Shown here: in pieces, positions 1-64,000 of the stretch
Layout of the letters: the number at the start of each line of letters is the position of its first letter
Numbering within the stretch: the stretch's first letter is position 1
DNA from: Candidatus Latescibacterota bacterium
GTDB taxonomy: Bacteria > Latescibacterota > UBA2968
DNA: 64,000 nucleotides
Direction: 5' to 3'
Assembly: GCA_965116885.1 (NCBI GenBank)
Contig: OZ220741.1
Location: 2,272,001-2,336,000, forward strand
Made by a program: the position numbers and the translations under genes
The notes under the pieces: generated by a model
Database searches by the model: none
Seen by the model: the letters and a program-made list of their open reading frames with translations, nothing else
Told to the model about the DNA's origin: nothing

Positions 1-509
1 TTTGTCCCGAGCCCACACTGTTTTTGTTTGGCGGGGGGCATGTGTCCTTTGCCATCGCGCAGATCGCGCATTCGGTTGGGTTTCGGATTGTGGTTATTGA
101 CGACCGGCCCATGTTTGCCAACAAAGAGCGGTTCCCCATGGCGAGTGAAACGCTGACGCTGGAGATGGAGACGGCTTTTGATCATTTAATTGTTGACGAT
201 TTGTCTTATGTGGTGGCTGTGACGCGCGGGCACCAGCACGACAAGCCGGTTATTGAGCAGGCGATTAATACCCAGGCGGCGTATGTCGGTATGATTGGCA
301 GCCGTCGGAAGATCGCATTGATGTGGAAAGAATTTGAAGCCAAAGGCATTCCGCGAGAAAAATTGGATGCGGTTCACGCGCCGATTGGATTGGATATCGG
401 CGCAGATACGCCCGAAGAAATCGCCGTGAGTATTGTGTCAGAACTCATTCGGGTGCGCCGGTCACAGGGGAAACCCATTCATCGGGGTATGTCGCTGTCA
501 TCGGTGTGA
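1..509 (+). CDS. XdhC/CoxI family protein, C-terminal Rossmann domain (5' partial)
   Basis: Frame is open to the window edge (CPEPTLFLFGGGH). Motifs VIDDR, VTRGHQHD, YVGMIGSRRK and APIGLDIGADTPEEIAVSI are typical of XdhC_C. Confidence 0.9.
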   Translation, partial: CPEPTLFLFGGGHVSFAIAQIAHSVGFRIVVIDDRPMFANKERFPMASETLTLEMETAFDHLIVDDLSYVVAVTRGHQHDKPVIEQAINTQAAYVGMIGSRRKIALMWKEFEAKGIPREKLDAVHAPIGLDIGADTPEEIAVSIVSELIRVRRSQGKPIHRGMSLSSV

Positions 510-643
510 GGTTAGCTAATGGTTTATTGTCGGGGGAGAACAAGGAGGTGATGTAGTAGCGACATAGCTGAGAACAATTTATGTGAGGGGGATGAACGTC
601 TTTTAAGTCTGGTTTTCGAAATTATTTCTGAAGGGAGTTAACC

Positions 644-3532
644 ATGACAAGATGGATAATCGCACTTGTTGCGATGTCGTTTTTATCCGCATCGGCAATG
701 GCCGGGGTGACGGGTAAAATTGCGGGTCAGATTGTTGACAAAGACGACGGTGGCGGATTGCCCGGTGCCAATGTGGTGGTTCTGGGGCTGCACAGTGTCT
801 TTGGTGCGATATCAGATACCGAAGGCAATTTTGTAATTTTGAATGTGCCAGCAGGTACTTTTGACGTAAAATGCAGCTTTATCGGGTATCGCGACGTGGT
901 GATTAAAGGCATCAAAGTATTGCCCGATTTGACCACCGAAGTAGATTTTGTGCTCACTGAACAAGTTCTGGAAGCCGAAGCTATCGAAGTGGTGGCGGTT
1001 CGTCCGCTGGTGCAGAAAGACAAGACCAGCTCGATGCGCCTCGTAACCAGCGAAGAACTCGAGTATATGCCGGTTCGCGGGTATGCAGCGGCCACGTCCT
1101 TGCAGGCGGGGGTGACGAACCGGAACGGCACACTTTATATACGCGGTGGGCGGTTTGCAGAGGTCGATTACATTGTAGATGGGGTATCGCAGAAGGATTT
1201 GCAATTTGGCTCATCGACCACGACCCTGAGCAATGGTGCTATAGATCAGGTATCTGTAATTGTGGGTGGGTTTGAAGCGGAGTACGGGCGCGTAATGTCT
1301 GGCGTTGTCAAGGTGGTGACGCGCGAAGGCGGGCAGAACTATTCGGGTTCTGTGGAACATATCACCGATGAGATGAATGACCGCAGTTGGATCGGTGCGC
1401 CTTCTTATGGGTATAACACGACCGATGCGACACTGGGTGGTCCTCTCATTCCCGGGACAAACGGGCCTTCGTTTTTTGTCTCTGGAGAACGCGTTGATCG
1501 CCTCGACCGCAGCCCGAAGTGGGGAGTGGAAGTCCACGAATGGGAAAAAGACCTGTTGTCACAGGAAGAGTACGATTTGCTCAGCGAGGGCATATTGCCG
1601 CACTATACGCTCGAAAGATGGGGCTGGCAGGGTAAGCTCTCGTTGCGATTGTCCGACGAAATCGATCTGAAAGCCGGGCTTGTAGGCTCAAAAACGGATC
1701 GCTTGAGCTATATTCACTCGTATCGCTATAATTTGCGGCATGCGCCGCGTGTAAAAAGAAATAACTATTCGGCGTTTGCTCGCGTGACCTACACGCTCGG
1801 CGCAAAGACCTTCTTCACCTTGCAAACAAGTATGTTCGACCAGAATTTCAAGGCGGGCGATGGGGTTCATTTCGACAATTTGCACGACTATGCCCGTCCC
1901 CAGGGCAATCCGCGTTATGACGCGGAAAGTTTGTTTGCACGGGGCGATGTGGATTCCACTGAGATTACACAGACAACGGAAACCATCAATGACCGCTCTA
2001 TAACGTATTTTGAAGGCGATGAAGGGCGCATATATAATAGCTTTGAGCAAAGTAGCTCATTTTATCTTACGCCTATCGATTTTGATTTGACCAGTCAGGT
2101 CAGCCGCAATCACCAGTTCAAGCTCGGTTTTGATGTGCAGATGCATCGGTTGCGTTATTATCGTCATCTGGTCCCCAGTTTGATCTTTCGCGGTCCATTT
2201 GTCAGCCCAGATGACAGGGGTGGCTTTCAGGATGTGAACCGCTACGGGTATGATTACAACTGGAATAATCAGGTAATCGAGCCTCTGGATTCGACCCGCG
2301 ACGCGCTAAAAGAACCCATTTTGGCTTCTTTTTACGTGCAGGACAAGATGGAATACGACGGGTTGATCATCAATGCGGGAATTCGGTACGATTATTTGAA
2401 TGCGAGTACCGATGTGCTGGCGAATGAAGGTGTGCCATTGGGAGGCGATTCCACGCTGGATCCATCGGATCTGGCAGGCAACAGCGTGTATCACAAGATC
2501 AGCCCGCGCCTGGGCGTTGGGTTTCCCGTTACAGATAAGACCGTGTTTCACATGAATTACGGCATTTTTTACCAGCAACCCAAGCTGGAAGACCTGTATG
2601 TAGGTCTGGATTATCTGGAATACAAAGCGCCTTTGGGGGGATATTATTTTGCCTTTGGCAATCCGAATCTCAGGCCGGAAAAAACCACGGCTTACGAAGT
2701 GGGTGCGGTACAGCAGATGGGCGATCATGCCAGTATCGATGTCACTGCTTATTACAAAGCTGTGGAAAACCTCGTTCAGGTGACGACCATTCCGTCTGAT
2801 CCCGCGGCTTTTGCCTCGTTCCGCAACACCGATTACGGAACCATCAAGGGGTTGGACTTTGGTTTGCTCATGCGGCGCACAGGGCGCACGACAGCACGTC
2901 TGTCTTATTCACTGGCTTATGCGACGGGCACGGGATCATCGCCACAAACTCAGCGGCGGATCGCCTGGACATTCCAACCCGGCGTGACCGAGCCGCCCAA
3001 ATCGACCTCACCGCTCGACTTTGATCAACGCCACAAAATTTCGGCATCAATCGACTATCGCTTTGTAGATAAAGACGGCCCGAGGTTCCTGGGTGGTTAT
3101 CCGCTATCCAATGCCGGAATCAATGTGTTGTTCGAAGCTGGGAGTGGGTTCCCCTATACCCCCACGTTTACGTATAATGAAGTGACCACAGGGGCTTCTT
3201 CGTCACGTCCTTCGGGGCCGGTGAATTCCAGCTATGGTCCCTGGACATTCAGGACCGATATGAAGGCGAATAAGCGCTTCAAAATTATAGGGCTTCAGGG
3301 CGACCTGTACGTGTGGGTGCTCAATTTGTTCAACCGCGCCAATGCAACCAGTCCCGTGTATTCGAGCACGGGCAACCCGACGACTTCGGGCTGGTTGAAC
3401 ACAGACGAAGGCCGCGAATTTGTGGCTCGCTTTGGTCAACTGGGCGAAGACAAATACAAGCTCAAAGAGAAAAGCCCATTCAACTTTGGCACGCCGCGGC
3501 AGGTTCGCTTCGGACTCGCGCTCAGCTTCTAA
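644..3532 (+). CDS. TonB-dependent receptor with N-terminal carboxypeptidase-regulatory-like domain
   Basis: Signal peptide; GKIAGQIVD..LPGANV N-domain; plug motifs YIRGGR..YIVDG and GGFEAEYG; barrel motifs SPRLG and GNPNLRPEKT; C-terminal PRQVRFGLALSF. Confidence 0.92.
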   Translation: MTRWIIALVAMSFLSASAMAGVTGKIAGQIVDKDDGGGLPGANVVVLGLHSVFGAISDTEGNFVILNVPAGTFDVKCSFIGYRDVVIKGIKVLPDLTTEVDFVLTEQVLEAEAIEVVAVRPLVQKDKTSSMRLVTSEELEYMPVRGYAAATSLQAGVTNRNGTLYIRGGRFAEVDYIVDGVSQKDLQFGSSTTTLSNGAIDQVSVIVGGFEAEYGRVMSGVVKVVTREGGQNYSGSVEHITDEMNDRSWIGAPSYGYNTTDATLGGPLIPGTNGPSFFVSGERVDRLDRSPKWGVEVHEWEKDLLSQEEYDLLSEGILPHYTLERWGWQGKLSLRLSDEIDLKAGLVGSKTDRLSYIHSYRYNLRHAPRVKRNNYSAFARVTYTLGAKTFFTLQTSMFDQNFKAGDGVHFDNLHDYARPQGNPRYDAESLFARGDVDSTEITQTTETINDRSITYFEGDEGRIYNSFEQSSSFYLTPIDFDLTSQVSRNHQFKLGFDVQMHRLRYYRHLVPSLIFRGPFVSPDDRGGFQDVNRYGYDYNWNNQVIEPLDSTRDALKEPILASFYVQDKMEYDGLIINAGIRYDYLNASTDVLANEGVPLGGDSTLDPSDLAGNSVYHKISPRLGVGFPVTDKTVFHMNYGIFYQQPKLEDLYVGLDYLEYKAPLGGYYFAFGNPNLRPEKTTAYEVGAVQQMGDHASIDVTAYYKAVENLVQVTTIPSDPAAFASFRNTDYGTIKGLDFGLLMRRTGRTTARLSYSLAYATGTGSSPQTQRRIAWTFQPGVTEPPKSTSPLDFDQRHKISASIDYRFVDKDGPRFLGGYPLSNAGINVLFEAGSGFPYTPTFTYNEVTTGASSSRPSGPVNSSYGPWTFRTDMKANKRFKIIGLQGDLYVWVLNLFNRANATSPVYSSTGNPTTSGWLNTDEGREFVARFGQLGEDKYKLKEKSPFNFGTPRQVRFGLALSF

Positions 3533-3547
3533 ATGGGAGATCAGGAC

Positions 3548-6500
3548 ATGAAAAGCTTTTTGAATATTTTGACGCTGGCTTTGATGAGCGTGAGCATGGT
3601 CGGCACTGCACTGGCTGTATCGCCCACGCAAAAGCCGCGATTGGGTAAAATTAGCACTGATCAATTCTTCGATGTGAACAATATTTCAATGAGAGTGACA
3701 AACCAGGGATCATTTGCCTTTGATCCCGCGACCGGGGGGCCGGGCCTTGAATTTCCCAAGGGCACGGGCAAAACCGCAGTCTATGCCGCCGGTCCGTGGA
3801 TTGCGGGCAAGGTCAATGGCGAGATTCGCGTGGCGATTGCCGAGTATTCGTTTGAGTATGCACCCGGGCCAATTTTGCCCGACGGCACGCCTGCTGACCC
3901 ACAACTCGACCGCTATCGGGTGTATAAGATCAACAAAGGCGATAGCATGGAAAACCCGGATTACGCGCAGTGGCCGGTTGAAGACGGTGCGCCGGTCAAT
4001 CCCGACGGCACGCCGATGGTGCTGGGCGATCAGACGCTGTGGGCGGTGTATAACGATGCCGATCCCGGTGTTCATGTCAATATGCAGACCGCGCCTTTGG
4101 GCCTTGAAATACAGCAGACGACATTTGGGTTCGACCGCACGGGTCCACTGGGCAATGTGGTATTCGTCAAATTTTTGATCATCAACAAGGGTGGCAATAC
4201 CATCGATAGCACGTATGTGTCGCTGTGGTCTGATCCCGATCTGGGGCAGTTCGATAACGATCTGGTGGGCTGCGATGTGGAGACCAGCTTTGGGTTTTGT
4301 TATAACGGGTCAAACGTAGATGCGCAGTACGGTTCGTCACCTCCGGCCGTGGGGTATGACTTTTTCAAGGGTCCGATTGGCGACGACGGTGTGGAATTGC
4401 CGATGACGTCGTTTAACAAATACATCAATGGCACGGATCCTCGTACTGCATTAGAGACCTATAATTATATGAAGGGTCTTGATCCAGATGGCGGCGTGGC
4501 CGATCACACCGATCCGATTACGGGGCAGGTGAAGGCTTTTATGGTCGATGGAGATCCGGTTACGGGTACGGGTTGGCTTGACGAAAACCCGGCTGATCGC
4601 CGCTTGATGCTCACGGCGGGTCCGTTTACTTTTGCGCCCGGCGATACACAGGAAGTGGTAGGTGCCATTATTATAGGGCAAGGTCAAGATCGTCTCACGT
4701 CGATTACGGCTGCGCGTTTTAACGATACATTTGCACAATCGGCTTTTGATGCCAATTTTGAATTGCCATCGCCTCCGCCTGCACCCAAAGTATCCGTGGG
4801 GGTAACGGGCGATCACGGGGGCAATGGCAAAATTCAGTTGACCTGGGGTGATGACTCAGAAGTCGCTTCGGGCGATTATGCATTTGAAGGTTATAATGTG
4901 TACCAGGGCGAGTCGGTTGCGGGTCCCTGGCGGCGTCTTGTGACTTATGACGTGGTCAATGGTTCGGCCATTATTTTTGACTATGAATTCAATGAAAGTG
5001 CCGGTGTGGTGGTCAATTCGCCCGTGCAATTTGGCGGTGACTCGGGCATTCGGCGCTTTATCGAACTGACCGAGGATAAAATTTCGGGCGGTAGGCTGGT
5101 GACGGGTAAAACCTATTATTTTGCGGTGACAGCCTATTCGTTGAATGAGAACAGGTCGCCCAGAACACTCGAGACATCCATCACACCTCTGGCTGATGGG
5201 CGCATGACGTTTAAGCCTCTTTCGGATGAGATGATTCCAGCCAATGGCATTGTGCCACGCGGACCCATTGCGGGTACGCGCTTCAATACCGTGGAGGTGG
5301 ATAGTGTCGTAGAGCACACATCGGGCGTAAGCGATGGTATTGTGGCTGTGGAGGTGGTTGACGATACACAGGTTACGGGCGCGTCTTACGAAGTGCGCTT
5401 CCGCGATACCGAGGCCGGAACAGTGTGGGATCTGATCAATCTGTCGAGTGGTCAGGCGGTGCTTTCAGATATGGAGCAGCACGCAAATATAGATGATGCG
5501 ATTACCAATCCAATTGTCGAGGGTCTGCTCGTGCGCGTGACAGGTCCTCCTCTCGGCATGAAAGATTGGGATATTCCATCGGGCGAGCGGTGGATAACCC
5601 CGGCGAATGCCAATCCCCATTTGGCTGGTTTTTCTTCTGAAGGCTTCGGTGGTGGGATAACGGGCGATGTTGCCCATAGTTGGTTTGGTCCCACGAGTGT
5701 GTCGCCTGCGCGTTTGGTCAATGTAGAATTGCGATTTTCGAGTGTGATTGAGGATGATGGCGAAGATCAGTACAAACCCCTTGACCTGACGAATCCCAAT
5801 GTGTCGTGGGGATATCGGTATTTGCGCAGTGCGGGCAGACCTGCACCCGCTCCCGATGAACTAACTCTGTCCAAAGTGCCTTATGACTGGAGTGATTACA
5901 TCGTCAATACAGAAGGTCCGGGTGTTTATGTGTATCAAGACCGGAGGCCCGTTGCACTGTCGGCATGGGATGTTGAAAATAATCGGCGTCTTGAAGTGGG
6001 TTGGCTGGAAAACAATCTGCCCAGCGGCCTGGTCAATGGGGCCTGGGGCCCGCCATTTTACGAAGATGTGCCCCATACGTTTGTCGCCCGTGAGTGGCTG
6101 TTCATTTTTGATCGGGATTATACCGAGCGGGATGATGATTCGAATTTGGCGGAGTTGTCTCAGGGCTTGATCAACGATGCGCCGGCACCGCCCATTATGT
6201 ATATCCTTTTTGTTAATCGCCGCGCGTTAGATCGGTTCCCGCAGGATGGCGATTCGTTTTTGATGATCGCCAATAAAATCAATACTCCCAACGATGTGTT
6301 TTCATTTAGCACGCAGGGGACTCTCCGCGATGATCAAGAGATGGCGGTGGAGGATTTGACAAAAATTCTGGCGGTGCCCAATCCGTATCTGGGACGTTCG
6401 TCTTATGAATTTAGCTCTCTTGCACGCCAGATGCGTTTTACCAATCTGCCCGCGCAATGCACGATCCGAATTTTCAGTCTGTCGGGCGATCTGGTGCGAA

Positions 6501-6670
6501 CGATTGAGCACAACAACGGTCTGTCGTTTGATACCTGGGATCTGAAAACAGATCAGGGTGTGCTGGTTGCCAGCGGCATTTATATCGCGCATTTTGACGC
6601 GCCAAATATCGGTACGCATTTTATTAAGTGCGCGGTGTTCATGGAAGCTGAGACGCTGAACTCATTTTAA
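3548..6670 (+). CDS. Large secreted protein with FN3-like module and T9SS type A-like/FlgD-like C-terminal domain
   Basis: Signal peptide from ATG 3548. C-terminus reads VPNPY..RFTNLP..IRIFSLSGDLVRTI..WDL..VASGIY; FN3-like IQLTW..GYNVY..YYFAVTAY. Confidence 0.8.
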   Translation: MKSFLNILTLALMSVSMVGTALAVSPTQKPRLGKISTDQFFDVNNISMRVTNQGSFAFDPATGGPGLEFPKGTGKTAVYAAGPWIAGKVNGEIRVAIAEYSFEYAPGPILPDGTPADPQLDRYRVYKINKGDSMENPDYAQWPVEDGAPVNPDGTPMVLGDQTLWAVYNDADPGVHVNMQTAPLGLEIQQTTFGFDRTGPLGNVVFVKFLIINKGGNTIDSTYVSLWSDPDLGQFDNDLVGCDVETSFGFCYNGSNVDAQYGSSPPAVGYDFFKGPIGDDGVELPMTSFNKYINGTDPRTALETYNYMKGLDPDGGVADHTDPITGQVKAFMVDGDPVTGTGWLDENPADRRLMLTAGPFTFAPGDTQEVVGAIIIGQGQDRLTSITAARFNDTFAQSAFDANFELPSPPPAPKVSVGVTGDHGGNGKIQLTWGDDSEVASGDYAFEGYNVYQGESVAGPWRRLVTYDVVNGSAIIFDYEFNESAGVVVNSPVQFGGDSGIRRFIELTEDKISGGRLVTGKTYYFAVTAYSLNENRSPRTLETSITPLADGRMTFKPLSDEMIPANGIVPRGPIAGTRFNTVEVDSVVEHTSGVSDGIVAVEVVDDTQVTGASYEVRFRDTEAGTVWDLINLSSGQAVLSDMEQHANIDDAITNPIVEGLLVRVTGPPLGMKDWDIPSGERWITPANANPHLAGFSSEGFGGGITGDVAHSWFGPTSVSPARLVNVELRFSSVIEDDGEDQYKPLDLTNPNVSWGYRYLRSAGRPAPAPDELTLSKVPYDWSDYIVNTEGPGVYVYQDRRPVALSAWDVENNRRLEVGWLENNLPSGLVNGAWGPPFYEDVPHTFVAREWLFIFDRDYTERDDDSNLAELSQGLINDAPAPPIMYILFVNRRALDRFPQDGDSFLMIANKINTPNDVFSFSTQGTLRDDQEMAVEDLTKILAVPNPYLGRSSYEFSSLARQMRFTNLPAQCTIRIFSLSGDLVRTIEHNNGLSFDTWDLKTDQGVLVASGIYIAHFDAPNIGTHFIKCAVFMEAETLNSF

Positions 6671-6696
6671 CGAACCGCTGAATGGAGGAATAACTT

Positions 6697-7752
6697 ATGT
6701 TCAGGCAGATGATCTTTCTGTTTGCCGCGCTGGCATTGATTGCTCAGGATGCCCGTGCAGGCGATGAGAGCCGCATCGGCACAGCCGCAGCACAAGAGTT
6801 GCGCATTCCAATTGGATCGCGCGGTACAGCACTTGGGGGTGCCATACTGGCTCATGTAAAAGGTGCGGAGGCATTGCAGTGGAATCCTTCGGGATTGGTA
6901 TTTGGAACGCATAAGCGCGAAGCCGTATTTTCATATCTGGATTATATCGCGGATATGAATGTGAATTATTTTGCGATTACTACACGTCTAAGGGACGATA
7001 TTTCGGTGGGGATCAGTGCCCGCGTGTTTGCGGTGGGCGATATTATTGTGACGACCGAGGAATCGCCCGAAGGCACGGGTGAGATACTTTCGCCGAGGTT
7101 TTCGTGTGTGACATTTACGTATTCGCAATTGTTGACAGATCGCGTGTCGTTTGGCACCACGATTAAATATATCCACGAGGCGATTAAGCGAGAGGTCGCC
7201 AATGGTCTGGCGTTTGATTTTGGTTTCCAGTACAAAACCGCACTCAAAGGTTTGACGCTGGGTATTGCCATGCGAAACTATGGTCCAGACCTGCGGTTTG
7301 ATGGTCCGGATTTGGATCGGGTGGTGAAATTGCAAGACGCGGTTCCAGAGGCTGATCCTCAAGCTGGGTCGCGCACTTTTCGCACGTCGCTGGCAGCCGC
7401 CGAGTTGCCCACGTCCATAGAAATTGGTTTTTCCTATAATTTCTATGAAGACGCGCTGGGCAAGGCCATTTTTTCTGCGACCTTCCGCAATAATAATCTG
7501 GCGACTGATGAGTATCAGGCTGGCGTTGAGTATTCGATGAAGCAAGTTCTTCAGTTGCGCGGAGGGTATGTGACGTCTCCAACGGGCGATGCCCTGCCCA
7601 ACGGGTTTAAGAAGGAATATATTCTGGGCCCGACGTTTGGATTTGGTCTAAATGTGCCCATGGGCAATATGGCTTTTCAAGTGGATTATGCCTATGGCAG
7701 AACCGAGTACTTTCAGGATAATCATTGGGTGACTGTAGGGCTTGGGTTCTGA
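6697..7752 (+). CDS. PorV/PorQ family (FadL-like) outer-membrane beta-barrel
   Basis: Signal peptide; ELRIPIGSRGTALGGA..WNPSG signature; ends GLGF; SD GGAGG upstream. Confidence 0.85.
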   Translation: MFRQMIFLFAALALIAQDARAGDESRIGTAAAQELRIPIGSRGTALGGAILAHVKGAEALQWNPSGLVFGTHKREAVFSYLDYIADMNVNYFAITTRLRDDISVGISARVFAVGDIIVTTEESPEGTGEILSPRFSCVTFTYSQLLTDRVSFGTTIKYIHEAIKREVANGLAFDFGFQYKTALKGLTLGIAMRNYGPDLRFDGPDLDRVVKLQDAVPEADPQAGSRTFRTSLAAAELPTSIEIGFSYNFYEDALGKAIFSATFRNNNLATDEYQAGVEYSMKQVLQLRGGYVTSPTGDALPNGFKKEYILGPTFGFGLNVPMGNMAFQVDYAYGRTEYFQDNHWVTVGLGF

Positions 7753-7770
7753 CTTGTAAGGCGGTAAATC

Positions 7771-7808
7771 AAAAAGCTCAGAGATCGCAATGATTTCTGA
7801 GCTTTTTT
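7771..7808. terminator. Bidirectional intrinsic terminator
   Basis: AAAAAGCTCAGAGATC-GCAAT-GATTTCTGAGCTTTTT between convergent genes. Confidence 0.9.
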
Positions 7809-7817
7809 GTATGTACT

Positions 7818-8831
7818 TTAGCAGTTGTAATATTCTTTGATCTTGCGCTGGAGGGTGCGAAGGCTAATGCCCAGCCTTTTTGCTGCATGTGTGCGGTTGC
7901 CATTGACGCGGTTGAGGGTGTAGTCTATGATGAGTTTTTCAACGGTGTGTAGGGATAGTCCTTCGAGCATGCTCAAATCGATGTTCACAGCATTTGAATC
8001 CTCGCGCTGAGGCGTATAAATATCGGAGGGCAGATCAGTCGGTAATATGGTGTCTCTTTTGACCATAACGGCGAGACGTTCGAGGATATTCTTGAGTTCG
8101 CGCACGTTGCCTGGCCATGAATAGGTCATGAGATACAGGATCGTCTCGGGAGCGAGTTCTTTAGGTGCGAGGTCGTTGTCCTGAGCAAAGTTTTTGAGAA
8201 AATTGGTTGCCAGTGCGGGGATGTCTTCGGGATGTAGCCGCAAAGGGGGCATATCAATGTGAAGGACATTGAGGCGATAGTAGAGATCTTCGCGGAATGA
8301 GCCATTGGCAACGGCCTTTTTGAGGTCGATATTTGTGGCGGCAATAATCCGCACATCGATTTCGATAGGGTCTGTACTGCCCACGCGTACTATCTGTTGG
8401 CTTTCAAGAACACGCAGCCACTTGGCCTGTACGTCAAGGGAGAGGTCGCCGATTTCATCGAGAAATAGAGTGCCGCGATGGGCTGCTTCAAACACACCTT
8501 GCCGGGTTGTGGTCGCGTTGGTAAAAGCCCCTTTAATATGGCCAAAAAGATGACTTTCGGTCAGATCGCGGGGAATCGCAGAACAATTTACGGCAATAAA
8601 AGGGTGGTCGGCTCTGGGGCCAGTTTCGTGGAGTGTTTTTGCAGCCAGTTCTTTGCCTGTACCGCTTTCTCCTGTGATGAGCACAGTTGTCTTAAAAGGA
8701 GCAAGGTATTGAATCTGGTCTCTGATTTTCGCTATGCAGGTCGATGCACCTTGAAGCAAGTGTTCTGTTTTGTCCTTTGCGTTTTCGTTCTGCTCATCTC
8801 TGGGTTCAGTAATCAGTATCTGTGTTTTCAT
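7818..8831 (-). CDS. Sigma54-dependent enhancer-binding protein (AAA+ and Fis HTH) lacking an N-terminal sensor domain
   Basis: Walker A GESGTGKE, GAFTNA loop, Walker B LFLDEIGD, FREDLYYRLNV, WPGNVREL, HTH GNRTHAAKRLGISLRTL. Confidence 0.93.
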   Translation of the reverse strand: MKTQILITEPRDEQNENAKDKTEHLLQGASTCIAKIRDQIQYLAPFKTTVLITGESGTGKELAAKTLHETGPRADHPFIAVNCSAIPRDLTESHLFGHIKGAFTNATTTRQGVFEAAHRGTLFLDEIGDLSLDVQAKWLRVLESQQIVRVGSTDPIEIDVRIIAATNIDLKKAVANGSFREDLYYRLNVLHIDMPPLRLHPEDIPALATNFLKNFAQDNDLAPKELAPETILYLMTYSWPGNVRELKNILERLAVMVKRDTILPTDLPSDIYTPQREDSNAVNIDLSMLEGLSLHTVEKLIIDYTLNRVNGNRTHAAKRLGISLRTLQRKIKEYYNC

Positions 8832-8951
8832 AGACCTCCTCGCGATAGGAGATGGTGTTTGGGTAGCTTTGTTAGTAAATGTTTACTATTGCTTAGACTA
8901 TACTGTACTTGTTTGGTTCCGCACTGAATTGAAAATTTTCCCTGAGCCTTG

Positions 8952-8984
8952 AGGCGCGATCTGTTTTTTGATCGCGCCTTTTTT
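8952..8984 (+). terminator. Terminator-like hairpin with no annotated + strand gene upstream
   Basis: AGGCGCGATC-TGTTTTTT-GATCGCGCCT followed by a T-run. Confidence 0.6.
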
Positions 8985-8993
8985 GTTTTCAGG

Positions 8994-9028
8994 GCGACAC
9001 TATGACGCACTTGGCGACATTCTGACGC
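8994..9028. promoter_or_regulatory. Tandem palindromic boxes, candidate enhancer (UAS) for the adjacent activator
   Basis: GCGACA-CTA-TGACGC (8994-9008) and GCGACA-TTC-TGACGC (9014-9028), 20 bp apart. Confidence 0.65.
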
Positions 9029-9176
9029 GGTTAGCGCGGTTGATTCTTCCCGTGTTTTAAAAAATAAAAATAATTTTTACGCTCAAGACAGTGTATAGAG
9101 TTGGCTTAAAAACCCGTGAGTAATTGCTTAGATATTTTGATAGACTTTTGCTGATTTCATGGGTGATTTGTCTATA

Positions 9177-9189
9177 AATCAATGAGTTA
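9177..9189 (+). promoter_or_regulatory. IHF-binding site
   Basis: AATCAATGAGTTA matches the consensus WATCAANNNNTTR exactly and lies between the UAS and the sigma54 promoter. Confidence 0.6.
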
Positions 9190-9308
9190 GACATATATAA
9201 AAAAGATCTATGTGTATCGAAAAACGCCAGGGCAAAAAGATATTTCACATTTGCGCCCTGGGCGATTGAAAAAAATTAAGTGAATCCCAGTGCTCTTAAA
9301 GCAAGAAC

Positions 9309-9324
9309 TGGCACTCATTTTGCT
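9309..9324 (+). promoter_or_regulatory. Sigma54 (-24/-12) promoter
   Basis: TGGCACTCATTTTGCT with GG-N10-GC spacing; predicted +1 near 9335. Confidence 0.85.
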
Positions 9325-9334
9325 TAAGGTATGA

Positions 9335-9440
9335 CTGATGTTTGATGACATCTTTGCTACCAGGCGAGCACTGCTATGGAGAAGTGCTGACCTTTAGCAA
9401 AATCGTGTGAGGGGGGAGACGCACCCCCCTCACATATTAA
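9335..9440 (+). ncRNA. Candidate structured 5' leader or sRNA
   Basis: Three consecutive hairpins at 9337-9352, 9353-9401 and 9406-9434 (the last an 11-bp perfect stem). Confidence 0.35.
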
Positions 9441-9566
9441 GCATTGAGAACATGAGTAGAGATTGAAAAGTCTATACTGAAAGGAGGGTACGGGGAAATA
9501 GAAAATGCGCTGGAGTAATTGTAGAAGAAGTCGATCGTAAACACATTTCACAAAGGAGCAGTATCC

Positions 9567-12227
9567 ATGTCCAAAAAGCTCTGGTTTTACGCTTCCGGAT
9601 TTTTCGCCGGAGTTGGCATGTGCCTGGCGGGTCTGGTCACACAGGCTCAGGCTCAATGGCCCGGCAATGCCAGAATCTCGATGTCCCGGGGTCAAATCGG
9701 TCACACGCTCCACAATCCGGGCATGACGGGAAAGAAAGATAACACGACAAAGTTGGCACAGTCTTCGTTTTCGTATCCTCAGGGCCGCAATATCAAGGTG
9801 TATTCGGGCGGTTCTGAGCGCGAAGGCTGGAATGCCAAGTCAAATACAGGTGGTGAAGGCTTCTGGGTGCTTTCCAATACGGGTGGCAGCCCCCAAGGTA
9901 CGTATGCAGGTCCGCGTATTACGTCTTCAGACCTGATTGGTCGCCCCCACGATATGACGCAGATGCCCGAGGCTTATGTAGGCGTTGTAGAAAACGGTGG
10001 CTGGGCAATGGCGATTCGCAGAGATAGTGGTGCGGACGCACCCAATATCGCGGGGTCAACAGTTCATGACCGCACGACCAACTGGTGGCCCGAAGCCCAC
10101 GGCATATCCAGTCCAGGTCCTGGAACGAATATCGCTGTTGTGGTCTGGAACTTCCGTTTTGGTCGCTACAACAGCAATGAGCCTTTTGCCAATCGCATTG
10201 GTTCTGGAGAATTGCCACAGTACAGTGCGCCTTCGTGGGTGGAATCTCTGTCTGAAGATGATTTTCCCGAGTTGATCGGTATTCAAGAAGGCGGTTCTTC
10301 AGCCACGGGTCTGGAGTGGACGCGCAAGTGGTTTTCCACGGCGCATCCCGATCACGATGAGTATTTTGTCGTTGACAACGAAGTGGTGAACAATTCGGGT
10401 TCGACGGCTGAAGGTGTGTATATCACCTTTGCCAACCGCTTCCACGCGGGTCAGGCTTCTGGCTGGCGGGGTCCGACCTCGTGGAATCACGCTTTCGATT
10501 GGACGCGCGATGATTATTATCGCAATACATTGGCACCCAATTACCTCAACGGCGTCAGCCGTGGGGATTACACCTCTGCGCTTGGTCGTTCTGCTGGTTT
10601 GCAGCGGGGTGTTGATCTTGCCAATGACGGTCATTTTATGACGTATTACCACGATGGGGACTCCGATCACATTTCCAATTTGATCAATGATCTGGGCGAT
10701 CCCTATCGCTATGCTATCGCCAAAGAGCGCTATACCCGCGAGCAGACGTGGGTGCGCGAAGGGATGATTCAGCACGGTCAGTATTTTGGTCTGGGCACTG
10801 TGGATGCCTTCCCGCCGTTTATGCGCTATGGCGGTGTGGATGATGCGATGTATGTGGCACCCCACGACAATCCAGCCACAGGGCACGATGAGAGCATGCA
10901 ACAGCCCGCTTCGGTGCTTTTCCACGGCTATCGCGGTACGAATGATTTTGACTATCCCTCGCCAGACCGTGCGGGCGATGCTCAGATTTACGACGCGGTT
11001 GCCAATGGCGGCTATACTGCTGAAAATGAAACGCCTGGGCATTATACCACGCTGGTATCTTATGGACCTTACACGCTGGCACCAGGTGAGAAGGCCAAAG
11101 TGGTGGTCGCCTATGTGGCGGGATTGGCAGCAGATCATGCCAAGTATGACGATTACAAGAAGTATGCCATGCCCTTTAACATGGGGTGGATGAACCACTA
11201 CGGTGGCAGGGGATCTGAGCCTACGGAATTGGCAGATCGCCAGCCCGAGATTCCCCTTGGTGAAGATGTGCTGTTCGATCACTTTGAGAATGCGATTCAG
11301 TGGTATAACTGGGGTTATGATCTTCCCAATCAGCCGCCGAATACCAAGGTGGCGTGGGATTCCAACCTTCAGGGTAAGACGCAGATTCGGTGGAGTGTCT
11401 TTGGCGAAGAGGCAATGGATCCAGATTATTCTGGCGCCGGGGCACAGGATTTGCGCGGGTATCGCATCTATCGCTCCAATGTGGAGTATCAGGGCGAGTG
11501 GGAGTATGTGACGGAGTTTTCATTCGAAGATGCGCGTGCGGGCAATTTGCCCACGGGTGTTTCGTATGAACCTTCTCGTACGTGGACAACGGTGAAGAGC
11601 GGTTCCTGGCCAACGGGTATTCCGCTGACGACCAATCAGTATGTCCATCCCGGTGTGCACGGTGGTCTTGATCCCGCTGCTGGTGCTGAGATTCCCGGCA
11701 CATATCTGTTTGACGATCAGGGTACCAATGCTGGTTTTCCCAACTGGTATAGTGTGCGTATGTATGACTCTGGTCACGGTGATTGGAATGGCGTGAGTAG
11801 CGTCGATGTCCTTGAAGCCTCGCAGAGCACCTCTCTGGGTTCTGTGTATGGTTCTCGTACGGGTATTGTTCCCGTTGTTCCTGGTGCAGCGGTGTTTGAT
11901 CGCCTCGAAGAGCAGGTTCGCGTGGTACCCAATCCGTTCAAGGTGGATAGCGATTTGCATACGTATAACCGCCAGCAGAATATGCGGTTTACGAATCTGC
12001 CAGGTCGCTGTCAGATCGACCTTTACGATGTGACGGGTCAGCGGATCTGGACCTTCTACAATCAGGATCCTCTGAAGGGCGAAGTGACGTATATCCAGCT
12101 TGCGGAGAATCGTCCCTCCAACTTTGGCGAGGCGATGTTCCCGGGTATTTACTTCTGGAAAGTCACCTCTCTGATGCCGGGATCAGAAGGCAAAACGCAG
12201 ACCGGCACATTCGTGATCATCAAGTAA
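9567..12227 (+). CDS. Large secreted protein with FN3-like module and T9SS type A-like C-terminal domain
   Basis: Signal peptide ending AQAQ; C-terminus VRVVPNPF..MRFTNLP..IDLYDVTGQRI..PGIYFWKV; SD AAGGAG. Confidence 0.8.
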   Translation: MSKKLWFYASGFFAGVGMCLAGLVTQAQAQWPGNARISMSRGQIGHTLHNPGMTGKKDNTTKLAQSSFSYPQGRNIKVYSGGSEREGWNAKSNTGGEGFWVLSNTGGSPQGTYAGPRITSSDLIGRPHDMTQMPEAYVGVVENGGWAMAIRRDSGADAPNIAGSTVHDRTTNWWPEAHGISSPGPGTNIAVVVWNFRFGRYNSNEPFANRIGSGELPQYSAPSWVESLSEDDFPELIGIQEGGSSATGLEWTRKWFSTAHPDHDEYFVVDNEVVNNSGSTAEGVYITFANRFHAGQASGWRGPTSWNHAFDWTRDDYYRNTLAPNYLNGVSRGDYTSALGRSAGLQRGVDLANDGHFMTYYHDGDSDHISNLINDLGDPYRYAIAKERYTREQTWVREGMIQHGQYFGLGTVDAFPPFMRYGGVDDAMYVAPHDNPATGHDESMQQPASVLFHGYRGTNDFDYPSPDRAGDAQIYDAVANGGYTAENETPGHYTTLVSYGPYTLAPGEKAKVVVAYVAGLAADHAKYDDYKKYAMPFNMGWMNHYGGRGSEPTELADRQPEIPLGEDVLFDHFENAIQWYNWGYDLPNQPPNTKVAWDSNLQGKTQIRWSVFGEEAMDPDYSGAGAQDLRGYRIYRSNVEYQGEWEYVTEFSFEDARAGNLPTGVSYEPSRTWTTVKSGSWPTGIPLTTNQYVHPGVHGGLDPAAGAEIPGTYLFDDQGTNAGFPNWYSVRMYDSGHGDWNGVSSVDVLEASQSTSLGSVYGSRTGIVPVVPGAAVFDRLEEQVRVVPNPFKVDSDLHTYNRQQNMRFTNLPGRCQIDLYDVTGQRIWTFYNQDPLKGEVTYIQLAENRPSNFGEAMFPGIYFWKVTSLMPGSEGKTQTGTFVIIK

Positions 12228-12263
12228 GGCGCGAAGCGTCAGACATAAAAAAGGAGAAAGACA

Positions 12264-13280
12264 ATGTTTAAGAAAGCACTGCTCTTCGGTCTGGCTGTTG
12301 CGCTTGCCCTGCCGATGTATGCACAGGCTCAGGAAGAGCGGCCGACTCAGGATTCATTAGGACCTTTTCCCGTGGATAGGACGCGCGTCCCCCCGGAAAC
12401 AGATCTGATTAAGTATGCTCGTGTTACGACGACGTCTTATGGATTTTTGAAGCTGACGGGCAATGCGCGCTCAGCAGGTATGGGCGATGCGTATTCGTCT
12501 GTTGGCAATGATCTGTCGGCGGTCTTTTACAACCCTGCAGGGGCAACGCAGATAGAGCGCTACGCGCTGACAGCATCTTATCTGAAGTGGATTGTGGGGT
12601 CTTCAATGGGGACGTTTGCCATTGGTGCCAAGACGAATGTGGCGACCTTTGCCGTCAACTTTGCGTATTTTACCACGGATGAGTTTGAAGAGACGACCTC
12701 ATCTCAACCCGGTGGCACGGGACGTATGGCCACCGCAGGCGACATGGCTGTTGGGTTGACCATTGCCAAGCAGGTGACGGATAAGTTGAGTGTGGGTGGT
12801 AATCTTCGCTGGGTTCAGGAAGACCTGGATTTGCAGTCGTATTCGTCTTATGACATAGATTTTGGAACGCTCTTTTACACGGGATTCCATTCGACGCGTC
12901 TTGGTATGTCGATGCGCAACCTGGGCGGCGACCAGGACGTGATTGGTCAGAAGGCGCGTTTCCCGATGGTGTTCAACCTGTCGGGTGCTGCTGAAGTCTA
13001 TGGGAATCTGGGCGATCCGCTGTCCGTGACAGTGGCAGTAGAACAGATGTTCTTCACAGACTCGATTAACCGTTATCACTTTGGCGCGGAAGCATGGGTA
13101 CAGAACATGCTGGCGTTGCGTGGTGGCTATAAGATCGGTTATGATTCCGAGTCTTGGACAGTGGGTGCAGGCTTGCGTCAGAAGTTAGGCGATCAGAGTG
13201 TGGGTGTGGATGTATCGTATTCAAGGGCTGAGGCGCTTGATGAATATCCCATTCGCGTTTCTGTTGGCGTTGGCTTCTAA
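12264..13280 (+). CDS. PorV/PorQ family outer-membrane beta-barrel
   Basis: FLKLTGNARSAGMGDA..DLSAVFYNPAG signature; ends GVGF. Confidence 0.87.
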   Translation: MFKKALLFGLAVALALPMYAQAQEERPTQDSLGPFPVDRTRVPPETDLIKYARVTTTSYGFLKLTGNARSAGMGDAYSSVGNDLSAVFYNPAGATQIERYALTASYLKWIVGSSMGTFAIGAKTNVATFAVNFAYFTTDEFEETTSSQPGGTGRMATAGDMAVGLTIAKQVTDKLSVGGNLRWVQEDLDLQSYSSYDIDFGTLFYTGFHSTRLGMSMRNLGGDQDVIGQKARFPMVFNLSGAAEVYGNLGDPLSVTVAVEQMFFTDSINRYHFGAEAWVQNMLALRGGYKIGYDSESWTVGAGLRQKLGDQSVGVDVSYSRAEALDEYPIRVSVGVGF

Positions 13281-13304
13281 GTGAAGCTTTCCCATTAGCT
13301 ACAC

Positions 13305-13341
13305 AAAGGGCTGCGGTCGTAAGATCGTAGCCCTTTTTTTT
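13305..13341 (+). terminator. Intrinsic terminator
   Basis: AAAGGGCTGCGGTC-GTAA-GATCGTAGCCCTTT plus a long T-run; GNRA loop. Confidence 0.9.
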
Positions 13342-13343
13342 GA

Positions 13344-13378
13344 TCGCGGATTTTCGCGGATTTTTGGATTTCGCTGAT
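13344..13378. repeat. Short tandem array (TCGCGGATTT x2 plus degenerate units)
   Basis: tcgcggattt tcgcggattt ttggattt cgctgat. Confidence 0.6.
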
Positions 13379-13403
13379 GAAAGGCGAAAAAACACGCGTT
13401 CAG

Positions 13404-13440
13404 CGGTGTATTTAACCATCTGGAATGGTTTCTTTTACCA
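13404..13440. promoter_or_regulatory. Candidate enhancer boxes upstream of pspA
   Basis: CGGT-N7-ACCA (13404-13418) and TGGT-N7-ACCA (13426-13440), 22 bp apart, about 100-140 bp upstream of the predicted +1. Confidence 0.55.
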
Positions 13441-13516
13441 ATATCAGGTGGTTTTTTTGTGCCTTAAAAATATTTATTTGTATAAAAAACAATAAGATAG
13501 AATCTGGAGGATATTT

Positions 13517-13532
13517 TGGCACGGATATTGCA
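13517..13532 (+). promoter_or_regulatory. Sigma54 (-24/-12) promoter of pspA
   Basis: TGGCACGGATATTGCA, near-perfect consensus. Confidence 0.9.
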
Positions 13533-13578
13533 TAGAGATAGATGTGATCAATAACCAAAAATCGAAAGGAGATATTCC

Positions 13579-14250
13579 ATGGGTACTTTTTCAAGAATAA
13601 GCAATGTGGTCCGCGCTGAGGTTGACGATGTTCTGAATAAGATAGAGGATCCAAAGAAGATGGTGCGGCAGATGGTTCTGGATATGGAGGATGCGCTGGA
13701 TGATGCGGTGGTTGCCGTGGCACAGGCGATGGCCAGTGAGAAGTTGCTGGCACGTCGGATTGCACAGAAGCGGGAAGAGTCGGCTTTGTGGGCGCGCAAG
13801 GCAGAGGATGCTATGGACGCTGGTGAGGAGGAACTGGCGCGCAAGGCACTGTTTCAGAAGGTGGCGGTTGATGAGGCGGTTAATACACTGCAAAAAGTAC
13901 GGGAGGATGCGGAGGAAGTGACGGCGACGCTGAAGCAGCGACTTGCAGAGCTGAAGGCCAAATTGGCGTCTGCCCGCGCACAACAAAGTACTCTGGCGAT
14001 TCGCAAACAGGTGGTGGTGCAGGAGATGCGACAAGATGCGCGCGTGGCGGCTTATGATCGGTTTGTTCGGGATGTGGCGCGCGAGGAAGCGACTGCTGAG
14101 GTCTATGCGGAGATGGCGGACGATGCACAGTTGCAAGAAGAGTTTGATCAACTGGAGCGAAAGCAGCGCGTCGAAGCTGAGATGCAGGCGTTGAAGGAGA
14201 AAGTGAAACAGAGCGTGCGCCAGGATGAGGAATCTGAGGAGGGGAAGTAA
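13579..14250 (+). CDS. pspA: PspA/IM30 family protein
   Basis: MGTFSRISNVVRA..EDPKKM..Q..DME N-terminus, W..KA..A...G.EELARKAL, long coiled coil. Confidence 0.92.
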   Translation: MGTFSRISNVVRAEVDDVLNKIEDPKKMVRQMVLDMEDALDDAVVAVAQAMASEKLLARRIAQKREESALWARKAEDAMDAGEEELARKALFQKVAVDEAVNTLQKVREDAEEVTATLKQRLAELKAKLASARAQQSTLAIRKQVVVQEMRQDARVAAYDRFVRDVAREEATAEVYAEMADDAQLQEEFDQLERKQRVEAEMQALKEKVKQSVRQDEESEEGK

Positions 14251-14252
14251 TT

Positions 14253-14441
14253 ATGTTCGCAAAATTGTTTGGCATCGCCTTGCTGGTCGTCGGCGGGTTT
14301 GTTGCATTTTGTTTGCTGATGGCTCTCGTTGGAACGATTTTTAATATTTTGATTTTTGCGTTGAAGGTGGCAATCCCCGTGGTGCTGGTGTATCTGGGAT
14401 ATCGGTTGATTACGAGAGATAGACATCAGGTTACGTATTAA
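14253..14441 (+). CDS. Small two-helix membrane protein (PspG/LiaI-like Psp partner)
   Basis: 62 aa, two hydrophobic segments, 2 bp after the pspA stop. Confidence 0.7.
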   Translation: MFAKLFGIALLVVGGFVAFCLLMALVGTIFNILIFALKVAIPVVLVYLGYRLITRDRHQVTY

Positions 14442-14452
14442 AAATTGGCTGA

Positions 14453-14575
14453 CTGCCGGGACGGCACAGGGGCCGTCCCCTACGATGGTATTTGTTAATC
14501 TGCCGGGACGGCACAGGGGCCGTCCCCTACACAGACACGATCATTACATGTAGGGGCGACCCCCTGTGGTCGCCC
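14453..14575. repeat. GTAG-type REP cluster (BIME-like): two direct copies and one inverted variant
   Basis: Identical 31-mers CTGCCGGGACGGCACAGGGGCCGTCCCCTAC at 14453-14483 and 14500-14530; inverted variant GTAGGGGCGACCCCCTGTGGTCGCCC at 14550-14575. Confidence 0.85.
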
Positions 14576-14595
14576 GCTGCACGCGAATGAATAGG

Positions 14596-14629
14596 AAGCC
14601 CCGGACGTTATCTAACGCCCGGGGCTTTT
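14596..14629 (+). terminator. Intrinsic terminator of the psp locus
   Basis: AAGCCCCGG-A-CGTTA-TC-TAACG-C-CCGGGGCTT then TT. Confidence 0.7.
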
Positions 14630-14641
14630 GTGTACAAATGC

Positions 14642-14671
14642 TTGACAGAGAGACTTATTGGAGATTATTTT
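14642..14671 (+). promoter_or_regulatory. Possible sigma70 promoter
   Basis: TTGACA-N18-TATTTT upstream of the channel operon. Confidence 0.4.
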
Positions 14672-14713
14672 TTTCCATTCAGTGTTATGATTAATAAAAA
14701 AAGGTAGCTTGTA

Positions 14714-16687
14714 TTGGAAAATCTTTTTTTTAAACTGCGATCGCGAACTACTGACCCGTTTGCGCGAGTAAAAAATTACCTGAAATTTCGCGTTGAGCGA
14801 TTGTTGTTGAGCGGAGCACATTCTCGATTGCTATTTATCGCATCCTTAATTGGCATTGTCGCCGTTTGTGGCGGTTTGCTGGTGCAGGCTACGGACGTGC
14901 CTTTTGATGATCGCGAAACAGCTATCTGGTGGGCTTTTTTGCGTTTGACCGATCCGGGTTATTTGGGGGATGATGAAGGGCTTGCCCGCCGCGTGATTTC
15001 AACGGTGGTGACAGTGCTTGGGTACGTGCTTTTTATGGGGTCTCTGATCGCGATTATGACGCAGTGGCTCAATCAGACGATTCGCGATTTTGAGCGCGGG
15101 CTTACGCCCATTGTGCGTCGCAATCACATTTTGATTTTGGGATGGACCAATCGCACATCCGAAATTGTCAGCGAGTTGATGCGCGCCGAAGGTCGCGTGC
15201 GCCGGTTTTTACAACTGCGCGGTGCGCGTGGGTTACACGTGGTGATTCTTTCCGAAGATGTGAGTTTGGAGCGCACAATGGAATTGCGGAGGGCACTGGG
15301 TCCTCTGTGGAATCCTAAAAAGATCACTTTTCGGTCGGGGATACCCCTGCGGATAGAACATCTGGAGCGCGTGGATTTTCAAAATGCGAGTGCCATTATT
15401 TTGCCCGGTGCTGATTTTGCCTATGGCAGTGCGGATGAATCGGATACGCGTATCATAAAAACACTGTTGTCAATAGCGAATCAACGAGAAAAAGAAGATG
15501 GGATAGAAGTTCTACCCCTGCTGGTGACAGAAATTTTTGATTCCGACAAAGTGTTTATGGCTAAAAGGGCTTATAGAGGCATTTTAGAGATTTTGGCGAG
15601 TGATCTTTTTATTACGCGATGTATGGCGCAAAATGTGCGTCATCCGGGATTGTCACAGGTGTTCCACGATATCTTGTCGCACGGGGTTGGCAATGAGGTC
15701 TATGTGCGAATGTGCGAGGAGTTTACGGGTTTTCGTTTTGGCGATCTATCGGGTGCGTACCCCAAAGCGATTTTGCTGGGCGTGGTGCGTCCTCAAGGTG
15801 AAACTTTTTGCCCCCTGCTCAATCCGCCCGAGGATCTGATTTTGGAATCAGAAGACCGGCTGGTCTTTTTGGCAGAAGATTACGGGGATTGTGAACCTCT
15901 GAGAAATTATCAGTTAGAACGCGTATCGCGTAAATTTCAAGAGGTGCCCCATGTGAGGGAAAAAGGCAAACGACGCATCTTAATTTTAGGATGGAATCAC
16001 AAAGCTGCGGTTTTGCTTAAAGAATTCGGCAGGCAGGTGCGCGAACAATTTGAGGTCGCGGTTTTGTCTCTTATACCCTTGGCACAAAGAGAAGCTGAAG
16101 TGGCGCAAAAAGGTATTGACCCGCGCCGAGTCGTTGTCACCCATCGCGAAGGCGATCCCACTTCTCTATCAGATTTAAGAGAAATGGAGCCAGGTGGGTA
16201 TGACAATGTGGTGATTTTGGGCAGTGACTGGGTAGAGACACAGGAAGAGTCGGATGCGCGGACGATTGTGGGACATCTGGTGCTGAGGAATGTGCTGGAT
16301 GAGGGCACACATAAACCAGAAATTCTGGTCGATTTGATGGATTTCGAAAATGTAGTGTTGTTTGAAGATTGCGATACCGAGGTTCTGGTTACGCCCATGA
16401 TCGCAAGCCATGTGCTGGCACAAGTTGCGTTGCGTCGGGAGATCAATGTTGTTTATGAAGAGTTGTTTGCCGCCGGTGGTGCAGAGATTTGCTTTCGCCG
16501 GGTTCCAGATTACGGCATAGCAGGTCTAAATATGAGTTTTGAAGAGCTAAAAGAGATGTCGGCATGTCGGGGCGAAATCGCGCTGGGTATTCGCCAAAAC
16601 GGCGGGGTTGTGCTCAATCCGACGCGTGATGAACCATATATGCTAAGTGAATCGGATGATCTTATTGTATTGGTTCGGGAGGATTAA
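14714..16687 (+). CDS. CASTOR/POLLUX-related ion channel with two RCK-like domains
   Basis: Two TM helices around pore loop WWAFLRLTDPGY; tandem HILILGW/RILILGWN Rossmann folds; SDTRIIKTLL and SDARTI motifs. TTG start is uncertain. Confidence 0.85.
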   Translation: MENLFFKLRSRTTDPFARVKNYLKFRVERLLLSGAHSRLLFIASLIGIVAVCGGLLVQATDVPFDDRETAIWWAFLRLTDPGYLGDDEGLARRVISTVVTVLGYVLFMGSLIAIMTQWLNQTIRDFERGLTPIVRRNHILILGWTNRTSEIVSELMRAEGRVRRFLQLRGARGLHVVILSEDVSLERTMELRRALGPLWNPKKITFRSGIPLRIEHLERVDFQNASAIILPGADFAYGSADESDTRIIKTLLSIANQREKEDGIEVLPLLVTEIFDSDKVFMAKRAYRGILEILASDLFITRCMAQNVRHPGLSQVFHDILSHGVGNEVYVRMCEEFTGFRFGDLSGAYPKAILLGVVRPQGETFCPLLNPPEDLILESEDRLVFLAEDYGDCEPLRNYQLERVSRKFQEVPHVREKGKRRILILGWNHKAAVLLKEFGRQVREQFEVAVLSLIPLAQREAEVAQKGIDPRRVVVTHREGDPTSLSDLREMEPGGYDNVVILGSDWVETQEESDARTIVGHLVLRNVLDEGTHKPEILVDLMDFENVVLFEDCDTEVLVTPMIASHVLAQVALRREINVVYEELFAAGGAEICFRRVPDYGIAGLNMSFEELKEMSACRGEIALGIRQNGGVVLNPTRDEPYMLSESDDLIVLVRED

Positions 16688-16689
16688 GT

Positions 16690-17580
16690 ATGAAGCCCTG
16701 GGATAATTTACGCACGGTATTTGAAGAACCAATCGTTTCTTTTGGTGAAATAGAAATAACGCCAGCCATTTTGCTGACGGCTGCGCTGATTATTCTTATT
16801 GCGTATGGGATATCGCGGTTGTTGCAGCGCATGTTGCGGCGCAATGTGTTTGAACGGATACATTTAAACGAGGGTTCGCAGTCGGCTATTTGTCGCCTAT
16901 TGCACATTGTTATTATGTGCATCGGCGTATTTATCGCCATAGAATATACCGGGATTAATCTGACGACATTGGCTGCGGTTAGTGCGGTATTGCTGGTGGG
17001 GATTGGTTTGGGGTTGCAAACTATTACTCACAATTTTATCAGCGGACTCATTATGTTGTTTGAGCGCCCCGTGCAGGAAGGAGATTTTGTGGAGGTGGGC
17101 GGTGTGCAAGGGAGTGTGCAGGCGGTCAATGCATATAGCACAAAGGTCGAGACCCTGGATAATGTGACGATTATTGTGCCCAATTCAAAATTTCTATCTG
17201 AAAATGTCACAAACTGGAGCTTTCAAGAGTCAAAAGTGCGTATTCATGTGTCTGTCGGTGTGTCTTACGGTTCCGATGTGGAACTGGTCGCGGAGACGTT
17301 GTTGGAGGTGGGGCAGGCGCATCCAGAGGTTTTGTCCGACCCCGAACCGCAGATCCAGTTCCTGACATTTGGCGATAGTTCTCTGAATTTTGATTTGCTG
17401 GTTTGGATTGAGGATCCACCCCGTCAGTATTTTGTGATTAGTGATTTGAATTTTGCTATCGTCCGGGCATTCCGAGAGCGGAATATCGAGATTCCATTCC
17501 CACAGCGGGATTTGCATGTGCGAAGTGCCGTGCCAATGAGTGTGGCTACACAATCGGATGGTAATGAAAAAAAAGAATAG
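16690..17580 (+). CDS. MscS family mechanosensitive channel
   Basis: GIGLGLQ..NFISG..ERP..GD, IVPNS..VTNWS, VGVSYGSD, IEIPFPQRDLH. Confidence 0.93.
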   Translation: MKPWDNLRTVFEEPIVSFGEIEITPAILLTAALIILIAYGISRLLQRMLRRNVFERIHLNEGSQSAICRLLHIVIMCIGVFIAIEYTGINLTTLAAVSAVLLVGIGLGLQTITHNFISGLIMLFERPVQEGDFVEVGGVQGSVQAVNAYSTKVETLDNVTIIVPNSKFLSENVTNWSFQESKVRIHVSVGVSYGSDVELVAETLLEVGQAHPEVLSDPEPQIQFLTFGDSSLNFDLLVWIEDPPRQYFVISDLNFAIVRAFRERNIEIPFPQRDLHVRSAVPMSVATQSDGNEKKE

Positions 17581-17589
17581 GAAACGAAT

Positions 17590-19785
17590 TTGCAAAAACC
17601 AATGAGCTTTGTGCAGCAGCGGGGTATTTATTGCGTCCTCGCTTGTTTTTTGTTCGCTTCTTCATTGTGTGCAGAAGATATACGGCTTACGGTGATTCAC
17701 AGTAACGATGTGTCCGGGCAATTGACGCGGCAAGGAGATCGCGGGGGGATGGCTGCGCGCGTGGGGTTGATTCGCAAATTGCAGGCTTCTGAACCGGCGA
17801 TTGTTCTGGATGCGGGGGATGCTCTGGGTCCCAATGCGATGTCGCGGTTTGACGGGGGCACGACGATGTGCGCGGCGATGAATCGCGCGAATTATGCGGC
17901 TATGGCGGTGGGGAATCACGATCTGTCTTTGGGGTGGGATGTTTTGGAAGCGCGGCAAAAGGAAATTGATTTTCCGATGCTGGCGGCGAATCTCGTGCGA
18001 AGAGATGGTGGGAAGCCTCCTTTGCGGGGTTATATCCTGGTAAAGGTCGGCGATGTTCAGGTAGGGATCATTGGTGTGTTGGGGCCAGAGGTCGCAGATA
18101 AAATTGACCCGGGTCATCTGTCGGGTCTGAGGGTTGGCGATCCCGCTAAAGTTGTGGATTCATTGGCTGTTGTGTTGCGCGGTAAAAAGGCGCAGTGCGT
18201 TATTGTTTTGGCGCATATGGATGAAACGAGTGCTTTGAATTTTGCCCGCGGGGTTGAGGGCGTTGATCTGGTTGTCGCTGGCGGATTTAGCGATCTGGAC
18301 CGCGGTTTACAGGTGCCGGGTCTGATCCGTCTGGTGAATGGTCTGACGCTGGTCGTCACGCCGAGTAATGGGATGTCTGTTGGCCGCGTTGTGCTCCATT
18401 TTTCGCAAGATTCAGAGGGCAATATGAAGGTGGTGGATGTTGTGGCGGAGCAGATACCAGTGGATCGGTCTGTGGCGCGTGACCCGGAGGTAGAGCAATT
18501 GGTCAACGATCTCAGGCAAAGATACGAACAGGTCGCGAATCAGAGGATAGGGCGGATTGTGGGAAAGACATATCGAGATCAAGGGCGTGTTGTTGCAGGG
18601 GTGATGCGCCGATATTTGGATGGCGAGGTGGGCATTATCAATCGGGGGGGATTGGGGCTTGTGCCTTCAAATCGCGTGCTCAAAGTGGGGCATATCGATC
18701 GTTTGATTCCTTTTGATGATCGTCTGGTGAAGATGAGACTGACGGGTGCGCAACTTTTGAGTATTGCCCGACGCAGCCAAAATGCGCTGGGGGAAGATGC
18801 GCAGTTGATTTTTTCCGGTTTGGGAAAAAATACAATTAATGGGCGTCCCATTCAAAAGAACGAATTGTATCGCGTTGTAGTTGTCGAGTTTTTGGCGAAT
18901 GGCGGCGATGGATATGGCGAGTTTCGCAAGGGAACAGATGTTGTGTTTACGGGTATGCCGCTCCGACAAATGGTCGTTTATGCACTGCGAGATACGCAGA
19001 CTGTGCTGGTGCCTGGCGAGTTTGCCACTCTGAGATCAAATGGAATTTGGCACGTGAATTGGACTGTCAAGGGCGCGTTTAATCGCAATTATATCGATGG
19101 TACAACACTTGCGTATCGCGCGCAGAGAGAACGGGTATCATTTCTCAGCGGTAAGACCAGTCTGGCATGGAATACGACGATGAATTTGACAGTTGTAAGA
19201 GATATGGGAAAACAATTGCTTACGCTTGACCAGAGTCTGGTGATTGGGCAAGTTGGAACGGCGTTTGACAATTTAACGCGGTCAGAAGATCAATTGGAAA
19301 CGGATTTGATATATCGCTATCGCACGCAATCTGTGGCTGATCCTTTTGTTTTGGCGGGATATAGCACCGCATTGCGCGAAGTCGAGGGACACCGGCCCAG
19401 GCTTCTGCGCGGTAGTGCTGGTTTCCAACGGCGTTTTGGGAGGACCCTTACCGTCAGGTTGGGTGCCCGCGCACAGCGCGATCTGGCGGTTGACGCAAAT
19501 GACATAGGGGCTGAAGTGTATTTGGACTATCGGCGATCATTGGGCAGCGGCAAATTGCGGTCGCGGTTGCGCAGTTTTACGGGGTTTACAGATCGGCAGG
19601 TGGTGTCTTTAGAGAATTATAATTCGCTCGCTTTTCCATTGGTTGGCGAGTTGAGTTTGTCTGTGCAGCAGAGCAATTTTTTGTATCGCGTGAATAAAAT
19701 TCGCAATACGCCTGTTGATGGCATTGCCAATCGGTGGAATCTGACGCTCGGTCTGGTGTATGATTTGGGGTGGAAGTGGTATTGA
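17590..19785 (+). CDS. 5'-nucleotidase-like protein (metallophosphatase and 5_nucleotid_C domains) fused to a predicted C-terminal outer-membrane beta-barrel; active site degenerate
   Basis: Signal peptide; HSND, DAGD, GNHD, LAH, FLANGGDGY; last ~240 aa are amphipathic beta-strands ending LGWKWY. Confidence 0.75.
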   Translation: MQKPMSFVQQRGIYCVLACFLFASSLCAEDIRLTVIHSNDVSGQLTRQGDRGGMAARVGLIRKLQASEPAIVLDAGDALGPNAMSRFDGGTTMCAAMNRANYAAMAVGNHDLSLGWDVLEARQKEIDFPMLAANLVRRDGGKPPLRGYILVKVGDVQVGIIGVLGPEVADKIDPGHLSGLRVGDPAKVVDSLAVVLRGKKAQCVIVLAHMDETSALNFARGVEGVDLVVAGGFSDLDRGLQVPGLIRLVNGLTLVVTPSNGMSVGRVVLHFSQDSEGNMKVVDVVAEQIPVDRSVARDPEVEQLVNDLRQRYEQVANQRIGRIVGKTYRDQGRVVAGVMRRYLDGEVGIINRGGLGLVPSNRVLKVGHIDRLIPFDDRLVKMRLTGAQLLSIARRSQNALGEDAQLIFSGLGKNTINGRPIQKNELYRVVVVEFLANGGDGYGEFRKGTDVVFTGMPLRQMVVYALRDTQTVLVPGEFATLRSNGIWHVNWTVKGAFNRNYIDGTTLAYRAQRERVSFLSGKTSLAWNTTMNLTVVRDMGKQLLTLDQSLVIGQVGTAFDNLTRSEDQLETDLIYRYRTQSVADPFVLAGYSTALREVEGHRPRLLRGSAGFQRRFGRTLTVRLGARAQRDLAVDANDIGAEVYLDYRRSLGSGKLRSRLRSFTGFTDRQVVSLENYNSLAFPLVGELSLSVQQSNFLYRVNKIRNTPVDGIANRWNLTLGLVYDLGWKWY

Positions 19786-19798
19786 GATCACAGAATAG

Positions 19799-21082
19799 AT
19801 GGGAAGAATAATGTCAGTAATGGAAGAAGATAGACGACCTGTTGCCGGTGCATTGATGGTTGGATTTGCTGCGGGTTTTTTGTTGTGTGGCTATGAGTTT
19901 GTGCGGAGTGTATCCACGTCGTTGTTCATCGGCGCGTATGGGGCGCACAATTTGCCTTTTGTTATGATGCTGGCGCCTCTGGGTACGTTTGGTATGGTTT
20001 GGGGGTATGGGGCGTTGTTGTCGCGGTTTGGGTCGCGGCAGACTTTGTTTTTGACGTCGGTGCTTTCGGGGGGAGGTATTCTGGCGTGTTATGGGGGGAT
20101 TGTGTCTGGTTTTCATCCGGCAGTCGGGGTGTTATATGTGCTGCGCGAAGCGTATATTGTGCTGATTATTGAACAGTACTGGTCGTTTATCAATAGCGTC
20201 TTGCGCGATGATCAGGGGCGAAAGTACAATGGTCCGATCTGTGGGATTGCGTCGGTGGGTGCGATTTGTGGGGGTTTGATTGTAGGGCAAACGGCGAAGG
20301 TGATAGGCAGTGAACATCTGCTGATTTTTGCAGGGTTATCCCTGTTGCCAGCAGCCGTTCTGGCGTGGTGGGCTTATGGTCTTGGAGGGGTGCCAGTTCA
20401 GGAGCCGGAAAAGCGAGGTAAGCTGGCGTTGGGTTTGTTTCGGGAAATTCCGACTTTGCGCTATCTCGCGGGATTGATTTTTGTGACGCAGATGGTGTCG
20501 GCGGTGTTGGATTTGCGGTTCAGTGGGCTGGTGGAGACGGCTTTGCCGATGCAGGACGAGCGCACCGCTTATTTGGGGCATTTTTATGCGTTGTTGAATG
20601 CATGTGCATTTGTGTTTCAGTTTGGCGTCGCGCCCCTGTTGCTGCGCTTTGTGTCGTTGCGAACTGCTCATCTCGGTATTCCGGTGGTTCATTTGATAAC
20701 GTGTGGGGTGTTGTTGGCATATCCGACTCTGACCACTGGTGCATTGGCCTATCTGGTGTTTAAGACACTGGATTATTCGGTGTTTCGAGCTGCAAAAGAG
20801 TTGCTCTATATTCCGCTTTCGTTTGATGCGAGGTACCGGGCCAAAGAAGTGATCGATGCGTTTGGCTATCGCGCGTCAAAGGGAATGACTTCGGGATTGA
20901 TTGCACTGGCGGGGACCATTTCTTACAGGGTTTTCAATATTGGGCGATTGCCGGGGTCAGTATATCCGCTTGTCGCATTGGGCGCGTTGGGTGTATGGAG
21001 TTGGCTCGCGTGGGCAATTACAAGATCGGGGGATGATAGGGGTCGGCGACCATTGGTCTCAGAGGAAGTTGCCGATTTGTAG
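19799..21082 (+). CDS. NTT/TLC (Npt1/Npt2, ATP/ADP translocase-like) MFS nucleotide transporter
   Basis: About 12 TM segments; QYWSFINS and KTLDYS..AKELLYIPL..RAKEVIDAFGYRASK motifs of the TLC family. Confidence 0.85.
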   Translation: MGRIMSVMEEDRRPVAGALMVGFAAGFLLCGYEFVRSVSTSLFIGAYGAHNLPFVMMLAPLGTFGMVWGYGALLSRFGSRQTLFLTSVLSGGGILACYGGIVSGFHPAVGVLYVLREAYIVLIIEQYWSFINSVLRDDQGRKYNGPICGIASVGAICGGLIVGQTAKVIGSEHLLIFAGLSLLPAAVLAWWAYGLGGVPVQEPEKRGKLALGLFREIPTLRYLAGLIFVTQMVSAVLDLRFSGLVETALPMQDERTAYLGHFYALLNACAFVFQFGVAPLLLRFVSLRTAHLGIPVVHLITCGVLLAYPTLTTGALAYLVFKTLDYSVFRAAKELLYIPLSFDARYRAKEVIDAFGYRASKGMTSGLIALAGTISYRVFNIGRLPGSVYPLVALGALGVWSWLAWAITRSGDDRGRRPLVSEEVADL

Positions 21083-21090
21083 ATGAATGC

Positions 21091-21119
21091 TTGACACAAA
21101 ATGTCAAAACCTCTATTTT
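21091..21119 (+). promoter_or_regulatory. Sigma70 promoter of the ileS leader
   Basis: TTGACA-N17-TATTTT. Confidence 0.65.
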
Positions 21120-21149
21120 TAACCGCGCTGATAGGAAAAGGATAAAAAT

Positions 21150-21287
21150 ATGACTACAACCCATCAAACATCTCCACAACTGAAAAAGGGTCCTGCCCAG
21201 GTGACAGGTTATCTGACACCGGGCAGTGCCATTGGGGTTATACGTATATATGCCGCGGAGGCGCTTGTGGGGTGTTGTTTGTCTTAA
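21150..21287 (+). CDS. Putative ileS leader peptide (45 aa, not in the ORF track)
   Basis: SD-like AAGGA upstream; MTTTHQTSPQLKKGPAQVTGYLTPGSAIGVIRIYAAEALVGCCLS*; all three Ile codons (ATT, ATA, ATA) fall in 21231-21248. Confidence 0.6.
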   Translation: MTTTHQTSPQLKKGPAQVTGYLTPGSAIGVIRIYAAEALVGCCLS

Positions 21288-21310
21288 GCTATATACTTTT
21301 TGTATGACAC

Positions 21311-21343
21311 ACCGCCAGGGCGTTTGCCGTGGCGGTTTTTTTT
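21311..21343 (+). terminator. Attenuator terminator in the ileS leader
   Basis: ACCGCCA-G-GGC-GTTT-GCC-G-TGGCGGT plus T7, 100 bp before the ileS start. Confidence 0.8.
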
Positions 21344-21392
21344 GCAGTAATTTGGGGCGGCATTTAACCTGATGGGTGGTGGGGTTGGGGGT

Positions 21393-21433
21393 ATCCTGTT
21401 CATCCTTCCATCCTGCCCATCCTGATTCTGACA
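21393..21433. repeat. Short tandem array of ATCCT units ending GATTCTGACA
   Basis: ATCCT at 21393, 21402, 21410 and 21419. Confidence 0.65.
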
Positions 21434-21443
21434 GGAGTTTTTA

Positions 21444-24400
21444 ATGTTTGAGAAAGTAGATACAAATGTGAATTTTCCCAAAGAGGAAGAGAAGGTGCTC
21501 GCTTTTTGGGATGAGATCAGAGCATTTGAAAAGTCGCTCGAGATCAGAAAAAATAACGATGAATACGTTTTTTACGATGGGCCGCCTTTTGCGACGGGTT
21601 TGCCGCATTACGGACACTTGCTGGCCGGGACGATTAAAGATGTGATCCCGCGCTATCAGACTATGAATGGCAAATACGTAGATCGCGTCTTTGGATGGGA
21701 TTGTCACGGTTTGCCCGTAGAATACGAACTCAGCCAGGAATTGGGCTTGAATAGCAAGCACGAGATTGAAGAGTACGGGATTGCGGAATACAATGAGGCT
21801 TGCCGGAGTATTGTTTTGCGCTATACTGCCGAGTGGCGACAATTTGTCAAGCGCATTGGGCGCTGGGTCGATTTTGAGAATGGGTACCGCACGATGGACC
21901 GCGATTACATGGAGTCTATCTGGTGGGTGTTCAAACAGCTTTGGGATAAGGGCTTGATCTACGAGGGACACAAAATTTTGCCTTATTGTCCCCGGGATGC
22001 GACACCTTTGTCCAATTTTGAAGCCAATCAGGGTTATGAGATGGTGCAGGATCCGGCTATTACTGTTGCGTTTAAGCTCAAAGATGAACCGGATACATAT
22101 CTGCTGGCGTGGACGACAACGCCCTGGACATTGCCGTCGAATCTGGCAATGACTGTGCATGAAGATATAGATTATGTGTATGTCAAAGATGAGGATGTGA
22201 CTTACGTTCTCGCTGAGGCGCGTGTGGATACCTATTATCCCTCGGGCAGACCCGAGATTGTCAGGACCGTAAAGGGGAAGGAACTTCTGGGTCTGCAATA
22301 CGAACCGCTTTTTCCCTATTTTGAAGATTTGCGCGCGGAGGGGGCGTTCCGCATTATCACAGCCGAGTTTGTTACTACTGAAGAAGGGACGGGTATTGTC
22401 CACACGGCACCCGGATTTGGCGAGGACGATGCCGAAGCCGGTCGCGTTCACGGCGTTCCGGCTGTATGTCCGATTGATGCCGAATGCCGTTTTACGTCTG
22501 AGGTGAATGACTACGAAGGGCGTTTTGTCAAGGACTGTGATAGCGATATTGTGAATCGCTTAAAGGAGGAGGGCAAGCTCGTTCATCGCTCTACACATCA
22601 CCACAGTTATCCCCATTGCTGGCGTTGTGAGGCTCCCCTTATTTACAGGGCGATTTCGACGTGGTTTGTCAATATTGAGAAGATTAAAGAGAAGATGCTC
22701 CGTGCAAACGCGCAGATCCATTGGGTGCCCGAACATATCAAAGCGGGGCGTTTTGGCAATTGGCTGGAAAATGCGCGGGATTGGGCGATTTCCCGCAATC
22801 GCTATTGGGGTTGCCCGCTTCCCCTGTGGCGAAATGAGGAGACGGGTGAGACTGTGTGTGTTGGTTCTATCGGCGAGCTGGAGGAACGCACGGGGGGAAA
22901 GTTTGACGATATTCACAAGCATTTTATGGATCCCGTAATTATTGAGGGAGAAACCGGATCTCTTACCCGCGTGCCCGAAGTGCTCGATTGCTGGTTTGAG
23001 AGCGGTTCTATGCCTTATGCACAACGCCATTATCCGTTTGAAAATAAAGATTGGCTGGACGCACATTTTCCGGCGGATTTTATCGCCGAGGGATTGGATC
23101 AGACGCGGGGCTGGTTTTACACGCTTGTGGTGCTCGGTGCTGCCCTTTTTGACCGTCCGCCGTTCGAGAATGTGGTCGTTAATGGTATGATTCTCGCCGA
23201 AGATGGGCGCAAGATGTCCAAGCGGTTGAAGAATTACCCCGATCCGATGCATATCATGGATACTTATGGTGCCGATGCCTTGCGTCTCAATATGTTGTCT
23301 TCTCCTGTGGTGCGCGGGGAAGATCTCGCGTTTTCGGAACAGGGGGTTCAAAAGACGATGCGCAGCGTCTTGTTGCCTTTGTGGAATGCGTACAGTTTTC
23401 TCGTTACTTATGCGCGTGTTGATAACTGGCAGCCTACATCGGAACGGTCAGATCATCCGCTCGATCGCTGGATCCGCGCGCGCTTGAATCATCTGGTGCG
23501 CGATATTCGCCAGGGTCTGGATCGCTGTCATTTGCAAACAGCGGCCACGCGTTTTGCGACATTTATCGATGATATGACCAACTGGTATATCCGGCGCAGC
23601 CGACGGCGATTCTGGAAGAGCGATAATGATAGCGATAAATTGTCTGCTTATGCGACGCTTTATCATGTGCTTTTGACGCTGGTCAAAGCACTGGCGCCTT
23701 TCGCGCCGTTTATCACGGAAACGATCTACCGGAATTTGCGTGCGAGCGATATGCCGGAGTCCGTTCATTTGTGCGATTATCCCGATGTAATTGAGGCCGA
23801 TCTGGATGAGAGATTGGAACAGCAGATGGCGCGTACGCGAACAGCGGTGGGGTTGGGCAGGTTTTTGCGGAGTCAGGCCAATGCCAGGACCCGGCATCCG
23901 TTGCGTACGGCGATTCTGGTGTCTATGCAGGAGGATGTGCGTGCAGATCTCAGGGCATTACAGGATATTATCGCGGATGAGTTAAATGTGAAAGAGGTGG
24001 ATATTCGCGACGATGAAGAGGCAGTGGTGACGCTTTCTGCAAAAGCCAATTTCAGAGCGTTGGGTCCGCGTTTGGGGAAAAATATGAAGGTGGCAGCGGG
24101 GAAGATTGCGGGTCTGAGTTTTGAGGAAATTCAATCTTTGCGCGAAGGCCATGCGATTATATTAGAATTAGATGGTGCGGATCCCCTGGAACTCACAGTT
24201 GATGATATTTTGATTCAGCGCGAAGAGAAAGAAGATATGCCTGTGGCAAATGAAGGCGATATTACGGTGGCGCTGGATTTATATCGGGATGAAGATTTGG
24301 TGCGCGAAGGTCTGGCGCGTGAGATTGTTCATGTTATTCAAAATATCCGCAGGGAGAAGGAGCTGGATGTTTCAGATCGGATCACAGTGACTTATGGCGT

Positions 24401-24554
24401 GCCTGATGAAGTGGCACCTGCTTTCGAGCAGTTTCGGGATTATATCATGGGTGAGACGCTCTGTACGACATTGGTTCGCGCAGATGCGGTGGCTGGCGAT
24501 GCGGTTGATATAGAAGGTCACACAGTGATGTTAAAGATTAAAGTTGAGCGATAA
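21444..24554 (+). CDS. ileS: Isoleucine--tRNA ligase, type 2 (eukaryote/archaea-like)
   Basis: FYDGPPFATGLPHYGH, GWDCHGLP, WTTTPWTLPSN, GTGIVH, SRNRYWG, EGLDQTRGWF, KMSKR; 1036 aa with type 2 C-terminus and no C-terminal Zn finger. Confidence 0.97.
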   Translation: MFEKVDTNVNFPKEEEKVLAFWDEIRAFEKSLEIRKNNDEYVFYDGPPFATGLPHYGHLLAGTIKDVIPRYQTMNGKYVDRVFGWDCHGLPVEYELSQELGLNSKHEIEEYGIAEYNEACRSIVLRYTAEWRQFVKRIGRWVDFENGYRTMDRDYMESIWWVFKQLWDKGLIYEGHKILPYCPRDATPLSNFEANQGYEMVQDPAITVAFKLKDEPDTYLLAWTTTPWTLPSNLAMTVHEDIDYVYVKDEDVTYVLAEARVDTYYPSGRPEIVRTVKGKELLGLQYEPLFPYFEDLRAEGAFRIITAEFVTTEEGTGIVHTAPGFGEDDAEAGRVHGVPAVCPIDAECRFTSEVNDYEGRFVKDCDSDIVNRLKEEGKLVHRSTHHHSYPHCWRCEAPLIYRAISTWFVNIEKIKEKMLRANAQIHWVPEHIKAGRFGNWLENARDWAISRNRYWGCPLPLWRNEETGETVCVGSIGELEERTGGKFDDIHKHFMDPVIIEGETGSLTRVPEVLDCWFESGSMPYAQRHYPFENKDWLDAHFPADFIAEGLDQTRGWFYTLVVLGAALFDRPPFENVVVNGMILAEDGRKMSKRLKNYPDPMHIMDTYGADALRLNMLSSPVVRGEDLAFSEQGVQKTMRSVLLPLWNAYSFLVTYARVDNWQPTSERSDHPLDRWIRARLNHLVRDIRQGLDRCHLQTAATRFATFIDDMTNWYIRRSRRRFWKSDNDSDKLSAYATLYHVLLTLVKALAPFAPFITETIYRNLRASDMPESVHLCDYPDVIEADLDERLEQQMARTRTAVGLGRFLRSQANARTRHPLRTAILVSMQEDVRADLRALQDIIADELNVKEVDIRDDEEAVVTLSAKANFRALGPRLGKNMKVAAGKIAGLSFEEIQSLREGHAIILELDGADPLELTVDDILIQREEKEDMPVANEGDITVALDLYRDEDLVREGLAREIVHVIQNIRREKELDVSDRITVTYGVPDEVAPAFEQFRDYIMGETLCTTLVRADAVAGDAVDIEGHTVMLKIKVER

Positions 24555-24600
24555 AAAAAGAGCGTCGGGAGAGGGGTAGTTTATACCCATTCCCGACGCT
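24553..24600 (-). terminator. Intrinsic terminator between convergent genes
   Basis: A-run, then AGCGTCGGGA...TCCCGACGCT stem. Confidence 0.8.
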
Positions 24601-24621
24601 TGATTAAAGATTTGAAGTGCT

Positions 24622-24864
24622 TCATTTTTTGTTTTTGTACAATCCCAAAATCCCCACTGCGATCAATACGCCCGCTGTTGGTCCCGCTATGTCCAATCCC
24701 AACCAGAACCCTTCTTTCCACTCGACGCTCTCAGTGCCAAACATTTCATCTACGACCACTACTTGCTGCTTGTTTTTCGTGAAGATCTGAGTTCCGTCTA
24801 TGATCCACTTTGCACCTATACCTATCGCGAGTATAAATGTGATTACGCTGATAATTTTCCACAT
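24622..24864 (-). CDS. Small membrane protein
   Basis: 80 aa with hydrophobic helices at both ends; SD GGAG. Confidence 0.7.
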   Translation of the reverse strand: MWKIISVITFILAIGIGAKWIIDGTQIFTKNKQQVVVVDEMFGTESVEWKEGFWLGLDIAGPTAGVLIAVGILGLYKNKK

Positions 24865-24883
24865 GGGCTACTCCATACAGGTG

Positions 24884-26026
24884 TTAATAAAACACATGCA
24901 GTTGTAATGCATAGCGCGATGAGCGGAAGGTCTCTGTGTCGAGGATGCGATATTCGGGGCGCAGTTCAATTTGCGGCGTTAGAAAAACTTGTATGCCAAA
25001 TACAGCCTGCCGGGTCATCAAATCAACAGCGCGCGCTGATGCGCGGATATGCGTTACTTCGCCGGTTTCTCCCCGTGCGAACAAGAGCAGTCCGGGTATT
25101 GCTTGAAGCGTGATATCAACCGAGGCGGTTTTTGCTTCTCGCACACCTTCCTTATCGGATAGGACATATTCGGCCATGAGGGCGATCCTGTCCTGCAATC
25201 CGACGCCCGCAAAGAGATTTGTCATCAAAAAATCGCCGTTTTTGAGCCACGATCCTCCCAGGTAGAAATTCATTTTTTGTTCGACTAATTTGGGCCACAA
25301 GACTATACGCCCCAGGAATGAGGGTTTGTCGCGGTTTTCGATCAAGGAGGCGTTTTGTACGGTGTTTTCGGAGAGTGCGCGGGCATTATAAATACCTGCG
25401 GTTAGCGATAGCCACAATTTTTTATAATAGTGTACTTCTGCGCCGTATTCTGCGTAATTGGGCGCGACCAGTGATGTGGCTCCGGCAACGTCGGGTGTTT
25501 GGCGCACGAGCATGGTGTGGTCGTCATACCGCATGCCAATGGTTGGCTGAAAATGTCCCACGCGCAATGCGGGCCAGTTGTAATTGGGTTGATAAATCGC
25601 CGATGCTGTCCACGCGCGCTGTCCCGCGTATTTTTCGGGACCAAAATTATAAGAGCCTTCGATCTTCAGGGCATTTGAGGGGCGGACAACACTGTATAGC
25701 GCGACTTGCATCGGGAATATTTTGCGCTCGGCTTCTGGCGATGTATGAGATCGCGCCATTTGTCCGCGGATATCTGCACCCATGAGTACCAGGCCATCGG
25801 CATAAGCGGTTTTGCCCGGTAAGACGTAATTGGGCGCGAGCAATCCCACGCCGTCCATTGAATACTGCCCCAATTCGTCCCGCTGCGCCCCGCCCTGCGC
25901 GGTGATGTGACAGTTCACACACCGATTGGCAGTCAGCAATGCAAACTGCGAGAGGGCATCCGCCTGTCCCGTAGCGCACAGCAGGATTAACAATCCCAAC
26001 AACCGAAAACGCTTTGTATTGGTCAC
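24884..26026 (-). CDS. Predicted outer-membrane beta-barrel with an N-terminal CxxCH heme-binding motif
   Basis: Signal peptide, CVNCH, amphipathic strands, C-terminal LQLHVFY. Confidence 0.7.
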   Translation of the reverse strand: MTNTKRFRLLGLLILLCATGQADALSQFALLTANRCVNCHITAQGGAQRDELGQYSMDGVGLLAPNYVLPGKTAYADGLVLMGADIRGQMARSHTSPEAERKIFPMQVALYSVVRPSNALKIEGSYNFGPEKYAGQRAWTASAIYQPNYNWPALRVGHFQPTIGMRYDDHTMLVRQTPDVAGATSLVAPNYAEYGAEVHYYKKLWLSLTAGIYNARALSENTVQNASLIENRDKPSFLGRIVLWPKLVEQKMNFYLGGSWLKNGDFLMTNLFAGVGLQDRIALMAEYVLSDKEGVREAKTASVDITLQAIPGLLLFARGETGEVTHIRASARAVDLMTRQAVFGIQVFLTPQIELRPEYRILDTETFRSSRYALQLHVFY

Positions 26027-26050
26027 GCTTCAATCCTCGGATTTTGAAGT

Positions 26051-26608
26051 CTAAAAAGTCTGCCCGTCTCCGGGCGGATTGCCGCCGAAGGTGACTGGCA
26101 GGCCGGTCAGGTCGCGCAGGAAGATCTGCAGGCGGATGATGTGTACATTGCCTGCTCCCATGCGCATATTCAGGCCATCAAGAACGTCTTGCGTTATAAA
26201 ATCGAGATTTTGCTGAAGAAAAGTGGCCCCGTCGAGGTAATCTGCGAAGGCGGCTTCAAATTCCTCGGTGTGCAATCTGAGCAGGTACGGATTTTCAGGA
26301 CGCATGCCGTGTAAGGTAGATTGAATGGCGTGAATCCGCGCGATCATGGTGTTTATAAATTCCCGCGACCAATAGGTAGGGATCAAGTTATTCGTAACCT
26401 CGGCGGTTACGCCGCTGTATTCTATAAAAAAGACATCAATAGATGTAAACGCCTGTTGGATATCGGCGACATAGGCGTCGGCCTCATCCACGGTGACGTG
26501 GTCATATGCCTGTTCAGCAGATGGTTCGGGCGCGGGTGTCACGGGGTTGGACGAACCACATCCCGTGTACAACGCCAGCAGTGCAAAACACAAAAGCCAT
26601 CGTTTCAT
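26051..26608 (-). CDS. Hypothetical lipoprotein
   Basis: MKRWLLCFALLALYTG-C lipobox; start reassigned to 26608. Confidence 0.7.
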   Translation of the reverse strand: MKRWLLCFALLALYTGCGSSNPVTPAPEPSAEQAYDHVTVDEADAYVADIQQAFTSIDVFFIEYSGVTAEVTNNLIPTYWSREFINTMIARIHAIQSTLHGMRPENPYLLRLHTEEFEAAFADYLDGATFLQQNLDFITQDVLDGLNMRMGAGNVHIIRLQIFLRDLTGLPVTFGGNPPGDGQTF

Positions 26609-26616
26609 AAAATGCC

Positions 26617-27132
26617 TCATTCGTGTTGTCCCATATAGAGCAGACGCCGTTTCTGATATCTTCTGGTATTGTTCAAGAAGCGCGCGATTTCGCCTTCTGA
26701 CAATGTGCGACGCGGTTTGGCGGGTACTCCGGCGACAAGTGTGCGCGGCGCGACCTCTGCGCCTTCCAATACCAGCGCGTGGGCAGCCACCAGTGCAGAT
26801 TCGCCCACTGCCGAGCCAGTTAACACGGTTGCTCCCATTCCAATGGTCACGCCCTGTTCTATTTGACAACCGTGCAAGATCGCATTGTGCCCCACGGTTA
26901 CATTTTTACCGACATTACAGGGATAGCCCGGGTCGGTATGCACGACAGTGCCGTCCTGGATATTCGATCCTTTACCGATTACAATGGGTTCAACATCGCC
27001 CCGAATCACGGCGTTGAACCAGATACTCGCGCGAGCACTGATTACCACATCGCCGATTACAACAGCACCGGGCGCGATATAAGCCGACGGATCTATGTGA
27101 GGGTTTTTGTCCTTATAAGGCAAAATTGTCAT
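26617..27132 (-). CDS. Gamma carbonic anhydrase family protein
   Basis: Hexapeptide repeats; IRGD, SNIQD..VH, VGH..ILHG zinc ligands. Confidence 0.92.
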   Translation of the reverse strand: MTILPYKDKNPHIDPSAYIAPGAVVIGDVVISARASIWFNAVIRGDVEPIVIGKGSNIQDGTVVHTDPGYPCNVGKNVTVGHNAILHGCQIEQGVTIGMGATVLTGSAVGESALVAAHALVLEGAEVAPRTLVAGVPAKPRRTLSEGEIARFLNNTRRYQKRRLLYMGQHE

Positions 27133-27136
27133 TGCG

Positions 27137-28096
27137 CTATCTCCGCTCGTCACCCTCAACAGGCCCCAGCGTGAATGTCTCGCCGCTTTGCGTGGCTCTG
27201 GCACCTGTCACCAGCCCGCTTACAAAACCAAAGATGCCAAAAATTGCTGCGGCCCAGATTGTTGTCTCTTTGACGTCGGCATTGGCCTGCCAGGCGGCAA
27301 GTGCCCCGGTTAATGCGCCCATTGCGGCACCTCCAATCCCCTGTAAAATTGCCCGTTCCATCGCTACTGTGCCGCGTTCCCCAAAGAATTGCACTTTGTG
27401 AATTTCATCTATAGGGACCTTTTGAACGTTCAATTCCGTCTCGATCAAAATGTTATTATCCTCATAGGCGGGCAAAAATTCGCCTTTGATTTGCTTTTGA
27501 TCCTTCAGGGTGACCATTCCGGGAAAGCGTGTTTGTATCCGAAAACGCACCCTGCGTTCTTCAAAAGAGATGGCATCCTCGGTATATTGCGGGTAAGTAT
27601 CGTCTATTTTGGAGGAGTCTGCAATTGTGTACTCGCCTTTTACGATTTCATCGAAGTGTTCGATGTATTCTCTCAAGCGGCGCAGATCATTTTCACTTTG
27701 CACATTCACCAGCCGCGTTTCAATGCGAGGACCTGATCGATACTGAATTTTTATGGCGAGTTTACCGTTGTCTTGTTTCATAAATTCGGCAAATTGAAAT
27801 CCCGCTACGCCCAGATGTAAGATCGAAAGATCTATTTTTTGGGTATAAATGGTTGCTCCCTGAAACAAAGCGTAGCGATTGCTTTCTTCTAAGTCGATTT
27901 GAGGACCCACCCGAGAGCTTAACATGATGCGCGTGCCCGATACCTGCCGCACATCGACAATCTCCCAGCCCTCATGTCCCAATTGGTAAATCCCGCGCTC
28001 GTATTGTGTTTTCTTTTCGCTTTCTGCTGCCCGAACAGGACAAACCGCAAGCAAAAAGCTCATCGCAGTGATTAATGAAATCGATTTTTTAATCAT
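27137..28096 (-). CDS. Hypothetical exported protein with C-terminal Gly-rich hydrophobic helices
   Basis: Signal peptide (VRA-A); glycine-zipper-like tail; SD GGAG. Confidence 0.7.
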   Translation of the reverse strand: MIKKSISLITAMSFLLAVCPVRAAESEKKTQYERGIYQLGHEGWEIVDVRQVSGTRIMLSSRVGPQIDLEESNRYALFQGATIYTQKIDLSILHLGVAGFQFAEFMKQDNGKLAIKIQYRSGPRIETRLVNVQSENDLRRLREYIEHFDEIVKGEYTIADSSKIDDTYPQYTEDAISFEERRVRFRIQTRFPGMVTLKDQKQIKGEFLPAYEDNNILIETELNVQKVPIDEIHKVQFFGERGTVAMERAILQGIGGAAMGALTGALAAWQANADVKETTIWAAAIFGIFGFVSGLVTGARATQSGETFTLGPVEGDERR

Positions 28097-28107
28097 AAAA
28101 TTCTCCT

Positions 28108-28728
28108 TTACTCACCACAGATTGCCTCGGAAATGCCATCTAAAATATATGGGCGATACTTGCGAAATTGCAGGCGGGGGTGAAACCATGTACCTTCGGG
28201 ATCTGCTGTGCCGGGGATCGGGACCATGCTGGTCAGATCAATTCTGGACAATGTCGCCTCTCCCAAAAACCATTCTGCAATTTGTCTGGCCGTGCGATTT
28301 GGCCGACCATTTTCGATGGTAATTTCTCTGTCCATAGGAAAAAATAGCGCGCCATCTCCCAACACAGATACATCGTTTTGATATGCCTGTGCGGCTTCGG
28401 TTATTTGGCCGGGTTCTGCTGTGACGACACCTGTTACACACGCAATATCCTCTTTGGATACCACGTCGCTAAATAGCGTGCGAATGCGATTTAGCAGACC
28501 GCCATAGTCATTTAAAAGATGTGATGACCGGGGGTTCACACCAGCTTGAAGAAGGCCCAGTGTATTGTAGCGCGAACACTCGGATACAAAATCGTCTTCG
28601 TTGTCAAATAGTCCCACGCCAATCAGATTTTCGTCATCCATCACATTGAGTTGCGTGAGGCCCAAATCTGGTTTGTGCTGAAGCAAATCGTAAAAACGCC
28701 GCACATCCCGTTCGTGAAAACGCTTCAT
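28108..28728 (-). CDS. Hypothetical protein, possibly a degenerate RepB'/AEP primase-like fold
   Basis: Overlaps the argH stop (ATGA); GVNPR and D..S...IPGT motifs. Confidence 0.6.
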   Translation of the reverse strand: MKRFHERDVRRFYDLLQHKPDLGLTQLNVMDDENLIGVGLFDNEDDFVSECSRYNTLGLLQAGVNPRSSHLLNDYGGLLNRIRTLFSDVVSKEDIACVTGVVTAEPGQITEAAQAYQNDVSVLGDGALFFPMDREITIENGRPNRTARQIAEWFLGEATLSRIDLTSMVPIPGTADPEGTWFHPRLQFRKYRPYILDGISEAICGE

Positions 28729-30134
28729 CCAGACGCCTCTCCATCGGTCAGCAAACGCCGCCCTGCTTCGATCTGTCTCAAAACAGAGTCGCGTCCTGTT
28801 CCGCCATCCAGATTGCGCTGTGCTGTACTGGCTTCTGCGGACAAAATTTCTTGTATATCGGTGTCGAATACTTCAGATGCTGCGCGCAATGTCGGCAGGT
28901 CCAATTCTTCCAATTTTTGTCCGCGCTCCAGAGCGGTTTTTACCAGTTCTCCAACGATGCGGTGACACCGGCGAAAAGGTACGCCTTTTCGCACCAGATA
29001 ATCGGCCAGATCGGTGGCTAAAATGGTGCCGTCTATGGCATTGGCCATCCGCTCGTCTTTAATTTTCATGGTCTGCCATACACCCGCAAAGACCGATAGA
29101 GACATCTGTACGGTTTCTGCGGTATCAAAGACGGGTTCTTTGTCTTCTTGCATGTCTTTGGCATAAGCCAGTGATACGCCCTTCATCACGGTGAGCAGAG
29201 ACATCAGATTGCCGTACACACGTCCGGTTTTGCCGCGTACCAATTCCAGTGAATCGGGGTTCTTTTTTTGCGGCATCATGCTCGATCCGGTGCTGAAGGC
29301 GTCGTCCAGTTCGACAAACCCAAATTCAGAAGATGACCAGATAATCAGGTCTTCGCAGAATCGGCTCAAGTGTGCCATCAAGATGGATGATGCCGATAAG
29401 TATTCGAGGAAATAATCGCGATCACTGACTGCATCGATGCTGTTTTCAGTGATGCGATCAAACCCCAGTTCCTCGCGCAAAAATTCTCGGTCAACGGGAT
29501 ATGCACTTCCCGCCAGTGCGCCCGATCCGAGGGGCATGGCATTTGCGCGTTTCCAACAGTCTTCAAATCGCGAGCGGTCGCGTGACAACATCCAGAACAG
29601 GGCCATAGCATAATGCGAAAACCGGATCGGTTGTGCCTGTTGGACGTGCGTATATCCCGGCATCAGGATATCGAGGTGTTCTTCAGCAACGTCTAATATT
29701 ACGCCCATTAACCGCTCGATCTGCACGAGGGTGTTGGCGACTGTTTCGCGCAAGAACAGACGCTCGTCCAGGGCGATTTGATCGTTGCGGCTGCGTCCCG
29801 TGTGAATTTTTGCGCCGGCATCGCCGATCAGTTCCGTCAAGCGCTTTTCCACTGCGGTGTGTATGTCTTCCAGATCATCCGTCAATGGCAAGGTGCCCGC
29901 GTCGAGTTCACGCGCCACACGATTTAGACCTTCGAGTACGCGTTCCAGTTCCTGTTTTGTTAAGACACCCATTCGGGACAATGCGCGGGCTTGCGCTCGG
30001 CTGCCTTCAATGTCCATTTTGTACAGACGCCGATCAAAACCAATGGATGCATTGAATTTTTCCATTAGTTTTTCAGTCGATCCCGCAAATCGCCCTCCCC
30101 AGAGCTTTTCGGATGATTTTGATGATTCATTCAT
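28725..30134 (-). CDS. argH: Argininosuccinate lyase
   Basis: KLWGGRF, HTGRSRNDQ, PGYTH..AQP, GSSMMPQKKNPD. Confidence 0.97.
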   Translation of the reverse strand: MNESSKSSEKLWGGRFAGSTEKLMEKFNASIGFDRRLYKMDIEGSRAQARALSRMGVLTKQELERVLEGLNRVARELDAGTLPLTDDLEDIHTAVEKRLTELIGDAGAKIHTGRSRNDQIALDERLFLRETVANTLVQIERLMGVILDVAEEHLDILMPGYTHVQQAQPIRFSHYAMALFWMLSRDRSRFEDCWKRANAMPLGSGALAGSAYPVDREFLREELGFDRITENSIDAVSDRDYFLEYLSASSILMAHLSRFCEDLIIWSSSEFGFVELDDAFSTGSSMMPQKKNPDSLELVRGKTGRVYGNLMSLLTVMKGVSLAYAKDMQEDKEPVFDTAETVQMSLSVFAGVWQTMKIKDERMANAIDGTILATDLADYLVRKGVPFRRCHRIVGELVKTALERGQKLEELDLPTLRAASEVFDTDIQEILSAEASTAQRNLDGGTGRDSVLRQIEAGRRLLTDGEASG

Positions 30135-30144
30135 GGCGTTGTAC

Positions 30145-31392
30145 CTACAGAGCACTTTGTCCTGCTGCGTGTTGGGCTTTTGCGCCGACGCCGAGTACGT
30201 TTAGGAAGCCTTCGGAATCGCGGTGGTCGTAGTCGCCGATGTCTTCCATTGAGGCGGTTTCTTCGGAATAGAGAGAGTGCGGCACATTTTCCGATGATTG
30301 AAATAATACCGTGCCTTTGTATGCGGCGACTGTTATCGTGCCCGTCAATAGCTTTGCTATGGGCGCGAGCGCGCCTTGCATCATTTGGGTGGATAGGTCG
30401 CAGTAATATCCCTGGTAGATTTGTTCGGCGAGGGATGAAGATATCGAATCGTAAAATTTTCGCGCGCGTCTGTCCAGAACTTGTTGGAGCAAGAACTCGT
30501 AACACGCGCCGAGCAGACAAAGCCCCGGGCTTTCATACACGCCGCGCGATTTGATGCCGACAAAGCGATTTTCTACGGTGTGAATCCCAATGCCCACGCC
30601 GTTTCGTCCGCCTACTTCATTGGCTTTTTGGATCGCGGTTACGGAATCGGTATCTGCGCCATTGATTTGTACCGGGAGGCCCGCGTCTATTCTGACGCTA
30701 AATGATTCGGGTTTGTCCGGCGCTTGTGCGGGGAATACGCCCATGCCCGGTTCGATAAAATCGGCTGCGACATCGAGGTATTCGAGTTTGCCCGCTTCGT
30801 GTGTGAGGCCCAGAAAGTTGGCGTCGGTAGAATAGGGTTTTTCGTACGTGGCTGTAATTGGCAAATTGTATGCATTGCAAAAATCGATCATTTCTTTGCG
30901 CCCGCCAAATATGTCGAGAAATGCGGGATCGCGCCAGGGAGCATATACGGTTACGCTGGGCTTGAGCATGTTGGCGACGAGTTGAAATCGCACCTGGTCG
31001 TTGCCGCGTCCGGTTGCGCCGTGCGCGAGTACGTCGATATTGCGCCGGTCCATTTCCTCCAATAATCCCCGCGTGGTGACATAGCGCGCGATGCCCGTTG
31101 TATTCCAATATCCGCCTTCGTAACGCGCTTGTCCAATCAGCATTGCTATGCCCGCTTCTGCCAGGTCGGTTTTTAGATCGATCAGCACGGCTTCACGCGC
31201 GCCACAGGCGAGCATGCGTTTGGATATGTCATCGATATTTTCCTCATCGGGTTGTCCGATATCGGCGGTTAAACTCACGACATTTACGCCGCGATCAGCC
31301 AGCCATTTTGTCACGGTGCAACTGTCCAATCCTCCCGAGGATGCCAGTGCTACTGTTTTTCCACGCAGTTCATTAAGCGTCATAGTTTTCAT
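30145..31392 (-). CDS. argG: Argininosuccinate synthase
   Basis: SGGLDS, HGATGRGNDQVRF, YSTDAN, VENRFVGIKSRGVYESPG. Confidence 0.96.
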   Translation of the reverse strand: MKTMTLNELRGKTVALASSGGLDSCTVTKWLADRGVNVVSLTADIGQPDEENIDDISKRMLACGAREAVLIDLKTDLAEAGIAMLIGQARYEGGYWNTTGIARYVTTRGLLEEMDRRNIDVLAHGATGRGNDQVRFQLVANMLKPSVTVYAPWRDPAFLDIFGGRKEMIDFCNAYNLPITATYEKPYSTDANFLGLTHEAGKLEYLDVAADFIEPGMGVFPAQAPDKPESFSVRIDAGLPVQINGADTDSVTAIQKANEVGGRNGVGIGIHTVENRFVGIKSRGVYESPGLCLLGACYEFLLQQVLDRRARKFYDSISSSLAEQIYQGYYCDLSTQMMQGALAPIAKLLTGTITVAAYKGTVLFQSSENVPHSLYSEETASMEDIGDYDHRDSEGFLNVLGVGAKAQHAAGQSAL

Positions 31393-32243
31393 CCTTCATC
31401 TAAAGAAAATCCTGCACTATTCAGTAAATCTATCACATTCTCGCGTGCGTGTCGGATGCGAATGTCGATTTCTTCAGCGGTAAAATCGCCACCCGTGCCG
31501 TTTACGCGCTCGACGACCACTGGGCCGTCAAAGCCCGCTTCGAATGCTGTGGCAAAGATGCGCTCAAAATCTACATCTCCTTCACCGGGAATGGGGAAGT
31601 TGTTTTCTGCTTTGGGGCCAATGTGATCTTTGGCGATTATTTTACAGGTTTGGGCTGCAATATGGGGAAAATCGTCTTCGGGAGATATGCCTTCGTAATA
31701 ATGGACATTTCCCGGGTCGTAACAGGCTCGCACCGAGGTCCGATCAATTTCGGGGAGAAGGCGGGCGAGGTGTTTTGCGGTCGCGGTATTGCCCGTATGC
31801 GGTTTGGGGGCGAGGATAATGTTTTGATTTTGTGCATGGGTTCCCGCTTCTTTCATGTCTGCGACATAGGCTTCATGGGCAGATTGAAAGACTTCGGGGG
31901 CGAGTGGTTCATGGGGAAAACGCCGGTATCCGCCCACGCCTGCCATCTGAATTGTTTCGGCGCCGAGTGCCCGACACACATCAATTCTGCGCATCAGATA
32001 ACGCGCGTTATCTCTTGCCGGGGTGGATCCAAGCCCGATTACGACAGGGGTTAAACCCGCTTGTTCGCACAGGGTCTTTGTGCGATGTACGAGCGGACCA
32101 TCGGGATCAAAACCGAGCGTATCTTCGCCTTCGTGCGACCAGCCCAGACCCACATAGGAATATCCCGCGCGGGCAACGCCTTCAATTCCTCTTTCGAGGG
32201 AGAATTTTGAATAAGGAAGTGTGAGACAGACGAGTTTGGCCAA
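31389..32243 (-). CDS. Sugar phosphate isomerase/epimerase (xylose isomerase-like TIM barrel)
   Basis: KPH, YDPGN, AKDH, PGEGDVDF, GPVVVE; TTG start with GGAGG SD. Confidence 0.85.
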   Translation of the reverse strand: MAKLVCLTLPYSKFSLERGIEGVARAGYSYVGLGWSHEGEDTLGFDPDGPLVHRTKTLCEQAGLTPVVIGLGSTPARDNARYLMRRIDVCRALGAETIQMAGVGGYRRFPHEPLAPEVFQSAHEAYVADMKEAGTHAQNQNIILAPKPHTGNTATAKHLARLLPEIDRTSVRACYDPGNVHYYEGISPEDDFPHIAAQTCKIIAKDHIGPKAENNFPIPGEGDVDFERIFATAFEAGFDGPVVVERVNGTGGDFTAEEIDIRIRHARENVIDLLNSAGFSLDEG

Positions 32244-32261
32244 AAGAGACCTCCACAGGTG

Positions 32262-32804
32262 TTAGTCGTTTTTTCGCGTTATAAATAGTGCGAGAAATCC
32301 GGGTAAAAAGGCGATGGTCCAGGAAAGCAACTTATAGACATAATGAGGCCCGCCGAGCGCGTGACGGGTCCATATACCTAAAATCAAGAAGGCGAGACCA
32401 GAAGCCGCGGCGGCGAGGATACCCCGGAGCAATGTGCGTTTCAGGCTTTCGGAGATGGTGTTCACCCACCAGTGGAGCAGGGCTGCGAGGATCCACAGTT
32501 CCATCCACGCGACGACTATTGCATTAGCGCGAATGAACGGGCGCAAGAGGTAATATCCACCAGCGGATAATATGCCAAGGACGAGGCCACCGAGTGCGCC
32601 CAGCAAGATCGTTTGTGTCGTTTTGCCGCTGTAGCCGAGGACAGCACCCAGACAGAGGCACAAGAGTGCGCCGTGAAGGATGCCGGCGAACATGCGGTGT
32701 TTGATCCCGTGGTGCGCCCACAAGAAATCGCCCAGTGTGCTGAGTGCGGCGAGTATGATCGCGGCGACGAGTGCGCGTAATATTCCGTTGAATTGAATAG
32801 TCAT
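32262..32804 (-). CDS. Integral membrane protein of unknown function
   Basis: About six hydrophobic helices. Confidence 0.75.
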   Translation of the reverse strand: MTIQFNGILRALVAAIILAALSTLGDFLWAHHGIKHRMFAGILHGALLCLCLGAVLGYSGKTTQTILLGALGGLVLGILSAGGYYLLRPFIRANAIVVAWMELWILAALLHWWVNTISESLKRTLLRGILAAAASGLAFLILGIWTRHALGGPHYVYKLLSWTIAFLPGFLALFITRKND

Positions 32805-32820
32805 GAGATCCTCCAGAGAT

Positions 32821-34212
32821 TTATTCCCGATACGCGGGATTGGGCGTGGGTATCACAGCGCCAGCATCTGTCAGGAATTGGTCGATAAGGTCATTCAATT
32901 CAGATACGCGGTCGGGATATTCGTCTGTCAGATTATTTGTCTCGCCAATGTCTTCCGCCAAATTGTAGAGTTCTACGCGGTCGGTCTGGTCGTCGTTGTC
33001 GCAATAGAATCGGATGAGTTTCCAATCGCCTTTGCGAACATAAGTCGATGGCAGGCCATCTGCTGCCGGCGTATAGTGCGGAAAGTGACAGAAGATGGTG
33101 TCCCGATCAAGGATTTCGCCGCGGAGTGCGGGTGCAAAACTGATGCCGTCAACCGATTTGGGGGCGTCGAGGCCGCAGAGTTCGGTCAGGGTGGGGAAGA
33201 AATCGATGCTCTGTACGATTGCCTGGTCGTTGCGGGTACCCGCTTCAATATGATTGGGCCACGCGACAATCAGTGGTTCGCGGGTGCCGCCTTCGTAGGT
33301 ATTTGCCTTTCCGCCTCTTAAGGGCGCGTTGCTCGTGATGGGCACATCGACATAATCGGGATGGACGTGTTCTTTCGCGCTCCAGTGTACTCCGCCATTG
33401 TCCGAAAAGAAGATCACGATGGTATTGTCTAAAATCCCCTCTTCTTCAAGTGTTCCCATTAATTGCCCTACCGCGTCGTCCATTGTTTCAACCATGGCTG
33501 CGTAAACGGGATTGTGCTGGGGGTCTTCGATATCGACTTTTTGCGCGTATTTTTCTATTACATCCTGTTTGGCGTGCCATGGAGAATGTACGGAAAATTG
33601 CCAGAATTGGAGATAAAAAGGTGTGTCTTTGTTTTCTCGAATAAATTCAATGGCTTCCAGCGCCATGCGATCTTCCAGGTGTTCACCCGGTTCGCCCTTG
33701 TTGGGATAGACTTTCCACGGCGCAAACCAGCCATCGGCCAATGGGCTGGGGGCAGGTGTGTGTGGGATGTCGATGTCGAATCCATGCTCAAACGGGCTAT
33801 AAGGCTCTGCGCCCAGGTGCCATTTCCCAATGTGCGCGGTTTTGTATCCGGCATCGCGAAATACCGATGATAGAGTTTGGTATTCCGTGCTCAAGCGGGT
33901 GACGCTTTGTGCGATCAGGGCTTTGTTATGGGGCGGTCCTTTTTCGTTTAAAGAGGATTCGAGTACAATGCGGTCCAGATGGCATCCCGGCGTTGTAATG
34001 CCGACGCGGGCGGGCCACAAGCCCGTCATGATGCTCGCGCGAGTGGGCGAACACAGCGGGTTGGCGGCGTACGCATTGGTAAACATCATGCCGCCCTCGG
34101 CAAGGGCGTCGATGTTTGGGGTTTTGCAAAATGCGCTGCCGTATAACGATGTATCGCGCCAGCCCAGGTCGTCTGCGAGAATGAATAATACATTTGGTTT
34201 TTTGTTAGGCAT
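32821..34212 (-). CDS. Cys-type (FGly) sulfatase, no signal peptide
   Basis: ADDLG, CSPTRASIMTG, GKWHLG, SDNGG, YEGG. Confidence 0.95.
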   Translation of the reverse strand: MPNKKPNVLFILADDLGWRDTSLYGSAFCKTPNIDALAEGGMMFTNAYAANPLCSPTRASIMTGLWPARVGITTPGCHLDRIVLESSLNEKGPPHNKALIAQSVTRLSTEYQTLSSVFRDAGYKTAHIGKWHLGAEPYSPFEHGFDIDIPHTPAPSPLADGWFAPWKVYPNKGEPGEHLEDRMALEAIEFIRENKDTPFYLQFWQFSVHSPWHAKQDVIEKYAQKVDIEDPQHNPVYAAMVETMDDAVGQLMGTLEEEGILDNTIVIFFSDNGGVHWSAKEHVHPDYVDVPITSNAPLRGGKANTYEGGTREPLIVAWPNHIEAGTRNDQAIVQSIDFFPTLTELCGLDAPKSVDGISFAPALRGEILDRDTIFCHFPHYTPAADGLPSTYVRKGDWKLIRFYCDNDDQTDRVELYNLAEDIGETNNLTDEYPDRVSELNDLIDQFLTDAGAVIPTPNPAYRE

Positions 34213-34226
34213 AAGATCCCTCTATT

Positions 34227-35372
34227 TCAGACTTTATCAATTCCTTCTTGGGTTTCGGCGATCAGCAGATCGACAACGTCGCGCAATGCCTCTATTTCAG
34301 TGGCACCCTCCAGGAGGCGGATGCGAAAATGGTCAACCTGTCGATCCGCGCTGCTGCCGTCGCGGATGATTTCGGATACGCGGTGCAACTCTTTTTCGCA
34401 GCCGAGTGCGCGGGCGTCTTCGGCTAATTGTTCAATTAATCCGCGTGCGTAGTCGTCGATGTCCATGCGCCCGCCGTCGTGTGTATCACCCAGGAATGCA
34501 AATACCCCGTAGCGCTGTGCAAGCCAGCGATTCTCGGCGATGATCTCGGTGCGCGGCTCAGGGGGCAGGGTATCTGCCCGCGCCTGCCGCAGCAGCATCC
34601 GGATGAGGGATGCGTAGAGTGCGACTATGCATACTGCGTCTTCAACGCGCGAACAGGTGTCACAGATGCGTATTTCCACTGTTGGATAAGCGTTGCCGGG
34701 ACGGATGTCCCACCAGAGTTCGCTGCCGTCTCCGATGAAGTTCAGGCGCTGGTAGTCCTTTACGAGTTGCTCGTATTCGGCTTGAGAGTGCAGGGGACCG
34801 GGAAGGCCAGTGCGCGGGAGGGCACTGAACAGGTTCAGGCGATAGGACTTGAATCCTGTGAGGTGCCCACCGCTGAACGGCGATGAGGTGGAGAGTGCAT
34901 GGAGCAGGGGCAGGTACCGGCGAAGTGCGGTCATGACGCGGATGCGTTCATCAGAATTACCGAAGCTGGCGTGGATGTGCATGCCCCCGATGAGCAGCCG
35001 CCGCACGGATTCCTGGTATGTGACTTCAAATTCCTCATAGCGCTTTTGTGGTGTGGGCGTCTGTGCTGACCACGACGCGAAGGGATGGGTGGAGGCAGCC
35101 ATCAATGCGGCACCGTACTGTGCAGCGGTCTCAATGACTATCCGGCGGGTTTCCATCAGTGACGTGCGGACTTCGGCTATTGATGTGCAGACGTGGGTGT
35201 TGGTCTCTATTTGGGAGCGCAGAAATTCTGTCACGACCTTGTGCGGTCCGCTGTTCTGTTCGCAAACGGTGAGGATGCCCGGGTCGGGATCGGCAACGAG
35301 GTCGCGAGTTTTGGGGTCAACGAGAAAGAATTCTTCTTCGACGCCGAGGGTGATTTTGAGGTCTTTGTCCAT
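34227..35372 (-). CDS. Carboxylate-amine ligase, YbdK/GCS2 family
   Basis: TLGVEEEF, QIE, GMHIH, SSPF, WWDIRP..YPTVEIRICD. Confidence 0.93.
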   Translation of the reverse strand: MDKDLKITLGVEEEFFLVDPKTRDLVADPDPGILTVCEQNSGPHKVVTEFLRSQIETNTHVCTSIAEVRTSLMETRRIVIETAAQYGAALMAASTHPFASWSAQTPTPQKRYEEFEVTYQESVRRLLIGGMHIHASFGNSDERIRVMTALRRYLPLLHALSTSSPFSGGHLTGFKSYRLNLFSALPRTGLPGPLHSQAEYEQLVKDYQRLNFIGDGSELWWDIRPGNAYPTVEIRICDTCSRVEDAVCIVALYASLIRMLLRQARADTLPPEPRTEIIAENRWLAQRYGVFAFLGDTHDGGRMDIDDYARGLIEQLAEDARALGCEKELHRVSEIIRDGSSADRQVDHFRIRLLEGATEIEALRDVVDLLIAETQEGIDKV

Positions 35373-35383
35373 ATTGGGCCTTT

Positions 35384-36079
35384 TTATGCAATTGATTCGG
35401 CCAATTCTGTAAAATTAGCGACTGTTATATCTGTGCGATATGGGGAGTCTTCATAGGGCAGGTTATAGCGGTTTACATAAGCACCTCGCAGACCGCACGC
35501 ACGGGCACCTACCACGTCAAATGAGTTGGCCGATACCATCATGCATTCGCCTACTTCCAGTCCCAGGATTTGCGCGGCGCGGCGATAGACGGCGGGATGC
35601 GGCTTGAATGCGCCCATTGTGGTTACGGAGATGACGGCGTCAAAATCCCATTGAATCCGGTTTTTCGCCAGGTGATCGAGAAAGGCGGGATCGCCGTTGG
35701 ATAGGCCGACGAGTTTGTAACGTGCAGCCAGTTTTTCCAGCCCTGCTCTGACTTCGGGAAAGGGGGACAGTTCTTGCCAGCAGGTGAGAAATGTCTGTAC
35801 TTCCTTTTTTGACATTTCAATTTTATTCAGGGCGAGTACATATACAAACGCCCGCCGCACTGTTTCCAGGTAGCCTCCGTGTCCGAGCATCATGATTGTG
35901 TCCTGAAATTGCTCCAGGCGCTGACGATAACGCCATTGCTGCCAGAACTGTTCTGCTGTGGTGTCGGCTCCTTTCTCTCGCAACATGTCGGCGATAAATG
36001 GGGTCAAACTTCCACCCAGATCCAAAATCGTGCCAAATAGGTCAAATGTCAATGCCTGTACTTGTTCAAATTTTGCCAT
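35384..36079 (-). CDS. Haloacid dehalogenase type II (HAD)
   Basis: FDLFGT, LSNG, FKPHP, VSANSFDV.GA. Confidence 0.9.
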   Translation of the reverse strand: MAKFEQVQALTFDLFGTILDLGGSLTPFIADMLREKGADTTAEQFWQQWRYRQRLEQFQDTIMMLGHGGYLETVRRAFVYVLALNKIEMSKKEVQTFLTCWQELSPFPEVRAGLEKLAARYKLVGLSNGDPAFLDHLAKNRIQWDFDAVISVTTMGAFKPHPAVYRRAAQILGLEVGECMMVSANSFDVVGARACGLRGAYVNRYNLPYEDSPYRTDITVANFTELAESIA

Positions 36080-36090
36080 TGAGGCCTCCG

Positions 36091-37095
36091 TCAACTATAT
36101 CCCTGTACTTCTACTTTTTCACCTGTGCGCGCAGATTCATGGGCGGCGAGGGAAATCGCAATGGTGCGCCGACCGTCCAGGCCGTTGGACTGCGGTTGTT
36201 CGCCTGTTCGGATACAGTTTAAAAAATAGGTCATTTCTTCCAGCAGACCATTGTTCCGCTCATAAGTCAGGTGTTCGGGTTTTTCGCCTATTCGGTTGAG
36301 TGTGAGTTGCGCGCCTGTTCCACTGGTAATTTTTACTGAGCCTTCGGTGCCAGCCACGCCCAGTTCATAGCTTCCACCCGGATAAATTCGGCTGCTGCTC
36401 AAGGATCCGATTGCGCCTGAACTGAATTCCAGATTGATAAAGATACTTTCCTCTACGGTGTTATCCGACGCATCGTCGGATCGCATCACAGCCTGGACAG
36501 CGCGCACTTCGCCAGCCATCCAGGTGAGTTGATCCAGTTCGTGGCTGTGCATTGAAAAAAGCCCGCCGTATCTCTCCCGATCCAATTGCCATCCCGCCAC
36601 GCCTCCAGGTGCTCCTGTGCCCAATCGCACGGTATGCGCCATGCGCACCTCGCCAATTCGTCCTTTATCGATTAATTGTTTCATTTCGCGGTAGGCATTT
36701 TGAAATCGCCGCACATATCCGATCATTAAAAAGACACCGGCTTGATCAGCCGCTTCAATCATTGCGTCGCAATCTTCAACTGTGAGTGCCATTGGTTTTT
36801 CGCAGAAGACATGCGCGCCTGCTGTGGCGGCATCAACTGTAATGGGGCTGTGTACAAAATTGGGTGTTACGACGAGTACGGCGTCTGGGGATTGCGCCGA
36901 TAGCATGGTTTGGTGATCGTCGTAAACCGCTGGTTGGGACGCGAGTTTGCCGGATAGAGCCTCTGCCGAATCCCGTTCATGATCGCAAACTGCCACCAGT
37001 TCTGCGCCTTCTATGCTCTCTACGTTGGCGGCGTGACGCGATCCCAATCCCCCACAGCCGACGAGTCCTATTTTGAGTGTTTGATCTGACGCCAT
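36091..37095 (-). CDS. Gfo/Idh/MocA oxidoreductase
   Basis: GCGGLG, CEKPMA, HELD. Confidence 0.92.
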   Translation of the reverse strand: MASDQTLKIGLVGCGGLGSRHAANVESIEGAELVAVCDHERDSAEALSGKLASQPAVYDDHQTMLSAQSPDAVLVVTPNFVHSPITVDAATAGAHVFCEKPMALTVEDCDAMIEAADQAGVFLMIGYVRRFQNAYREMKQLIDKGRIGEVRMAHTVRLGTGAPGGVAGWQLDRERYGGLFSMHSHELDQLTWMAGEVRAVQAVMRSDDASDNTVEESIFINLEFSSGAIGSLSSSRIYPGGSYELGVAGTEGSVKITSGTGAQLTLNRIGEKPEHLTYERNNGLLEEMTYFLNCIRTGEQPQSNGLDGRRTIAISLAAHESARTGEKVEVQGYS

Positions 37096-37108
37096 GTGGC
37101 ATCTCCTC

Positions 37109-38122
37109 CTATCTCAGGTGAATGGGCGCGCCCCGATCCCGTGCGGATGCTTCAGCGGCGAAGCAGGCCAGATGGGTGTTGACCGCTACGGATAGATTAT
37201 CGTGGGATTCCACGTCGGTTGTGATACAATCGATGAAGTGGTCGATCATTTCCTGGAAGGGATGGTGTGATACTGCGCCGCTGTCTGGCAATACGGTTGG
37301 AATCTCAGCCAGATCCTGTTGTCCGGGGATTTGTTTTGTATAGAATCGGTTGTTGCGGATTATGCCTTCGTCGCCAAATACTTCCAGATTGAATACATAG
37401 GGCATGAAAAATTCGGTCGATCCGGAAATTTTTCCCGCGGTGCCGCGTTCGAACTGAACCGCGGCTGCGGTTGTTGCGAGATATGTTTCCGGATGGCTGG
37501 AATTGCGAGCAGAGACGCCTGATACCTGAACGATGGGGGCATTGTTCAGCACATATCGCGCTGCGTCCATGGCGTGACAGCCTCCGTGTACAATAGCCCC
37601 GGCGGTCATGGGATTCCACCCGGGTTTTTCAAATTTTTTTGGGCGCTGATGGGTTGGTCCGTGCCAGTAGTCGGCCTGTACGAGAAGTGGCTGTCCGATC
37701 CATCCTTTTTCAATGACTTGTTTGATGGATAGGACCATCGGGTTCCATCGCAGGACAAAGCTCACGACGGTTTTTACCCCGGCTTTTTGAACCGCTGCAT
37801 CCATGGCGTGAAGTTCGTCGGGATTCAGGGCCACTGGTTTTTCGATCAGGATGTGTTTGCCGGCTTCGGCTGCTGCGATGGTTTCTGCAGCGTGTAAATC
37901 CGGGGGTGTACAAATCGATACCAGATCTACGCCTGGATGGGCGAGCATGCGGTCGTAAGAGTCGAATAATTCACAATCTATACCGCAGGCGATGGCCTTT
38001 TTTTTCGCGCTTTCCAACGTGCGACTGCCAATGGCTACCACCCGGGTATGGGGATTATTCTGGTATGCTTTGATATGTTCGGTGGATACATTTCCCGCGC
38101 CCTGAATTGCTACTCCGATCAT
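37109..38122 (-). CDS. Gfo/Idh/MocA oxidoreductase
   Basis: GAGNV, IEKPVA, GCHAMD. Confidence 0.92.
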   Translation of the reverse strand: MIGVAIQGAGNVSTEHIKAYQNNPHTRVVAIGSRTLESAKKKAIACGIDCELFDSYDRMLAHPGVDLVSICTPPDLHAAETIAAAEAGKHILIEKPVALNPDELHAMDAAVQKAGVKTVVSFVLRWNPMVLSIKQVIEKGWIGQPLLVQADYWHGPTHQRPKKFEKPGWNPMTAGAIVHGGCHAMDAARYVLNNAPIVQVSGVSARNSSHPETYLATTAAAVQFERGTAGKISGSTEFFMPYVFNLEVFGDEGIIRNNRFYTKQIPGQQDLAEIPTVLPDSGAVSHHPFQEMIDHFIDCITTDVESHDNLSVAVNTHLACFAAEASARDRGAPIHLR

Positions 38123-38134
38123 TGGGTTTCCTTT

Positions 38135-40099
38135 TTAGTAATTGTGTACATTGTGCCCGCGTGCGGGGAACCACACCCAATCGATGGCGAATACCAGGGC
38201 TGTGCTCAAAGCCTGGGCGACGATCAATCCGATAAAAAAGGGCTTGCCGCGTTCGTAGAGATCCACGCCGCCTATTCTCATGAGCAGCGATTTGATTGCC
38301 CAGACGATCACAATTGAAAAGAAGACCTTTGTGACGCCGTAGTTGCCCTGTATGGCCAGGCCAATGGGGTGCAGGGGCCAATAGGGGAGCCAATAGCGGG
38401 CCATCGTGAATGCGGCCATAGCTGCCGCGCCGATTAAAGCCCATATTGCCAACCCGCCTTTGCCTCCCATTGGAATTGGGTTGCGGATGGCGTTGATCGC
38501 GTAGTTAAATGCGCCCGGCGCGGCGTTTTTGAGTCCCATGTTGCCCAGGTTGTACGCGCCATAAGCGTATCCCAGGTACAGTGTGTTGGCGACGGAAACC
38601 ATATAGCCCAGGATGAGTGATAGCCCGATCATCAGGGCAATTTGTCTGGGTTTTACCACGCGATCTACGGCTTTGACGGATTGTGTCATGGCGGGCATGA
38701 CATAGCCTTTGCCTGCGCTGTTAAATATCCGCATAAACGATAGGATTGTGACACTTTGCCCGTTGATTGTTGGCGTGCCCCAAATTTGCAACACCGCGTC
38801 AAACGGCTGTACCTGATAGTACACGTACACGAGGCCGAGTTCGGCAACTACGCGCGAGAGTCCCAAAAATGTCAACAGGGCAATTGGCAAAAATGTGAGA
38901 ATGACAAATAGTGCCAGGCCCGCGGCGTATAACCAGGTGGCGACAAATAACAGGGAGATGATCAGGCCGATTACAGCCGTGCGATACGATAGCAATTCGC
39001 CGCTGTCATCGACTTCGCAATCTGGTTGCACGGCTTTTCGCCAGACGTCTGTGAGGTGTGCGCGGCCCATCCACAGGCTCCAGATTGCGAGAAAAATGAG
39101 GGCGCCACCGCTTTGCCAACCCAGGGCGGGACTTTGCCACTGGCGGTCTGCCGCGCCGGGTGTGTACCCAAATTTGTTGAATAAAAGGACCTCAAAGCCC
39201 GATAAAAGCACCCATACCCAAACGCTGAACAGCACGTCCAATCGCGCAAAATAACCAAAGCCAATGGCATAAAAACTGACTCGGCGAATTAAAAAAGGAA
39301 AGTCGGGGTAGAATCGAAACTGCCCGCCTTCAAACGGAATGTGCGGAAAAATCGGTGTGAAGTACGATCCGATGTTCCAGACTTTCAGCAGCATCACGAG
39401 TCCAAATGCGATCCAGAACAGCGGCGACGAAAAAACCTGAGATAGCCTGCCCCCTTGTTGGGTCTCGGTCAATAGGGTGCCCACTTCTACGATGGGATAG
39501 GTCAGGCGTTCGTGATCTACCCACTGTCGGCGCAACATGACGACCACACAAAAGACGGCAAATGCGACTGCGCCGAGGAAGCAGGTCCACCAGAAAAGCG
39601 GGGTTATCCACGCGCCGAGTGCGGGGACATGGCCTGCGGGCGTGCCTTCGTAAAACCAGTTCATCGCACCCGTATCATTTTGCGGTGCCAGCCAGGTTGG
39701 GATATTGTGATGGAGATAAAAATTCCATCCATTTTCTGGCGTGGCAAAATAGTACACCCCGGCCAAGACACCGATGAGGTGCCCGGTAACGCCGTCATAA
39801 GGCACAATCGCGGCGACGAGCCCCATCCCCAGAACCACGCGCAATTCCGGTGGTGTGAGCACGAGAGAGGGCAGGGCACGGCGTGCGATGATGTTCAATA
39901 CGGCCAGCGACAAGAATGGAAAGAGCAGTGCCAGGGGAAAATGGCTGCGGCTGATATTGGAGCCGCTCATGTAGTAGGCCATCCACTCGTCCCACAAGAC
40001 GGTTGCGACGATGATCACGATGGCTACAAAAATGGCTCGGGGCGTTACGGCGCGACCGCTTTGTACCTCTGTTGCCCGATATGTCGATGCTTCTGCCAT
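38135..40099 (-). CDS. Polytopic membrane protein, DUF6785/DUF6784-like (putative transporter)
   Basis: About 16 TM segments; RRQWVDHERLTYP, ELLSYR, WPLHPIG, PFFIGLI motifs. Confidence 0.75.
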   Translation of the reverse strand: MAEASTYRATEVQSGRAVTPRAIFVAIVIIVATVLWDEWMAYYMSGSNISRSHFPLALLFPFLSLAVLNIIARRALPSLVLTPPELRVVLGMGLVAAIVPYDGVTGHLIGVLAGVYYFATPENGWNFYLHHNIPTWLAPQNDTGAMNWFYEGTPAGHVPALGAWITPLFWWTCFLGAVAFAVFCVVVMLRRQWVDHERLTYPIVEVGTLLTETQQGGRLSQVFSSPLFWIAFGLVMLLKVWNIGSYFTPIFPHIPFEGGQFRFYPDFPFLIRRVSFYAIGFGYFARLDVLFSVWVWVLLSGFEVLLFNKFGYTPGAADRQWQSPALGWQSGGALIFLAIWSLWMGRAHLTDVWRKAVQPDCEVDDSGELLSYRTAVIGLIISLLFVATWLYAAGLALFVILTFLPIALLTFLGLSRVVAELGLVYVYYQVQPFDAVLQIWGTPTINGQSVTILSFMRIFNSAGKGYVMPAMTQSVKAVDRVVKPRQIALMIGLSLILGYMVSVANTLYLGYAYGAYNLGNMGLKNAAPGAFNYAINAIRNPIPMGGKGGLAIWALIGAAAMAAFTMARYWLPYWPLHPIGLAIQGNYGVTKVFFSIVIVWAIKSLLMRIGGVDLYERGKPFFIGLIVAQALSTALVFAIDWVWFPARGHNVHNY

Positions 40100-40100
40100 A

Positions 40101-41996
40101 TTATTTTATATGCCAATCGGGGTCTTCGAGGGCTTCGTACACCACGCCGCCTTCGACCTGCATCGGCATGGGCACGCCGGTGAGATAACAGATTGTGGGA
40201 GCGACATCGATTGAGCGCACTTGTTTTGTGAGCAGGCCAGTCTGCTTAATCCCCGCGCCTGCAATTACAAATGTCGAATGCTGCCCGGCCATGCCAAAGC
40301 TCACCGAGGGCAATTGTTTGCCGTGGGCGCCGTCAAATTCGGGATGCAGGGCATAGACCACATCGCCGACCAGATCGCTCCACAAGTTGACCATTTCGGC
40401 ATTTTCGCGGCTCAGAGCCAGCGCGAAGGGGTGGCGCCCGGTGGTTTCGTCTTTGTATTCCATCAGTGCGGCGATTAGCTCTCGGCGCACGGTTTCGTAA
40501 TCGTCCTGGGAAACGATTCCGTCGGGTTCGCGTCCTTCCAGGTTGATGAAAATATGCACCAATCCCACATCGCAGGCACGCGTTTTGCTCCAGTCGATTT
40601 GCCCATTTTCGTGGTATTTCACAAATCCCGTTTCTGTGAGGACTTTGCGGATGTTGACCGCGGGAAATTGATTGGATGTGCCGCCGTGATCGGCTACCAC
40701 TGCGACGACGGTATCGTCATCGGCGATATCGTCAACGATGCGCCCGATCATGCGATCGATTGACTGATAGGTGCGGAAGACGCCTTCGCGCGATCGTTCG
40801 AGGACCGATTGCTCGGCACCGCTCGTGGGATCGGCTTGTCCCAGGAAGAAGTGGCTCGTATAATCCGACGCGTGCGTTTCAATCATCAGCAGATCCCAGG
40901 GCCGAGATCCCGTCAGGTACTGCGCCACATCGGCCAGTCGCTGGTGGTGGAATTCCAGCAGTTCAAAATACGTGTCGTCGTCAATTACGCCCAGGGCATC
41001 GCGGCCGGGGTTTTGCAAGAAATTGCCGACGTTTTCGTCGATTTCCCGCGCGATTGACGCCGGTTTGGTATATCCGTCGGGAGGCCAGATTTGCGGTACG
41101 AATAGCTCGAACATATCGGCATTTTCGGTCAGTGCGATCAATTTCATCTGTACGTGGCCGCTTACCTCTTCGCCGTCTATTTCAAATGTGTCGAGCCACC
41201 AATCGCTCCATTCGCCCACGCCGAGGTCACACATTTTTGAATCCCCGTCCCGCGTGCGACAGACGGATATGCGATCGTATCCCTTTGCGGTGGTCGCGTA
41301 GATCAAACCGTAAAATGGTTTGGGCGTGCCCTGCTTTCCCCGGTTCATGGGTGCGCGCCCACGCGCCAGGGGCGTGATCACCATTTCGACTTCGAGCGGT
41401 GGCTTTTCGGAATCGGGCAGTGCCGTCCATCCATCTGCCGCTTTGAGGGTGACGGGATCGAATTCCGATACTGTTTGCAGAGCGCTCGGGTCCAGTGTTT
41501 CGGGGTCGCGCTGTACGACCAATCGCCGCGGTGCCCACTTGCCTCCTACAAATAAGTGATAGCCCGCGACCTGATGGTGATTGGATACGCCGGGACCCGT
41601 GCCTTCCACCTGGATCCCGGTCGTGACAGTGGGCGGCCACGACATTTCCCATTTGACCAGAATCGGCGTTTTACCCGCGCGCTCATAAGTATTCCAGATG
41701 TATTCGGATTTGGACAGATCCGTATTGATGCCCCAGACGGTTTGATCCAATCGTTTGCCCAGGGCGCGGATGTTAAAATCCATGACCTCGTGATTGCCCG
41801 GCCATGATCCCGTGGCTATCGCCGTCCATCCCGGCGGCGTGAGGGTGGGAAATACGCCGATCATGGGGCGCCAGGCTCCGCGTTCCATAAGTTTTGCGAT
41901 ATTGGGCATGTGCCCCCAGTCGGCCAGGTTTTTCACAATTTCCATGCTCGCCCCATCCATGCCTATGACAATTGCCTTTTTTGCTGGACTTTCCAT
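40101..41996 (-). CDS. Alkaline phosphatase superfamily, NPP/type I phosphodiesterase-like
   Basis: GMDGA, PTLTPPGW..IATG, ADHG, INLEGREP.G.V, IDVAPT; start reassigned to 41996 (SD GAGGAG). Confidence 0.88.
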   Translation of the reverse strand: MESPAKKAIVIGMDGASMEIVKNLADWGHMPNIAKLMERGAWRPMIGVFPTLTPPGWTAIATGSWPGNHEVMDFNIRALGKRLDQTVWGINTDLSKSEYIWNTYERAGKTPILVKWEMSWPPTVTTGIQVEGTGPGVSNHHQVAGYHLFVGGKWAPRRLVVQRDPETLDPSALQTVSEFDPVTLKAADGWTALPDSEKPPLEVEMVITPLARGRAPMNRGKQGTPKPFYGLIYATTAKGYDRISVCRTRDGDSKMCDLGVGEWSDWWLDTFEIDGEEVSGHVQMKLIALTENADMFELFVPQIWPPDGYTKPASIAREIDENVGNFLQNPGRDALGVIDDDTYFELLEFHHQRLADVAQYLTGSRPWDLLMIETHASDYTSHFFLGQADPTSGAEQSVLERSREGVFRTYQSIDRMIGRIVDDIADDDTVVAVVADHGGTSNQFPAVNIRKVLTETGFVKYHENGQIDWSKTRACDVGLVHIFINLEGREPDGIVSQDDYETVRRELIAALMEYKDETTGRHPFALALSRENAEMVNLWSDLVGDVVYALHPEFDGAHGKQLPSVSFGMAGQHSTFVIAGAGIKQTGLLTKQVRSIDVAPTICYLTGVPMPMQVEGGVVYEALEDPDWHIK

Positions 41997-42006
41997 GTAC
42001 TCCTCC

Positions 42007-43311
42007 TCAAAGTGATTGAAGAACGTCTCGCGTTTTTGAGCGCGTTTCATCTATATCCGATTGTGAATGTGCAAACGAAATACTGCCTTGCTTTGTTGCC
42101 AGTGGAAAGTGATAGATACCCTTTTCAATCAATGCACGGCGATACCGCTCGTCAAGCGCGAAATCGTGGTGTTCGGCAATATCGTGCCAATCAACGGGCG
42201 CGTGGTCCATAAAATAAACGCAAAAAGTCGATCCCTGTCGGGCAATGGATACTTCTATTCCGGCTTCTTTGAATAATGCGGTCAATTCCGTTTCCAATTG
42301 TTCACCCATCGCGTAAAGTTGTTCAAAATCTGCCGATGCCAGTTTTTCCATTGTGGCAATCGCGCCCGCGCATGATATGGGATGGGCATTGTATGTTCCG
42401 GCGATCAGTACGCGCTTTGCTGGATTTTCGTGGACAAAATAATCCATGAGCGATGCCCGCCCGCCAATCGCACCAATGGGATAGCCATTGGCTATTGCTT
42501 TGCCAAATACGGACAGGTCTGGCATGATGCCACTTATGCTTTGATAGCCTCCCATCGCGTGGCGAAATCCCGTTTTCACTTCGTCGAATATCAACACAAT
42601 CCCTCGCGCATCGCACAAATCGCGCAGTCCCTGTAAATAGCCCGCTTGCGGATGTACGATGCCGATATTTTGTAAAATAGGTTCGAGGATTAACGCGGCG
42701 ATATCGTACTGGTCTATTGCCCATTGTACTGAATTCAGGTCGTTAAAATTTACTACATGTACATCGTCTAACACGCTATTGGGCACGCCGGCAGAGAGCG
42801 GTATTTTTTTGTATTCACCCGGGGAAACTCGCGGTCCGATTGCATCTATTGGCGTCATGACATTCAATGCTACGTCGTTGTGCCAGCCGTTATATCCTCC
42901 CTGCATTACGATGACGCCATTGCGCCCCGTGTGCGTCCGCGCAATTCGAATGGCGTGATAGGTGGCTTCCGATCCCGTATTGGTGAGCATGACTTTTTCG
43001 ACGGATGGTACGTGTTTTGCGATTAATGCGGCGCAATGCCCTTCCCAGGGGTTGGTGCCCGATCCCATCAGTGTTGTGCCGTCGGCGAGTACTTTTACCA
43101 CTGCCGCGTTTACATCCGGATCGTTGTGTCCGAGAATAAATGGCGCGAATGCCGCGTGATAGTCGATGTATTCATTGCCGTCAGCATCCCACACATGGCT
43201 GCCCTGCCCGCGCACAAAGGCTATTTCCGGGGCGACGGCGCGGTTGACTGATACCACGCCTCCGGGGATGACTGTGCGGTTTTTTCGGAAAATTGTTTTG
43301 GAAGAGGACAT
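42007..43311 (-). CDS. Class III aminotransferase (GSA aminomutase-like)
   Basis: IPGGV, DGNEYIDY, TGSEAT, FDEVKTGFR, FGKAIANG. Confidence 0.9.
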   Translation of the reverse strand: MSSSKTIFRKNRTVIPGGVVSVNRAVAPEIAFVRGQGSHVWDADGNEYIDYHAAFAPFILGHNDPDVNAAVVKVLADGTTLMGSGTNPWEGHCAALIAKHVPSVEKVMLTNTGSEATYHAIRIARTHTGRNGVIVMQGGYNGWHNDVALNVMTPIDAIGPRVSPGEYKKIPLSAGVPNSVLDDVHVVNFNDLNSVQWAIDQYDIAALILEPILQNIGIVHPQAGYLQGLRDLCDARGIVLIFDEVKTGFRHAMGGYQSISGIMPDLSVFGKAIANGYPIGAIGGRASLMDYFVHENPAKRVLIAGTYNAHPISCAGAIATMEKLASADFEQLYAMGEQLETELTALFKEAGIEVSIARQGSTFCVYFMDHAPVDWHDIAEHHDFALDERYRRALIEKGIYHFPLATKQGSISFAHSQSDIDETRSKTRDVLQSL

Positions 43312-43318
43312 GGCTCTA

Positions 43319-44032
43319 TCACACGTCGCGTTTGTAATAATTTTCCCAGCGTTCAGCCGGTTCGTAACCCAGAATGCGTTGTGCTTTTTCCGTGGTGTAT
43401 TTCTGGTGCGCTGTCATACTCACCATGTTGAATTCCTGATAATTATCCGGCACGGATTCGATATCCAATGCGAGACAACACGCATGCGCCAGGTCTTTCC
43501 AGAATATGCGAAATGGAGGGAAGTCCTCGCCTTTGATTGGCTCATTCGGTTCCAGACCCAGGCCGTTGAATACAAAACAAATTGTCTGTATATCGTAAGT
43601 CCGCGCGTACGTGCGACAAATTTCGTAGCTGAGCATTTTGGTTATGCCGTAATACCCGGTGCCGGGGGCGCGGGGGACATCGGTGATTTCAAAATCCTGA
43701 TCGTAATAACTCCGCACCAGTTGCGGTCCCGTATGCACTACTTTTTTTATGCCCAATTCGGCGGCGGCTTTCATGACGTGCAGTGCGCCCAGTGTACTGA
43801 CGTGAAAGCTCAGTATGGGGTCGGGACGATTCACCGTAAAATTCATCACCGCATCCATGCCCCGCATGGCGTCGCGCACCTGGTCGTATTGGCGCATATC
43901 CACCTGTTCGATGGGCCTACCATCGGGATAGGGTTTTATGTCGGCCAATGTGAAATCGCAATGCGGTTCCATATCCGGTATAATATTGGGGGCAATCTGT
44001 CCCGAAGCGCCCAGCAAGAGTACTTTTTTCAT
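43319..44032 (-). CDS. NAD-dependent epimerase/dehydratase (uronate dehydrogenase-like SDR)
   Basis: LGASGQI; YGITK (YxxxK). Confidence 0.85.
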   Translation of the reverse strand: MKKVLLLGASGQIAPNIIPDMEPHCDFTLADIKPYPDGRPIEQVDMRQYDQVRDAMRGMDAVMNFTVNRPDPILSFHVSTLGALHVMKAAAELGIKKVVHTGPQLVRSYYDQDFEITDVPRAPGTGYYGITKMLSYEICRTYARTYDIQTICFVFNGLGLEPNEPIKGEDFPPFRIFWKDLAHACCLALDIESVPDNYQEFNMVSMTAHQKYTTEKAQRILGYEPAERWENYYKRDV

Positions 44033-44796
44033 GCGCCACCTCCACGCCAGATGGCTTCAAAGTTGTGCTGTGGTTGAAAACCCCGCAACTGAAATCCACT
44101 AATTTTGCCGACCAGATATTTTGGATTTGGAATGTCTGCACAAATGTGGTGGAGGGCAAATCGATTGTTCCACTTCAGTTCGGACTGTGCATCGCGGTTG
44201 AGCGATAGGCGAAATGCCCGCGCAGCATCGCGATAATCGACCCACATGAGGTCTGGGTCCTGCGGGGAAGCATCTTCTTCTGCTATTAGCTTGCCCAGGC
44301 GCAATACTGTGACGGCTACGGGAAAATCGCGCGCAAATTCGCGTGCTGTCATTTCGCCGAGATAGCGCGTGAGATGAAATTTGTCTGTCGATGGCATGGG
44401 TCGCCACATTTCGCTGATATATACATCATCGGGGTAGGATTCGAATATTTGGAGGGTGCTTCCATATACAAACCGCTTTATACCGGCATCTATACCAGCT
44501 TTGAATAGGACATGGGTGCCCCGCGTTGCCAGGTCCAGCAGTTCTTGTTCGCAGGCGAGGTCGTCCTCGGGCAGATTGGGTGGTGGCTCACCTGTGTATA
44601 TAATAGCCTGCATGTTTCGAACGGCACGCCACGCTACGTCCGGGTCGCGCATGTCGCCTTCAAAATAGGTGATATTTTCATCCTGTTCAGAAGGCGGATC
44701 GCCCGTTCCCCAGAGTCGCAACCGATGACCCGGTGCCAATTCTCTGGCAATGGCCTGTCCCAATCGGCTCTCGGCTCCTGTGATCAGTACATTCAT
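44029..44796 (-). CDS. NAD-dependent epimerase/dehydratase-like SDR with atypical catalytic motif
   Basis: ITGAESRLG; FHLTR in place of YxxxK; start reassigned to 44796. Confidence 0.8.
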   Translation of the reverse strand: MNVLITGAESRLGQAIARELAPGHRLRLWGTGDPPSEQDENITYFEGDMRDPDVAWRAVRNMQAIIYTGEPPPNLPEDDLACEQELLDLATRGTHVLFKAGIDAGIKRFVYGSTLQIFESYPDDVYISEMWRPMPSTDKFHLTRYLGEMTAREFARDFPVAVTVLRLGKLIAEEDASPQDPDLMWVDYRDAARAFRLSLNRDAQSELKWNNRFALHHICADIPNPKYLVGKISGFQLRGFQPQHNFEAIWRGGGA

Positions 44797-45503
44797 AATT
44801 TGTCCTCCAGATCGGATTCCCAGCCAAATTGCTGGCATAAGCGCTGAATTGGGCTGGGGATTGGCGCGGAGATTTCGGTCCATGTTCCCGATGTGGGGTG
44901 TGCAAAACCGATGCGGGTAGCCATCAGCAGTAATCGGTCAATTTCAAAATGGGATTGAAAAAAGCGATTGTGATGGCGGTCGCCATAGCGCACATCGCCG
45001 ATGATTGGGTGGCGCAGATGCGCACAGTGGCGGCGGATCTGGTGTTGCCGACCTGTTACTGGCATTGCGCGCATGAGCGAATACCGCGCGGTTTCATATC
45101 GGCCCACGGGGTACGGTAGTTCAACTGTGCCTTTGCAGTGAAAATCTGTGACGGCATCGACGGGCGACGATGTGTTGGGTGGGCAATAGGCGTGGTGTAT
45201 CCGCCCTTTGTCTGGTAAGTACCCGCGCACTACGGCCAGATATTCTTTTTGTACCTGTCGCGCTGAAAATGCAGCGCCCAATGTGCGTGCGATTTCAGGG
45301 CGAAGTGCGAATAGTACAACGCCCGATGTCCCGCGATCCAGGCGGTGAACCGGATAAACCCACTGCCCGAGTTGATTTCGCAATACGGGCATACAACACA
45401 TGGCCGATCGATCCAGGTGGGTCTGGTGTACAAACCAGCCACACGGTTTTTGTATGGCAACAAGATCATTGTCGCCATACAGGATGTTCAGCTTCAAAAT
45501 CAA
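44793..45503 (-). CDS. truC: RluA-family pseudouridine synthase, TruC-like
   Basis: KPCGW.VH, VHRLDRGTSG, VELP..VGRY..ARYSL, TGRQHQIRRH, HPIIGD. Confidence 0.85.
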   Translation of the reverse strand: MILKLNILYGDNDLVAIQKPCGWFVHQTHLDRSAMCCMPVLRNQLGQWVYPVHRLDRGTSGVVLFALRPEIARTLGAAFSARQVQKEYLAVVRGYLPDKGRIHHAYCPPNTSSPVDAVTDFHCKGTVELPYPVGRYETARYSLMRAMPVTGRQHQIRRHCAHLRHPIIGDVRYGDRHHNRFFQSHFEIDRLLLMATRIGFAHPTSGTWTEISAPIPSPIQRLCQQFGWESDLEDKL

Positions 45504-45509
45504 TTCTCG

Positions 45510-46208
45510 CTACTTAATCTCGAGCAATTCCAATTCGAATATAAGCGTTGAATTGGGACTAATTTGTCCTGCTTGCCGCGCGCCGTAGGCCAGATAGGAT
45601 GGGATATAGAGTTCCCATTTCGATCCCGCGGGCATGAGTTGCAGGGCTTCTGTCCAGCCGGGAATGAGTTGATCGACGCGAAATTCTGCCGGTTCTCCTC
45701 GGCTGTAAGAACTGTCAAATTCCGTGCCGTCGAGCAGTGTTCCGCGATAGTGGCATACTACTGAATCGGTTTTTTGGGGTTTCTGTCCGTTGCCGGCTTT
45801 GATCACTTTGTACTGCAAGCCGCTGTCCAATGTCACCACGCCTTCTTTTTTCATGTTTTCCGCGAGGAAAGCCTCGCCAGCTTTTTTGTTTTCTGCTGCC
45901 ATTTTGTTTTTCTCCGCCATTTGTTGTGCTCTTTGTTCTTCCTGTATCTCGATTAGAATTTTTAGTGCTTCGTCCGAGGAAAGCAGGGGGGATTCTCCAG
46001 AATAACCGTCTTTGAATCCCTGTACAAATACATCCATATCAATCTCCATGCCCTGCTGCTTTTTCAATTGATCGGATAGATTTAAGCCGAGTGCATAACT
46101 CAGCTTGTGTTGCTTGTCCTCGAGGTTGACTTCTACAAATTCGGGTTTTTCCTGTGCCTGGCAACCCAATAAGCCAGCAGCAATGAATACTGCAAAAAGA
46201 CGCTTCAT
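45510..46208 (-). CDS. FKBP-type peptidyl-prolyl isomerase, FkpA/Mip-like lipoprotein
   Basis: LLG-C lipobox, SYALG, SGLQYKV, HYRGTL.DG.EFDSS, IPGWTEAL. Confidence 0.95.
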   Translation of the reverse strand: MKRLFAVFIAAGLLGCQAQEKPEFVEVNLEDKQHKLSYALGLNLSDQLKKQQGMEIDMDVFVQGFKDGYSGESPLLSSDEALKILIEIQEEQRAQQMAEKNKMAAENKKAGEAFLAENMKKEGVVTLDSGLQYKVIKAGNGQKPQKTDSVVCHYRGTLLDGTEFDSSYSRGEPAEFRVDQLIPGWTEALQLMPAGSKWELYIPSYLAYGARQAGQISPNSTLIFELELLEIK

Positions 46209-46282
46209 GTTTTCTCCTGAATGATAGGTAAACGTCCGCCTGTAAGGTCTGTCCCCGCAGGTCTGTGCAGGACGTGTACAGA

Positions 46283-47806
46283 CTAAATAGCCTGAAATCG
46301 CGTTTTGACTTCCGATAGCACAATATCTGGAATATCCTCTGTGCGTTCAACTGCATAAACACAGATGTGATCTGCATCAGCAGCCCGCTGACGGAATCGT
46401 TGGGCATCCCGGTTTTGCGCTACGTGAACAGCGGTTACCCGGTTTTCCTTTTGGATCAGAAATTGCATCAGTGCATCGAGGTTGGTAATCTGCATATCTG
46501 TTATGAGAAAAATATCTACATGATTCTTGAGAAGGGGATCCAGATCGGGCAGATGCAATGCTGTTCCACCACCGAAGTAGCGGCACAGTGTGAAGAATAC
46601 GCGCTTGCGATCTCTTGAGAAATCCAGTACTTCTTTTCCTCCTGCCTGTGCATCGCTAAAATTGTAAACGGCCACGCGCTTGCCCCGTCGCAAATACGCA
46701 TCGGCGGCGCATCCGGCACCTAAGACTGCGTGGGATATTTCCCGACACGGATCGACCATACTGCCCGAGGAATCGACAATGACCACACAATCGGGTATGC
46801 CATCGCCATCGCCGTGGGTTTCGCCATCTCGCCAGTTCCACATCTGGGAAATGCCCGGCATGACGCGCCCAAAACTCGTCCATACATCGATGTGCTGAAC
46901 GGGTTTGCCAATTTCCCAGGGCGAGTGAGAATGCGGATGTAATCCGCCCACTTTTTCCAGGGGTATGGTTTGCACGGGCAAGCGAAATGCGGATGCGCGC
47001 GCCATGTAAAACAAGAGGTCGGCATCTGAGGGCGTGCCTTTGCCCCGGCCCATATCGGGCATCATGTTGGCGTCTTGTAGTTCGTCGGCAAAATCGCGCA
47101 CCATTTCTCGAAAGGCATAAAATCCCTGCTCGGCAAATTGCGCGATTCCCTCTGCGAGTTCGCCTGCGGAATACTGCTGGGTATCGCCCATCATGCCACC
47201 CTGTCCATTTCCATCGTCCATTTCTTTTTGGATCAACGGGGCAATTACCTGTGCAAATGACCGAAGGCTATCGCCCCACTGCGAGGCGTCCAGATAGGGT
47301 ATGCGGGCGAGCCGATCTACTTCGCCGCGATCTTCCACGCCCAAATTTTCTCCCCAGAGGCGCTGATACAATGCCCGAATTACGTCTGTCACTTCACTCG
47401 ATTCAACGTGGCGATACACCTCGGGCAATTTCGATTCGCGCTCGCGCACAGCATGGGTATCGACCACCACGTCCGCAAAATATTCGACCACCTGCTTGAC
47501 CAATGTCCCATCCAATAACACGGGTTTGAGCGCGGCATATAGCTTTAAGTGCGTCTCAAAATCCCAGGGACAAATAGTGTGATGCCCCACGCCGTGGTCC
47601 AGCAGTGCAGAGGTGGCGTCTTCTATGTCCATTACTTGCGCGAGGGCGGTCAGCCGATTGGCATTCAATTGGATTACTTTGTCCGTCATTTGAATGCTCG
47701 CGGCTTCGTCGCCTGTTTCGATTACTTCTGGCGTCGGCAATTCGGGAAATAGATGGCGCTTGCGAACAGCGGGCCAAACGCGCTGGATGATGTCGTTGAA
47801 GTTCAT
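46283..47806 (-). CDS. vWA-domain protein with N-terminal zincin-like (DUF2201_N-like) region
   Basis: MIDAS DSSGS, GGGT, LITD; N-terminal DHGVGH..CP and D.VVD helix. Confidence 0.8.
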   Translation of the reverse strand: MNFNDIIQRVWPAVRKRHLFPELPTPEVIETGDEAASIQMTDKVIQLNANRLTALAQVMDIEDATSALLDHGVGHHTICPWDFETHLKLYAALKPVLLDGTLVKQVVEYFADVVVDTHAVRERESKLPEVYRHVESSEVTDVIRALYQRLWGENLGVEDRGEVDRLARIPYLDASQWGDSLRSFAQVIAPLIQKEMDDGNGQGGMMGDTQQYSAGELAEGIAQFAEQGFYAFREMVRDFADELQDANMMPDMGRGKGTPSDADLLFYMARASAFRLPVQTIPLEKVGGLHPHSHSPWEIGKPVQHIDVWTSFGRVMPGISQMWNWRDGETHGDGDGIPDCVVIVDSSGSMVDPCREISHAVLGAGCAADAYLRRGKRVAVYNFSDAQAGGKEVLDFSRDRKRVFFTLCRYFGGGTALHLPDLDPLLKNHVDIFLITDMQITNLDALMQFLIQKENRVTAVHVAQNRDAQRFRQRAADADHICVYAVERTEDIPDIVLSEVKTRFQAI

Positions 47807-47807
47807 G

Positions 47808-47895
47808 GGTTAGTGATTAGTGGTTAAGGGTTAGTCCGCCCAGCCCCCAATCCCTCTATTATTTTATCTGCGTCCATCTGCGTCCATCTGCGGAT
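47808..47895. repeat. Heptamer array (GGTTAGT-like x4) and decamer array (ATCTGCGTCC x2 plus ATCTGCGGAT)
   Basis: Arrays at 47808-47835 and 47866-47895. Confidence 0.75.
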
Positions 47896-48665
47896 GCTTT
47901 TTCCCCTCTGAGCATTTGATCGCGGTGATAAATCGCGCCGCCTTCGGCATTGCCCACACCTCCCAGGCGTCCGCCGATATGGATTTCGCCGGCTTGCATT
48001 TGTTCGCCGATAGATCTGCCAGCGTCTCCCGAGACTTCAATTCGTCCGTCTATCATACCCGCGCCCAGATAGTGTCGGACATTTCCCTCGACCTTCAGGC
48101 AGCCTCCCAGGAGCGAAATGCCCGTGAGGTCGCCCAGGTCGCCCACAATGGTCAGTGTCATGTCTTTGCGAAGGCGATATCCCATGAGGGACAGGCGCAA
48201 GTCGTGACCCGTGAGATCGAGATGAATATCCGACTGAGACGATGCGTTGCAAAAGGCCGATAAGAACAAGCCGAGGGGTTCCATGACAAAAAAAGCCGCG
48301 TCATTGCTTTGCAGGGCGTGCGCGCAAAACGCTTCGATATCGGTTATTTCCCAATCGATTTTTTCCACTATCTGCGATGCCGCAGCATAGGTCGATTCAA
48401 TGGTTTTGCGGTCGGCTTGCCAGAGTCCCTCGCCGACGCCTTCGGCGATCAGGGTGCGGTAAGCTGCTGTCAATCGATCCATTGTCTCGGTGTGAGATGC
48501 GAGAATTTCATCCATGGGCATGACGCGCTTTTTGTGTGCATCTTCGACAAATTCGGCGAAGGGATTGCGCTTTGCGGATAGTAAGCCGTTGACGCGCTCT
48601 GCGTTTTCAGGGTTTAGATCGGATGGTGCAATCCGATCAAATTCTCGAAATGGATTTTGTCGCAT
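47859..48665 (-). CDS. GXGXG beta-helix (FwdC/GltB C-terminal-like) domain protein
   Basis: IVGDLG..G....GG.L.VEG.V...G..M..G.I.V.GDAG..G..M..G.I.I.G repeats; helical N-terminal half. Confidence 0.8.
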   Translation of the reverse strand: MRQNPFREFDRIAPSDLNPENAERVNGLLSAKRNPFAEFVEDAHKKRVMPMDEILASHTETMDRLTAAYRTLIAEGVGEGLWQADRKTIESTYAAASQIVEKIDWEITDIEAFCAHALQSNDAAFFVMEPLGLFLSAFCNASSQSDIHLDLTGHDLRLSLMGYRLRKDMTLTIVGDLGDLTGISLLGGCLKVEGNVRHYLGAGMIDGRIEVSGDAGRSIGEQMQAGEIHIGGRLGGVGNAEGGAIYHRDQMLRGEKASADGRRWTQIK

Positions 48666-48680
48666 GTCTGGCTCTTGGAA

Positions 48681-50003
48681 TTACGAAAATTCTGGACGTG
48701 CAGGCTCTTGTCCCAGGTCGCGCATAATTTCCATGTAAATGGGGTGTTCGCCCTGAATGGGTTTCTCGTCGGCACCACTCAAGATGTGGTTGGCAGTCAT
48801 TAGAGCTGTTTGGATGCGTTCGCTTTGCTCGGTATAGCGCCGAAAGACTTGCCGCACCGCTTCTCGCGCTCTGTGAATGGGCAATACATCATCCCGGTGG
48901 TCTTGCGCTTCTTCCTCATCTCGCCATTGGATGCGGTGAGCACAGGTATATGGCAATATGGTGCGGATATGTTCGATATGCACTTCTTTGTCATGCAGGA
49001 TCCAGGCGAGTGCCTGTGCGTAGCGCCGGATGGAAATGGGCAGGCGATTGGACGGGCATGTCTGTACTTCGTAACACAGGTAGCCCGTGTAATGACAGCC
49101 TTCGCCGCAGACTTCATTTGTGCGTTTTTGTCCGTATTTGCAGCAGAAAGACAATTCGGCCAAAAAGGTTCGAATATAAGCACTGGCATCGGTCTGGAAA
49201 GGCAGTGCGCTCATTTCACTGCGGATCGTTTCGCGCTCGGTACGCCCCAGGGTTGGTACGGATAAACGCTCGGAGATCGCTTTTCCATAATCCTCGCAAA
49301 TGGCTTCTATCTCTGCTTCGGCGTTGGGGTTGACCAGACAGGCCTGGAGTGCCTGTTCGCGTTGGGGATCTCTCAGGAGATGTGCAGGAGAGGATTCGGT
49401 GCCGATCATCCAGGACAAATTCGCGCCCGGATACTTGGATTCCACCATTACGTCAAAGCGGTCCAAAAGGGGTACAACGATGGTATTTGTGCCGCGGTCC
49501 TGATAGTTGGCCGTTGCGAACAAACAGTATTCTTCGTTGATTTGCATCTGGTTCAAGTAGGACCAGTTGCCGCGATCCACGCCATTGAGGATCAAGCTCT
49601 GCTTTGTTTCCGGCAGGCGGTTGATTTCATCTACGACTTTGACGGGTAAGACGGAAAATGCCGACCACACCACATCTTCTTCGCCGCGGTTGAGTGCGCC
49701 GAGGTTTGGGCGCCCGACGATTTTTTCTTCGGTCTGTTCGGGATGGCCACTTACTTCGGCTTCCCACACAGCCCCCAATGGCATGCGATATAGTAGCGCG
49801 CCGATATACTCTGCCGATGTTGTTTTGCCCAGGCCGGGTTCGCCTACGATCAGAATTTTGCCACCTAATAATCCCGTTAGCGCGCTAAGTAACAAAGCGG
49901 CATTGTGTTTTTGTCCTTCGATCTCCAGGTCTGCCCGATTAAAATACAACCGATCCTGGATAAAGGTCAAGATATCGTGTACTGTTGTTTGTAAATCGGC
50001 CAT
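48681..50003 (-). CDS. MoxR-like AAA+ ATPase
   Basis: Walker A GEPGLGKT, Walker B VVDEINRL, ATAN, LLDRF. Confidence 0.88.
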   Translation of the reverse strand: MADLQTTVHDILTFIQDRLYFNRADLEIEGQKHNAALLLSALTGLLGGKILIVGEPGLGKTTSAEYIGALLYRMPLGAVWEAEVSGHPEQTEEKIVGRPNLGALNRGEEDVVWSAFSVLPVKVVDEINRLPETKQSLILNGVDRGNWSYLNQMQINEEYCLFATANYQDRGTNTIVVPLLDRFDVMVESKYPGANLSWMIGTESSPAHLLRDPQREQALQACLVNPNAEAEIEAICEDYGKAISERLSVPTLGRTERETIRSEMSALPFQTDASAYIRTFLAELSFCCKYGQKRTNEVCGEGCHYTGYLCYEVQTCPSNRLPISIRRYAQALAWILHDKEVHIEHIRTILPYTCAHRIQWRDEEEAQDHRDDVLPIHRAREAVRQVFRRYTEQSERIQTALMTANHILSGADEKPIQGEHPIYMEIMRDLGQEPARPEFS

Positions 50004-50012
50004 GTCTTGACC

Positions 50013-50840
50013 TCAGTCTGCCTGGGAAGAGGCGGCGGAGCGTCGGCGCAGCCATTCGACGGTGAGCAGTAGCAACACGGCAAAGGCGATCAAGAATGTT
50101 GCGACGGCGAGGATGGTCGGGCTGATTTGCTCGCGAATGCCCGCCCACATCTGGCGCGGGATGGTGCGCTGTTCTATGCCGCCCATGAAAAGGACGACAA
50201 CGACTTCGTCAAAAGATGTTGCAAACGCGAAGAGCGCGCCAGAAATAACGCCCGGTGCGATTAGCGGCAGTTGTACCCTGCGGAACGTGAGGAGCGGTGA
50301 GGCACCGAGGCTTGCGGCAGCGCGCGTCAGGTTTGTATCAAAGGCGGATAGGGTAGCGGTTACAGTGATTACGACAAATGGTGTGCCCAGTGCGGCGTGG
50401 GATAGGATCAATCCGATGTGGGTTTGTGCGAGGCCCAGGGTTGAGTAAAAAAAGAACATGCCCGCAGCCGAGATGATTACCGGTGTGACCATCGGCGAGA
50501 TCAATAGCGCCATTGCGATGCGGCGACCCGGCATGGCGGGGCTGGATAGACCCAGCGCGGCGAGTGTGCCCAGCGCGGTTGCCAGTGCGGTAGAAGCGAT
50601 GCCGATGATCAGGCTGTTGACCAGCCCGCGTGTCCACAGTTCGTTTTCGATGATTTGTCGATACCAGCGCAGAGAATACGCTTCGGCGTCCAGGCGCAGC
50701 ATGCCTTCGGTGAAGGTAAAATAGGGTTCGGCATTGAAGCTCAGGGGTACGATCACCAGAATTGGCGCGATCAGGAACGCGAAGATCAGGATGCAGGAGG
50801 CCAGATACGCGCCCCGACCAATGTGTTGTGTCGAGATCAT
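50013..50840 (-). CDS. Polyamine/opine-type ABC permease (PotC-like)
   Basis: AAASLGA EAA loop; FATSFDEVV. Confidence 0.9.
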   Translation of the reverse strand: MISTQHIGRGAYLASCILIFAFLIAPILVIVPLSFNAEPYFTFTEGMLRLDAEAYSLRWYRQIIENELWTRGLVNSLIIGIASTALATALGTLAALGLSSPAMPGRRIAMALLISPMVTPVIISAAGMFFFYSTLGLAQTHIGLILSHAALGTPFVVITVTATLSAFDTNLTRAAASLGASPLLTFRRVQLPLIAPGVISGALFAFATSFDEVVVVLFMGGIEQRTIPRQMWAGIREQISPTILAVATFLIAFAVLLLLTVEWLRRRSAASSQAD

Positions 50841-50841
50841 G

Positions 50842-52056
50842 TTAGCCCAATTTCATGCGGTCAATGCCGACTATGCGGTCGTAGAGCAGATAGAGCGCGA
50901 TTACGCATACCAGCAAGATGCCGCCAAGTGCCCCGGCCAGACTCCAGTTGAGCGAGGTCTGCATGTGGTAGGCGATCATGTTGGAGATGAGTTGTCCGGT
51001 GCTGCCGCCTACCAGCGCGGGGGTGATGTAGTAGCCGATGGCGAGGATGAATACCAGCAGCGATCCGGCGCCTACGCCGGGCAGGGTCTGCGGCCAGTAC
51101 ACGCGCCAAAATGCCTGAAAGGAACTCGCCCCCAGCGACGCAGCAGCACTCATCTGGCTCGGTGGGATGGCGCGCATGATGGAGTATAGGGGCAGGATCA
51201 TAAAGGGCAGGAGCACATGGGTCATTGCCACCAGTGTGCCAGTCATGTTGTAGATCATGGCGAGGCGGCCGTTGTCGCCGATTAGCCCAATTGTGACGAG
51301 TAAGTCGTTGATTACGCCCTGGGTCTGGAGCAGTACGATCCAGGATGTGGTTCTCACGAGGAGCGATGTCCAGAAGGGCACGAGTACGAGGATGAGGAGC
51401 AGGTTTGCGATGCGCGGAGGCGAATGCGCGATTAAGTGGGCGATGGGATAGCCGAGCAGCAGGCAGATGGCGGTGATGCCGAGGCTCACGACAAAGGTGC
51501 GCCACAAGAGGGATAGATAGATGCGGCGCTCTGGGGGCTGGCGAGCGATGGATCCGTCAGGCAGGGGTTTCAGGTCGATGGCATTGAGATAGTGCCGCGC
51601 GGTGAAACGGTCCCCAGCACTGCGGATCGCGTGCCAGGTTTGTACATCGCCCCATGCGGTATTAAGGCCGATCATGGCATCGCGATAGGGACCTTCGAGG
51701 ACGTTTTGCAATCCTCTCGCACTGCGCGTGAAGACGCTGCGCAGGCCCGGATGTACGCGGTTGACGCGGGTGGCGACCCGACCCAGCGAGCGATCTGTGC
51801 GCGCTTTTAATAGCTCGCGTGCAGCCGCTGCGTACACTGCCTCATCGGGTGTGCTCTTTCCATCCCACTCTCTCAGAAGACCGAGGGTTTCGGGGAGGGC
51901 ATCGCCTACTGTGGGATCGTACACACTGTGTACGAGCATTGTCGCCAGCGGCGCGATAAAGGTGACGCCAATGAATGCCAATAGCGGCAATACCAATCCC
52001 GTAGCGCGCAGCCGCGGGCGGAGGATGGAGGTTTTTATGTTTGTATCTGGGTTCAT
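50842..52056 (-). CDS. Polyamine/opine-type ABC permease (PotB-like, large periplasmic insert)
   Basis: PFWTSLLVR, HVLLPFMILP, AAASLGA, GYYITPALVGG. Confidence 0.9.
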   Translation of the reverse strand: MNPDTNIKTSILRPRLRATGLVLPLLAFIGVTFIAPLATMLVHSVYDPTVGDALPETLGLLREWDGKSTPDEAVYAAAARELLKARTDRSLGRVATRVNRVHPGLRSVFTRSARGLQNVLEGPYRDAMIGLNTAWGDVQTWHAIRSAGDRFTARHYLNAIDLKPLPDGSIARQPPERRIYLSLLWRTFVVSLGITAICLLLGYPIAHLIAHSPPRIANLLLILVLVPFWTSLLVRTTSWIVLLQTQGVINDLLVTIGLIGDNGRLAMIYNMTGTLVAMTHVLLPFMILPLYSIMRAIPPSQMSAAASLGASSFQAFWRVYWPQTLPGVGAGSLLVFILAIGYYITPALVGGSTGQLISNMIAYHMQTSLNWSLAGALGGILLVCVIALYLLYDRIVGIDRMKLG

Positions 52057-52079
52057 TTTTTAGTACACCGCGATATCTC

Positions 52080-53186
52080 TCACTGAGCCAGCCAGGCACT
52101 GAAGCGTTCGTTCATTTCGTCGATGTGATCGCTCCACCATTCCCAGGAATTTCGCAGGGCGCGCTTAGAATTTTCTGGGCTGTTGGGCATGTGGGGATTC
52201 ATTTCCACGCCTTTCTCGGCGTGTGTCGATATCAGTGCCTCCGCAGAGTGGCGCGTGGGGCTGTAGGCGATGTAACGGCCGACGCCAGCTATGGCTTTCG
52301 CCGTTGCGGCGAAATTGAGAAATTTTTTTGCAGCTTCGAGGTTCCGCGTTCCCGCGACAATGACAAGCCCGCCTGTATCCAGTATTTGCCCGTCCCATAC
52401 GATGACAAAGGGCTGATCTTCCAATACCTGTGCATTGAAGATGCGTCCGTTGTAGGCTGTGGACATCACGACCTCGCCATCGGCGAGCATCTGCGGTGGC
52501 TGTGCCCCGGCTTCCCACCATACGATGTGGTCTTTGATGGTGTCCAACTTGCGGAAAGCGCGGTCCACGCCTTCGGGCGTATTGAGGGTGGGATATACTT
52601 TGTTGAGTGGTACGCCATCGGCGATCAGTGCAAATTCCAGGTTTGCCAGAGGTGTGCGGCGCATGCCTCTGCGTCCGGGGAATTTTTCGAGGTCAAAGAA
52701 ATCGGCCATTGTGGTGGGTTTTTCTCCCGGGATATTCTCTTCGTTGTACGCATATACGGTGGAGTAAAATATCGTTGCCGGACCGCAATCCGTCATCGTG
52801 CCGAGCGGAAAATCCTGTGCCGCAGGCGTTCCATCGGCGCCCGCTGGCAGCGAGTTGACCGGGATGGGTTCGAGCAGGCCCTCGTCACAGCCTCGCACCA
52901 TGTCGGGAATTTCCATATCGACAACATCCCAATGAACATTGCCCGATTCGACCTGTGCGCGGATTTGTGCCAGCCCGCCGTTGTAGTCTTCGAGGTTGAT
53001 TTTAATGCCTGTTTCAGCGGTGAATGCCTCGTGGTAGCCTTTGACGCATGCGCGCGCATAAGATCCGCCCCAGGAGACCACGGTCAGCGGTCTATCGTTG
53101 GCAATTGCACGATCTGAGGTCCATATCGCCAGTGCGGTCAGTACAGTTAGATAAAATGCCGTTTTACGCGTGTTTTTCCACTTCAA
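52080..53186 (-). CDS. ABC substrate-binding protein, PotD/PotF-like (copy 1, SPI signal)
   Basis: VSWGGSY, WDVVD, AYNGR; TTG start with AGGAGGA SD. Confidence 0.9.
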   Translation of the reverse strand: MKWKNTRKTAFYLTVLTALAIWTSDRAIANDRPLTVVSWGGSYARACVKGYHEAFTAETGIKINLEDYNGGLAQIRAQVESGNVHWDVVDMEIPDMVRGCDEGLLEPIPVNSLPAGADGTPAAQDFPLGTMTDCGPATIFYSTVYAYNEENIPGEKPTTMADFFDLEKFPGRRGMRRTPLANLEFALIADGVPLNKVYPTLNTPEGVDRAFRKLDTIKDHIVWWEAGAQPPQMLADGEVVMSTAYNGRIFNAQVLEDQPFVIVWDGQILDTGGLVIVAGTRNLEAAKKFLNFAATAKAIAGVGRYIAYSPTRHSAEALISTHAEKGVEMNPHMPNSPENSKRALRNSWEWWSDHIDEMNERFSAWLAQ

Positions 53187-53223
53187 GTTATGTCCTCCTT
53201 TTACGGTATGAATAGAATATCCC

Positions 53224-54324
53224 TTACTGCGCCAGCCAGGTGCTGAAGCGTTCGTTCATTTCATCGATATGAACGCTCCACCATTCCCAGGCATTTCGCA
53301 GGGCGCGCTTAGAATTTTGCGGGCTGTTGGGCATGTGGGGTTTCATATCAATGTCCTTTTCGGCATGTTTCGATATCAGTGCCTCCGCAGAGTGGCGCGT
53401 GGGGCTGTAGGCAATGTGGCTACCGACACCGGCCATGGCTTTCGCTGTTGAGGCGAAATTGAGAAATTTCTTTGCGGCTTCGAGGTTCGGCGTTCCCGCG
53501 ACAATGGCGAGACCAGATAGATCCAGTATTTGTCCGTCCCACACGATGACAAAGGGCTGATTTTCCAATACCTGTGCATTGAAGATGCGCCCGTTGTAAG
53601 CCGTGGTCATGACCACCTCGCCATCGGCGAGCATCTGTGGCGGCTGTGCTCCAGCTTCCCACCATACGATGTGGTCTTTGATGGTGTCTAACTTGCGAAA
53701 GGCGCGATCTACGCCTTCGGGCGTATCGAGGGTGGCATATATCTTGTTGAGCGGTACGCCGTCTGCGATTAGTGCGAATTCCAGGTTCTCCTGGGGTGAG
53801 CGGCGCATGCCCCGTCTTCCGGGGAATTTTTCGAGGTCAAAGAAGTCGGCCATTGTGGTGGGTTTTTCTCCCGGGATATTTTCTTTGTTGTACGCGTATA
53901 TGGTGGAGTAAAACAGTGTTGCTACGCCACAGTCTGTCGATGTCCCGAACAGGAAATCTTCTTCCGCAGGCGTTCCATCGGCTCCCGGTGGCAGCGAGTC
54001 GATCTCAACGTGTTCGAGCAGGCCCTCATCGCAGCCTTGCGCCCATGTCGGGAATCTCAAATCGACAACATCCCAATGCACATTGCCCGCCTGAATCTGT
54101 GCGCGAATCTGCGCCAGCCCGCCGTTGTAGTCTTCGAGGTTGATTTTAATGCCTGTTTCAGCGGTAAATGCCTCGTGGTAGCCTTTGACGCAGGCGCGTG
54201 CATAAGATCCGCCCCAGGAGACCACAGTCAGCGGTCGGTCTTCCAAAAAATTACAGCCCAGAGTCAACATCGCCAGCGCGGTTATTACCGCGGTGCATAA
54301 CGTCTTTCTCTGTTTGGTATTCAT
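53224..54324 (-). CDS. ABC substrate-binding protein, PotD/PotF-like (copy 2, lipoprotein)
   Basis: LTLG-C lipobox; about 85% identical to copy 1 by manual count. Confidence 0.9.
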   Translation of the reverse strand: MNTKQRKTLCTAVITALAMLTLGCNFLEDRPLTVVSWGGSYARACVKGYHEAFTAETGIKINLEDYNGGLAQIRAQIQAGNVHWDVVDLRFPTWAQGCDEGLLEHVEIDSLPPGADGTPAEEDFLFGTSTDCGVATLFYSTIYAYNKENIPGEKPTTMADFFDLEKFPGRRGMRRSPQENLEFALIADGVPLNKIYATLDTPEGVDRAFRKLDTIKDHIVWWEAGAQPPQMLADGEVVMTTAYNGRIFNAQVLENQPFVIVWDGQILDLSGLAIVAGTPNLEAAKKFLNFASTAKAMAGVGSHIAYSPTRHSAEALISKHAEKDIDMKPHMPNSPQNSKRALRNAWEWWSVHIDEMNERFSTWLAQ

Positions 54325-54327
54325 GTC

Positions 54328-55431
54328 TTAATCCTCCTCGTCGTCCGGGTCGAGTACCCGACAGTCTGTTGGTGTCCAGCCGATGCGAATTTTATCGCCT
54401 TTCAACACGGCTCCGTGTCCCACGATATTGGGTATTTTTGCGATGAATTCCAAGGACTCGCACACGTTCAGGCGAAAGCGCAGATGGTCGCCCAGAAAGG
54501 TGATGTCCTCGACTTTTGCTTCGAGTTCATTGGTGTACAGACCCGGTTCGGGTTCAATGGCGACGCGTTCCGGGCGAATCGACAGCGTGGTGGCGTCGCC
54601 GATCTGGCAAGGTGCAATGCGCAACGCATGGATGATTTGCCCGCCGGTTTCCACTTCGCAGATGTCCCCTATTACTTTTTTTACGCGGCCGTGCAGGCGG
54701 TTGTTTTCGCCGATGAAGCGGGCTACAAATGAACGCTCTGGCTCTTCGTAGAGGGCCTCGGGTTCGGCAATTTGCTGGATGTCTCCCCCGCGCAGGACAG
54801 CGATGCGGTTCGACATTACCATGGCCTCTTGCTGGTCGTGCGTGACGTAAACAATAGTTACGCCGAGACTCTGGTGGATATGGCGGATCTCGTACTGCAT
54901 CTCCTCGCGCAGGCGCCGGTCAAGTGCGCCGAGGGGTTCGTCCATTAGCACCAGATCGGGTTCAAATACCAGTGCGCGGGCGATTGCCACGCGTTGCTGC
55001 TGACCGCCAGAGAGTTGGTTGGGCCGGCGGTCTTCCAGGCCGCTGAGGCGAACCAGGTCCAGGGCACGCGCTACGCGTTCGCGACACTGCTCGCGGTCAA
55101 ATCCGCGCACTTCAAGGGGAAAAGCGAGGTTGCCGCCCACTGTCATGTGTGGGAAGAGGGCGTAGTTCTGAAATACCATGCCAATGCCTCGCCTGCGCGG
55201 GGGCAGTGTGTGTACAGAACGCCCGTCAATGCGGATATCGCCCGATGTGGGTGTCTCAAAGCCAGCGAGCATCATCAGGCAGGTCGTTTTCCCCGATCCG
55301 GATGGGCCGAGCAGGGTTAGAAATTCGCCCCTGTGGACGCTGAAGTTGACGTTTTGGACAATTAGTGTGCGTCCGTCGTAACTTTTGCAGACATTCTCAA
55401 ATTCGACGTAGGCGTTATTGTTTGAGGACAT
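54328..55431 (-). CDS. ABC ATPase with TOBE domain (PotA-like)
   Basis: GPSGSGKT, LSGGQQQR, MDEP, VTHDQ; start reassigned to 55431. Confidence 0.93.
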   Translation of the reverse strand: MSSNNNAYVEFENVCKSYDGRTLIVQNVNFSVHRGEFLTLLGPSGSGKTTCLMMLAGFETPTSGDIRIDGRSVHTLPPRRRGIGMVFQNYALFPHMTVGGNLAFPLEVRGFDREQCRERVARALDLVRLSGLEDRRPNQLSGGQQQRVAIARALVFEPDLVLMDEPLGALDRRLREEMQYEIRHIHQSLGVTIVYVTHDQQEAMVMSNRIAVLRGGDIQQIAEPEALYEEPERSFVARFIGENNRLHGRVKKVIGDICEVETGGQIIHALRIAPCQIGDATTLSIRPERVAIEPEPGLYTNELEAKVEDITFLGDHLRFRLNVCESLEFIAKIPNIVGHGAVLKGDKIRIGWTPTDCRVLDPDDEED

Positions 55432-55610
55432 TCCCGTGTCCTTATCCGAAGTACAGAAAGCACAGATCGACAAGCTGGCGGAATCAAGATTTGAAGTAAA
55501 TTCAATATTACTCAAATGTCAACGTCTTTCCTCTTTCGCCATGTCGCGCTTCGCTATATATTTTAGAAGCTATCATCAACATTTATTATTTTTGGGAGGA
55601 GTCAGATTAT

Positions 55611-56375
55611 ATGCGGTACAAACGCGTTGTTCTCAAACTCAGTGGTGGCGCTGTTTCAGGTGCTCTGGAATCGGGATTTGACCCGGAGGCACTCGAACAT
55701 ATTGCCGACGAGATTCTCGATATTCACAGCCGGGGCATTGAAATCGGTATTGTTATTGGCGGGGGCAATATTTTTCGGGGCGAGCAGAGTGTGCGGTGGG
55801 GTATTGAACGCTCCGAAGCCGATAATATCGGCATGCTCGGCACGATTATCAACAGCCTGATGCTGCGCGGTGTGCTCAATGCCAAAAGCGATGCTGAGGT
55901 GCGCGTGATGACCGCGATTCCGATTAACGCAGTCGCAGAACCCTTTATTCGGCTGGTTGCTGCTCGACATCTCGATAAGGGGTATATTGTCATTTTTGCC
56001 GGTGGTATTGGCAATCCCTTTCTCACGACAGATTATCCCGGCGTACAGCGCGCGCTCGAGGTTCGCGCAGAAGCTATTTTGTTTGCCAAGCACAAAACCA
56101 ATGGCATTTATACAGACGATCCGAATAAAAATACCGATGCCAGGCTCTATCGCCGCATCAATCACGATACAATTATTCAAAAGAATCTGGGTGCTCTGGA
56201 TCAGTCTGCGGTGATTCTCGCGCGAGACCATCATTTGCCGATTCACGTTTTTGACTTTGAACAAAAAGGCATGATGCGCCGCATTGTGGAGGGCGAGGAT
56301 GTCGGTACTCTGATTGCCCAAACGCCAGAAGATGTGCTTGAGGAAGAAACAGTCACCCAGGAGAATTCCATATGA
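55611..56375 (+). CDS. pyrH: UMP kinase
   Basis: YKRVVLKLSG, GGGNIFRG, ADNIGMLGT, GNPFLTTD, GIYTDDP. Confidence 0.9.
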   Translation: MRYKRVVLKLSGGAVSGALESGFDPEALEHIADEILDIHSRGIEIGIVIGGGNIFRGEQSVRWGIERSEADNIGMLGTIINSLMLRGVLNAKSDAEVRVMTAIPINAVAEPFIRLVAARHLDKGYIVIFAGGIGNPFLTTDYPGVQRALEVRAEAILFAKHKTNGIYTDDPNKNTDARLYRRINHDTIIQKNLGALDQSAVILARDHHLPIHVFDFEQKGMMRRIVEGEDVGTLIAQTPEDVLEEETVTQENSI

Positions 56376-57646
56376 AACTCCTCGTCGTTGGTAGAGGCGG
56401 GCGCGAACACGCCTTTGTCTGGAAACTTGCCCAGAGCAACAAGGTCACCAGGTTATACGCAGCACCCGGAAGCCCGGGTATGGCGCAATATGCCGAATGT
56501 GTCGATATTTCGGATAGCGATCTCAATGGTCTGGCAGATTTTGCACAACGAGAGGGCATTGACATTTCGGTCATCGGTCCTGAAGCCCCTCTTGCAGATG
56601 GTATTGTCGATGTTTTCGCGGAACGGGGTCTCGCTGTTTTTGGTCCGACACAGGCAGCGGCGCAAATTGAAGCGGACAAAGACTTTGCGCTTGAACTTAT
56701 GCACAAATACGATATTCCAACAGGTGCTTACGAAACTTTTGTGGATGCTGAAACGGCTAAAGAACGGCTCAGGGAATGGCAACACCCGCTCTATCTCAAG
56801 GTGAGCGGTCTCGCTGCGGGCAAAGGGGCGATTTATTGTGAGACGCTGCAAGATTCGTATAAAACTGTGGATGAAGTGATGGTGCAACGCGTTTTTGGAG
56901 ATTCGGGTGATAAGCTCGTTGCAATGGAGTTGCTCGAAGGGGAAGAAGCGTCGATATTTGGATTTTCAGATGGGGAAAATGTTGTTTGTGTTGTGCCTTC
57001 GCAAGACCACAAGACGATTGGCGAGGGCGATGTGGGTCTCAATACGGGCGGTATGGGTGCGTATGCCCCTGCTCCGATTATTACGCCTGAACTTTTTGAC
57101 GATATTGTTCAGCGTATTATGAAGCGCACGGTACACGCCCTGGCACAGGAGGATCGTCCATACAAAGGCATTCTCTACGGTGGTATTATTGTCACGGCTG
57201 ATGGTCCCAAAGTAATTGAATTTAACTGCCGCATGGGCGATCCAGAAACGCAGGTGGTTCTCCCATTGATCAAAACCGATTTCGTAGATATAATTGAGGC
57301 TGTGTGCAATGGTTCGGTGGCGGATCTCAATATTGAACTCGACAACCGCGCGGCGACCTGCGTGGTTATGGCTTCGGGGGGCTATCCCGAAGCTTATGAT
57401 ACGGGTTTTCCCATTTCCGGGATTGATCGCGCCGAGGCACCGGGCGATGTGATCGTTTTTCACGCTGGCACGGGACGCGAAGACGGTCAACTCGTCACCA
57501 ATGGGGGGCGCGTTATCGGCGTTACTGCAATCGGCGATACGATCAAATCTTCTATTGATCGCGCTTATGAAGCCGTGAGCAAAATTAATTTTGACAGAGC
57601 CTATTTTCGAAGGGATATTGGACATCGCGCTTTGACAAGTGCGTGA
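56372..57646 (+). CDS. purD: Phosphoribosylamine--glycine ligase
   Basis: GGREHA, GPEAPL, GLAAGKG, QDHK..GLNTGGMGAY, EFNCRMGDPE, RRDIG. Confidence 0.97.
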   Translation: MKLLVVGRGGREHAFVWKLAQSNKVTRLYAAPGSPGMAQYAECVDISDSDLNGLADFAQREGIDISVIGPEAPLADGIVDVFAERGLAVFGPTQAAAQIEADKDFALELMHKYDIPTGAYETFVDAETAKERLREWQHPLYLKVSGLAAGKGAIYCETLQDSYKTVDEVMVQRVFGDSGDKLVAMELLEGEEASIFGFSDGENVVCVVPSQDHKTIGEGDVGLNTGGMGAYAPAPIITPELFDDIVQRIMKRTVHALAQEDRPYKGILYGGIIVTADGPKVIEFNCRMGDPETQVVLPLIKTDFVDIIEAVCNGSVADLNIELDNRAATCVVMASGGYPEAYDTGFPISGIDRAEAPGDVIVFHAGTGREDGQLVTNGGRVIGVTAIGDTIKSSIDRAYEAVSKINFDRAYFRRDIGHRALTSA

Positions 57647-57681
57647 GTGAGAGGGTTCCTCTTACAATGAGGAGGTAAAAA

Positions 57682-57945
57682 ATGGCACTTATAGAACATG
57701 GTAAGGTACAAGATGGGAGTATTTTGCTCTCCAAACCTTTGCCCTTGCCCGAAGGGACAGAAGTGGTCATACATGTTGAACCGATTAACTCTGCTCGCGA
57801 AAGCACCACATTCGATGAGCACGAAAATTTTACCGCCTTACCTTTCTTTGGTATGTGGGCGGAACGCGAAGACATGAGTGATAGCGCATCATGGGTGCGA
57901 AAGGAAAGAAAAAAGTGGCGCCAACGAATCATACCCCAGGATTAA
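57682..57945 (+). CDS. Antitoxin-like small protein (AF2212/DUF104-like)
   Basis: G.VQDG.I....PL.LPEGTEV.I N-terminus and FFGMW..R..M..S..WVR..R tail; SD GAGGAGG. Confidence 0.65.
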   Translation: MALIEHGKVQDGSILLSKPLPLPEGTEVVIHVEPINSARESTTFDEHENFTALPFFGMWAEREDMSDSASWVRKERKKWRQRIIPQD

Positions 57946-57990
57946 CGGTCATTCGTCCATACTGAACACGAGTTTTATTTTTCAACCAAT
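57946..57990 (+). pseudogene. Possible eroded PIN toxin N-terminal stub
   Basis: IRPY then frameshift then NTSFIF, resembling the PIN start xxYLDTSxx; nothing recognisable follows. Confidence 0.25.
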
Positions 57991-58034
57991 TTGGCTACTA
58001 AGCGTTATAACGTGTATATTTCTGGAGGCATACG

Positions 58035-59132
58035 ATGTCTTACAAAGCAGCGGTTATTGGTCTGGGGCGTATGGGCAGTACATTTGATGACGAAATCACG
58101 CAGGGCGGGTCTATTTTCTTACCCTATTGCCATGGTCCCACTTATTGTGCGCATCCGCAAACCGATCTCGTTGCTGGGGCTGATCCCCACGATGAGCAGC
58201 GCGCTCTGTTTGGCGAGCGGTGGGGTGTTGATAGCGACCATTTGTATGCCAATCATCGCGATTTGCTGGAAAAGGCAAGACCCGATATCGTCAGTGTGAC
58301 CACCACAGCGCGTTACCGTCCGCAAATTGTACTGGACGCTGTTGAGGCTGGTGTGAAAGCCTTGTGGGTGGAAAAACCCATTGCCTTTAGTCTGGAAGAA
58401 GCCGATGCTATGGTCAATGCTTGCCTGGAAAATGGCGTTCCCATCGCCGTGTATTGCTCGCGTCGTTACAATCCCTATTTCAGTGAAGCTCGTCGCATGA
58501 TCGAAGCGGGGGAGCTTGGCGATATTCTCCAGATTACGGCTTATGCCCAGTGCGGTTTGTCACACAATGGCAGTCATGCGATTGATACCATTCGCTATCT
58601 CGCTGGTGGCGATGTTTCATGGGTTTTTGGCGAGATGGCGTCGGATGGGGAAGCTGCATCTGATGACGATCTGATGGGCAATGGGTATATTGCTTTTAAC
58701 AATGGCGTTCGGGCGTATCTTCGCGGGACATCGACAGGTGTTGCTTCCTGGGAATTTGATATTATTGGGACAAAGGGCAGGGTTCGCACGTTATCGGATG
58801 CGCTTGAGTTTGAGTTTTTCCAGAGGGTTTCGGGCGGCCTGGGGAACCGGGGTGTCCCCGCGCGGTCCCCTTTCCCGCAGCCAGCGCGTCCCGTGGGTCA
58901 GGGTATTACGACTGTGGATGATTTGATTGATGCTATGGAGAATAACCGTCCGCCGCGTTGCTCTGGAGCCGATGGTCGCGCTGCTCTGGAGGTTGCTATT
59001 GCACTTCGGGAATCCCATCGCCGTGGCGGTGCCCGCATTGACCTGCCCATTGAAGACAGGTCGCTCAAAATTTTTTCCAGCGAGACCCAAGCTGACCACA
59101 CACCTGCGCGCGTGCGCCGGTTGAATCAATAA
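58035..59132 (+). CDS. Gfo/Idh/MocA oxidoreductase
   Basis: GLGRMG, VEKPIA, HNGSHAID. Confidence 0.9.
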   Translation: MSYKAAVIGLGRMGSTFDDEITQGGSIFLPYCHGPTYCAHPQTDLVAGADPHDEQRALFGERWGVDSDHLYANHRDLLEKARPDIVSVTTTARYRPQIVLDAVEAGVKALWVEKPIAFSLEEADAMVNACLENGVPIAVYCSRRYNPYFSEARRMIEAGELGDILQITAYAQCGLSHNGSHAIDTIRYLAGGDVSWVFGEMASDGEAASDDDLMGNGYIAFNNGVRAYLRGTSTGVASWEFDIIGTKGRVRTLSDALEFEFFQRVSGGLGNRGVPARSPFPQPARPVGQGITTVDDLIDAMENNRPPRCSGADGRAALEVAIALRESHRRGGARIDLPIEDRSLKIFSSETQADHTPARVRRLNQ

Positions 59133-59159
59133 ACAAAGCCAAACCAAAGGAGATATTTT

Positions 59160-59615
59160 ATGGCAGACCCAGTTGTTGGCATTATTATGGGCAGTTCTTC
59201 GGATGAACCCACGATGGTAAAAGGCTGCGCCATTCTCGACGAACTCCAGATTCCCTACGATATGATTGTATGTTCCGCCCATCGCAATCCCGAGCGTACC
59301 GCTGAATACGCCAGTACGGCAAAGGCGCGTGGTCTGAAGGTGATCATTGCAGGTGCTGGATTGGCCGCAGCACTACCCGGTGTGATTGCCGCGCATACGA
59401 CTTTGCCGGTTGTTGGCGTTCCATGCGCTTCGGGTGCGCTCAACGGCGTTGATGCGTTATACGCTATTGTTCAGATGCCTCCGGGGGTTCCCGTTGCGAC
59501 TGTGGGTATTGACAATGCGCGCAATGCCGCTGTGCTGGCAGCGCAAATTCTCGCGCTTTCAGACGAGGGCATACAAGAGCGCCTGCAAGCCTATAAAGAT
59601 GCTCTGGGAGGATAA
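59160..59615 (+). CDS. purE: N5-CAIR mutase
   Basis: IIMGSSSD, SAHRNP, AGAG.AAALPG, PVVGVP, VQMPPGVPVATV. Confidence 0.97.
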   Translation: MADPVVGIIMGSSSDEPTMVKGCAILDELQIPYDMIVCSAHRNPERTAEYASTAKARGLKVIIAGAGLAAALPGVIAAHTTLPVVGVPCASGALNGVDALYAIVQMPPGVPVATVGIDNARNAAVLAAQILALSDEGIQERLQAYKDALGG

Positions 59616-59631
59616 TACACGGAGGTCTTTT

Positions 59632-60144
59632 TTGAAACGACATATATTTGTTTTTGTTGCTCTTCTTTTGGTAAGCTGCGACGCGCCCGAAACAGATCGC
59701 GCATCGAATACGGACCAGTATCTCATTCCCGCGACGGCAGAGGAGATTCTCAAGGATGTGAAAAATACCGATGCCAGGGTCGTTCTCGTCAATGTCTGGG
59801 CAACGTGGTGTCCACCATGTGTTGAAGAGTTTCCAGATTTGATGGCCGTTTATAATCAGTACAAAGACCAGGGCTTAAAGCTCGTCTTTATTTCTGCTGA
59901 TTCCGAAGGTCAGGCCGATGGCGCGATTGCCTTTCTCAAAGCGCACGGTGTTGACTTTCCGAGCTATATCAAGTTGAAGAGCGATGGAGCGTTTATCAAT
60001 ACATTAGATCCCGACTGGTGGGGCGCAATACCCGCGACCTGGCTATACGACAGTGCGGGCAATAAACGCCATTTTTGGCTCGGGAAGACCTCGCGCGAAC
60101 AATTTGAAGCGAAAATACGCGATGTATTGATGGAGGGCGGTTAA
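59632..60144 (+). CDS. TlpA-like thioredoxin lipoprotein
   Basis: TTG start after GGAGG; LVS-C lipobox; NVWATWCPPC; IP.T. Confidence 0.88.
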   Translation: MKRHIFVFVALLLVSCDAPETDRASNTDQYLIPATAEEILKDVKNTDARVVLVNVWATWCPPCVEEFPDLMAVYNQYKDQGLKLVFISADSEGQADGAIAFLKAHGVDFPSYIKLKSDGAFINTLDPDWWGAIPATWLYDSAGNKRHFWLGKTSREQFEAKIRDVLMEGG

Positions 60145-60218
60145 GGGATACTTTGGGCGTGTCTGTCCAACATGAAGACTATAGATATTCTCATACCACC
60201 AAATATCAGGAGGATTCC

Positions 60219-60830
60219 ATGCGTAAATTATTAGCCATTGCACTTGTCGCAACGATGGGTTTCAATGCCGACGCGGGCAAAAGCGAAACTCTCGCATTGG
60301 GCGCGGAAGCACCGGCAACTGACCTGGAGATGAAGGGCACGGATGGTAAGATGTACACTCTGGAGAGCGTGCGGGGAGAGAAGGGTACTCTGGTGATTTT
60401 TTCGTGCAATTCCTGTCCCTGGGCGGTCAAATGGGAAAGCCGCGTAGCCAGTATTGGCAATGCGTATCGCGGCAAGGGTTTTGGTGTTATTGTGATTAAT
60501 CCCAATGATCCCAAACGCGCTGCCGTAGATGGTTTTGACGAGATGGTCGCGCGCGCCAAAACGCTGTCTTACGAGTTTCCCTATGTGGTCGATCCCGCAT
60601 CCCAGGTCGCGCGCGCATTTGGCGCCAGCCGCACGCCAGAAATTTTTCTTTTTAATGACAAAGGCAAGCTGGCGTATCACGGCGCGATTGATGATAATGC
60701 TTCGGATGCCAATGCCGTGGAAGCGGCGTACCTAAAAGACGCGCTGGATGCATTGTTGGCTGGAGAAGCGATTTCAATATCCGAGACCAAAGCTCTCGGG
60801 TGTAGCATCAAGTTTAACGAAGATTCGTAG
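60219..60830 (+). CDS. Exported AhpC/TSA-like thioredoxin family protein
   Basis: Signal peptide; CNSCP, RTPE.F, YHGAIDD, GCSIK; start reassigned to 60219 (SD AGGAGG). Confidence 0.88.
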   Translation: MRKLLAIALVATMGFNADAGKSETLALGAEAPATDLEMKGTDGKMYTLESVRGEKGTLVIFSCNSCPWAVKWESRVASIGNAYRGKGFGVIVINPNDPKRAAVDGFDEMVARAKTLSYEFPYVVDPASQVARAFGASRTPEIFLFNDKGKLAYHGAIDDNASDANAVEAAYLKDALDALLAGEAISISETKALGCSIKFNEDS

Positions 60831-60847
60831 GGAAGGAGGATGAGAAG

Positions 60848-61090
60848 ATGAGTGTATCATCCGCTTATAGGGAAATCATTGATTTTATTGCAGAGGGGAT
60901 AAACCCTGAAGATTTGGTAGCTTTTCATCCATCTGAAACTGCCAAAAAGCAAGTCGCCGATCTGGTCTATCGCGAGAAAACAACAGGACTTACTACAGAA
61001 GAGACGGCTGAACTCAATCACTATTTGGAACTTGAGCATCTGATGCGTCTTGCTAAAGCCCGTACCCGCCACTATTTGAAAGATGAGTAA
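60848..61090 (+). CDS. Small helical protein, putative antitoxin of the HNH gene
   Basis: 80 aa, LT.EE.AEL..Y..LEH.MRLAK; 8-bp overlap with the HNH gene. Confidence 0.7.
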   Translation: MSVSSAYREIIDFIAEGINPEDLVAFHPSETAKKQVADLVYREKTTGLTTEETAELNHYLELEHLMRLAKARTRHYLKDE

Positions 61091-61526
61091 AACCTATATC
61101 AGCGTTGCTTTGCGACAACTTGTGATAACACGCGCCAAGAGGCTGTGCGAATACTGCCTGATTCACGAAGATGATGCCTATTTTGGATGCGAAATTGATC
61201 ACATCATTAGTGTGAAACATGGCGGACCAACAGAAGATAGCAATTTGGCCTATGCGTGTTTGTTCTGCAATCGCAACAAGGGTAGTGACATTGGGTCTAT
61301 CGTGAGACAAACGGGACAATTTTATCGTTTCTTTAATCCTCGTATTGATCATTGGGCAGATCATTTCGCTTTGAACGGCGTGAGAATTGATACTCTTACA
61401 GAAATAGGCGAGGTGACTGCTCGTATTTTGGATTTCAATCATATAGACCGTTTAATTGAGCGTCAGGAATTGGAGACTTTTGGCTATTATCCTCCCCCTG
61501 ACGCTCTTGTATTAATTTCAAGGTAG
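61083..61526 (+). CDS. HNH endonuclease
   Basis: RA..LCEYC, EIDHII..KHGG.T..NLA.AC..CN..KG, FNPR...W.DHF. Confidence 0.92.
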   Translation: MSKTYISVALRQLVITRAKRLCEYCLIHEDDAYFGCEIDHIISVKHGGPTEDSNLAYACLFCNRNKGSDIGSIVRQTGQFYRFFNPRIDHWADHFALNGVRIDTLTEIGEVTARILDFNHIDRLIERQELETFGYYPPPDALVLISR

Positions 61527-61604
61527 CATAGCAGATCGCCCGAGTTTTATCGAATTTTATCCAGACTGAAAAAAGTCGCGTGCGTTTTGAAAGGAGCGCT
61601 TATT

Positions 61605-62792
61605 ATGACTCTTAGTGAACAACAGATTTCGGACTATCATGAGGATGGTTATCTGATTATTCGCAATGTTTTGTCCGCGACTGAAGCCAATGACCTTCGT
61701 CGCGTCGTGCAAGAAAAGGTCAAACGCGGTGCGTATCCACCAAAGCTTTTGTATCCCGAGCCAGCGAAATACACGGTGAGTGGCAACAGGCTGTCAGAAC
61801 CGGGGCTTAATTCGATTTCCGAGCATCCGACGGTTGTTGGTGCGGTGGAGTCCGTGCTGGGGCAACCCGCGCATTTGACGGCTTTTGTCGCGTATCTGAG
61901 AACGCCGGGCGATAAGGGGGGTGGTGCCCACTGCGATTACAAGCGGTGGCGTCCCGTGGGTTCGTCGATGAACTGGGTGTTTGCCATTATTCCGTTGACT
62001 GATTTCGATCCGGTGTATGGCCCCTTTCTGGTGTCGCCGAAATCGCACAAACTGACGCGGGTAATTGACGAGGAGGCACATATTTTAGATGTCAATCGGC
62101 CCGATAGGAGCCAGTTGCCGGATTTTATCGATCCAGAGCTTAAAGCGGGGGATTTGCTGATTGTCAACGAGCATGTCTGGCATGAAGCACCTGCTGGTAC
62201 GAGTACAGAAGACCGTTGTGGTATTTTCAATAAGTATTGTGCGATAAACGCGCCGCCTGCCGCAGGGTATTATCCGTATAATCCCGCCGCCCTTGAGGCT
62301 TTAAGCGACGATGGTAAACGGCTTATTCCCGTGTGTTTTGACAAGCCGATTGAGACGACACGTCTGCTTATCGAGTGTCCTAATGGCGGAGAGCCGAGGT
62401 TCTTGCTGCGACGCGATGATGCGACGACTTGTTGGGCGTTGCCGGGAGGCGAGGGATGGGAAGAGGAAAAGTTGGTCGGCTGGGATGTCGGCGCGCGTGT
62501 AGGCTCTTTGCAAGAGCTTACCAGGACGCAACTTGGTCTGGAGGTGCCGTGGGTGTCGTATATCGAAGATGTGGAAGAGGAAGAGGGTATTTGTCGCGTT
62601 TATGGTTTCTCGGATGAGAATATAGACGCCGATGCGCTGGCAAACGGAGACTGCGACTGGTTCACTAAAGCACAGATACAACATCTCGGCGAAGGTGATG
62701 CGATTAGTCGCACTGTTGATCTATGGCAGCGAACAGATATTATTCGCGGCAAGGGGAAGGCGTGTAATCAGAGTCGGAAGCAGTTTGAATGA
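61605..62792 (+). CDS. Phytanoyl-CoA dioxygenase (PhyH) family protein with C-terminal Nudix-like domain
   Basis: YHEDGYL, HCD...WH triad, PKSH, LKAGD; C-terminal FLLRR..WALPGG. Confidence 0.82.
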   Translation: MTLSEQQISDYHEDGYLIIRNVLSATEANDLRRVVQEKVKRGAYPPKLLYPEPAKYTVSGNRLSEPGLNSISEHPTVVGAVESVLGQPAHLTAFVAYLRTPGDKGGGAHCDYKRWRPVGSSMNWVFAIIPLTDFDPVYGPFLVSPKSHKLTRVIDEEAHILDVNRPDRSQLPDFIDPELKAGDLLIVNEHVWHEAPAGTSTEDRCGIFNKYCAINAPPAAGYYPYNPAALEALSDDGKRLIPVCFDKPIETTRLLIECPNGGEPRFLLRRDDATTCWALPGGEGWEEEKLVGWDVGARVGSLQELTRTQLGLEVPWVSYIEDVEEEEGICRVYGFSDENIDADALANGDCDWFTKAQIQHLGEGDAISRTVDLWQRTDIIRGKGKACNQSRKQFE

Positions 62793-62812
62793 GTTGGTTT
62801 TAAATCGTTCAA

Positions 62813-64000
62813 TTATTCTTTTTTAAACACAACGACTCGGTTGGTGTTTGTACCTTTTTTTCTGTTATCGACGCCCCAAACATTGGCAGTTTTAGTGAAT
62901 TCCTGGTCGTTGATTAAGACGAGCAATGGCGTGAGTCCCGCTTCGATGCCGCACGGGATAACCGCTTCTTCGAGTTTTACTTTGCCGTGTCTGACTTCGC
63001 CGACTTCAAAGGCGATATGTCCGCCGGGTTTCAAGACGCGCTTTAATTCGAAAAAGACCTTTGTCATTTCGCGTTGCCATTGCTCTACTTTTCTCGCCAT
63101 AGTGATGGGAACAGTTGCAGGGTCTATCCCGCAAAACCAGCATCGCAACCAGTTGTCCTGTGCGTAGTTGACGACATCGAGAAACGGTGGGGAGGTTACG
63201 ACAAGGGATACAGAGTTAGACGCGATTTGGGGAATGCTATCTGATGGTTGCGTAAGAAAGCGCGCCTGATTAGAAGCGCATTTCAATATTTTTCGAGTTT
63301 GATCGTCGCAATTTTTTAATAGAGTACGCGTTTTTTTAAGGATGCTATCTTTGACATCTCTTAACGGTGGTTCTTGATTTCTTTTTTTGTTGATCTTTTT
63401 TTGTGAATCAATAGAGACAGCCTGGTTGGGTGGCAGGGTATAAACCGAAAAAAAACCGGATGAGTGACCCGTCAATCTGCTCAGTGCGATCAGACGAATC
63501 CATTGATCGATCCAATCGAGTTTGCCAGCTTTTTCTTTAAGATATTTTTTTAAGGCGCAAATCTGCTTAAGGGTTTCCGGGTGATAAAAGACCAGTAATT
63601 CTTCTGGGTATTTATCGACATCTTTGAATTCTATATGGGATAGCCTGTCGGCGACTTGTTCGGTTGTGGGGGGATTCAGGCGAGGGAGTGTCAGAATAGA
63701 ACTCAGCGGATTGATGTCGCATCCTATGGGAACGCGGCCCAAAAGCGCGGATTCGATGAGTGTTGTACCCCGCCCGGCAAAGGGGTCATAGACTGCGTCG
63801 CCCGGTATGGTTAATCGTTCGATAAAGAATCTGGGGAGTTGGGGCTTGAAGCACGCTCGGTATGATATTTCGTGGAGTGCGTTGGCAGCTCTTTGTTTGG
63901 CGGTCCAAAATTCGTTTACGTAAGTTTCAAGGCGAATCTGCTCTGTCTCCGTAGAGGTCACAATCGTATTTTGGCCAAATGCGTTGAAATCAGCCAATTC
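62813..64000 (-). CDS. N4/N6 DNA methyltransferase (probably 5' partial)
   Basis: DPFAGRGTT (motif I) precedes VTSPPF (motif IV); frame is open to the window edge. Confidence 0.88.
   Translation of the reverse strand, partial: ELADFNAFGQNTIVTSTETEQIRLETYVNEFWTAKQRAANALHEISYRACFKPQLPRFFIERLTIPGDAVYDPFAGRGTTLIESALLGRVPIGCDINPLSSILTLPRLNPPTTEQVADRLSHIEFKDVDKYPEELLVFYHPETLKQICALKKYLKEKAGKLDWIDQWIRLIALSRLTGHSSGFFSVYTLPPNQAVSIDSQKKINKKRNQEPPLRDVKDSILKKTRTLLKNCDDQTRKILKCASNQARFLTQPSDSIPQIASNSVSLVVTSPPFLDVVNYAQDNWLRCWFCGIDPATVPITMARKVEQWQREMTKVFFELKRVLKPGGHIAFEVGEVRHGKVKLEEAVIPCGIEAGLTPLLVLINDQEFTKTANVWGVDNRKKGTNTNRVVVFKKE

Follow-up and report, generated by a model that had tools for sequence, protein, structure and literature searches.

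What do three adjacent genes do when they encode a MoxR-class AAA+ ATPase, a GXGXG beta-helix protein and a protein ending in a vWA domain, and are the three a unit at all? The question is raised by positions 46283-50003 of the window, by which we mean the whole stretch of 64,000 nucleotides that was analyzed. The original prediction reported three co-oriented genes here, for proteins of 440, 268 and 507 aa, and their sizes and coordinates match the ORF list exactly. They were also said to lie between an ABC operon and an FKBP gene, and both flanks are present as claimed: the upstream neighbors are ABC-transporter genes, with the permease stop codon 9 nt ahead of the AAA+ start, and an FKBP gene lies downstream of the vWA gene. 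As a correction to the earlier account, the trio is on the minus strand. Gaps of 15 and 52 nt separate the three genes, whose features are the following.

48681..50003, minus strand: gene for a MoxR-class AAA+ ATPase, 440 aa (ORF; AAA_5 and AAA_lid_2 over cut-offs)
49821..49844, minus strand: Walker A GEPGLGKT, residues 54-61, invariant in the AAA+ family alignment
49617..49637, minus strand: Walker B VVDEINR, residues 123-129, with D125 and E126 invariant in the same alignment
49056..49145, minus strand: Cys/His-rich insert of the lid region, C287 C288 C299 C303 H304 C316 (family alignment)
47859..48665, minus strand: gene for the tagged beta-helix protein, 268-aa ORF (ORF, family profile, fold)
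48639..48656, minus strand: first tag, NPFxEF, residues 4-9, an extra copy; two copies in 25/31 close relatives
48549..48566, minus strand: second tag, NPFxxF, residues 34-39; N34 P35 F36 F39 invariant in 22/22 sequences of the wide alignment
47866..47892, minus strand: ~2.6 units of a dispersed decamer repeat, GCAGATGGAC, in the 3'-terminal part of the beta-helix ORF
46283..47806, minus strand: gene for a putative vWA/MIDAS adaptor, 507 aa (ORF, fold)
47561..47599, minus strand: DHGVGHHTICPWD motif, residues 70-82; D70 H71 H75 C79 P80 W81 D82 invariant in the alignment
46802..47056, minus strand: linker, residues 251-335, densely conserved and modeled as disordered
46760..46774, minus strand: MIDAS DSSGS, residues 345-349; D[ST]SGSM in 150/150 relatives

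Comparison with four close relatives gave dN/dS values of 0.06-0.27 for the trio overall (0.06-0.08 for the AAA+ gene, 0.07-0.125 for the vWA gene and 0.18-0.27 for the beta-helix gene), and the three are therefore more than chance ORFs. Purifying selection acts on each of the three. Across phyla, median identity is about 57% between the AAA+ protein and the upstream gene of the metagenome loci described below, 46% for the vWA protein and 37% for the beta-helix protein. RNA-library contigs from three studies extend over the three genes and span the AAA+/beta-helix junction, which does not by itself prove transcription.

The upstream protein was predicted to be a MoxR-class AAA protein, and this identification holds. 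Both AAA_5 (26.9 bits, cut-off 22) and AAA_lid_2 (27.1 bits, cut-off 22.7) exceeded their Pfam cut-offs, Walker A and B are intact, and the protein has the combination of Walker A, Walker B and a ChlI/MoxR-type lid that marks a MoxR-class AAA+ protein. AAA_3, the model for MoxR proper, reached 19.9 bits and stayed below its cut-off of 27. The family profile found no match in the PDB at E <= 0.01, the best solved sequence relative being 2r44 at E 0.065, and the nearest Atlas clusters bear AAA_5, AAA_lid_2 and AAA_3. Judged by its sequence, the protein is a distant member of the MoxR class. The Cys/His-rich insert of its lid probably forms a metal or Fe-S site. This motif is also kept in P0207, the one database protein that fuses the AAA+ protein's C-terminal half (49% identity) to the beta-helix protein (33% identity), a single record that could have arisen through a lost stop codon.

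In the case of the 268-aa protein, the Pfam GXGXG model scored 17.6 bits, under its cut-off of 32.5, yet the family profile found FwdC among solved chains at E 1.3e-18, and the predicted model gave fold Z-scores of 12.7 to FwdC, 12.6 to FhcC and 10.7 to GltB. On the strength of profile and model we regard it as homologous to the GXGXG right-handed beta-helix, as had been proposed. The protein is predicted to consist of a disordered, tagged N-terminus, a helical region and the FwdC-like GXGXG beta-helix (model residues ~105-253); structure comparison of the model identified no fold for residues 1-100. Genome-wide, NPFxxF near an ORF start was found only in this protein, plus eight scattered matches at about chance level. 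Many stand-alone GXGXG proteins exist in databases, as a large family, and the stand-alone relatives that were fetched do not carry the tag. The last ~14 residues of the ORF are read from the decamer repeat and are not conserved. This repeat occupies 35 places in the genome, compared to 0 for a reversed control, and one RNA-library contig from a related strain lacks 91 nt at the site. It is the source of the non-conserved C-terminal residues and not part of the machine proposed below.

The window's vWA protein gave no Pfam match, and VWA_2 matches 11 of 12 relatives. The vWA fold occupies residues 336-507 of the model (Foldseek E 5e-5; VIA Z up to 14.1), with matches among solved structures to the NorD VWA (Z 13.1) and the BchD vWA (Z 11.7). 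Residues D345, S347, S349, T415 and D437 are invariant in the alignment and would complete the MIDAS (DxSxS...T...D), T415 and D437 being assigned by alignment position. The vWA identity is thus upheld by fold, MIDAS and relatives. A helical N-terminal domain (residues 1-250) and the linker (251-335) precede the vWA domain. With a pLDDT <50 for residues 252-335 and its dense conservation, the linker is a candidate partner-binding segment.

The same protein had been called metallopeptidase-like, a label that is not supported. Among 150 relatives, H-[G/A]-x-x-H is present in 148 (HGxxH in 120 and HAxxH in 28; the other two are without the region) and HExxH was never seen. Searches of 12 relatives gave no match to a peptidase family at E <= 1, and the window protein gave none either; one Atlas cluster has Peptidase_M48 on 18% of its members, which we treat as a lead only. 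Fold searches with the protein were filled by matches to the vWA domain, and residues 1-250 were barely probed, with no fold identified. The DHGVGHHTICPWD motif resembles the H-x3-H of zincins but has no catalytic Glu, and it is probably a metal- or peptide-binding site. The metallopeptidase-like label came solely from this motif.

A neighborhood search addressed the linkage of the GXGXG gene to the AAA-vWA pair and found the genes linked wherever this could be checked. In a metagenome set of 80 loci, chosen with only the vWA protein, the beta-helix gene lies upstream in 53/53 and the AAA+ gene in 38/38 of the loci with room, in constant order. In a genome set of loci chosen by the beta-helix protein, the vWA gene adjoins the beta-helix gene in 28/28 and the AAA+ gene is upstream in 23 of the 26 with room; both sets contain many close relatives, and their loci are not independent. 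In the three exceptions the genome has an intact AAA+ gene (E ~1e-258) at another site, where it still adjoins the ABC permease. Flanks vary by lineage (Gmk/YicC/HD, Lon/ArsA, UvrA, RimP/NusA, acyl-CoA dehydrogenase/ETF), and all are housekeeping genes. These data show that the trio is a single conserved module kept together across several bacterial phyla. As the original prediction proposed, this one conserved unit appears to be an undescribed ternary module: PADLOC and the literature yielded no matching characterized system, and literature searches found no published description of the trio.

Within the phylum, the trio is carried by 37 of 168 genomes, including 18 of the 52 high-quality ones and 0 of 76 in one family (f4). 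Thirty-five of the 37 carriers have one match per genome; the other two have split or fragmented genes. In another family (f6), the trio is retained in all three genomes of 1.9-2.5 Mb. The patchy distribution indicates that the trio is not essential for every cell and that horizontal spread is possible.

We think it probable that the trio is a self-contained, ATP-driven MoxR-AAA+/vWA protein-remodeling machine with an obligatory third subunit, and that it serves housekeeping rather than phage defense. Of this reading, the identity of the domains, the strict linkage of the genes in a constant order, their purifying selection and the lack of defense hallmarks are demonstrated; we infer that there is a ring, which contacts are made, what the tag does and in which direction remodeling runs. 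The AAA+ protein would form the motor ring, and the 507-aa protein, with its N-terminal domain, linker and vWA with complete MIDAS, would be its NorD/CbbO-like partner. The FwdC-like beta-helix protein would be held through its invariant N-terminal NPFxxF tag, most likely docked on the vWA protein, at its N-terminal H-x3-H domain or at its MIDAS. ATP hydrolysis would then remodel, load or release the beta-helix protein, which may be either the machine's dedicated client or its substrate adaptor. As a working model we adopt, by analogy, the mechanism given for NorQD in two papers, in which a vWA finger enters the ring pore, the linker is remodeled and the MIDAS binds the target (PMC13036017, PMC9976466). 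The module's role would be a conserved cellular one; because no conserved neighbor indicates a target, we infer "housekeeping" from context and conservation.

The alternative that survives best, possible but rather unlikely in our judgment, is that the trio inserts metal into an unlinked metalloenzyme or helps it to mature, in the manner of NorQ/NorD, CoxD/E and the three-part class I chelatases. The beta-helix protein would then be a target-docking adaptor, with the metal held at the H-x3-H...C...D site or in the Cys-rich lid insert. Known metal insertases share the logic of a motor plus a vWA protein, both large proteins of the trio have conserved candidate metal ligands, and in FwdC, FhcC and glutamate synthase this beta-helix forms a structural subunit within enzyme complexes. 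However, none of the lineages examined has a conserved candidate target gene next to the trio and no large ChlH/CobN-like gene is adjacent, while retention in the 1.9-2.5 Mb genomes suits a general role better than service to one specialized enzyme.

A defense role had been left open by the original prediction. We now consider it very improbable that the trio belongs to the MoxR-vWA ternary conflict systems, anti-phage or otherwise, with its beta-helix protein acting as a sensor or effector. MoxR-vWA pairs are the core of four known ternary conflict systems, in which the third part is a VMAP, iSTAND, FtsH or beta-propeller protein, the vWA protein bears highly variable effector domains, and differing paralogous systems occur in one genome (PMC7159879). 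The patchiness of the carriers within the phylum would also fit defense. In the trio, however, the third part is a GXGXG helix whose sole family match is GXGXG/FwdC, none of the four defining kinds, and PMC7159879 makes no mention of GXGXG. The vWA domain ends its protein without effector domains, and every relative seen has the same architecture; the listed relatives span 365-547 aa and have the same motifs. This fixed architecture, together with one match per genome in 35/37 carriers, argues against a conflict system. The sequences are strongly conserved, with low dN/dS, and the neighboring genes are housekeeping ones. In PADLOC-DB 2.0, the sole match of the AAA+ protein was to IetA, over a P-loop stretch of 24 residues (E 0.0042), the other two proteins gave nothing, and no system was matched; copies of the trio were found in none of 72,556 plasmids and 50,697 phages, nor among the viral contigs of IMG/VR.

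It is scarcely plausible that the AAA+/vWA pair assembles glutamate synthase or a formylmethanofuran-dehydrogenase-like enzyme of which the beta-helix protein is a detached subunit. The homology of the beta-helix to FwdC, to FhcC and to the C-terminal domain of GltB and the existence of a large stand-alone GXGXG family speak for this reading, but the genome's one canonical GltB, a 1528-aa ORF ~530 kb away, is complete, with a GXGXG domain of its own at 293 bits. No further GXGXG match was found in the genome, Fwd/Fhc genes were beside the trio in no locus scanned, and the fetched stand-alone relatives are without the NPFxxF tag. The window holds no FwdC or glutamate-synthase partner, in agreement with the original observation.

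It is barely credible that the trio acts locally as a helper of its neighbors in this genome, whether the ABC transporter upstream or the FKBP prolyl isomerase downstream: the AAA+ start lies just 9 nt past the permease stop, an RNA-library contig spans the permease/AAA+ junction, and FKBP follows the vWA gene in 26/28 genome loci holding that gene, but the ABC genes are not beside the trio in the phylum's more distant loci (L019-L029), FKBP is in no metagenome locus other than the Latescibacterota-like ones (L030-L036), neither gene is in the scanned metagenome flanks outside those loci, three genomes have the trio split between the AAA+ and beta-helix genes with all parts intact, and RNA-library contigs of three runs diverge from the window sequence at 50005, which indicates a different upstream neighbor in related strains.

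Among known systems, the MoxR-vWA ternary conflict systems resemble the trio in having a MoxR-vWA pair plus a conserved third gene; the trio differs in being without a VMAP, iSTAND, FtsH or beta-propeller part, effector domains, or paralogous systems per genome. The beta-helices of FwdC, FhcC and the GltB C-terminal domain are homologous to that of the trio (E 1.3e-18 to FwdC; Z 12.7, 12.6 and 10.7), whereas the latter stands alone, is shorter, has a unique tagged N-terminal region, and is encoded with an AAA+/vWA pair and not with FwdABD or glutamate-synthase domains. The class I chelatases (CobS/CobT/CobN, ChlI/ChlD/ChlH) likewise have three parts, in which an AAA+ motor and a vWA subunit are joined by a further subunit holding the substrate, and weak ChlI/BchI N-terminal matches and the BchD vWA (Z 11.7) point the same way. 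In the trio, however, a 25-30 kDa beta-helix protein stands where the chelatases have a ~140 kDa porphyrin-binding subunit, and NCBIfam BchI-ChlI reached 20.8 bits on the ATPase, with a cut-off of 466.95; no tetrapyrrole genes were found near the trio. Identity as a class I chelatase is not supported, with BchI-ChlI far under its cut-off and no gene for a large ChlH/CobN subunit in the flanks.

NorQ/NorD, CbbQ/CbbO, CoxD/CoxE and RavA/ViaA share with the trio an AAA_5/AAA_lid_2 ATPase and its partner encoded in one operon. The 507-aa protein has what characterizes a NorD/CbbO-like partner, namely gene pairing with the ATPase, an N-domain/linker/vWA layout and a C-terminal vWA fold. NorD itself is described as an N-domain, a disordered linker and a C-terminal vWA (PMC9976466, PMC13036017); it shares this layout and the DxSxS-T-D residues with the vWA protein and is among its best structural matches (Z 13.1). 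Compared to NorQ/NorD, no target-enzyme gene is adjacent to the trio in the flanks scanned, the ATPase has a very remote sequence (E 0.065 to the best PDB match) and the Cys/His-rich lid insert, the vWA N-domain has the H-[G/A]-x-x-H...CPWD motif, and a strictly linked beta-helix gene lies between the two (53/53, 38/38). By analogy, the trio may be read as a NorQ/NorD-like remodeling machine with a third subunit.

The three co-oriented ORFs of the original prediction were found, all on the minus strand, at exactly the following positions:

48681-50003, minus strand, AAA+ gene (ORF, 440 aa)
47859-48665, minus strand, beta-helix gene (ORF, 268 aa)
46283-47806, minus strand, vWA gene (ORF, 507 aa)

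The genes are separated by 15 nt (AAA+/beta-helix) and 52 nt (beta-helix/vWA) and, as had also been predicted, lie between an ABC-transporter operon upstream and an FKBP isomerase gene downstream. The operon, on the same strand, encodes an ATPase with a TOBE domain, two SBP_bac_8 binding proteins and two permeases, and the AAA+ gene starts 9 nt after the stop codon of the last permease. Downstream of the trio are the FKBP isomerase gene, with an FKBP_N domain, an RluA-type pseudouridine synthase gene and genes for sugar-nucleotide enzymes. The window belongs to a single-contig genome of 5.56 Mb. The tandem SBP_bac_8 genes (52080-53186 and 53224-54324, minus strand) are of near-equal length (368 and 366 aa), and related genomes carry one to three such genes at variable spacing. 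A further minus-strand gene, at 38135-40099, encodes a 654-aa protein of an uncharacterised membrane-type family with DUF6785 (E 2e-108) and DUF6784; its neighbours are a type I phosphodiesterase/sulfatase-like gene and a class III aminotransferase gene, and these surroundings are possibly a phosphonate or amino-sugar cluster.

To follow the three genes elsewhere, two sets of loci were picked independently: one started from the beta-helix protein and covered species genomes, the other started from the vWA protein and covered metagenome contigs. The species-genome set comprised 29 loci, all titled Latescibacterota or MAG. The vWA gene was directly downstream of the beta-helix gene in 28 of these, the 29th ending at a contig edge, and the AAA+ gene was directly upstream of the beta-helix gene in 23 of the 26 loci with room. 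In the exceptions (loci L014, L015 and L017) an intact AAA+ gene (E ~1e-258) was found elsewhere in the same genome, adjoining an ABC permease gene; a rearrangement has split the operon between the AAA+ and beta-helix genes, with no part lost. In these three related genomes (L014, L015 and L017, and L111-L113) the beta-helix, vWA and FKBP genes are sited away from the AAA+ gene on the chromosome, every part intact. In the metagenome set, 399 confirmed stretches yielded 80 loci that were kept. Wherever there was room, the beta-helix gene was upstream (53/53, which are not 53 independent events because many of the loci are closely related), as was the AAA+ gene (38/38), and the order AAA+, beta-helix, vWA was invariable, so that the GXGXG gene stays linked to the AAA-vWA pair outside the window. 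Median identity to the window proteins was 57% for AAA+, 37% for beta-helix and 46% for vWA. The metagenome loci come from four or more lineages whose flanks differ considerably, and relatives are labelled as Thermodesulfobacteriota, Tectomicrobia, "Deltaproteobacteria" and "Pseudomonadota" MAGs. Organism names obtained for 10 relatives were MAG labels in every case, with no cultivated carrier among them.

Genes flanking the trio at compared loci
L077: upstream, FtsJ/DUF4416/YicC/Gmk/HD; downstream, methyltransferase/PilZ
L042: upstream, FtsJ/DUF4416/YicC/Gmk/HD; downstream, HNH/HIT/RimP/NusA
L087: upstream, pilins; downstream, Lon/ArsA
L083: NT5C, YacG, acyl-CoA dehydrogenase, ETF
L096: TRAP transporter, QueG-like gene
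L065: UvrA

In these scanned flanks there was no gene common across lineages and no defence gene. The trio is a real, strongly conserved and uncharacterised unit, predicted to form a three-subunit AAA+/vWA machine.

The AAA+ protein scored above the Pfam cut-offs of AAA_5 and AAA_lid_2, touched that of Mg_chelatase, and scored under that of AAA_3, the MoxR-proper model. Its Walker A (GEPGLGKT) and Walker B (VVDEINR) motifs, as well as a lid-region cluster (C287, C288, C299, C303, H304 and C316), are invariant among its relatives. The closest solved structure by sequence is distant (2r44, E 0.065), and the family profile matched no solved structure at E <= 0.01. The vWA protein itself had no Pfam match, and its family profile matched no solved structure at E <= 1; residues 336-507 of the model have a vWA fold, and the MIDAS residues (DxSxS, T and D) do not vary in the family alignment. 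Of 7,999 candidates scored, at least 945 belong to the family at E <= 0.001. An invariant D-H-x3-H-x3-C-P-W-D motif lies within the first 250 residues, which are helical, and residues 252-335 are densely conserved, yet disordered in the model. Residues 1-250 gave no fold match in a whole-model search, whose lists the vWA domain filled. The protein had been called metallopeptidase-like, a description that found no support in a comparison with 150 relatives: the zincin-like motif reads H-G-x-x-H in 120, H-A-x-x-H in 28 and HExxH in none, so that the catalytic Glu is absent and, by this motif, the protein is not a zincin. If the N-domain is derived from a peptidase, it would be inactive as one here, judging from the motif. 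We suggest that this H-x3-H domain is a receptor for a peptide (the N-terminal motif of the beta-helix protein described below) or a metal site. Atlas look-ups returned only unnamed or generic clusters, and the Myxococcota/M48 and archaeal rows among them serve as leads rather than as evidence.

The beta-helix protein fell under the Pfam GXGXG cut-off. Its family profile matched solved FwdC chains (E 1.3e-18), and the structure model (mean pLDDT 83) aligned in VIA-align over residues ~105-253 with FwdC (Z 12.7, rmsd 2.7, 132 residues), FhcC (Z 12.6) and GltB (Z 10.7), which bears out its identification as a GXGXG protein. The clear FwdC/FhcC matches came from VIA-align only; Foldseek with the same model gave no match at E <= 0.001. 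Residues 1-100 had no fold match in a whole-model search, whose lists other domains filled. Near the N-terminus of every aligned beta-helix protein, in all lineages, is an NPFxxF tag (N34, P35, F36 and F39 invariant in 22/22 sequences), with M-[KR]-N-P-F forming the protein start in several lineages. The tag is doubled in 25 of 31 close relatives, as it is in the window protein (residues 4-9 and 34-39). GXGXG proteins that stand alone form a large group, with 4,913 representatives at E <= 0.001 and 360 at E <= 1e-30; the ones retrieved from outside the beta-helix family are without the tag and differ at the N-terminus. When the window genome was scanned for NPFxxF near ORF starts, the beta-helix protein and 8 scattered occurrences were found; the latter are at about chance level and thus suggest no additional clients.

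Proteins P0188, P0201, P0225, P0237 and P0268 (250-600 aa) represent a sister family, likewise of stand-alone GXGXG beta-helices, some with duplicated units; they share an N-terminal RF-x-RY...EEK motif and a C-terminal GGKIYHKGKLIVDK and have no NPFxxF tag. In the database protein P0207, a counterpart of the C-terminal half of the AAA+ protein (residues 232-430, 49% identity) is continued in one chain by a beta-helix protein; this single case could be either a genuine fusion or the product of a lost stop codon, and its tag reads NLFEDF in place of NPFxxF. A search for longer or fused beta-helix forms returned only an unrelated glutamate-synthase-like protein, a blank that is weak evidence.

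In a search of the phylum, the vWA protein turned up in 37 of 168 genomes (18 of the 52 high-quality ones), and by family in 29/30 of f1, 4/22 of f2, 3/3 of f6 and 0/76 of f4; its distribution is therefore patchy, not universal. The three f6 genomes are just 1.9-2.5 Mb and still have adjacent beta-helix and vWA genes. One vWA match, which is not a copy number, was obtained in 35 of the 37 carriers; the exceptions are a fragmented assembly (G069) and a genome with the gene split by an insertion (G042). In the latter (locus L022, ~7813-11406) the first ~114 and last ~400 codons lie ~2 kb apart, with two opposite-strand ORFs of 372 and 250 aa in the gap, probably an inserted mobile element. Against four relatives, dN/dS was 0.06-0.08 for AAA+, 0.07-0.125 for vWA and 0.18-0.27 for beta-helix.

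Runs labelled as sponge metagenomes contain the trio stretch, and contigs of four RNA libraries from three studies, 90-99% alike, span the greater part of the three genes. The AAA+/beta-helix junction is bridged by two such contigs (X17 record 22 and X19 record 29) and the permease/AAA+ junction by one (X19 record 30); the contigs are gapped and carry no strand, ends or level, so that neither transcription nor a single transcript is proven by them. Contigs of X15, X16 and X17 depart from the window at 50005, the upstream end of the AAA+ gene, and share the same loose end, indicating a different gene upstream of AAA+ in related strains. A dispersed decamer repeat, GCAGATGGAC, is present in ~2.6 units at 47866-47892 (minus strand), at the 3' end of the beta-helix ORF, and at 35 places in the genome versus 0 for the reversed control. 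RNA-library contigs accumulate and end at this repeat and the intergenic stretch 47807-47897, and one related-strain contig lacks 91 nt there, with 5 other letters in their place. Promoter and terminator scans gave counts no better than shuffled sequence and were not used.

By analogy, we propose a NorQ/NorD-like arrangement in which the beta-helix protein would be a dedicated client or adaptor. Complex prediction for the vWA and beta-helix proteins with Mg (score 0.25, mark 0.32) counts neither for nor against binding. A more specific reading, which we consider rather unlikely as a whole, is that the trio is an ancient self-contained machine of several bacterial phyla, in which the AAA+/vWA pair would read NPFxxF through a peptidase-derived H-x3-H tag receptor and drive, with ATP, the assembly, disassembly or turnover of a beta-helix scaffold or polymer, the true substrate. 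If the beta-helix protein is indeed the substrate, the trio would represent a previously unknown type of regulated system, for cell structure or for quality control. A strictly co-inherited third subunit, 37-57% identity across phyla and retention in 2-Mb genomes point to a cellular process in broad use that has gone unrecognised. At ~1200 residues the module is small; it is soluble by prediction, and Walker B, MIDAS and the six-residue tag offer clear handles that make it directly testable. Phage defence, the other role originally offered, is unlikely: PADLOC recognised a P-loop stretch only, on which a defence-system identity was rejected, the flanks scanned contain no defence genes, and searches of 72,556 plasmids, 50,697 phage records and IMG/VR contigs gave no copy.

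Few AAA+ machines are understood as poorly as the MoxR-vWA pairs, and the solved cases (NorQD, CbbQO and CobST) each revealed a specific maturation step. To our knowledge, the beta-helix fold has never been reported with MoxR-vWA motors. The trio was called undescribed in the original prediction, and our literature search, with subscription journals outside its coverage, likewise yielded no description of it; for vWA-MoxR ternary systems it yielded conflict systems only. Membership in these systems, as defined in PMC7159879, was rejected, as the third part of the trio differs and there are no effectors and no paralogues. With class I chelatases the trio has a three-part logic in common; identity as a chelatase was rejected on scores far under cut-off. 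In its working the trio most resembles the NorQ/NorD-type MoxR/vWA chaperones. The vWA protein shares with NorD, as described in PMC9976466, the order N-domain, linker, vWA; for NorQ/NorD, PMC13036017 and PMC9976466 describe a finger of the vWA domain inserted into the pore of the ATPase, remodelling of the NorD linker and binding of the target by the MIDAS. The beta-helix protein belongs to the GXGXG/FwdC superfamily, here in a new gene context.
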